Shown: in pieces, positions 1 through 16,518 of the stretch | Layout: each line of letters starts with the position of its first letter | Numbering within the stretch: position 1 is the stretch's first letter | Virus record (IMG/VR): IMGVR_UViG_2526164609_000012 | From: a virus | Taxonomy: Duplodnaviria; Heunggongvirae; Uroviricota; Caudoviricetes | DNA length: 16,518 nt | Reading direction: 5' to 3' (one strand) | Program-made: the position numbers and the translations under genes | The notes under the pieces: generated by a model | Told to the model about the DNA's origin: nothing | Database searches by the model: none | The model's input: the letters and a program-made list of their open reading frames with translations, nothing else

Positions 1-49
1 GATAAACATATCCAGGGCTACAGAAACCGATAAATCCTGATAAATATCC

Positions 50-583
50 ATGAACGCAAAAATCAGATACGGCCTGTCGGCTGCCGTTCTGGCGCTGATT
101 GCCGCTGGTGCGCCTGCGCCTGACATTCTCGACCAGTTTCTGGATGAAAAGGAAGGTAACCACACCACGGCATACCGTGATGGCGCGGGTATCTGGACCA
201 TCTGCCGCGGTGCCATCCTGGTGGATGGCAAACCTGTCGTTCCGGGCATGAAGTTGTCGAAGGAAAAATGCGACCAGGTTAACGCCATTGAACGTGATAA
301 GGCGCTGGCATGGGTGGAGAAAAACATCAAAGTGCCGCTGACCGAACCCCAGAAATCGGGGATCGCGTCATTCTGTCCGTACAACATTGGCCCCGGTAAG
401 TGTTTCAGCTCAACGTTTTACCGGAAACTGAACGCCGGAGACCGGAAAGGTGCATGTGCTGAAATTCGTCGCTGGATATATGACGGCGGCAGGGACTGTC
501 GGAACCGCTCAAATAACTGTTACGGGCAGGTATCGCGGCGTGACCAGGAGAGCGCGCTGGCGTGCTGGGGTATCGACAGGTAG
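50..583 (+). CDS. phage endolysin, lysozyme family, with N-terminal signal-anchor-release (SAR)-like hydrophobic segment
   Basis: 177-aa ORF, ATG at 50. N-terminal hydrophobic stretch (GLSAAVLALIAAGAPAP) followed by EGNHTTAYRDGAGIWTICRG, which resembles the catalytic Glu/Asp/Thr block of P21/T4-type phage lysozymes. Lies directly upstream of Rz/Rz1. Confidence 0.85.
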   Translation: MNAKIRYGLSAAVLALIAAGAPAPDILDQFLDEKEGNHTTAYRDGAGIWTICRGAILVDGKPVVPGMKLSKEKCDQVNAIERDKALAWVEKNIKVPLTEPQKSGIASFCPYNIGPGKCFSSTFYRKLNAGDRKGACAEIRRWIYDGGRDCRNRSNNCYGQVSRRDQESALACWGIDR

Positions 584-672
584 CAGAATATTTTGCTGAA
601 AAATGACGCTTGCTCACGCGGGCGGATAACACGAAGTCCTGTGAACTGGCAAAACCTAAGTGAATAAAAGTA

Positions 673-716
673 AAAACCCCGTTTGTTGGCAGCAAGCGGG
701 GTTTTGTGTTTTCTGA
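673..716. terminator. intrinsic-terminator-like hairpin between endolysin and Rz
   Basis: 9-bp stem AAAACCCCG (673-681) pairs with CGGGGTTTT (697-705), 15-nt loop, followed by GTGTTTTC. The A-run on the 5' side makes it look bidirectional. Confidence 0.4.
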
Positions 717-803
717 CCTTGAGTAAGGCAAGGGAGAAATTATGGTGAGGGAGGTGCTTTCCCTGTGAGGAAGTATAAAAGATTCTTTCTGAGGTTGTCC
801 ATT

Positions 804-917
804 ATGAAAGGCATTGAAGTGGAGACGCCAGCCAGTCTGGATTTAACAAGAGCGGCAGCTTTTGCCATTCGTATTGTGGCAATTGCTGTTCTGGTCTGGG
901 CAATCCGTTGGTGGTGA
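804..917 (+). CDS. small hydrophobic ORF (37 aa) between endolysin and Rz, function unknown
   Basis: ATG at 804 with GAGG 8 nt upstream; translation MKGIEVETPASLDLTRAAAFAIRIVAIAVLVWAIRWW has one predicted transmembrane segment. TGA at 915-917 lies 1 nt before the Rz ATG at 919. Too short for the ORF track; found by manual translation. Confidence 0.3.
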   Translation: MKGIEVETPASLDLTRAAAFAIRIVAIAVLVWAIRWW

Positions 918-918
918 T

Positions 919-1386
919 ATGAACCGTGTTCTGTGCGTGGTCATCATTGCCCTGCTGGTGGCCTGTGGTGCGCTTAGTCTGGGGCTGAATCATTACCGTG
1001 TTCACGCCATCATCTACAAAGAGCAGCGCGATAAAAAAGCCAGTGAGCTGGAGCTGGCGAACGCGACAATTACTGATATGCAGATACGCCAGCGTGATGT
1101 CGCTGCACTTGATGCCAGATACTCGAGGGAATTAGCCGATGCGAGAGCTGAAAATGAAACTCTGCGTGCTGATGTTGCCGCTGGTCGTAAGCGCCTGCGG
1201 ATCAACGCCACCTGCTCCGGTACCGTGCGTGAAGCCACCGGCACCTCCGGCGTGGATAATGCAACCGGCCCCCGACTGGCAGACACCGCTGAACGGGATT
1301 ATTTCATCCTCAGAGAACGGTTGATGACAATGCAGAAGCAGCTGGAAGGGGCACAGGACTATATCCGCACTCAGTGCCTGAACTAA
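919..1386 (+). CDS. Rz: Rz-like i-spanin (inner-membrane spanin subunit)
   Basis: Internal ATG at 919 of ORF 862-1386. N-terminal TM segment then coiled-coil sequence (HYRVHAIIYKEQRDKKASELELANATITDMQIRQRDVAALDARYSRELADA...ADTAERDYFILRERLMTMQKQLEG) closely resembling lambda Rz; contains an embedded +1-frame lipoprotein ORF. Confidence 0.85.
   Translation: MNRVLCVVIIALLVACGALSLGLNHYRVHAIIYKEQRDKKASELELANATITDMQIRQRDVAALDARYSRELADARAENETLRADVAAGRKRLRINATCSGTVREATGTSGVDNATGPRLADTAERDYFILRERLMTMQKQLEGAQDYIRTQCLN
1139..1324 (+). CDS. Rz1: Rz1-like o-spanin (outer-membrane lipoprotein) embedded in Rz
   Basis: 61-aa ORF wholly inside Rz in another frame: MRELKMKLCVLMLPLVVSACGSTPPAPVPCVKPPAPPAWIMQPAPDWQTPLNGIISSSENG. 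Lipobox-like VSAC and a proline-rich mature part as in lambda Rz1; AGGGA 8 nt upstream. Start could instead be the ATG at 1154. Confidence 0.8.
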   Translation: MRELKMKLCVLMLPLVVSACGSTPPAPVPCVKPPAPPAWIMQPAPDWQTPLNGIISSSENG

Positions 1387-1724
1387 GTTTTGCTGATGCG
1401 CCGTATCGTCGCTGTATTCCCTCATTAACAGAGACCGCAGCCCGACAGGGAGACTCCTCTGCGCGAGTGTGCGGGGATAATCAAAAACGATACACACCGG
1501 GGTTTACCGCGTTAACGGAGCGCGGCGTTGTCCCCTCATAGTCGCCAGTCCGGTGCGATGGTGGAAGAAACAGGACGATGTGTTACCTCGCAAGCCCTGT
1601 TATGTCATGTGTCTGATTTGTGATTTAAGTCGGATAATTGTCGTTGCCATTAAGCAGAGGATTGATGACCGACAGGGCGGCATTGTTAGAATAAGACTTA
1701 TTTTTATCTGTGCGGGGAATGAAA

Positions 1725-2051
1725 ATGAAAAGAAATCTTCCGTTAATTATTTTGTTGTCTTCTCTGGTTATGGGCTGTACGCAACATAAAACAGATATGC
1801 CCCGACAGTTGGTTAAGGCATTACCACAATATCCGGCCTATGCAGCGGCAAATTATATAAAGGGACGGGTTGATGTGAGGTTTGATATTGGTGCTGATGG
1901 TACTGTCACCCGAATTGAGTTTATTCGTTCAGAGCCGCACCATCTGTTTGATGAGCAGGTTGTAAAGGCGATGGCAAAATGGCGATTTGAGAAGGACAGG
2001 CCGTGTAAAGGCGTGAAGAAAACGTTTATCTTTAGTCCTTCCGCACCCTGA
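1725..2051 (+). CDS. moron lipoprotein with TonB C-terminal-domain-like fold
   Basis: ATG at 1725 with GGGGA 6 nt upstream (ORF track starts at GTG 1710). Signal peptide MKRNLPLIILLSSLVMGC with lipobox-like VMGC. C-terminal part (PAYAAANYIKGRVDVRFDIGADGTVTRIEFIRSEPHHLFDEQVVKAMAKWRFEKDRP) aligns by eye with the E. coli TonB C-terminal domain signature (G.V.V.FD...DG.V...P...F...V..AM..WR.E). AT-richer than flanking phage genes. Confidence 0.7.
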   Translation: MKRNLPLIILLSSLVMGCTQHKTDMPRQLVKALPQYPAYAAANYIKGRVDVRFDIGADGTVTRIEFIRSEPHHLFDEQVVKAMAKWRFEKDRPCKGVKKTFIFSPSAP

Positions 2052-2182
2052 TTATTTCATCAGAAATTAATTATCACTCTGTTGTTATTCTGTACATCCC
2101 GGCAGGGTAAGTCTTGTTCCGTCGGATATGAAGATGAAATATTGTTGGAGGACAGTGGGTACCTGCTCCTGTAACCGAACGT

Positions 2183-2383
2183 TCATTTCTCGTTATTTGT
2201 CATGCTGGCCGGGCGCAGATGCGTTGCATCTGTTGCCAGCCTTCTCCTGCAGGCTTCAATAACCCACGCTGAAAAGTTACCGGACCCTTTATGCTCAAGG
2301 GCGATGTTGATCTGTTCAATCATGTGATTGGGGAAACGGATATTGCGGGTTGTGGTTCTGCGGGTACGGTTTTTCGATGACAT
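2183..2383 (-). CDS. small putative ribbon-helix-helix DNA-binding protein
   Basis: Minus-strand ORF trimmed to internal ATG at 2383, which has AAAGGAAAT upstream: MSSKNRTRRTTTRNIRFPNHMIEQINIALEHKGSGNFSAWVIEACRRRLATD... Basic N-terminus, a short beta-like segment (RNIRFP) and two helices fit an RHH pattern. Divergent from the HNH gene. I think it resembles small enterobacterial prophage proteins but cannot confirm the family. Confidence 0.5.
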   Translation of the reverse strand: MSSKNRTRRTTTRNIRFPNHMIEQINIALEHKGSGNFSAWVIEACRRRLATDATHLRPASMTNNEK

Positions 2384-2424
2384 ATTTATTTCCTTTACTG
2401 ATTGCCATATGACGGGGATTTTAC

Positions 2425-2790
2425 ATGGCTGAGCTTCGTACACTCCAGAGCAGAATCAAAACACTGAATACCCGACGGGTGAATATTCTGAAGGGTGAAC
2501 AGCGTCGTGTCAGTGGCAGTGCACGTGTTTCCCTCAAGCGTCATATCTGGCTCAGGGACGCCGGGCAGTGCCGTCTCTGTGGTCGTGTGGTTGACCTCTG
2601 TGACAGTGAACTCGATCACCGAATTGCACTTCAGTTCGGTGGTGGTAATGAGGAGACGAATCTCTGGACGCTCTGTACCGAATGCCATCGACAAAAGTCT
2701 GCTCGTGAAGCGGCGAGTGATATGCCGGACCCGACGCTGCCGGAGGTGTCCGGAGGTAGTGGCAGAGAGGACGACATCATCGGACTGTAA
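2425..2790 (+). CDS. HNH endonuclease, packaging-associated
   Basis: 121-aa ORF with Cys pairs and HNH motif (CRLCGRVVDLCDSELDHRIALQFGG...NLWTLCTECHRQKS); GGGGA RBS. Sits immediately upstream of a cos-like repeat region and the terminase small subunit, the usual place for terminase-associated HNH proteins in HK97-like phages. Confidence 0.85.
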   Translation: MAELRTLQSRIKTLNTRRVNILKGEQRRVSGSARVSLKRHIWLRDAGQCRLCGRVVDLCDSELDHRIALQFGGGNEETNLWTLCTECHRQKSAREAASDMPDPTLPEVSGGSGREDDIIGL

Positions 2791-2879
2791 CCCGACCCCG
2801 GGGGGTATCATCCGGCGTAAAAAACGATCGCTTTGGACACCGCGCCCCCTCTCACGCAGAGAAAAAATTCCCGTTTCAG

Positions 2880-3006
2880 GCCAGTTAACATGTTAACTGG
2901 CTGTCCGGGCATTTTTGCGGTTTTTATCTTTATTATTCAGTTTGTTGTGCGAAAAAAAATGTTAACTGGCTTTTTCAGAAAATGTTAACCAGGCAGCAGT
3001 TAACAT
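2880..3006. repeat. cluster of GTTAAC-centred motifs including a perfect 22-bp palindrome; candidate cos / terminase recognition region
   Basis: Perfect palindrome GCCAGTTAACATGTTAACTGGC at 2880-2901; ATGTTAACTGGC again at 2959-2970; ATGTTAAC at 2982-2989 and its inverse GTTAACAT at 2999-3006, separated by CAGGCAGCA. An A/T tract (2911-2958) lies between. All within the non-coding gap between HNH and the terminase small subunit. Confidence 0.45.
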
Positions 3007-3080
3007 TTGCGGCATGAGACGCCGGGAAAAATGGGCTGAACCATACCCGGCTGAGTGCGTTCTGGACCCGGGAGGAGGCT

Positions 3081-3641
3081 GTGCTGACAACGCAAAAACG
3101 AAAATTTGCGCTGGCGCTCATGTCCGGGAAAAACAAAACAGCGTCAGCCATTGCCGCCGGTTATTCGGCGAAGACCGCCAGGGTTAAAGGCTCGCAGCTG
3201 GCAAAAGATCCGGAGGTGCTCGCGTTTATAGCCCGTAAACAGTGCGAAACGGTGGAGGTGGATGAGGTTCCTGTTTACCGGCAGAAAAAATCAGAGCAGG
3301 AGGATAAACCCCGTCGCCGTGAGGCGGCTGCAATACCACAGCCGGACGAAAACAATCCGGAGATGCCACCGCCCGCGGTGATGTCTCATGGTATTGAATA
3401 TATGGAGGATGGTCTTCCCGATCCGGTGAAAGCTATGGGGCAGATCCTGGTGGAAAACCTCAGCATTGATCCGAAACTGGCACTGGATGCGGCCTGGCGA
3501 CTGGCGCAGTTCACACACCATAAAAAAGGCGATGCCGGTAAAAAATCGGCAAAAGGTGATGCCGCGAAAAAAGCGGCTAACCGTTTTGCGGTACCACCAC
3601 CACGACTGGTGGTGAATAACGATAATGAGGGCAACGGATGA
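3081..3641 (+). CDS. terminase small subunit
   Basis: 186-aa ORF, GTG start at 3081 preceded by GGAGGAGG. N-terminal HTH-like segment (KRKFALALMSGKNKTASAIAAGYSAKTARVKGSQLAKDPEVLAFI) typical of small terminase subunits; stop overlaps the large-subunit start (ATGA at 3638-3641). Confidence 0.8.
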   Translation: MLTTQKRKFALALMSGKNKTASAIAAGYSAKTARVKGSQLAKDPEVLAFIARKQCETVEVDEVPVYRQKKSEQEDKPRRREAAAIPQPDENNPEMPPPAVMSHGIEYMEDGLPDPVKAMGQILVENLSIDPKLALDAAWRLAQFTHHKKGDAGKKSAKGDAAKKAANRFAVPPPRLVVNNDNEGNG

Positions 3642-5299
3642 TACCTGTATGGAGCACGGCCTGCCCGGACTGGGCAGAGCGCCTGAAAAAGGGGCTGTCG
3701 ATTATTCCGGCTCCGATTTATCCGGACCAGGCCGCACATGCCCTGGCGATTTTTAAACAACTGCGGATTGTGGATGCACCGGGTAGCCCGACGTTCGGGG
3801 AGTCCTGTGCACAGTGGGTGTTTGACCTGGTGGCGGCTCTGTTTGGCTCCTACGATGCGCAGACCGGTGTCCGCCATATCAAGGAAGTGTTCATTCTGAT
3901 ACCCAAAAAAAACAGCAAGTCCACACTGGCCGCCGGGATCATGATGACGGCGCTGTTACTGAACTGGCGGCAGGCGGCGGGTTACACGATTCTGGCCCCG
4001 ACTGTGGAGGTGGCAGCCAACGCCTTCAATCCTGCCAGGGATATGGTACGACGGGACGATGATCTGGATGACCTCTGTCAGGTGCAGACACATATCCGGA
4101 CCATCACCCACCGGGTGACGGACACCACCCTGAAGGTGGTGGCAGCCGATCCGAATACGGTGTCCGGTATCAAGTCCGTGGGGACGCTGATTGATGAGTT
4201 GTGGCTGTTTGGCAAGCAGTACAAGGCGGAGGACATGTTACGTGAAGCCATCGGCGGGCTTGCCTCCCGCCCGGAAGGGTTTGTGGTGTATACGACCACC
4301 CAGTCGAATGAACCGCCCGCCGGGGTGTTCAGACAAAAACTGCAGTACGCCCGGGATGTGCGCGACGGCAAAATTAATGATCCGCACTTTCTGCCGGTGA
4401 TATTTGAACACCCTCCTGAAATGGTGGAAAGCGGGGCTCACCTGCTGATGGAAAACCTCGCCATGGTCATTCCGAATCTCGGCTATTCAGTGGATGAGGC
4501 CTTTCTGTACCGGGAGTACCGTAAAGCCCGGGAAGCCGGTGAAGAGACATTCCGGGGGTTCATGTCAAAACACGCCAATGTGGAAATTGGTCTTGCCCTG
4601 CGCTCTGACCGCTGGGCGGGGGCTGATTTCTGGGAAGAGCAGGGCCGTTGTATCAACCTGGACGATATCCTGCGTCGTGTTGATGTGGTGACGGTGGGGA
4701 TTGACGGCGGAGGGCTGGATGATCTGCTGGGGATGTATGTGATTGGGCGTGACCGGGAGACCCGCGAATGGCTGGGCTGGGGCCATGCCTGGGCGCATGA
4801 AACCGCGGTGGTCCGACGGAAGAGCGAGGCGTCCCGGTTTCATGATCTTGTTGCCTGTGGAGATATGACCATTGTCCGGCGTGTCGGGGATGACACGGCG
4901 GAAGTGGCGGAATATGTGCGTCGCATTCATGAGGCTGAGTTACTGGACCATATCGGTATTGACCCGTCAGGGGTGGGGCAGATTCTGGATTCACTGGCGG
5001 AAGCCGGGATCCCCGACGGAATTGTGGTGGGGATAAGCCAGGGCTGGAAACTGGGCGGGGCCATTAAAACCACCGAGCGCAAACTGGCTGAAGGGGTGCT
5101 GGTGCATGGTGACCAGCCCCTGATGGCCTGGTGTGTCGGCAATGCCCGGGTGGAGCCTAAAGGTAACGCCATTCTTATCACCAAACAGGCCAGTAGACGG
5201 GGAAAAATTGACCCGCTGATGGCGCTGTTCAATGCGGTCTCCCTGATGTCCCTTAACCCGGAACCGAAAAAGAAAGAATATGCGGTTTTTTTCATATAA
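3638..5299 (+). CDS. terminase large subunit
   Basis: 553-aa ORF. ATPase P-loop-like segment (FILIPKKNSKSTLAAGIMMTALLL) and a C-terminal nuclease-like region (VTVGIDGGGLDDLLGMYVIGRD); size and position after the small subunit fit. Confidence 0.9.
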   Translation: MIPVWSTACPDWAERLKKGLSIIPAPIYPDQAAHALAIFKQLRIVDAPGSPTFGESCAQWVFDLVAALFGSYDAQTGVRHIKEVFILIPKKNSKSTLAAGIMMTALLLNWRQAAGYTILAPTVEVAANAFNPARDMVRRDDDLDDLCQVQTHIRTITHRVTDTTLKVVAADPNTVSGIKSVGTLIDELWLFGKQYKAEDMLREAIGGLASRPEGFVVYTTTQSNEPPAGVFRQKLQYARDVRDGKINDPHFLPVIFEHPPEMVESGAHLLMENLAMVIPNLGYSVDEAFLYREYRKAREAGEETFRGFMSKHANVEIGLALRSDRWAGADFWEEQGRCINLDDILRRVDVVTVGIDGGGLDDLLGMYVIGRDRETREWLGWGHAWAHETAVVRRKSEASRFHDLVACGDMTIVRRVGDDTAEVAEYVRRIHEAELLDHIGIDPSGVGQILDSLAEAGIPDGIVVGISQGWKLGGAIKTTERKLAEGVLVHGDQPLMAWCVGNARVEPKGNAILITKQASRRGKIDPLMALFNAVSLMSLNPEPKKKEYAVFFI

Positions 5300-5324
5300 C
5301 CCTGTTCACACTGTAACCATCACG

Positions 5325-5350
5325 AACCGCTCCGGCGGTTTTTTTATTTT
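5325..5350 (+). terminator. terminator/attenuator-like hairpin after the terminase large subunit
   Basis: Stem AACCGC (5325-5330), loop TCCG, stem GCGGTT (5335-5340), then TTTTTATTTT; followed at once by the AGGAGG RBS of the protease. A near-identical hairpin recurs at 13659-13680. Confidence 0.4.
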
Positions 5351-5362
5351 CAGGAGGCTGAT

Positions 5363-5937
5363 GTGACTCTTAAACGGGCCTGTTCCCTGCTGACGGTGAA
5401 ATCCTTCAGTGAGGATGAACGGGTGATCACCGGGATTGCGTCAACGCCTTCTCCGGATCGGGATGGTGACATCCTGGAGCCGGAGGGCGCGGAGTTTGGC
5501 AGTGCGATCCCGTTTCTCTGGCAGCATGACCATTCCCGCCCGGTGGGGCAGTGTACGGTGCGCCGGGTCAGCGAAGGGCTGGAAATCACGGCAACACTGG
5601 TGAAGCCCGTACCGGATATGCCGTCGCAACTGGCTGCCCGGCTGGATGAGGTCTGGGCGGCCATTAAGACCGGGCTGGTCAGGGGCTGTCCGTGGGCTTC
5701 CGTCCCCATGAATACACCTTTCTGGACGGAGGCGGACTGCATTTTCTGCGCTGGGAACTGATGGAGGTGTCTGCCGTCACCGTGCCCGCGAATGCGGAAT
5801 GCACCATCCGGACCATTAAATCTTACGACAGCCCGTTTTCTGCCGCGTCCGGCAACCGGAAACCGGTGGTGAAAATCGCATCTTCTGCCGGCGCTGCGGC
5901 ACAGTCAACAACCGTTTTTCATAAGGAAAAGACCATA
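5363..5937 (+). pseudogene. HK97-family prohead protease, frameshifted and in frame with the capsid gene
   Basis: GTG start at 5363 with AGGAGG RBS. N-terminal part (ITGIASTPSPDRDGDILEPEGAEFGSAIPFLWQHDHSRPVGQ) matches prohead protease, but this frame stops at 5759-5761. The conserved GLSVGF...EVSAVTVPANAECTI part is in another frame, open from 5668. One extra G in the GGGG run at 5682-5685 would join the two. The second frame has no stop before the capsid gene. Confidence 0.7.
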
Positions 5938-7299
5938 ATGAATATTGGCGAACAGATTAAAAGTTTTGAAAACAAGCGTGTAGCGCTGGCAGCCTCCCTT
6001 GAGGAGGTCATGACCAAAGCCGCAGAGGAAGGGCGCACGCTGGATGTGGAGGAGGAAGAGCATTACGACAACACCGCAGCGGAAATCCGTCAGGTGGATG
6101 CGCACCTGAAGCGCCTGCGTGAACTGGAAGCCGGTAAGGCCGCCACGGCGCAGCCGGTGAAACAGGCCGGTAACGGGAATGTGGCCGCGGTGGCTTCTGC
6201 GCCGGTGATCCGTGTGGAGCAGAAACTGGATAAGGGGATTGGCTTCGCCCGCTTTGCCAAATCGCTGGCTGCGGCTAAAGGCGTCCGATCTGAAGCCCTG
6301 GAAGTGGCCCGTCGTCAGTATCCGGATGACAGTCGTCTGCATCATGTCCTGAAATCGGCAGTGGGCGCGGGGACCACCACGGATCCGCAGTGGGCAGGCA
6401 GCCTGTCTGAATATCAGGAATACGCACAGGACTTTATTGATTACCTGCGTCCGCAGACCATTATCGGGCGATTTGGTCAGGGCGGGATCCCTGCACTTCG
6501 TCAGGTGCCGTTCAATATCCGTGTGCACGCCCAGGTGTCCGGCGGTGCTGCCGGCTGGGTGGGTGAGGGTAAGGCAAAACCCCTGACGAAGTTTGATTTT
6601 GAATCCATCACCTTCAGTCATGCGAAGGTGTCGGCCATTGCGGTACTGACGGAAGAGCTGATCCGTTTTTCCAGTCCGGCAGCTGATGCGCTGGTCCGTA
6701 ATGCGCTGGCAGAAGCGGTGGTGGCGCGTCTGGACACAGACTTTGTGGACCCGAAAAAAGCCGCAGTGGCAGATGTCTCCCCGGCGTCCATCACCCATGA
6801 TGTGAAGGGCAAGGCATCAACCGGTAACCCGGATGCGGATGCAGAGGCGGCGTTTGGACAGTTTGTGGCAGCAAACCTGCAGCCCACCGGTGCGGTCTGG
6901 CTGATGTCCAGCACCAATGCCCTGGCGCTGTCCATGCGTAAAAATACGCTGGGTCAGAAGGAATACCCGGACATGACCCTGCTGGGGGGGACCTTCCAGG
7001 GGCTGCCGGTGATTGTCTCCCAGTACGTGGGTGACCAGCTGGTGCTGGTGAATGCCCCGGATATTTATCTGGCGGATGACGGCGGCGTGGCAGTGGATAT
7101 GTCCCGCGAGGCATCACTGGAAATGCAGTCTGAGCCGACCGGCGACAGTACCACGCCGTCGCCGGTGGAGCTGGTTTCCATGTTCCAGACAGGCAGTGTG
7201 GCCATCCGTGCGGAGCGCTGGATCAACTGGCGTCGTCGCCGTACCGCGGCGGTGGCGGTGATCACCGGTGTGAACTACGGCAGTGCGTCCGGCGGCTGA
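5938..7299 (+). CDS. major capsid protein, HK97 fold, with N-terminal coiled-coil delta/scaffold-like domain
   Basis: ATG at 5938 with AAGGA about 10 nt upstream. N-terminus (MNIGEQIKSFENKRVALAASLEEVMTKAAEEGRTLDVEEEEHYDNTAAEIRQVDAHLKRLRELEAGK) is coiled-coil-like as in HK97 delta domains; the rest has capsid-like size and composition. Same frame as the upstream protease C-terminus with no intervening stop. Confidence 0.85.
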   Translation: MNIGEQIKSFENKRVALAASLEEVMTKAAEEGRTLDVEEEEHYDNTAAEIRQVDAHLKRLRELEAGKAATAQPVKQAGNGNVAAVASAPVIRVEQKLDKGIGFARFAKSLAAAKGVRSEALEVARRQYPDDSRLHHVLKSAVGAGTTTDPQWAGSLSEYQEYAQDFIDYLRPQTIIGRFGQGGIPALRQVPFNIRVHAQVSGGAAGWVGEGKAKPLTKFDFESITFSHAKVSAIAVLTEELIRFSSPAADALVRNALAEAVVARLDTDFVDPKKAAVADVSPASITHDVKGKASTGNPDADAEAAFGQFVAANLQPTGAVWLMSSTNALALSMRKNTLGQKEYPDMTLLGGTFQGLPVIVSQYVGDQLVLVNAPDIYLADDGGVAVDMSREASLEMQSEPTGDSTTPSPVELVSMFQTGSVAIRAERWINWRRRRTAAVAVITGVNYGSASGG

Positions 7300-7343
7300 G
7301 TCTGATAAGGAGGACGGGAGGCGAGCGCCTCCCGTAACAGGTT

Positions 7344-16518: not shown

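Follow-up and report, generated by a model that had tools for sequence, protein, structure and literature searches.

A strongly selected small membrane-protein gene between the endolysin and Rz genes of a lambdoid prophage, with a predicted dual start and a possible accessory role in lysis

The start of the window (the whole stretch of DNA analysed here, 16,518 nt of Caudoviricetes sequence from the IMG/VR record IMGVR_UViG_2526164609_000012) is the lysis cassette of a lambdoid prophage. A short open reading frame (ORF) located in it between the genes for the SAR-type endolysin R and the i-spanin Rz is, as judged from its pattern of codon substitution, a real gene under strong purifying selection, and its product is almost certainly a translated, selected and membrane-anchored protein. 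The position of the gene suggests, with a probability of roughly 0.4–0.45, that this protein is a non-essential inner-membrane accessory factor of lysis. The proposal that it acts as an antiholin or lysis regulator, made in an earlier sequence-only reading of this DNA, is the leading hypothesis rather than a finding, since eight of 13 diverged genomic contexts are lysis cassettes and the layout with two predicted starts resembles that of holin/antiholin genes.

Lysis by phages of Gram-negative bacteria is usually described in terms of a holin, an endolysin and a spanin. The work on the Mu releasin and on Lcc6 of phage LambdaSo indicates that further small membrane proteins can be decisive for lysis. 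The gene considered here is strongly selected and lies in a lysis cassette, and the databases list it as a hypothetical protein with conflicting starts. If the peptide tunes the timing of lysis, phage burst and Shiga-toxin release would be affected; if it turns out to be just another accessory hypothetical protein, what is gained in practice is a gene model corrected to a start at position 765. The cassette would also be a compact example of a small gene moving between operons without breaking the expression of its neighbours.

Gene identification and selection

Endolysin R is encoded at 50–583 on the plus strand (Pfam PF00959, E = 3e-26; annotated as 'lysozyme' in relatives by PGAP) and has a SAR-like hydrophobic segment at its N-terminus (MNAKIRYGLSAAVLALIAAGAPAP...). 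Rz occupies 919–1386 on the same strand (Pfam PF03245, E = 1e-49), with the o-spanin lipoprotein Rz1 embedded in it in the +1 frame (1139–1324, plus strand; Pfam PF06085, E = 2e-21), and is followed in the window by a lipoprotein with a TonB_C domain, an HNH endonuclease and packaging genes. The sequence-only reading had placed a 37-codon ORF with a ribosome-binding site, a single hydrophobic helix and a 1 nt gap to Rz in this cassette, and each of these features is present. The frame is open throughout from ATG 804–806 to TGA 915–917 on the plus strand, its translation as MKGIEVETPASLDLTRAAAFAIRIVAIAVLVWAIRWW (37 aa) was confirmed, GAGG at 791–794 lies 9 nt 5' of ATG 804, the helix AAFAIRIVAIAVLVWAI has a mean Kyte–Doolittle value of 2.51 over 17 residues, T918 alone separates the TGA from the Rz ATG at 919, and the gene does lie between the SAR-type endolysin R and Rz.

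Two diverged lineages of the ORF, drawn from IMG/VR and a phage collection, were compared: type A, that of the window, is located between the SAR lysozyme and Rz, and type B is that of Escherichia phage phiSTEC1575-Stx2k. The two types differ at 26 of the 153 nucleotides from 765 to 917, with 20 of these differences at third codon positions, and dN/dS (Nei–Gojobori, A versus B) is 0.046 in the ORF frame, whereas the two remaining sense frames give 1.5 and 7.6. The helix carries four amino-acid changes between the types, all of them exchanges among Ile, Leu and Val. The low ratio and the single hydrophobic helix support the earlier description of the ORF as a genuine small membrane-protein gene; as for its conservation, which that reading had left to be checked, the sense frame is open in all 13 diverged family members.

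Translation starts

The gene boundaries given previously, with ATG 804 as the start, are probably too short, with a conserved N-terminal motif lying upstream of this codon and start codons alternating at the 765 position. Translation very probably begins mainly at GTG 765, with the long form as the main product. The best-supported gene model is an ORF at 765–917 on the plus strand encoding 50 residues, (M)RKYKRFFLRLSIMKGIEVETPASLDLTRAAAFAIRIVAIAVLVWAIRWW, with the Shine–Dalgarno (SD) sequence GAGGGAGGTG at 747–756 (plus strand), 8 nt before the GTG. The motif, Y-[KR]-[KR]-x-F-x-x-R-L-[ST]-M, falls within the 13 extra residues encoded 5' of ATG 804. It is kept in the most distant members that a profile search among 1.8 billion proteins recovered (P0183, P0187, P0196 and P0205) and also in L091 and L093, for which gene callers annotated the short form only, and its codons vary synonymously between lineages (AGA/CGA, TTC/TTT, CTG/TTG and TCC/TCT). 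The start codon at the position of 765 is GTG in the window, ATG in locus L008 and, independently, in L061, and TTG in L102, where the start is preceded by the same GGGAGGTG-N8-start arrangement as in the window. The 50-aa form matches PHROG 4493, a profile of 56 positions, from end to end (positions 1–54 of 56, E = 1.4e-24), compared with E = 5.5e-16 for the 37-aa form.

An eight-codon mini-ORF (ATG GTG AGG GAG GTG CTT TCC CTG TGA; 742–768, plus strand) precedes the gene, its stop overlapping GTG 765 as GTGA. Comparison with lineage B and P0001 indicates that it is probably the frameshifted remnant of a longer N-terminus (TEKILVG...) found in relatives; it is not conserved in L102.

The internal methionine encoded by ATG 804 is present in all 13 diverged loci. 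The arginine codon located two to three codons 5' of the internal AUG reads AGG or AGA in every one of the 13 loci, compared with only 13 of 49 of the other arginine positions of the same genes, and this codon gives UGAGG or UGAGA at a distance of 6–9 nt before the AUG. In the window the SD-like sequence is TGAGGT, formed from the Leu-Arg codons CTG AGG (790–795, plus strand; 9 nt before ATG 804). On balance, ATG 804 appears to be a conserved second start that provides an additional short form of 37 residues. The simplest reading would be a dual-start gene with 50-aa and 37-aa products, in which initiation at GTG 765 and again, via the conserved internal SD UGAGG, at AUG 804 would generate the long and short isoforms. 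A dual start of the holin/antiholin kind yields two isoforms that differ in N-terminal charge; two conserved starts, each with an SD, are present here, and the use of both is predicted from sequence conservation.

Predicted structure and topology

An AlphaFold2 model calculated with the family alignment contains a helix at residues 4–14 and a second at residues 23–49 with pLDDT above 90 (long-form numbering). The N-terminal helix (KYKRFFLRL) is basic and strongly amphipathic, with a hydrophobic moment of 0.84; the part of the protein before the transmembrane segment has a net charge of +4 and the only residues after it are RWW. The architecture of the family, consisting of a basic N-terminal motif, a G-x-E...P linker and a C-terminal transmembrane helix, is that of the peptide, as found in the alignments, the distant members and the AlphaFold2 model, and it is conserved at saturating DNA divergence. 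According to the positive-inside rule, the protein is predicted to be tail-anchored with an N-in/C-out orientation. The product of this late gene would thus be a tail-anchored inner-membrane protein of about 50 residues, with a predicted cytoplasmic N-terminal helix, a short linker containing conserved glycine, glutamate and proline residues, and a C-terminal helix that would leave Arg-Trp-Trp on the periplasmic side.

Most family members end in [RK]WW; a C-type sub-family (60 aa; E. coli and Salmonella) has a different end, ...LAKLVIALKS. The RWW terminus is kept in L088, L090 and L101, in which no gene follows closely, indicating that it is also a feature of the protein.

Upstream hairpin and junction with the next gene

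A terminator-like hairpin (AAAACCCCGTTTGTTGGCAGCAAGCGGGGTTTT; 673–705, plus strand) with a 15 bp stem, a ΔG of −21 kcal/mol, an A-tract on its 5' side and a T-rich tail on its 3' side is located between R and the peptide gene. In an RNAfold-based scan, a GC-rich hairpin with an A-tract and a T-rich tail was located in all 13 diverged loci, ending 28–64 nt 5' of the long-form start and with ΔG values from −10 to −30 kcal/mol. The hairpins align across loci and show compensatory changes in five of ten stem pairs, and the gene on their 5' side varies: SAR lysozyme, an M15 peptidase region, GH108- or GH19-type endolysins (labels assigned by sequence motifs), a capsid gene or a tail-fibre gene. Only 33 nt lie between the hairpin and the peptide start in L006. 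A promoter scan of the window identified no plus-strand promoter-like site between the hairpin and the peptide start, and since no promoter is detectable the timing of expression is deduced from position only; the upstream hairpin would have the gene read mainly by antiterminated late transcription. A second terminator-like hairpin, inside the ORF at 862–882, was rejected, as it does not exceed chance level and has no conserved counterpart in lineage B.

At the other end of the gene, the Trp-Trp-stop codons (TGG TGG followed by TGA, TAG or TAA) make an SD-like GGUGG sequence. In eight of 13 loci the start of the following gene lies between −1 and +2 nt from the peptide stop, and five kinds of gene are found there: Rz, a lipoprotein, a DNA methyltransferase, a baseplate gene and a lysozyme. 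The SD of Rz in the window, GGTGGTGAT (910–918, plus strand), is built from the Trp-Trp-stop codons of the peptide and matches GGAGGTGAT, the anti-SD complement, at eight of nine bases. Pairing of this SD with Rz codons 9–12 in a local hairpin is predicted (probability 0.8–0.99); the folding z-score of the wider region is only −1.1. The translational coupling to Rz claimed in the earlier reading stands in part: the stop-N-ATG junction is conserved in relatives, and a predicted paired Rz SD within the last codons fits with coupling; the peptide is probably linked to Rz in translation. The UGG UGG UGA codons would act as the SD of whichever gene comes next and, with the Rz AUG lying 1 nt past the stop, ribosomes that finish the peptide would be handed over to Rz. 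With a hairpin insulator at the 5' end and ribosome hand-over at the 3' end, the gene, the hairpin and the SD in the stop region together look like a portable cassette.

Distribution and annotation

The family corresponds to PHROG 4493, PHROG 1115 (E = 2e-11) and PHROG 3246 (E = 9e-5) by profile match of the 50-aa form, and the search of 1.8 billion proteins recovered 37 cluster representatives; one divergent family query found no viral contigs. At least 80% of a 401 bp region around the ORF is present in 668 of 5426 complete E. coli genomes, or about one in eight, including EHEC prophages and Stx phages. In many other E. coli genomes, other small transmembrane ORFs stand behind the end of R and the hairpin. 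A homolog in the Qin prophage of K-12 was considered and rejected, since rrrQ overlaps rzpQ there with no small ORF between them.

Lysis cassettes account for eight of the 13 diverged contexts and head or tail modules for five. The gene follows a SAR lysozyme in the window, L006 and L102, an M15 or GH108 endolysin in L005 and L067 (both lineage B and counted once) and in L096, and a GH19 endolysin in L099; it precedes a lysozyme in L093 and lies inside a holin and SAR-endolysin cluster in L088. Of the five other contexts, two lie ahead of a portal gene and a sheath-initiator gene, respectively, two behind tail fibres and a capsid gene, and one within a podovirus structural module.

An exact match to the 50-aa product is deposited as AAG56189.1 and UniProt Q8X4B6 ('Transmembrane protein'), and is described in EDL933 as an 'unknown protein encoded within prophage CP-933O'. 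The 37-aa product has an identical entry in RefSeq, a multispecies hypothetical protein found on at least 1000 contigs, and a 40-aa version in E. coli TW09109 is annotated as a 'putative membrane protein'. Versions of 37, 40, 50 and 57 residues coexist in the databases, which disagree on the start codon. The expectation that routine annotation would miss the ORF was mistaken: PGAP calls the peptide (WP_000675931.1) in EHEC genomes, and its sequences are held in GenBank, RefSeq and UniProt. The family is therefore already catalogued, in entries that carry no function. The entries of PHROG 4493, 1115 and 3246 represent the same family, AAG56189.1 and WP_000675931.1 are identical in sequence to the peptide in its long and short form, respectively, and all agree in length, transmembrane helix and late prophage position; the hairpin, the dual start and the SD in the stop codons are undescribed in these entries. 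No relative was identified in Pfam, NCBIfam, PADLOC, the PDB (by sequence) or BFVD (Foldseek with the AlphaFold2 model), and a literature search with the sequence, the accessions and the PHROG identifier returned no paper on the peptide in the library searched. No earlier description was found of the cassette anatomy (hairpin, dual start and SD in the stop region) or of the gene's preferential occurrence in lysis cassettes, among them the spanin slot of Rz-less Stx phages.

Functional implications

A role in lysis is suggested by the neighbours of the gene in eight of 13 contexts, where it immediately follows an endolysin of the SAR lysozyme, M15, GH108 or GH19 type or immediately precedes a lysozyme, and by its place, with a small lipoprotein, in the spanin slot of lambdoid phages that lack Rz/Rz1; it is opposed by the five contexts in head or tail modules. 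The gene cannot be essential, since many otherwise similar lysis cassettes, such as that of Qin in K-12, are without it. The unrelated endolysin and holin types that accompany the peptide argue against a specific partner, and the cassette of relatives already has its own class II holin. An accessory factor of this kind could tune the triggering of a holin or pinholin, the release of the endolysin or the action of the spanin.

The peptide could instead be the product of a moron-like mobile gene for a small membrane protein whose function has nothing to do with lysis, such as superinfection exclusion, counter-defence or the modulation of a membrane protein of the host. Such a gene would settle wherever late operons have intergenic slots that tolerate it, often behind terminators, and the gap between R and Rz would be one of these slots. 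The hairpin-plus-ORF cassette also occurs behind capsid genes or tail fibres and ahead of portal and baseplate genes, and it combines with unrelated endolysins and holins, both of which are consistent with this. So is the variability of the R–Rz gap in E. coli prophages, where assorted small transmembrane ORFs, hybrids and fragments are found; with an SD for the next gene built in, insertion anywhere would also cost less. However, lysis cassettes are over-represented among the contexts (8/13) although lysis genes make up a small part of a phage genome, no promoter of its own was found, the upstream hairpin argues against the expression in lysogens that is usually needed for exclusion, and there is no match in PADLOC. 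A moron in the sense of a promoter–gene–terminator unit was rejected, as the hairpin lies upstream rather than downstream and no promoter was found. Such a mobile gene without a part in lysis is a serious but unlikely alternative to the accessory role.

The loci of lineage B and L099 differ from the window in that Rz and Rz1 were not detected in them; in the complete genome of phiSTEC1575-Stx2k, which belongs to lineage B, tblastn finds neither. A small lipoprotein of 56–60 residues is encoded 1–2 nt after the peptide in these loci, and in phiSTEC1575-Stx2k the 60-aa ORF that begins 1 nt after the peptide stop is the only lipoprotein candidate of the late region. The peptide and a small lipoprotein thus occupy the spanin slot of these Rz-less lambdoid phages. 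It is conceivable, at rather long odds, that RWW-ending tail-anchored peptides (this family together with the similarly built PHROG 6632) form an unrecognised class of portable lysis modules, which would combine an insulating hairpin, dual-start effector and inhibitor isoforms and a built-in SD for the next gene, and in which the peptide and its coupled lipoprotein (lipo60, about 30 mature residues) would replace Rz/Rz1 in the Rz-less lambdoid Stx phages.

The same loci bear on a role in disruption of the outer membrane, in which the peptide would be either the inner-membrane partner of the small lipoprotein, as a minimal substitute for Rz/Rz1, or a cationic peptide like gp28 of phage phiKT. 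The disruptin gp28 is a cationic protein of about 56 residues that is amphipathic, helical and strongly associated with membranes (bioRxiv 10.1101/515445); it is encoded with lysis genes, substitutes for spanins in a spanin-less phage and has no hydrophobic transmembrane helix (bioRxiv 10.1101/515445). The family resembles gp28 in size (50–57 aa) and in its cationic amphipathic N-terminal helix. Unlike gp28, the peptide has a true hydrophobic transmembrane helix, and it coexists with an intact Rz/Rz1 pair in the window and is followed by one in most loci. It also differs from an i-spanin, which has an N-terminal transmembrane helix and a long periplasmic coiled coil: the peptide has only three residues, RWW, beyond its helix, making it unable to span the periplasm, and the true i-spanin, Rz, is encoded next to it. 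The lipoprotein copy located 3' of Rz in type-A loci is a pseudogene, and the pairing of peptide and lipoprotein may be an accident of deletion. Outer-membrane disruption is improbable as the function of the peptide.

Still less probable is that the ORF is a translated leader only, whose translation unfolds the Rz initiation region and delivers ribosomes to it while the peptide itself is without function. The stop-N-AUG geometry and the predicted base-pairing of an Rz SD situated in the last codons are what a leader would show, and the 3' end CGTTGGTGGTGA is common to otherwise different peptides that precede the same Rz (L003). Against this, the amino-acid sequence is strongly conserved, with conservative substitutions in the helix, the architecture is kept at a divergence at which the DNA is saturated, and RWW is kept where there is no coupled downstream gene. 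That no gene exists at all, the ORF being a chance frame, the shadow of an antisense gene (minus strand, 740–868) or a product of conservation at the DNA or RNA level only, is extremely improbable, since the minus-strand frame whose wobble positions match those of the sense frame, although free of stops over 42 aa in the window and 116 aa in lineage B, has stops in six of the 13 diverged loci, for which reason an antisense gene was rejected; a minus-strand promoter-like site at 801–772 was rejected as being at chance level (three sites found compared with 2.8 expected after shuffling); and Rfam gave no match at the gathering threshold in the whole window and only sub-threshold chance matches in 540–960 at E values of up to 10.

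Comparison with known lysis proteins

Dual starts are known from the holin/antiholin pairs S107/S105 of phage lambda and S71/S68 of phage 21, in which two in-frame starts with SDs lie two to three codons apart and the longer product has an extra N-terminal positive charge; holins have one to four transmembrane helices and a charged C-terminal tail. The peptide gene resembles these in being a small membrane-protein gene of a lysis cassette with two in-frame starts that have their own predicted SDs, and differs from them in that the starts are 13 codons apart and the helix is at the very C-terminus. Searches of Pfam and NCBIfam (E up to 1 for holins) identified no homology to holin, antiholin, releasin or spanin families. 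A type I toxin was also considered and rejected, as no plus-strand promoter-like site was found between the hairpin and the start, minus-strand sites are at chance level and the Rfam match to ohsC (E = 3.5) is below threshold.

Precedents for small accessory lysis proteins with a single transmembrane helix are provided by the releasin gp25 of Mu and by Lcc6 of LambdaSo (PMC9239132; bioRxiv 10.1101/2024.01.23.576932). The Mu protein is an accessory lysis factor encoded a few genes from the SAR endolysin, and its 99 residues form an N-terminal transmembrane helix (N-out/C-in) and an anionic cytoplasmic domain (PMC9239132). The peptide is similarly small, with one helix in the inner membrane and almost nothing in the periplasm, but it has 50 residues, a C-terminal transmembrane helix and a cationic cytoplasmic part, and Pfam gives no match to the releasin domain DUF2730. 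Its family also accompanies cytoplasmic endolysins (M15, GH108 and GH19), unlike the setting of a releasin.

Lcc6 is a 65-residue single-transmembrane protein of LambdaSo, a lambda-like Shewanella phage with a pinholin and a SAR endolysin, and has 43 cytoplasmic residues after its N-terminal transmembrane helix (bioRxiv 10.1101/2024.01.23.576932). It is required at the holin step and is essential for lysis, indicating that small membrane proteins additional to the holin, endolysin and spanin can serve as lysis factors even where their genes lie outside the cassette (bioRxiv 10.1101/2024.01.23.576932). Compared by description, the two differ in that Lcc6 is essential whereas the peptide gene is dispensable, many related cassettes being without it. 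The peptide departs from each of these analogues in the defining features open to testing, be it the domain, the topology, the charge or whether a transmembrane helix is present.

Recombination between R and Rz

The gap between R, the SAR-type endolysin gene, and Rz is a recombination hot spot. In Escherichia coli DP033 (locus L002) it holds four small transmembrane ORFs (1600-2170), including a truncated copy of the 60-residue C-type peptide and a 28-residue hybrid (MSAELIRAMAFAIRIVAIAVLVWAIRWW), and further hybrids are found among the database proteins of the family (P0029, P0179 and P0039). In L088, five small ORFs (3428-4410) are flanked by a lambda-type capsid gene on one side and a gene for a SAR endolysin on the other; these include one family member, a related 52-residue ORF and a holin-like 59-residue ORF, are separated by three nearly identical hairpins (CAAACGCCCCGGCAGTTnGCCGCTGCCGGGGCGTT) and look like an array of shuffled cassettes.

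The slot of the PHROG 4493-type peptide is also used by small peptides of PHROG 6632 (e.g. MFDFSKLIREIRVMAEKLSTWKFILIWLVFVIMASGYFIGQIRWW; L003, about 1700-1820; L002, 1723-1814; L088, 4305-4403), which likewise end in RWW-stop immediately ahead of the next gene. Their N-terminal extension contains an embedded Shine-Dalgarno sequence (CGG GAG or AGG GAG) 9 nt 5' of an internal ATG. PHROG 6632 may be a distant relative of the PHROG 4493-type peptide with the same design.

Holins and an endolysin are present in lambdoid phages of lineage B, the type of phiSTEC1575-Stx2k, and in locus L099, and Rz/Rz1 were not detectable in either. A lipoprotein of 56-60 residues begins 1-2 nt after the peptide at these sites (L005, 1649-1831; L067, 2649-2831; L099, 3165-3335; L103, the whole phiSTEC1575-Stx2k genome); the 60-residue lineage-B form belongs to PHROG 7528, labelled as of unknown function. 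Type-A loci, in which the peptide lies between the SAR lysozyme and Rz as in the window, have a pseudogene copy of this small lipoprotein downstream of Rz (e.g. L009, 3435-3602).

In L102 a 310-residue ORF (3175-4108), a putative DNA methyltransferase as read by eye, is inserted between peptide and Rz and holds the coupled position, since its ATG lies 1 nt past the peptide TGA.

Sequences upstream of the peptide gene

The approximately 90 nt from the R stop codon to the terminator-like hairpin at 673-705 (584-672) share 85-93% identity across several hundred records from phages and prophages, independent of downstream content. Region 584-720 folds more strongly than shuffled sequences (z = -2.55), and none of the Rfam families matched. 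The stretch could represent an RNA derived from the 3'UTR, or it may just belong to the R module.

An eight-codon mini-ORF (742-768) has a good Shine-Dalgarno sequence, AGGGAG, 5 nt upstream, and its TGA overlaps the peptide start GTG 765 as GTGA. It might pass ribosomes to that start, but it is not conserved in L102. Comparison with lineage B suggests that it is probably what a frameshift has left of an N-terminus that was once longer.

Genes downstream of Rz/Rz1

Close behind Rz/Rz1, on the plus strand, the window encodes a lipoprotein (MKMKRNLPLIILLSSLVMGC..., 1722-2051) that is shared with only one other fetched locus (L029) and matches the TonB C-terminal domain family PF03544 (E = 9e-15). 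Its best PHROG match is 1267, 'Rz-like spanin', a label that looks wrong given the TonB_C fold. Further along the plus strand, an ORF at 2425-2790, whose relatives are annotated by PGAP as HNH endonucleases, lies directly upstream of the presumed terminase genes. An HNH endonuclease gene just ahead of the terminase genes is usual in cos/HK97-like packaging modules, and the arrangement here is ordinary, with no unusual feature seen.

Follow-up and report, generated by a model that had tools for sequence, protein, structure and literature searches.

A prophage moron encoding a lipoprotein with a TonB C-terminal domain: a possible TonB decoy

The locus and its moron cassette

The window, i.e., the whole stretch of DNA that was analysed, comprises 16,518 nucleotides of a virus of the Caudoviricetes (IMG/VR record IMGVR_UViG_2526164609_000012). 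A gene for a small lipoprotein with a TonB C-terminal (TonB_C) domain is found among the following features.

50..583, + strand: endolysin (phrog_7, E = 2e-62)
919..1386, + strand: Rz i-spanin (phrog_13, E = 6e-73)
1139-1324, + strand: Rz1 o-spanin, embedded in Rz (phrog_3198, E = 2e-31)
1578..2172, + strand: moron cassette of about 595 bp with promoter-like site, ORF and 3' tail (absent from vB_EcoS-569R3; low GC content)
1665..1692, + strand: promoter-like site with -35 ATGACC, 16-bp spacer and TG-extended -10 TAGAAT (consensus scan)
1689..1708, + strand: imperfect palindrome and degenerate Fur-box-like element, AATAAGACTTATTTTTATC (35 bp before the ATG; 13/19 match with the Fur consensus)
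1725..2051, + strand: TonB_C-domain lipoprotein CDS, 108 aa (RefSeq WP_000828072.1, 'TonB family protein')
1725..1778, + strand: lipoprotein signal peptide and lipobox, residues 1-18 (sequence reading; Cys18 codon at 1776-1778)
1800..2036, + strand: TonB C-terminal domain, residues 26-104, equivalent to TonB 153-231 (profiles, phmmer, predicted fold)
2183..2383, - strand: YlcI/YnfO (DUF3950) gene, directly right of the cassette (Pfam DUF3950, RefSeq annotation)
2425-2790, + strand: HNH endonuclease (profile match, annotation)
3081-3641, + strand: terminase small subunit (profile match, annotation)
3638-5299, + strand: terminase large subunit (profile match, annotation)

A first-pass annotation had placed the gene in a slot between the lysis and packaging genes and had described it as AT-richer than its neighbours. 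Both statements hold. Rz and Rz1 lie upstream and the HNH endonuclease and terminase genes downstream, and the GC content is 0.42-0.45 in the 1500-2100 region (0.42-0.46 for the cassette) versus 0.52-0.59 in the flanks. The cassette is missing from phage vB_EcoS-569R3, where window positions 1396-1577 and 2173-3200 are contiguous, and its junctions show only short (A)AAC microhomology. The TonB_C lipoprotein gene is a prophage moron in a discrete AT-rich cassette. The same annotation had likened the slot to that of lambda bor. This is correct for the region, but the gene does not replace bor: the two adjoin each other in phage 21 and in Perceval, a prophage of strain LF82. Bor is likewise a lipoprotein moron between lysis and packaging genes that is expressed in lysogens, but its fold is unrelated and bor lies on the opposite strand.

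A 78-aa ORF at 1553-1789, which overlaps the gene and is annotated as 'hypothetical' in JLK-2012, matched nothing in PHROG or PADLOC and is probably spurious. A scan for intrinsic terminators around the gene found none, and the Rfam scan of the window gave no match. The window does not contain the gene for the tail-tip protein J, and since lambdoid modules recombine very freely, a small sample of phages would say little about a link between carriage of the moron and cor or the receptor specificity of J.

The lipoprotein and its TonB C-terminal domain

Reading of the window confirmed the protein sequence quoted at first pass. The start codon of the 108-aa ORF is the ATG at 1725, with a Shine-Dalgarno sequence, GGGGA, at 1714-1718. 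The lipobox pattern and the +2 sorting rule for lipoproteins are well established. The signal peptide (MKRNLPLIILLSSLVMG) has a charged n-region with K2 and R3, an 11-residue hydrophobic core and the lipobox LVMGC, which agrees with the pattern [LVI][ASTVIM][GAS]C; cleavage is predicted before C18. The residue after the cysteine is Thr (CT), so there is no Asp at +2 and the protein is probably sorted to the outer membrane. The lipobox, already pointed out at first pass, is not a chance occurrence since all homologues whose start codon could be assigned retain it, down to about 34% identity. In all of these family members, the +2 residue is S, T, A or V and never Asp. The mature lipoprotein has 91 aa, and only seven residues tether the TonB_C domain to Cys18.

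The domain itself had been aligned with TonB by eye, and a profile search and a comparison of predicted structures had been suggested as checks. Both support the assignment. The match to Pfam PF03544 (TonB_C) is significant, with 55.4 bits (E = 8.7e-15; cut-off 24.6), and TIGR01352 scores 55.2 bits against 27.1. phmmer finds the TonB C-terminal domain chains 1u07, 2gsk and 2grx in the PDB at E ~1e-15, and the best NCBIfam match is the enterobacterial TonB (E = 2e-20). Residues 26-104 align without gaps with E. coli TonB 153-231, 30 of the 79 positions being identical (38%). The AlphaFold model has moderate confidence overall (mean pLDDT 65.5), with values of 67-86 in the core residues 45-104. 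In a Foldseek search of the PDB, the nine best matches were all C-terminal domains of TonB or of its homologue FusB, with 1u07 first, a probability of 1.00 and target-normalised TM-scores of 0.56-0.65; TolA domain III was among the weaker matches. Among the BFVD viral structures, the predicted fold had no match at E <= 0.001.

By profile and alignment, the mature part of the lipoprotein is a complete TonB C-terminal domain. Compared to the TonB domain as represented by 1u07, 1xx3, 2gsk, 2grx, 8rd6 and PF03544, it has the same full length and the same predicted helix-strand-strand-helix-strand order. The YP motif (Y36-P37) is present, and so are five aromatic residues (F53, F75, W86, F88 and F103) corresponding to F180, F202, W213, Y215 and F230, which we take to be the conserved aromatic core of TonB. 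At the position of R166, which presumably contacts the FhuA cork in TonB, there is a Tyr (Y39), as in most of the family. The position of Q160 is not conserved in the family and is Leu (L33) in the window's lipoprotein; the classic tonB allele Q160L rescues the function of mutant TonB boxes in FhuA and colicin M (PMC11658791; PMC2533080). The mature protein is equivalent to TonB 145-235, lacking the last four residues of TonB, and its size is close to that of the 92-residue TonB fragment 1u07. It thus covers the whole segment, 158-235, over which TonB is ordered in the FhuA-TonB co-crystal (PMC2533080).

In contrast to TonB, the protein has a cleavable lipoprotein signal (residues 1-18) in place of the transmembrane anchor and the proline-rich spacer. 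The architecture of an energy transducer is therefore absent, and coupling to ExbB-ExbD is not possible. The best score against the energy-transducer equivalogs NF008080-NF008084 was 73.6 bits, far below the cut-off of 315.

Distribution, selection and transcription

The gene itself is not new: it is annotated by RefSeq and very common in E. coli. Of 5426 complete E. coli genomes, 415 have one of its two alleles and 1225 the other, and the gene occurs in Stx1a phages, in phage 21 and in Perceval, whose allele is 71% identical to the window's protein. The first-pass statement that no example had been described stands for the function, but not for a gene that is widely annotated and present in a classic phage. 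Indeed, a full-text literature search for phage or prophage TonB_C lipoproteins found no functional study, the sole relevant item being an LF82 transcriptome table. Annotation names in use are 'TonB family protein', 'TonB fragment' and 'partial tonB-like', and several of the copies in the databases carry a frameshift or a truncation.

Relatives in Klebsiella, Raoultella, Erwinia and Sodalis, chromosomal or prophage-borne, have 108-133 aa and 41-51% identity, and share the motifs PxYPxYAxAN and KWRFE..KP with the window's protein. In diverse prophages of E. coli, Klebsiella and Sodalis, and in IMG/VR contigs of unidentified hosts, the gene lies directly after the lysis genes. Stand-alone chromosomal genes with predicted Fur boxes are found in Raoultella, Klebsiella and Erwinia, the neighbours being lacZ-lacI in Raoultella and panE in Erwinia. 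Between the window allele and the phage 21/Perceval allele, dN/dS is 0.11 at a dS of about 1.5, which shows that the gene is under purifying selection.

Expression in the lysogen is known from the Perceval allele, LF82_160. LF82_160 is transcribed in the lysogen 8-fold above the prophage background, at log2 values of 5.0-6.6 versus 2.3-4.4 for the flanking late genes (PMC9928086). Its transcription is independent of the late genes, and its level is modest. LF82_160 was not induced in a comparison where the host tonB was (PMC9928086).

The upstream region and predicted Fur boxes

The promoter-like site at 1665..1692 is not significant as a consensus-scan match alone. Its TGn+(T/C)AGAAT element is kept in the 70%-diverged phage 21 allele, and extended -10-like elements occur at the same place in other clades. 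The 13/19 Fur match of the neighbouring palindrome is not significant alone either, its background frequency being 0.02 in random and 0.15 in AT-rich windows. At this element, most subfamily-A alleles have GAATAAGaCTTATTC, a perfect 7-1-7 palindrome.

The relatives have predicted Fur boxes of 14-17/19 at the same position. In most non-E. coli clades these are near-perfect (TGATAATnATTATCA repeats) and lie 28-37 bp upstream of the ATG, and a match of at least 15/19 occurs in 0.2% of random 60-bp windows. In the E. coli prophage alleles, by comparison, the predicted Fur box is degenerate (13/19) or missing (9/19). Since most relatives carry them, the predicted Fur boxes tie the family to iron/TonB physiology.

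A possible decoy for TonB-dependent entry

Tentatively, and with somewhat less than even confidence, we propose that the prophage moron acts as a dominant-negative TonB decoy. A lipid-anchored TonB tip would sit where the TonB boxes of FhuA, BtuB, FepA, Cir and others emerge, and it would also meet the TonB boxes of incoming group B colicins. The beta-3 strand of the lipoprotein (residues 98-104) would pair with these boxes without transmitting force. Entry of TonB-dependent phages (T1, phi80 and FhuA/TonB-dependent lambdoids) as well as of colicins and microcins would be reduced, at the price of some loss of siderophore uptake. Exclusion would thus act at the shared energy-coupling step and not at a single receptor. 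The broader proposal, that the whole family is a natural outer-membrane TonB-tip decoy which excludes all TonB-dependent invaders and was ancestrally tuned by Fur, seems possible but doubtful. Under this proposal Fur regulation would be ancestral, and expression would be matched to the abundance of TonB-dependent receptors.

The closest precedents come from the laboratory. Iron import that depends on TonB is inhibited when a TonB domain is overproduced in the periplasm (Howard, Herrmann, Stratilo and Braun 2001, J Bacteriol 183:5885, as cited in PMC9841981), and cells are infected less by phi80 and killed less by colicins in the presence of a TonB-box peptide (Tuckman 1992, as cited in PMC9841981). 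The engineered fragments, as described there, and the phage lipoprotein are both exported C-terminal parts of TonB without its anchor, and the inhibition reported for the former is the behaviour proposed for the latter. However, the phage-borne protein occurs naturally, has a lipid tether and shares only 38% identity with TonB.

Among phage proteins, Llp of T5 and Cor of phi80, N15 and HK022 are likewise small lipoproteins of the outer-membrane type (bioRxiv 10.64898/2026.03.26.714494; PMC11436027). They act, as is proposed for the window's lipoprotein, on TonB-dependent transporters from the periplasmic side. The PHROG scan (matches to phrog_1267, 34172, 812 and 5155 only, none of them annotated as exclusion) gave no sign of homology. 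Llp and Cor inactivate one receptor, FhuA, whereas a TonB-box decoy would hit the coupling step on which all TonB-dependent receptors rely, and phages such as T5 that use FhuA without TonB should be unaffected.

Several observations support the decoy reading. The full-length domain covers the segment bound by FhuA, the Q160 position carries Leu as in the suppressor allele, and the conserved lipobox without Asp at +2 is combined with a short tether. The laboratory precedents, as far as PMC9841981 relates them, point in the same direction. Further support comes from the discrete cassette directly after the lysis genes in diverse prophages, the low dN/dS and the transcription of the Perceval allele in lysogens above the late genes. 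Finally, the Fur boxes predicted in the relatives match the conditions under which TonB-dependent receptors peak in abundance.

Nevertheless, other observations weaken it. A blocker of TonB boxes would hurt iron uptake exactly when Fur derepresses, and the stand-alone chromosomal copies with predicted Fur boxes suggest a housekeeping role in iron metabolism. Given that most members have Tyr in place of R166 and that Q160 is not conserved, the binding specificity may differ from that of TonB. The modest transcription in Perceval, the mean pLDDT of the model and the 13/19 score of the window's Fur-like element also count against it. The PADLOC defence-system scan matched no model for the protein, giving just a chance match at E = 0.038. 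On balance, the idea that the lipoprotein would bind TonB boxes and block TonB-dependent phages and colicins is a plausible hypothesis, in which the outer-membrane location, the binding and the exclusion phenotype are all inferred.

If the decoy reading is true, the lipoprotein would represent a new class of prophage exclusion or tolerance factor, aimed at the common TonB coupling step. This would affect phage therapy, as many T1-like and lambdoid phages need TonB, and also the ecology of colicins and microcins in the gut, where iron is scarce. 'Trojan horse' antibiotics conjugated to siderophores, which use TonB-dependent transporters for entry, would be concerned as well. The protein would also offer a natural means of studying the way in which TonB locates TonB boxes. 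Since the gene is so common in E. coli, with Stx1a phages and the AIEC strain LF82 among its carriers, a phenotype would be widespread even if modest.

Alternative explanations

The lipoprotein may instead be a physiological modulator of TonB and iron uptake, without a role in defence, although we consider this rather unlikely. It would then be an outer-membrane lipoprotein induced by iron starvation that tunes, protects or organises TonB-dependent transporters or TonB traffic, and prophages would carry the gene as an iron-fitness moron alongside sitABCD. The near-perfect Fur boxes predicted in most non-E. coli clades, the stand-alone chromosomal genes included, are of a quality rarely met in random 60-bp windows. 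These chromosomal copies agree with a physiological role in iron/TonB biology no less than with a purely anti-phage one. The sitABCD Mn/Fe importer is indeed carried by both phage 21 and Perceval (Perceval: PMC9928086), but this co-carriage may stem from a single prophage lineage. In the E. coli prophages, moreover, the predicted Fur box is degenerate or lost, and the Perceval allele stayed uninduced where the host tonB was induced. No known mechanism would let an unenergised TonB domain assist transport, and inhibition is the one effect of free TonB C-terminal domains for which there is an experimental precedent, as given in PMC9841981. If the role is physiological after all, the lipoprotein would be an unrecognised, probably Fur-regulated part of enterobacterial iron uptake. 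Among the short family members of Raoultella, Klebsiella, Erwinia and Sodalis, which are uncharacterised TonB_C lipoproteins, several are encoded by stand-alone chromosomal genes and most have a strong predicted Fur box, in contrast to the degenerate element of the window's allele.

An envelope function unrelated to TonB coupling, for which the TonB_C fold was co-opted, appears unlikely. Binding of peptidoglycan or outer-membrane proteins, a Bor-like interaction with serum or host, or a phage or colicin component independent of TonB boxes would be conceivable. TonB_C-like domains do occur in other roles, e.g., in the AgmX/GltG gliding-motility proteins, to which there were weak matches, and the fold is shared with TolA domain III. 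The gene adjoins bor in phage 21 and Perceval, and the key TonB residues Q160 and R166 are altered. However, the enterobacterial TonB is by far the best match in both NCBIfam and the PDB, and the Fur boxes predicted in the relatives point to iron/TonB biology.

A dominant-negative outcome could also be reached through a target other than the TonB boxes, which we regard as distinctly improbable. TonB C-terminal fragments crystallise as dimers, and 1u07 and 1ihr are among the matches of the lipoprotein. Aromatic residues have reportedly been found by the Postle laboratory in TonB-TonB contacts in vivo, and these aromatics are conserved in the lipoprotein. On the other hand, the crystal dimers are stated in PMC3005593 not to exist in vivo, and although TonB is scarce relative to its transporters, the lipoprotein with its 7-residue tether could encounter it only once it has reached the outer membrane.

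A role as spanin or spanin accessory is suggested by the label of phrog_1267, 'Rz-like spanin', which the protein matches over its full length (E = 1.7e-42). The gene always lies directly after Rz/Rz1, and its product is an outer-membrane-type lipoprotein like Rz1. However, this function is already covered since the window has a complete Rz/Rz1 pair. The cassette is separable, being absent from a sister phage with intact lysis genes, and the mature part is a globular TonB_C domain of 91 aa. Furthermore, the chromosomal relatives with predicted Fur boxes lie far from any lysis gene, and the Perceval allele gives transcripts in lysogens whose lysis genes are silent (PMC9928086). A spanin identity is therefore largely refuted and very improbable, and the phrog_1267 label is most likely a positional annotation error.

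Finally, the names 'TonB fragment' and 'partial tonB-like' and the damaged database copies would suit a functionless, decaying piece of a captured host tonB, but this is hardly credible and is refuted by the low dN/dS together with the conservation of a lipobox that TonB does not have. An identity of only 38% to E. coli TonB also argues against a recent capture, and the family spans several genera, with both alleles common in E. coli.

Genomic setting

The window represents the late region of a lambdoid prophage, whose head genes are of the HK97 type. The genes follow in the order endolysin, Rz/Rz1, the TonB_C gene, a DUF3950/YnfO gene on the opposite strand, an HNH endonuclease gene and the terminase small and large subunits, which bears out the position between lysis and packaging genes proposed in the first-pass annotation.

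50-583, endolysin
919-1386, Rz, with Rz1 embedded at 1139-1324
1665-1692, extended -10 promoter-like site (ATGACC, 16 bp, TGtTAGAAT)
1725-2051, + strand, TonB_C lipoprotein ORF, intact, 108 codons

Comparison with phage vB_EcoS-569R3, in which the flanks are contiguous, delimits a cassette of 595 bp (1578-2172). As a discrete cassette with a promoter-like site, it has the structure of a moron, as had been suggested; no intrinsic terminator was found for it. The gene region is also AT-richer than its neighbours, as had been stated, with a GC content of 0.42-0.45 versus 0.52-0.59 in the flanks.

An ORF of 78 aa at 1553-1789 (+) overlaps the 5' end of the TonB_C gene. Its counterpart in phage JLK-2012 carries the annotation 'hypothetical protein'; the window's ORF matches nothing in PHROG or PADLOC and is probably not a real gene. 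In phage 21, another small ORF, CPT_21_72, is annotated directly 5' of the TonB_C allele.

Further downstream, an IS66-family element (about 13732-16518) begins around 30 bp inside the tail tape-measure gene (ATG at 13699), and related prophages match the window only up to 13731, so that the prophage is probably defective.

14094-15695, - strand, tnpC (IS66-family)
within 15702-16193, - strand, tnpB (IS66-family)

A lipoprotein with a TonB C-terminal domain

A Shine-Dalgarno sequence, GGGGA, lies 7 nt 5' of the ATG at 1725. The N-terminus, read from the sequence as MKRNLPLIILLSSLVMG followed by C18-TQHK, has the claimed signal peptide and lipobox, with a basic n-region, a hydrophobic core of 11 residues and Thr at +2. 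The Lol sorting rule uses the residue at +2 to predict the membrane destination of lipoproteins, and by this rule the protein is predicted to sit at the outer membrane, facing the periplasm. Cys94 (codon 2004-2006) is Arg in P0001, the commonest variant (395 member sequences) of subfamily A, the allele group of the window. Since this second cysteine is not conserved, a structural disulfide is unlikely.

Judged by profiles and a predicted structure, the mature remainder is a TonB C-terminal domain, a likeness previously seen by eye. The protein scored 55.4 bits against Pfam PF03544 (cut-off 24.6) and 55.2 bits against TIGR01352 (cut-off 27.1). Its top NCBIfam matches are enterobacterial TonB equivalogs (E = 2e-20), far under their full-length cut-offs. 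A phmmer search of the PDB retrieved the E. coli and Salmonella TonB C-terminal domains 1u07, 1xx3, 2gsk, 2grx and 8rd6 (E ~1e-15), and residues 26-104 align without gaps with TonB 153-231 (identity 30/79). [quoted passage not shown] Both checks suggested earlier, profile search and structure prediction, thus agree with the first reading.

The mature protein (Cys18-Pro108, 91 aa) corresponds to TonB residues 145-235 and is about equal in size to the 92-residue TonB fragment of 1u07. Compared to full TonB, it has neither the transmembrane anchor nor the proline-rich rod and therefore cannot take energy from ExbB-ExbD. TonB R166, which we take to touch the FhuA cork in 2GRX, is replaced by Tyr in the window's protein and most family members. 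The mature protein covers essentially the whole TonB segment ordered in the FhuA-TonB co-crystal, residues 158-235 (PMC2533080). TonB Q160 is Leu in the window's protein and Tyr, His or Leu among relatives; a classic suppressor, tonB Q160L, restores activity when the TonB box of FhuA or colicin M is mutated (PMC11658791, PMC2533080).

Distribution and existing annotation

The gene is real, common and previously annotated, and is not new as a sequence feature; RefSeq names its product 'TonB family protein' (WP_000828072.1). The earlier statement that no example had been described fails for the gene itself; it stands for the function, as no functional characterisation was found in the literature searched. 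Of 5426 complete E. coli genomes, 415 contain subfamily A, which is carried as well by phages Lys8385Vzw and JLK-2012 and by four Stx1a-converting phages. Subfamily B, the phage 21/Perceval allele group, shares 71% protein identity with it and occurs in 1225 of the 5426 genomes. It includes the alleles of the classic lambdoid phage 21 ('TonB C-terminal domain protein', CPT_21_73), of Perceval in the AIEC strain LF82 ('TonB fragment'), of ev017 ('Partial tonB-like membrane protein encoded within prophage CP-933N') and of three PhiR phages. In phage 21 and Perceval, bor adjoins the TonB_C gene, which therefore does not take its place.

In a Modestobacter excelsi assembly, a 418-bp contig (NZ_SJEX01000172.1) codes for residues 1-67 of the E. 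coli subfamily-B protein, with the same sequence as in phage 21 and Perceval. This is almost certainly E. coli prophage contamination of the actinobacterial assembly.

Relatives, selection and predicted iron regulation

An exhaustive HMMER search revealed short (107-133 aa), full-length, lipobox-bearing relatives with 41-51% identity, scoring 90-99 bits versus ~60 for true TonB C-terminal domains. The lipobox is kept in every relative with an assignable start codon. Locus searches placed the genes in two settings. Copies in Klebsiella and Sodalis prophages and IMG/VR viral contigs always follow holin, endolysin and Rz, with packaging genes downstream wherever the contig reaches that far. Among chromosomal copies, that of Raoultella adjoins lacZ-lacI and a DUF1440 gene, and that of Erwinia typographi adjoins panE and ABC permease genes. 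The chromosome of Raoultella and the Klebsiella phage ST13-OXA48phi12.4 both have a gene for a DUF1440 (YagU-like) membrane protein close to the TonB_C gene (60% protein identity), which hints at a chromosomal segment captured by the phage, or the reverse. Its positions in the compared loci are as follows.

L007, 1277-1903, DUF1440 (YagU-like) gene
L008, 6738-7301, DUF1440 (YagU-like) gene
L010, 6727-7290, DUF1440 (YagU-like) gene

In most clades of relatives, a Fur-box match of 14-17/19 occurs at a fixed position, 28-37 bp 5' of the ATG (L008-L013, L016, L017, L122, L135, L139 and L146, comprising Raoultella, Klebsiella, Erwinia, Sodalis and many prophage copies). Several of them are perfect inverted repeats, TGATAAT(N)ATTATCA or TGATAATnATTATCA. 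Matches of at least 14/19 are essentially unique in most of the ~12-kb loci, the Sodalis locus having several others; matches of at least 15/19 occur in 0.2% of random 60-bp windows. At the same place (1690-1708), a Fur-like remnant matching at 13/19 is left in the window's allele, where it overlaps the -10 element. Most copies of subfamily A have a different, perfect palindrome in its stead, GAATAAGaCTTATTC, and in subfamily B the predicted element is lost (9/19). The family therefore appears, from these predicted sites, to be ancestrally Fur- and iron-regulated, the E. coli prophage alleles having apparently drifted to Fur-independent expression. The predicted boxes add an independent link between the family and TonB biology.

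Expression in the lysogen was shown for the close Perceval allele, LF82_160, at a modest level: log2 5.0-6.6 in all conditions, versus 2.3-4.4 for its neighbours, the genes for endolysin, Rz and terminase (supplementary tables, PMC9928086). LF82_160 did not change significantly (log2 fold change 0.26), versus +1.36 for host tonB in the same comparison (PMC9928086), which fits the loss of the Fur element in subfamily B. Between subfamilies A and B, dS is ~1.5 and dN 0.19 (dN/dS 0.11); the lipoprotein is under purifying selection.

Possible function

The best-supported explanation, held tentatively, somewhat broadens the one first proposed. The lipoprotein would act as an unenergised TonB tip tethered at the outer membrane, a decoy whose beta-3 pairs with the TonB boxes of transporters and incoming group B colicins; occupied boxes would lower TonB-dependent import. 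We count as established what the domain is, that it covers the exact FhuA-binding TonB segment, that it follows a lipoprotein signal and a short tether, that selection on the gene is purifying, that a close allele is expressed in the lysogen and that the family is linked to iron regulation; the outer-membrane location, TonB-box binding and phenotype we infer. As cited in PMC9841981, TonB-dependent iron import is inhibited when the periplasmic TonB domain is produced in excess, and phi80 infection and colicin killing are lowered by a TonB-box pentapeptide. However, iron uptake would suffer under such a blocker, Q160 and R166 are not conserved, and lysogen expression is modest. If true, a TonB decoy found in nature would add a further type to the receptor-blocking exclusion lipoproteins; Llp and Cor act on one receptor, whereas the decoy would act on the shared coupling step. 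Its signature would be that cells resist T1, phi80 and the colicins of group B, but not T5 or those of group A. The proposal is specific and inexpensive to check, and the gene it deals with is very widespread.

A more ordinary physiological role, as a TonB/iron modulator carried by prophages as a fitness moron, seems unlikely, although the chromosomal copies with predicted Fur regulation argue for it and against a decoy. Phage 21 (OL657228, 21967-24502) and Perceval (PMC9928086) also carry sitABCD, a TonB-independent Mn/Fe importer, which speaks for this role; sitABCD could offset a TonB block or simply reflect one prophage lineage. An envelope role unrelated to TonB is quite unlikely, and mixed dimers with TonB itself, which would give the decoy's phenotype, are about as unlikely.

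PHROGs places the protein in phrog_1267; this is the family of TonB_C lipoproteins, yet its label reads 'Rz-like spanin'. A spanin function is most improbable, and the label probably an annotation error, since the phage's own spanin pair is complete and a sister phage can dispense with the cassette; the mislabelling probably arose from the lipoprotein signal together with the location behind Rz/Rz1. The intact, selected gene can hardly be a dead fragment.

A further outer-membrane moron was observed in the same prophage type: a closely related prophage of E. coli strain HCP4S3_I4 (L002) carries a full ompC porin gene (29171-30304) among its tail genes, between the equivalents of lambda M and L.

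Follow-up and report, generated by a model that had tools for sequence, protein, structure and literature searches.

A conserved opposite-strand YlcI/YnfO (DUF3950) gene, probably encoding a small DNA-binding protein, at what looks like a module junction of a lambdoid prophage

Does a small opposite-strand gene that shares a 41-bp intergenic region with an HNH endonuclease gene control its neighbour, or have two phage modules come to lie side by side? We examined this question in a 16,518-nucleotide stretch of viral DNA (IMG/VR record IMGVR_UViG_2526164609_000012), here referred to as the window, which represents the late region of an E. coli prophage that is lambdoid and Stx-like. Its genes follow the order lysozyme (50–583), Rz/Rz1, a lipoprotein with a TonB C-terminal domain (1725–2051, plus strand, identified from the ORF, Pfam TonB_C and the annotation of relatives), a 66-aa ORF (2183–2383, minus strand), an HNH endonuclease (2425–2790, plus strand), the small terminase subunit TerS (Terminase_2; 3081–3641, plus strand; phrog_641, E 6e-66), the large subunit TerL (3638–5299, plus strand, identified from the ORF and the annotation of a homologous gene) and the head genes. 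The 66-aa gene begins with an ATG at 2383, preceded by an AAGGA Shine-Dalgarno sequence, ends with a stop codon at 2183–2185 and encodes the protein MSSKNRTRRTTTRNIRFPNHMIEQINIALEHKGSGNFSAWVIEACRRRLATDATHLRPASMTNNEK. Both ribosome-binding sites lie in the gap that separates the divergent starts (2384–2424). An earlier note on this DNA had described the two genes as divergent, with starts at 2383 and 2425 and 41 bp between them, and these coordinates proved to be exact. According to the ORF list and the annotation of relatives, the 66-aa gene is the sole minus-strand gene between the lysis and the terminase genes.

The 66-aa protein belongs to the DUF3950 or YlcI/YnfO family. It matched Pfam DUF3950 (PF13132) with an E-value of 4e-20 and 71.8 bits (curated cut-off 25) and NCBIfam YlcI_YnfO_N (NF041551) with 35.3 bits (curated cut-off 30), in addition to phrog_949, a family of unknown function (E 2e-33). 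Alignments and a census of loci placed it, by its length and its IRFP...NFSAWVIEAC core, among the proteins of ~50–80 aa that are found in Enterobacterales prophages. Both the gene and its pairing with HNH are already annotated and very common, and are ordinary as a scan finding. A search of the literature turned up no paper that deals with what YlcI, YnfO or DUF3950 does.

Is the ORF a real gene? Over codons 1–49, 26 of 147 nucleotides and 3 of 49 residues were changed relative to the homologue in phage lambda, giving a pN/pS of 0.069, and the comparison with BP-4795 gave 0.14. Among 20 diverse members of the family, the DUF3950 frame had the lowest pN/pS of the six frames (0.275) and was open in all of them, whereas the shadow frame, which lies on the opposite strand and uses the same wobble positions, reached 0.367 and was interrupted by stops in 6 of the 20, the window included. 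On the pN/pS values and the stops in the shadow frame, we rejected the idea that the ORF is a shadow of a longer opposite-strand gene. Judged by these comparisons, it is a genuine, strongly constrained gene under purifying selection. Past about codon 50, its C-terminal tail is variable.

The earlier note had further proposed an RHH-like DNA-binding protein, a fold that profile search and structure prediction could bring out. What these returned was the DUF3950 match and a strand-helix-helix model, and no RHH profile. In the AF2 monomer (mean pLDDT 69), a basic arm of residues 1–14 leads into an extended NIRFP stretch (14–18), the putative beta-strand, which is followed by helix A (19–32), a G-S-G-N loop and helix B (37–55). 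A basic N-terminal arm and a G-x-N/S turn before helix B are the pattern of the RHH superfamily, and the arm MSSKNRTRRTTTRN and the G-S-G-N-F-S turn of the window protein would fit it. The list of PDB structures returned by Foldseek was made up nearly entirely of RHH proteins (NikR N-domain, ParD2, MazE9 N-domain, Arc, YiiF, ParD1 and VapB), every one with an E-value above 2, while Foldseek of the model against viral models was uninformative.

At the sequence level, no RHH family was matched in Pfam, even at E-values up to 10, and a profile search of PDB gave no match. Alignments by hhalign with Arc, CopG and NikR were in register and non-significant (P 0.02–0.3); in the one with Arc, the N-I-R-F-P of the window protein lies opposite N-L-R-W-P. 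The window protein resembles Arc, Mnt, CopG and MetJ in its small size, predicted strand-helix-helix order, turn before helix B and basic arm, and differs from them in that no significant sequence or profile match links it to them and no operator repeats occur near its gene. Since the RHH-dominated Foldseek list lies entirely above an E-value of 2 and no sequence or profile match was obtained, the RHH fold is probable, with its membership not statistically established. The beta-alpha-alpha model and the RHH-dominated fold list therefore speak for the earlier proposal, which fell short of a significant match. Going by this model, the YlcI/YnfO gene probably encodes a small DNA-binding protein.

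The pairing with HNH is strictly conserved within one lineage. The HNH protein, of 121 aa and of the type associated with cos packaging, matched PF01844 (E 3.7e-8) and phrog_589 (E 1.8e-43). In E. coli E118, in phage JLK-2012 and in another five Stx or lambdoid phages (81–95% identity), both genes are annotated with 41 bp between them, as here, and the window DNA occurs at 99.9% identity in RefSeq E. coli genomes, annotated there as a YlcI/YnfO family protein next to an HNH endonuclease. Altogether, 83 phage records and ~1236 of 5426 complete E. coli genomes carried the pair, and of the 84 phage records in which this HNH subfamily occurs, 83 had the DUF3950 gene as well. The arrangement is therefore conserved, as its presence in seven phages or prophages with exactly 41 bp attests, and the strict spacing and the co-occurrence could reflect functional coupling in addition to shared ancestry. 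In JLK-2012 the HNH gene (L001 4926–5456) is annotated with 176 aa, against 121 aa in the window and the other relatives, which suggests that the C-terminus has changed, or a frameshift has arisen, in one of the versions.

Outside this lineage, the two genes occur apart. The DUF3950 core was the only one of the two in 71 of 154 phage records, and it was present in 4184 of the 5426 complete E. coli genomes (77%), with up to 12 copies per genome. Lambda, 434, DLP12 (ylcI) and Qin-type loci have a DUF3950 homologue and no HNH gene; at all these loci the homologue is the final gene on the minus strand ahead of cos and a Nu1-type terminase. The lambda-type homologue shares 46 of 49 N-terminal residues (94%) with the window protein. 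At the DNA level, the homology starts at the ATG and stops near codon 50; since it begins only at the ATG, the upstream DNA is unrelated. The K-12 proteins YlcI (DLP12) and YnfO (Qin) are of the same family and of similar size, with ~90% identity over the N-terminal 50 residues, and their genes are likewise the last opposite-strand genes before a lambdoid packaging module. On the other hand, their tail past about residue 50, as that of the lambda protein, is unrelated to that of the window protein, and across the gap, in K-12 as in lambda, stand cos and a Nu1-type small terminase gene ~390 bp away, where the window has HNH at 41 bp. The reverse case is Salmonella phage FSL SP-016, in which an HNH-TerS-TerL-protease module of 68% identity has no DUF3950 gene and is preceded by an unrelated, co-directional gene.

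Since the small gene is found without HNH and HNH without the small gene, the back-to-back layout is best read as a module junction. It looks like a junction inherited within one prophage lineage rather than a regulatory pair, and the two genes stand back to back because the packaging module of this lineage starts with an HNH gene of the HK97 gp74 type. In lambdoid prophages, the 66-aa gene is the single opposite-strand unit between the lysis and accessory region and the packaging module.

We then searched the DNA around the gap for control signals. The half of the gap next to HNH (TATATGRCGRGGATTTTAC) is conserved, and the half next to the start of the 66-aa gene differs between the window and its relatives. 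No direct or inverted repeats were detected in 2384–2424. A promoter scan found no plus-strand promoter-like site upstream of HNH, the gap included, where the earlier note had looked to promoter mapping, and a scan of 1900–3200 found no terminator-like site. This absence fits a late transcript that would include HNH and the terminase genes and run antisense through the 66-aa gene. For the 66-aa gene itself, scan and alignment of relatives identified neither a conserved promoter nor a terminator. A TAAAAT on the minus strand (2423–2418) is invariant in the alignment of relatives and could speculatively serve as its –10 element; it has no acceptable –35 and was not called by the scan. The upstream region of the lambda-type homologue showed no clear promoter either.

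Two other candidate signals were rejected. A tool-predicted sigma-70-like site on the minus strand inside HNH (2513–2485; CTGACA, 17 nt, CAGAAT) was discarded because its –10 is lost, becoming CAGGAC, in 3 of 7 relatives. A search for an operator shared by the window-type and lambda-type upstream DNA yielded only the 11-mer ACACTGAATAC (2461–2471), which was marginal against shuffled sequences and is altered in the Stx-type relatives.

On the other side of the HNH gene, the window has a packaging module of the HK97 gp74 type. HNH genes are known to adjoin cos and terminase genes (PMC3592412), and here the gene with the HNH motif stands directly upstream of a cos-like region, which is followed by a Terminase_2 TerS and TerL. 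The window agrees with such modules in its order of HNH, TerS, TerL and protease or capsid genes and in its cos-like intergenic region (PMC3592412); it is the 66-aa gene that lies outside the module, and the FSL SP-016 module lacks it. The 290 bp between HNH and TerS (2791–3080) are the probable cos region. A 42-nt block at 2834–2875 recurs with 86% identity in a further HNH-TerS module (L091). GTTAAC occurs 9 times in the window, where 2.1 sites are expected, and 5 of these are clustered in the HNH-TerS region, with five copies of a ~12-bp motif containing GTTAAC at 2880–3008. Among these copies lies a perfect 22-bp palindrome, GCCAGTTAACATGTTAACTGGC (2880–2901). From its sequence, 2834–3008 probably comprises the region of cos cleavage together with the sites that TerS binds. 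No Rfam family matched in the window.

The wider family is small. A HMMER scan of 1.84 billion representative proteins gave only 101 DUF3950 relatives, many of them error-ridden copies of lambda control DNA, and the true relatives were all from Enterobacterales. At least 15 loci with a homologue are int-alpA-primase satellites, from Serratia, Pectobacterium, Xenorhabdus, Klebsiella, Enterobacter and Gilliamella, at which the DUF3950 homologue is the sole opposite-strand gene, placed between int/alpA and the primase operon. No cos-like DNA was found beside the satellite copies, and Rfam identified no immunity RNA of the C4/IsrK type near them. The Rfam int-alpA RNA motif was present in two of the DUF3950 satellites (L087 7827–7892 and L012 7069–7135) and tRNA genes flank the integrases of L071 and L076, as would be expected if the elements are integrative int-alpA islands.

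In five diverged clusters of satellite proteins (48–86% identity), DUF3950 is fused to a TerS N-terminal HTH via a disordered linker, and the HTH domain of the fusion is 62% identical to residues 2–51 of the window TerS. The fusions are 123–142 aa long with a linker of ~28 residues (L004 4714–5103, L091 9001–9429, L092 777–1148), and their gene is the sole one on the opposite strand from alpA to the primase operon. One of the satellites with a fusion sits inside a prophage late region and adjoins an HNH-TerS pair. By analogy, the fusions may be a regulator or a packaging device resembling Rpp, the packaging-redirection protein of E. coli PICIs. As with Rpp, they carry a copy of the DNA-binding fold of the helper's TerS without the rest of TerS; Rpp, however, consists of a winged HTH and a coiled-coil dimerisation domain, has no DUF3950 and shares no sequence similarity with them, and the window protein is unfused. 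The fusions are the only hint of a link between DUF3950 and packaging. We weighted this hint modestly because the satellite zone that extends from alpA to the replication genes is known for swapping DNA-binding domains (10.1101/2022.07.18.500453).

What, then, could the 66-aa protein do? The divergent starts, with spacing identical in the seven relatives, the conserved HNH-proximal half of the gap and the presence of the gene in 83 of the 84 records of this HNH subfamily would all suit a local repressor that binds around the gap, silences a promoter of HNH and the terminase genes in the lysogen and regulates its own synthesis. Mnt of P22 is an RHH gene set against late-region genes, and the window gene may be likened to it in this orientation. 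We consider such a role quite unlikely. Homologues combine a near-identical DNA-reading N-terminus with unrelated upstream DNA and no HNH neighbour, the same N-terminus facing cos and Nu1 in lambda, 434 and DLP12; the gap has neither repeats nor a plus-strand promoter call; HNH lies in line with the late operon; and the related HNH module of FSL SP-016 does without the gene. The regulation of HNH and terminase expression that the earlier note had envisaged thus found no support. An accessory role in packaging, in which the protein would bind cos-proximal DNA or a TerS domain and modulate the recognition or cleavage of cos, maybe in a competition between helper and satellite, also seems unlikely to us. 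It would explain why the gene always sits at the edge of the packaging module, near the cohesive end in lambda and one gene from the probable cos here, and why satellite proteins join DUF3950 to the TerS HTH. Yet the gene lies on the strand opposite to the late operon and is therefore not expressed together with the packaging genes, FSL SP-016 has a module of this type and lacks the gene, satellite copies have no cos-like sequence beside them and the fusions come from a zone where domains are known to be swapped.

It is very improbable that the locus yields no functional protein and serves as a shadow ORF, an antisense RNA or a recombination linker between modules. This would agree with the homology across phage types being a block of ~150 bp with unrelated DNA on either side, with the long opposite-strand ORF that overlaps the gene in many satellites and with the promoter that was not found; it is opposed by the pN/pS of 0.07–0.14 in the DUF3950 frame, by the comparison of that frame, always open, with the shadow frame and its stops, by the conserved start codon and ribosome-binding site and by the lack of an Rfam match in the window. 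Least probable of all, to the point of being negligible, is an orphan RHH antitoxin of a toxin-antitoxin pair, although the protein weakly matched phrog_497, which is HicB-like (E 0.007), and ParD, MazE9 and VapB are among its fold matches (all with E above 2). No adjacent, co-oriented toxin gene was found in any context examined, and its neighbours in the window, in lambda, in DLP12 and in the satellites include none that is toxin-like; the idea was dropped because the partner gene is missing.

The explanation towards which we lean, with some reserve, is an independent accessory DNA-binding protein that is made when late transcription is off and acts on a target common to lambdoid prophages, satellites or the host. 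The protein would form a small dimeric DNA binder of the RHH type with a basic N-terminal arm, as the model suggests. Its own promoter would drive the gene in lysogeny or early infection, while late transcription is off; the late transcript, carrying HNH and the terminase genes, would then cross the gene in antisense, and this head-on transcription would silence it. The protein would be a transcription factor whose target is shared by many lambdoid prophages, or lies in the host or in satellites, rather than in the neighbouring DNA. In K-12, at least 50% of the RNA-seq samples analysed show the transcripts of ylcI and ybcW overlapping convergently, as an excludon (PMC12288877); ylcI is therefore transcribed in an uninduced cryptic prophage. 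A more far-reaching version, which we regard as distinctly unlikely, is that DUF3950 forms an RHH signalling layer shared by lambdoid helper prophages and int-alpA-primase satellites of the PICI/HES type. Phage and satellite copies might then mix as dimers or share operators, setting satellite induction or packaging, and the TerS-fused versions could, by analogy, be Rpp-like devices that redirect or block the recognition of cos.

Genes antisense to the lytic genes of prophages are typically accessory, or moron, loci (PMC7067206), and the 66-aa gene is such an independent unit, lying inside the late operon and against it. The earlier note had suggested, as one possibility, a moron cassette with the upstream lipoprotein gene. 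The lone unit antisense to the late operon agrees with a moron; the cassette does not hold, as the lipoprotein gene lies on the other strand, convergent with the 66-aa gene and 131 bp apart, and the two therefore form no operon. Moreover, the homology of Stx-type relatives to the window is lost to the left of about 2229–2249. The lipoprotein itself matched Pfam TonB_C (E 9e-15) and also phrog_1267, whose label "Rz-like spanin" looks like a mislabel, and such a lipoprotein, with its TonB domain, could have an accessory or exclusion function among the late genes.

The DUF3950 core is present in 77% of the complete E. coli genomes and close to the end of lambda, yet no function has been reported for it. 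If it is an RHH DNA binder and its target is found, a gap would be filled in the best-studied phage, and the target could bring to light cross-talk among prophages, Stx phages and satellites that reside in one cell. The lambda genome (NC_001416) has a 64-aa ORF of the YlcI/YnfO family on the minus strand at 48109–48303 (L098 2210–2404), 199 bp from the right cohesive end. The RefSeq record has nothing annotated past lambdap79 (47738–47944), and the conserved DUF3950 gene is therefore missing from the reference annotation of lambda.

Lambda right-end contigs of ~3.5 kb or 48.5 kb were also encountered in the assemblies of dozens of unrelated organisms (L016–L050, L062, L069), including Kitasatospora, Cohnella, Pseudomonas, Flavobacterium and several MAGs. 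They look like leftover sequencing control DNA, and they also account for the many frameshifted DUF3950 "homologues" in protein databases.

An opposite-strand ORF of 224–429 aa runs through the DUF3950 ORF in many satellites (L058, L065–L067, L071, L075, L076, L084, L087 and L012), and in Pasteurella phage Pmp7 the overlapping long ORF is annotated as a "transcriptional repressor". The only widely conserved stretch of these long ORFs, QASITHAEKL, is the mirror of NFSAWVIEAC. Because of this, they probably extend a short real gene (the phrog_1743 part) in the upstream direction, although true overlapping genes in the satellites are not excluded.

In Erwiniaceae and Yersiniaceae, stand-alone DUF3950 genes were also found at sites that appear to be chromosomal and not of phage origin, namely in Rouxiella (L006/L051), Pantoea (L082 and L077–L086) and Tatumella (L053/L057/L060/L074). 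In two such cases, the gene is directly downstream of cytochrome bd oxidase genes or of an ABC transporter gene pair, and in Pantoea a DUF3950 gene adjoins an AbiE toxin-antitoxin pair.

Follow-up and report, generated by a model that had tools for sequence, protein, structure and literature searches.

What is the function of the 290 bp of DNA that separate an HNH endonuclease gene from the small terminase gene in a lambdoid E. coli prophage? The window, by which we mean the whole stretch of 16,518 nucleotides that was analysed (IMG/VR record IMGVR_UViG_2526164609_000012), is the late region of such a prophage, and RefSeq carries no annotated feature in this gap. An initial annotation, made from the sequence alone, noticed a palindrome and an array of GTTAAC motifs there and proposed that they were recognition sites for the small terminase or the HNH protein, or a cryptic cos of the prophage. 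We conclude that the array is probably the terminase-recognition part of a packaging site, a functional counterpart of lambda cosB, with the small terminase (TerS) as its presumed binding partner. Elements of this kind, a cos with terminase-binding repeats, are already well known. The features of the region are listed in Table 1.

Table 1. Genes and packaging-site features in the window. Distances with a plus sign are counted from the predicted cut; a slash marks the cut.
Feature	Position	Strand	Description
Endolysin	50-583		
Rz spanin	862-1386		
Protein with TonB_C domain	1710-2051		
HNH endonuclease gene	2425-2790	+	Pfam HNH PF01844, E 3.7e-8; PHROG 589 HNH endonuclease; last gene before cos
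Non-coding gap	2791-3080		290 bp
G-run	2800-2805	+	CCCCGGGGGG = 2796-2805; about 45 nt upstream of cut
cos core	2835-2869	+	GGACACCGCGCCCCCT/CTCACGCAGAGAAAAAATT; by homology to Lys8385Vzw ends
Proximal recognition site (putative)	2880-2901	.	22-bp palindrome, GTTAAC cores at +34/+42; invariant core 2883-2899
A/T-rich spacer	2910-2958	.	T5 tracts about 10 bp apart; conserved ATTCA(N5)GTTG at 2935-2947
Distal half-site C	2959-2970	-	ATGTTAAC(TGGC), +109 to +120
Distal half-site D	2982-2989	-	ATGTTAAC, +132 to +139; invariant
Distal half-site E	2999-3006	+	GTTAACAT, +149 to +156; inverted relative to D; invariant
terS, small terminase	3081-3641	+	GTG start, Shine-Dalgarno GGAGGAGG; N-terminal HTH, residues 1-56, SPP1/SF6 G1P type
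terL, large terminase	3638-5299	+	Pfam TerL_ATPase, TerL_nuclease
Protease-capsid fusion	5692-7299		
Portal	7511-8875		
Head-tail connector and completion genes	downstream of portal		

The region is 94-97% identical to that of many Stx1a, Stx2a and Stx2c converting prophages, including BP-4795, 2851, 1717 and YYZ-2008, and the 290-bp gap is found in 1277 of 5426 complete E. coli genomes, with up to seven copies per genome. Between the lysis genes and the HNH gene lies an ORF of 113 aa with a TonB C-terminal domain (Pfam E 1e-14); its homologue in phage Lys8385Vzw is labelled ‘protein TonB’, and its PHROG assignment is Rz-like spanin. The portal gene is interrupted by an in-frame stop at 8009-8011 (...NCGIT, stop, AVTV...), and both halves match Pfam Phage_portal, at profile positions 2-105 and 111-321; the split gene is either a pseudogene or a sequencing error. 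An IS1 transposase gene (12048-12551, plus strand) and an IS66-family transposase gene (14094-15695, minus strand) are found in the head-tail/tail region. Given the portal stop and the IS1 and IS66 insertions, the prophage is probably defective. The suggestion of a ‘cryptic cos’ holds for the presence of a cos region and fails for its degeneracy: the cos core is identical to that of functional relatives, and the defect lies elsewhere. Even a defective prophage could still be packaged via a co-resident helper with the same terminase type.

The position of the cut was taken from a relative. Stx1 phage Lys8385Vzw (MT225100), characterized from induced particles, was reported from PhageTerm analysis to have a cos with 3' cohesive ends and the terminal 10-mer CGCCCCCCCT (PMC7946995). 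It is approximately 95% identical to the window in the region holding cos. Its record ends in ...GGACACCGCCCCCCCT and starts with CTCACGCAGAGAAAAAATTCCCGTTTCAGGGCAGTTAACATGTTAACTGGC (CTCACGCAGAG...), while the window reads GGACACCGCGCCCCCT/CTCACGCAGAG... at the cut. From this alignment we predict a 10-nt 3' cohesive end at 2841-2850 (CGCGCCCCCT), with packaged DNA starting at 2851. The placement comes from a single PhageTerm mapping in a single relative: in a screen of a phage collection for records beginning at cos, Lys8385Vzw was the only source of end information, and nearly all the other records were Stx phage entries in prophage orientation. SfI/SfV-type phages have a different 10-mer, TGCCCGCCCC, and the Sakai prophage paper gives lambda-type cos only, for Sp4 and Sp14. 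The initial annotation had expected cos between the HNH gene and terS, and that is where it lies, in an HNH-associated packaging module making 3' overhangs. A cut within 2880-3006 itself was not borne out: the Lys8385Vzw ends map 30 bp upstream of the palindrome, which therefore spans +30 to +51 relative to the cut.

The repeats described in the initial annotation are real. The sequence GCCAGTTAACATGTTAACTGGC is a perfect 22-bp palindrome, its part ATGTTAACTGGC recurs at half-site C, ATGTTAAC and GTTAACAT form an inverted pair (half-sites D and E), and the palindrome is separated from the second site by an A/T tract (T5 at 2912-2916, T5 at 2921-2925 and A8 at 2952-2959). Altogether there are five half-sites between the cut and terS, at +34, +42, +109, +132 and +149 from the cut, and these are kept in relatives and in a satellite-like island described below. 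Measured from centre to centre, successive cores are 8, 69, 23 and 15 bp apart. Counting both strands, ATGTTAAC occurs five times in the 16.5-kb window, always within 2884-3006, against an expectation of 0.41, and none of 200 shuffles reached five copies. The shorter GTTAAC occurs nine times versus 2.1 expected, with five of the nine inside 121 bp. We do not regard an ORF at 2890-2988 (MLTGCPGIFAVF..., 32 aa) as a gene, since it lacks a Shine-Dalgarno sequence and is cut off by a stop after four codons in the satellite.

We compared approximately 130 cos regions from genomes and viral contigs, retrieved by TerS homologues and by the cos-core pattern. The core GGACACC.C.CCCCCT/CTCA.GC.CAGAAAAAAT and the upstream G-run are kept across Enterobacterales genera, with examples in Atlantibacter, Kluyvera, Kosakonia, Enterobacter, Serratia, Pantoea, Erwinia and Citrobacter and in Salmonella phage FSL SP-016. 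The loci fall mainly into two classes. In the short class (64 loci) terS starts at +40, with its start codon within GT[A/T]AAC-[A/G]TG-TTAAC, which in some members is a perfect GTTAACATGTTAAC. In the long class (55 loci, the window included) the palindrome occupies the positions of that element (+34/+42) and has lost its preceding Shine-Dalgarno sequence, and terS (GTG CTG ACA) starts 190 bp beyond it, past three more half-sites. Intermediates also exist: in L122, L023 and L024, terS starts with ATG CTT or CTG and has separate GTTAACC-type repeats upstream. L126 and L147 carry two AAAAGTTAAAG repeats.

The motif is deeply conserved. We compared the 70-mers that follow the cut in 59 distinct cos variants from many Enterobacterales genera: 48 have a GTWAAC-type pair at +34/+42, three have it at +33/+41 and another three at +35/+47. 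Among 42 distinct long-class sequences, all positions of the cos core but 2844 and 2855 are invariant, as are the runs 2883-2899, 2935-2939, 2954-2966, 2970-2975, 2980-2989, 2992-2996 and 2999-3007. The perfect 22-bp palindrome is a minority allele, with GCCA...TGGC ends in 12 of 60 related copies and GGCA...TGGC ends in 45; what is invariant is its core, AGTTAACATGTTAACTG. Likewise, the ATGTTAAC core of half-site C is invariant in the 42 variants and the satellite, and its four flanking bases vary (TGGC, AGGC, CGAC or TACC). In the short class, where the motif overlaps the coding sequence, codon 2 of terS is TTA and codon 3 ACA in all 37 distinct starts, while degenerate codons 4, 5, 7, 8, 10 and 16 vary freely and CTG is the codon of the other conserved leucine. 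When terS starts outside the motif, codon 2 is CTG or CTT (CTG in the long class) and the GTTAAC repeats are separate and upstream. The fixation of TTA-ACA fits selection on the DNA sequence GTTAAC, and constraints on translation initiation could contribute to it.

Which protein would read these sites? TerS has a sole Pfam match, Terminase_2 (PF03592, E 1.2e-8, residues 2-57). Its AlphaFold2 model shows four helices in the N-terminal domain (pLDDT 92-96), which a disordered linker joins to a helical C-terminal part. The best Foldseek match is 4zc3, the SF6 G1P DNA-binding domain (target TM-score 0.84, rmsd 1.6 Å, 30% identity), which together with 2cmp forms the top pair (rmsd 1.6-2.4 Å), followed by the PaP3 and NV1 small terminases. 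The HTH domain is the best-conserved portion of TerS across classes. Similarity of TerS to HK97 gp1 was not detectable, and TerL is a distant homologue of HK97 TerL (gp2), with 23% identity over 462 aa (E 1e-9). The label ‘HK97-like’ is therefore apt for TerL, the HNH gene and, judging from the relative, the end type of this module, and does not extend to TerS; since the latter has a G1P-type HTH unrelated to gp1, the recognition mechanism of HK97 is not simply transferable.

Two IMG/VR contigs, L127 and L130, serve as a control, although both represent a single lineage. Their cos core is the same and the C-terminal region of their TerS is homologous, whereas the TerS N-terminus is Arg/Gly-rich (MAGVKGKSGGARPNSGGARPGAGRKKK) and has no HTH. 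In these contigs there is no GTTAAC motif at +34, and GTGCTACA repeats are found upstream of the G-run instead. It looks as if the DNA-recognition domain was swapped along with its sites. That HTH and motif occur together would be correlative support for recognition by TerS.

A further comparison is provided by an approximately 11-kb integrative island (L146, also designated L206, in which it spans ~2014-13170; ~3355920-3367080 of NZ_CP145707) that adjoins tRNA-Pro between yejM and yejO. The island is flanked by a 16-bp direct repeat, TTTTAGTTATACGTTT, downstream of the tRNA; a tRNA-derived att repeat was sought for the island and not found. It encodes an integrase, an HTH protein, Ash and Icd-like proteins, a D5-type primase, SSB, PerC, a lambda-E-type capsid and a decoration protein, and within it we found no terminase genes. 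The phages with the same cos type encode a protease-capsid fusion of a family other than that of the island capsid. Approximately 150 bp from the right end of the island are the G-run, the cos core and all five half-sites, with near-identical spacing (one spacer is 1 bp longer) and with no terS or other gene downstream. Window and satellite are identical at 38 of 38 motif columns and at 57 of 91 other array columns (Fisher p = 7e-7). Half-site E is the final element that they have in common, and right past it (3007-3080) similarity falls to 29 of 74 positions. A helper-packaged satellite is expected to retain exactly what the terminase requires. The full cos-end segment (L146 10400-11100) was found in only six complete E. 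coli genomes.

Mimicry of cos by satellites is known for P4 with P2 and for E. coli PICIs with lambda and phi80 (PMC6739421). The island is like these in being a terminase-less integrative element with a helper-type cos copy at one end; it is unlike them in that it copies the recognition array as well as the cleavage site, and in having its own major capsid and decoration genes.

Three other elements of the region have possible roles. The G-run is at the same position in all relatives and in the satellite, and HK97 has a G9 run (L002 ~781-790) about as far from its right end; the run may represent a cosQ-like element, or a terminase or HNH contact common to otherwise dissimilar cos sites. In the PPompW prophages (LC567822, L207 1146-2604), an IS110-family element, ISEc20, is inserted exactly at the G-run, at about window position 2802; these prophages are without the lysis genes and the HNH gene, and their order is Q, tRNAs, ISEc20, cos array, terS. 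Right after the cut, at +11 to +17, is an invariant A6 tract within GCAGAGAAAAAATT (2856-2869, +6 to +19). In HK97 the A-tract bound by TerS is at +15 to +29 (PMC11331095), and by analogy the A6 tract could be where TerS actually binds here, an additional terminase contact or a pause signal. Finally, ATTCAGTTTGTTG in the A/T-rich spacer (2935-2947) has two mismatches to the IHF consensus WATCAANNNNTTR. Such matches occur at chance level (94 found versus 94 expected), 2935-2939 is invariant, and the positions that vary in the satellite coincide with N positions of the consensus. We regard this segment as a possible bend or IHF site, and the suggestion as a weak one.

We weighed recognition by TerS against four other readings of the repeats. 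In one, they are non-functional fossils of the terS 5' end (ATG TTA AC, for Met-Leu-Thr), left behind when the start region was duplicated and a new start arose 190 bp downstream. In favour of this reading, the motif ATGTTAAC is the terS start itself in most relatives, and the Shine-Dalgarno sequence upstream of the palindrome is lost in the window. Moreover, half-site D with its flank (2990-2999) reads ATGTTAACCAGGCAGCAG in the window and ATGTTAACAGGGCAGAGG in the satellite, where the short-class terS start reads ATGTTAACAGGGCAGAAG, so that 15 and 17 of 18 positions, respectively, match the first six terS codons. Fossils should decay, however, and the 38 motif columns are invariant in 42 sequences and in a satellite that differs at 34 of the 91 other columns. 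The upstream GTWAAC half-site, which is non-coding in the short class, is conserved there too. We therefore consider the fossil reading improbable as an account of the present array. Its historical component is a different matter: judging from these alignments, the array probably arose by duplication of a start-codon/recognition element, which is compatible with a present function, and such an origin is probably part of the best explanation.

The palindrome might instead be an expression element, that is, a terS operator or RNA hairpin, a site of TerS autoregulation, or a site for a host or phage regulator. It does straddle the terS start codon in the short class, and an RNA copy of the 22-mer forms a hairpin of 10 bp. 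The satellite, however, retains the full array with neither terS nor any other gene behind it, and in the window 190 bp separate the palindrome from the real terS start. The fold has a z-score of just -2.1, which is accounted for by the palindromes. Neither a terminator nor a convincing promoter was predicted in the region; the lone promoter-like match is weak, on the minus strand and built from the motifs themselves. An expression element is about as improbable as the fossil reading, although autoregulation could exist alongside cos recognition in the short class.

A still less likely reading is that the motifs serve as recognition sites for the neighbouring HNH endonuclease and not for TerS. 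This is suggested by the HNH gene immediately upstream and by the stimulation of terminase cos cleavage by HK97 gp74, an HNH protein, as Kala et al. 2014 is cited in PMC11331095. Against this, L127 and L130 lack the motif despite the same cos core, and what differs in them is the N-terminal domain of TerS, the protein compared here; the PPompW prophages, which may be defective, keep the array without an HNH gene. HK97 gp74, moreover, is not known to be sequence-specific. Of the two binding partners named in the initial annotation, TerS stands as the best explanation and the HNH protein has gained nothing in its favour.

Nicking sites such as lambda cosN typically show palindromic symmetry, but it is extremely unlikely that the palindrome is itself the cos cleavage site, since the Lys8385Vzw ends lie 30 bp upstream in a C-rich 10-mer, and since in the short class a cut there would part terS from its ribosome-binding site in linear virion DNA.

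Recognition by TerS therefore remains our preferred reading. We take the array to be functional because of its position between the cut and terS, its non-random copies, its deep conservation, its retention in the satellite, and the co-occurrence of HTH and motif. The mechanism that we propose is as follows. Staggered nicks about 30 bp upstream of the array, at 2841-2850, would give the 10-nt 3' overhang. The HTH domains of oligomeric TerS would recognise the GTTAAC cores, and the proximal pair at +34/+42 would be the ancestral, universally conserved site, which would place TerL over the cut with help from the HNH protein. In the long lineage of E. coli, duplication or displacement of the ancestral terS start, with which the proximal site overlapped, would have left three further half-sites (+109, +132 and +149) across an A/T-rich, probably bent spacer. 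The resulting multi-site array could wrap around the terminase ring and add distal contacts, comparable to R3-I1-R2-R1 of lambda, and packaging would then proceed rightwards through terS. In this scheme we infer the binding of TerS, the bending, any role of IHF and the role of the distal sites.

A more ambitious version, which we offer as a doubtful but possible extension, is that TerS reads a GTTAAC palindrome which in most members is its own start codon plus codons 2-3. The phage genome would then be recognised, and terS autoregulated, through one and the same element; the E. coli lineage would have uncoupled these roles by duplication to five sites, and a terminase-less satellite would have copied the array to pirate packaging.

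How does this site compare to well-studied ones? It resembles lambda cosB (R3-I1-R2-R1, with gpNu1 sites and an IHF site) in having several short repeats of mixed orientation downstream of the nicking site and ahead of the small-terminase gene, an A/T-rich and perhaps bent segment that parts proximal from distal repeats, and a presumed role in anchoring terminase for nicking approximately 30-50 bp away. It differs in the overhang, which is 10 nt and 3' as reported for the relative versus 12 nt and 5' in lambda; in TerS, which is of G1P type (Pfam Terminase_2) rather than Nu1; in the association of the system with an HNH gene; and in the repeat core, which here is the 6-bp palindrome GTTAAC, accompanied by a candidate rather than an established IHF site.

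With HK97 cos it shares an HNH gene before cos and terS/terL after it, a distantly homologous TerL, a 10-nt 3' overhang (predicted here from the relative Lys8385Vzw), a G-run some 40-50 nt ahead of the cut and a recognition site a few turns downstream. In contrast, the TerS sequences are unrelated and the cos regions have no sequence similarity. Setting the two cos regions side by side, as the initial annotation had proposed, revealed a common layout (G-run, about 40 nt, C-rich 10-mer) without a common motif. In HK97 the TerS ring is threaded by one A-tract site of 15 bp (PMC11331095), whereas here there are a palindrome and three distal half-sites.

The N-terminal HTH fold of TerS is that of SPP1/SF6 G1P and of the small terminase of the PaP3 TerS-cos system. 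The boxes that G1P recognises are short, repeated several times and set in intrinsically bent DNA. SPP1, however, packages by a headful (pac) mechanism with pacL and pacR boxes, while the packaging here is cos-type with defined ends (in the relative); in addition, the motif sequence differs and the sites are all to the same side of the cut. One earlier publication gives the cos end of this phage group. In the library of papers searched, the GTTAAC motif strings GTTAACATGTTAAC and ATGTTAACTGGC had no occurrence, and the matches for 10-mers were unrelated papers.

The system would provide a tractable model for an HTH-type small terminase in an HNH-dependent cos system with 3' overhangs, and the overlap of the motif with the terS start codon in most relatives, together with a satellite that copies the entire array, adds slightly to its interest. 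The packaging region belongs to many Stx1, Stx2a and Stx2c converting prophages and is widespread yet unannotated in E. coli. Knowledge of the cut and of the likely motif would allow the ends of phage genomes to be defined in these assemblies, as well as predictions of the defective prophages and satellites that a co-resident helper can still package. Such helper packaging is relevant to the spread of Shiga toxin and effector genes in O157-type prophage pools (PMC2669165).

Follow-up and report, generated by a model that had tools for sequence, protein, structure and literature searches.

An inherited one-base deletion probably accounts for a split head-protease and major capsid gene in a multiply disabled lambdoid prophage

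In the tailed-phage record IMGVR_UViG_2526164609_000012 (IMG/VR; class Caudoviricetes), the two conserved parts of a prohead protease lie in different reading frames, and the second of these frames runs on into the major capsid gene. This locus raises the question whether a homopolymer indel has inactivated the protease or whether the sequence contains an error at this site, and which form the native gene had. The whole stretch of DNA that was analyzed comprises 16,518 nucleotides and is referred to as “the window” in the following. An initial annotation, made from the sequence alone, had offered both alternatives and had proposed that the native gene is a protease-capsid fusion, whose single reading frame of about 645 amino acids would be restored by the gain of one nucleotide in a GGGG run. 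The layout which it had described was recovered in full: the N-terminal part of the protease, including the LWQHD block, occupies one frame and ends at the stop codon 5759-5761, a second frame is open without a stop from position 5668 to 7299, and a run of four G (G4) is located at 5682-5685. The features of the broken gene and its immediate surroundings are as follows.

5324..5346, plus strand: terminator-like hairpin with a T run, separating the large terminase gene from the protease-capsid gene; the single such site in the region 5200-7600.
5352-5357 and 5363-5365, plus strand: ribosome-binding site AGGAGG and start codon GTG of the protease-capsid gene, as read from the sequence.
5363..5761, plus strand: GTG-started ORF of 132 aa that ends with TGA at 5759-5761; truncated product of the frameshifted protease-capsid gene.
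5668..7299, plus strand: downstream open frame, which opens after TAA 5665-5667 and has its stop at 7297-7299; matches Phage_capsid (PF05065), TIGR01554, and PHROG 617.
5682..5685, plus strand: G4 run in codon 108, the site of the 1-nt deletion; five G (G5) in intact relatives.
5759..5763, plus strand: TGATG, in which the stop of the 132-aa ORF overlaps with ATG 5761, in frame with the downstream ORF.
5923-5927 and 5938-5940, plus strand: AAGGA and internal ATG (Met193), a candidate nested capsid start suggested by conservation among homologues.

The 132-aa ORF consists of the native protease residues 1-108, followed by 24 out-of-frame residues and the TGA codon. The frame 5668-7299 contains, in this order, the protease residues 108 to ~160, a variable linker, a coiled-coil scaffold (delta-like) segment that starts at Met193, and an HK97-fold capsid domain. 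Gene callers place the start of a 512-aa ORF at ATG 5761 (for example, positions 10399-11937 of assembly CP026807.1 correspond to 5761-7299 of the window). The AGGAGG/GTG start context of the protease-capsid gene is the same in phage 2851, and distant homologues have an ATG at the position of the GTG 5363 start. Two antisense ORFs (5350-5742 and 5905-6798, both on the minus strand) were rejected as chance ORFs, because they lie wholly within the conserved sense gene; a PHROG search with the 297-aa antisense ORF gave no match.

Insertion of one G at the run in silico resulted in an ORF of exactly 1938 nt that encodes 645 aa, in agreement with the restoration proposed initially. The restored protein matched the Pfam family Peptidase_S78 (PF04586) with residues 48-152, and thus across the break (34.7-38 bits; cutoff 21), and Phage_capsid with residues 386-635 (53.2 bits). 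It also scored 76 bits against TIGR01554 'major_cap_HK97' (cutoff 27.5), and 46.5 bits against TIGR01543 'proheadase_HK97', a value under the equivalog cutoff of 59. PHROG 617 matched the protein end to end (residues 1-639) only once it was restored, whereas in the unrestored window the 132-aa ORF matched this PHROG via residues 1-108 only and the downstream frame corresponded to PHROG positions 143-626. The window's own frame 5668-7296 reached 53.8 bits against PF05065, above the cutoff of 24.2, and is thereby identified as an HK97-fold major capsid protein. The 132-aa fragment alone had no match in a Pfam search at E ≤ 0.001, and a single uninterrupted ORF of ~645 aa with both the S78 and the capsid domain is absent from the window owing to the 1-nt deletion. 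A sequence search against solved structures yielded only a weak match to a capsid protein (9d9w, E 0.0019) and no relative of the protease.

Intact versions of the gene are found in a large number of E. coli genomes and phages. Among complete E. coli records, 1,257 matched the 2.1-kb region, and in 1,250 of these the match spanned 80% or more of it; 93 phage records also matched (92 of them with this coverage), mostly of Stx-converting phages such as 2851, BP-4795, YYZ-2008, 1717, and JLK-2012. Over positions 5300-7400, the DNA of phage 2851 (YP_009909243.1), BP-4795, YYZ-2008, and E. coli (WP_000173020.1) was 97.5-99.7% identical to the window, and the genes in this group are arranged in the same order (HNH, small terminase, large terminase, fusion gene, small ORF, portal). 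With one G restored, the protein of the window has the same length as those of the phage 2851 group (645 aa) and differs from them at three to six positions. The window deviates from this group in having G4 instead of G5 and therefore a split gene, and in three private amino-acid changes. In the relatives, the gene consists of a single 1938-nt CDS annotated as 'phage major capsid protein', 'major head protein/prohead protease' or 'capsid and scaffold'. An alignment with intact homologues, which had been suggested as a check of the initial annotation, showed the fused form and G5 in all four relatives that were aligned base by base (three close and one more distant), and the gap in the G run was the only private indel of the window within the fusion gene.

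Beyond this close group, a protein search retrieved 2,545 relatives at E ≤ 1e-10. They include full-length homologues of ~644-648 aa with 73-77% identity from Salmonella, Enterobacter, Klebsiella, Serratia, Kosakonia, and Pantoea, and 110 full-length homologues, the most distant of them at 73% identity, retained the fused architecture of S78 and Phage_capsid. Three of the homologues that were viewed in their genomic context share the order HNH, small terminase, 553-aa large terminase, fusion gene, and portal. The window thus combines near-identity to intact relatives with a conserved neighbourhood, with the large terminase gene upstream and the small ORF and the portal gene downstream. Because full-length homologues with S78 and Phage_capsid domains keep the same gene order beyond E. 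coli, these comparisons show that the native gene is a protease-capsid fusion encoding one polypeptide of 645 aa, as had been presumed at the outset. Genomes often carry several copies of the head module, in up to seven places per genome. The G5 run itself was found only in the E. coli/Shigella clade; the corresponding sequence is CGCGGC in Salmonella and AAAGGC or AAAGGT in Serratia-type homologues. Since distant homologues lack the run, it represents a liability to mutation rather than a conserved signal.

The one-chain plan sets this gene apart from the HK97 system, where protease (gp4) and capsid protein (gp5) are encoded by separate adjacent genes that are preceded by the portal gene, whereas the window has one ORF and the portal gene after it. 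In function, the fusion corresponds to HK97 gp4 and gp5 linked into a single chain. In HK97, the N-terminal delta domain of the gp5 capsid protein acts as the scaffold. The capsid part in the window resembles gp5 in that it matches TIGR01554 and begins with a coiled-coil segment similar to the delta domain, while a BLASTP comparison of this part with HK97 gp5 was not significant, as the capsid domains are too diverged. The same plan of protease, scaffold, and capsid in one chain is represented by NCBIfam NF045541 'prohead protease/major capsid protein fusion protein' (scaf_prot_MCP2) and by PHROG 4523 'major head and protease protein'. The restored protein scored 53.7 bits against NF045541, far under the cutoff of 525 and hence outside this family, which indicates that the gene in the window belongs to a different fusion lineage. 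A literature search on the protease-capsid fusion, phage BP-4795, and the HK97 catalytic residues returned nothing usable.

The position of the missing G is decisive for the fate of the protease. The protease domain was 29% identical to HK97 gp4 over ~140 residues (E 5e-9). In this alignment, Ser110 coincides with gp4 Ser114 within the shared motif G-x-S-V-G-F, and His55 (of LWQHD) is one column off gp4 His65; His65 and Ser114 are the catalytic residues of HK97 gp4. H55, D56, and S110 are invariant in the 110 full-length homologues. The G was lost from codon 108, two codons upstream of the catalytic Ser110, and in the window the codon of His55 (5525-5527) lies in the frame that begins at 5363 while that of Ser110 (5689-5691) lies in the frame that opens at 5668. 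In the downstream frame, no start codon precedes GTG 5692, which directly follows the Ser110 codon, and neither product of the window contains the catalytic His and Ser in one polypeptide. Because the deletion puts His55 and Ser110 in different frames, and because the downstream frame has no start codon upstream of Ser110, we infer that both products lack protease activity. The initial annotation had described the “catalytic half” of the protease as fused to the capsid protein. This holds insofar as the remainder of the protease is in frame with the capsid part, but the catalytic pair itself is split, with His55 upstream and Ser110 downstream of the break.

The broken gene does not stand alone. 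The window is the late region (lysis, packaging, head, and tail) of a lambdoid prophage of the Stx-phage 2851/BP-4795 type in a Shigella-type genome. Its genes encode, in order, a lysozyme, Rz, an ORF with a TonB_C domain, HNH, the small and large terminase subunits, the broken fusion, a 73-aa ORF, and the portal, and then continue toward the tail with a 353-aa repeat protein, a head-tail connector, a head closure protein, a gp10-like protein, a tail completion protein, the major tail subunit, the tail chaperones, and the start of the tape-measure protein. The state of the relevant genes is as follows.

3638..5299, plus strand: large terminase gene, intact, 553 aa.
7511..8875, plus strand: portal gene, interrupted in frame by a TAG nonsense codon at 8009-8011 where relatives have GAG.
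11801..12567, plus strand: IS1 (DDE_Tnp_IS1) within the major tail subunit (tail tube) gene; the alignment with the related assembly L004 breaks at 11800/12567.
13732..16518, minus strand: IS66-family element (TnpC 14094-15695, TnpB 15702-16193) that interrupts the tape-measure gene.

Homology to intact prophages stops at position 13731, and in L004 the tape-measure gene continues from that point. Within the fusion gene, the private substitutions of the window are R157S, A207V, and A529T, all of them non-synonymous, and R157S and A207V affect positions at which 107 and 97 of the 110 homologues agree, respectively. In terms of sequence, these changes fit a relaxed constraint on the gene, although their number is small.

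The distribution of the G4 allele was used to assess whether the deletion is real. Of 1083 E. coli records found with an 80-nt query around the run, covering 2,331 places, only three had G4, and all 51 phage records lacked it. In the three E. coli genomes with G4, several neighbouring genes are flagged 'frameshifted', which is a signature of homopolymer errors. An exact 35-mer of the G4 allele had no match in the GTDB species-representative genomes. The exact 132-aa product, by comparison, occurred in 245 blocks of the assembly collection and on 183 contigs (NCBI, ENA, Logan, UniRef), and an identical protein is named 'peptidase U35, phage prohead HK97 [Shigella dysenteriae CDC 74-1112]', with a further Shigella dysenteriae entry in UniRef. 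Four long assemblies share the architecture of the window, namely CP026807.1 (L009), PSSQ01000001.1 (L013), CP026834.1 (L014), and CP026823.1 (L017), which differ from it by 0, 19, 9, and 0 substitutions, respectively, and may include close strains of one sequencing project (three CP0268xx accessions). G4, the portal TAG codon, IS1, and the IS66-family element are common to all four, and the arrangement of IS1 in the tail gene is also the same. CP026807.1, PSSQ01000001.1, and CP026834.1 are free of private homopolymer indels, whereas CP026823.1 does contain private homopolymer errors. Further assemblies with the 132-aa product were of a different kind: five assemblies (L010-L012, L015, and L016) were ~97% identical to the window with 13-43 gaps in a 7.3-kb block, and their G4 is probably one of many assembly errors; another assembly (L018) showed five gap openings in 8.6 kb relative to the window, and several of its head genes are also split. 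Because assemblies with 0-19 substitutions relative to the window have both G4 and the further lesions in common with it, the sequence comparisons support a real deletion that has been inherited and fixed in a lineage, and they favour the inactivating homopolymer indel over a sequence error as the one of the two initial alternatives. Judging from the database names of the identical 132-aa protein, this lineage is most probably Shigella dysenteriae. The inheritance of the deletion together with the portal nonsense codon and the IS1 and IS66-family lesions indicates that the prophage is a decaying, non-inducible remnant.

Other explanations of the split gene were weighed against this reading. 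If the source strain truly had G5 and an intact fusion, G4 would be a homopolymer miscall made during sequencing or assembly. The run is indeed error-prone, as is evident from the flagged genes next to it in the three complete E. coli genomes with G4 and from the 5-43 gaps that six further carriers of the 132-aa product show in their longest aligned blocks with the window (7.3-8.6 kb). The window does not behave like these assemblies: compared with its closest E. coli relative, it contains only this one private 1-nt indel in ~7 kb (2300-9467), in addition to a 162-nt repeat-unit difference. Moreover, the same G4 occurs in the three assemblies without private homopolymer indels, in the older S. 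dysenteriae CDC 74-1112 entry, in the UniRef entry, and in many short-contig assemblies, and the co-inherited lesion of the portal gene is a base substitution, which is no homopolymer artefact. We therefore regard a miscall as very improbable. Still less probable, and the least likely of the explanations considered, is a recoding event, in which -1 ribosomal frameshifting or transcriptional slippage at the G run would join the two frames and yield both a short product and the full fusion. A slip of the Gly-tRNA by -1 from GGC (5684-5686) to GGG (5683-5685) would recreate the native VRGLSVGF, but the site reads GUC AGG GGC and is not a slippery heptamer of the type X XXY YYZ, and transcriptional slippage would be inefficient on a run of only four G. 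In nearly all relatives the protein is read from a single frame, the G run is missing from the more distant homologues, and the prophage has other inactivating lesions, all of which argue against recoding.

The split could also be tolerated, with some function kept, if the capsid protein were still made from ATG 5938 or by re-initiation at TGATG 5759-5763 and were processed by the protease of a sister prophage. This would be in line with the intact downstream frame up to 7299, the conservation of the internal ATG with its AAGGA motif, and the frequent presence of several head-module copies in one genome (up to seven places). Opposed to it are the three lineage-specific substitutions, all of which change amino acids and two of which hit highly conserved positions, and the nonsense codon in the portal gene and the interrupted tail tube and tape-measure genes, with which the prophage could not form a particle of its own. 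We give a tolerated split the same small chance as a miscall, and prefer the interpretation that the gene is a pseudogene.

The start region of the capsid part merits separate consideration. All 110 homologues have Met193, even though the linker just before it (residues 172-192) varies and is rich in indels. The coiled-coil segment begins at this residue, which is where the start of a capsid gene would be expected if it were separate, as in HK97. The motif AAGGA(A) is located 6-11 nt upstream of the Met193 ATG in the window, in phage 2851, and in Salmonella, Serratia-type, and metagenome homologues, and it is conserved in the DNA despite differences in the encoded residues (KEK, KGN, KGK). The invariant Met193 and the conserved AAGGA suggest a nested internal start that would make capsid protein without the protease. 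In phage lambda, an in-frame internal start within the protease gene C yields the scaffold protein Nu3. The gene studied here resembles this arrangement in having the invariant internal Met193 with the conserved AAGGA at the expected start of a capsid gene, where internal initiation may take place; it differs in that the nested product of lambda is a scaffold whereas the candidate nested product would be the capsid protein. We tentatively consider, at somewhat less than even odds, that the native 645-aa gene is a nested pair, with the full-length product providing the protease and a far more abundant capsid protein starting at Met193 (ATG 5938). If so, the protease-to-capsid ratio would be set through translation initiation, and the frameshifted Shigella copy would still make unprocessed capsid protein.

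Taken together, we assign a probability of roughly 0.9 to the interpretation that the locus is a pseudogene, caused by an inherited one-base deletion in the fused head-protease/major-capsid gene of a multiply disabled prophage. Slipped-strand loss of one G from the G5 run in codon 108 would have created a null allele of the protease. Translation from GTG 5363 would then produce the 132-aa fragment, which contains His55 and lacks Ser110, while the remainder of the gene would lie in the -1 frame with no start codon before Ser110. The capsid part would be made at most from internal starts (ATG 5761 or ATG 5938) and would stay unprocessed, so that maturation would be impossible. The prophage may have been disabled already before the frameshift or only later.

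The fragment has also left traces in databases, where it has given rise to spurious families, one of them a PHROG of 132 aa labelled 'unknown function' and another a UniRef 'Caudovirus prohead protease'. These families show how pieces of pseudogenes spread through such collections. Annotation should treat the locus as a single pseudogene of the fusion with a frameshift, in place of separate 'prohead protease' and 'major capsid protein' entries. The process behind it is ordinary prophage decay, and the fused form of the gene was already well known. The lesion further marks this prophage of Shigella as defunct.

Over the 15.76 kb compared, the window and the Shigella-type assembly CP026807.1 differed only by two 1-nt indels, namely a T5-versus-T6 run at ~11442, which is apparently intergenic, and an A at position 20 that is additional in the window. 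The source of the window is therefore either a near-identical strain or the same strain in another assembly. Besides the protease-capsid fusion gene, the following features of this late region were considered:

1710-2051: 113-aa ORF downstream of the lysis genes and upstream of HNH and terminase, whose product has a TonB C-terminal domain (PF03544, E 1e-14)
8856-8860, 8867-8872 and 8872-8875: G run, A6 run and ATGA overlap, respectively, at the 3' end of the portal gene
~9097-9467: tandem repeats of ~162 nt (54-aa units, 'PVPRDGRDYDPEVL...'), with a junction near 9416, within the 353-aa ORF downstream of the portal gene
11801-12567: IS1, interrupting the major tail subunit gene
13732-16518, minus strand: IS66-family element (TnpC 14094-15695, TnpB 15702-16193), cutting the tape-measure gene

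In relatives, an IS3-family element is located upstream of the extent of the window. The 113-aa ORF is annotated in relatives as 'TonB family protein'.

The portal gene carries an in-frame TAG at 8009-8011, where relatives have GAG (Glu167), and consequently appears in the ORF list of the window as two ORFs of 166 aa and 286 aa. This nonsense codon is common to the four Shigella-type assemblies (CP026807.1, PSSQ01000001.1, CP026834.1, and CP026823.1).

The end of the portal gene also varies among relatives, depending on whether the run at 8856-8860 is G5 or G6. The G5 form encodes two ORFs, the portal protein (~454 aa) and the 353-aa repeat protein, which are connected by the ATGA overlap, whereas the G6 form found in phages 2851 and YYZ-2008 encodes an 860-aa 'portal' in one ORF. 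The window and its relatives have the two-ORF form, as do BP-4795, Stx2 phage 1717, and several Stx2a phages; in PGAP annotation this form is labeled 'frameshifted'. Because Salmonella and Serratia relatives likewise possess the portal and repeat protein as two overlapping ORFs, the two-ORF arrangement looks ancestral and the PGAP label is probably wrong. A -1 slip at the A6 run would be predicted to join the portal and the 353-aa ORF. The repeat protein of the window is one 162-nt unit shorter, in-frame, than in all three aligned relatives covering this region.

Within the fusion gene, at 5923-5940, an internal ATG (Met193 of the restored 645-aa protein) and the AAGGA motif situated 6-11 nt 5' of it are conserved at the DNA level in homologues with 75% protein identity. 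This ATG is a possible candidate for a nested start of the capsid protein. Compared with window positions 7089-7247, the E. coli relative NZ_CP074781.1 has an in-frame 159-nt deletion in the capsid domain near the C-terminus; this deletion occurs in some E. coli prophages, whose products of 593 aa (versus 645 aa) are annotated as intact. Pieces of the fusion gene, which occupies 5363-5761 and 5761-7299 in the window, also recur as small PHROGs families labeled 'unknown function'. Phrog_13361 (132 aa) corresponds to the frameshifted product over its full length, including the out-of-frame tail, and phrog_30146, phrog_6538, and phrog_26508 match further pieces. Database families have arisen from broken copies of the fusion gene.
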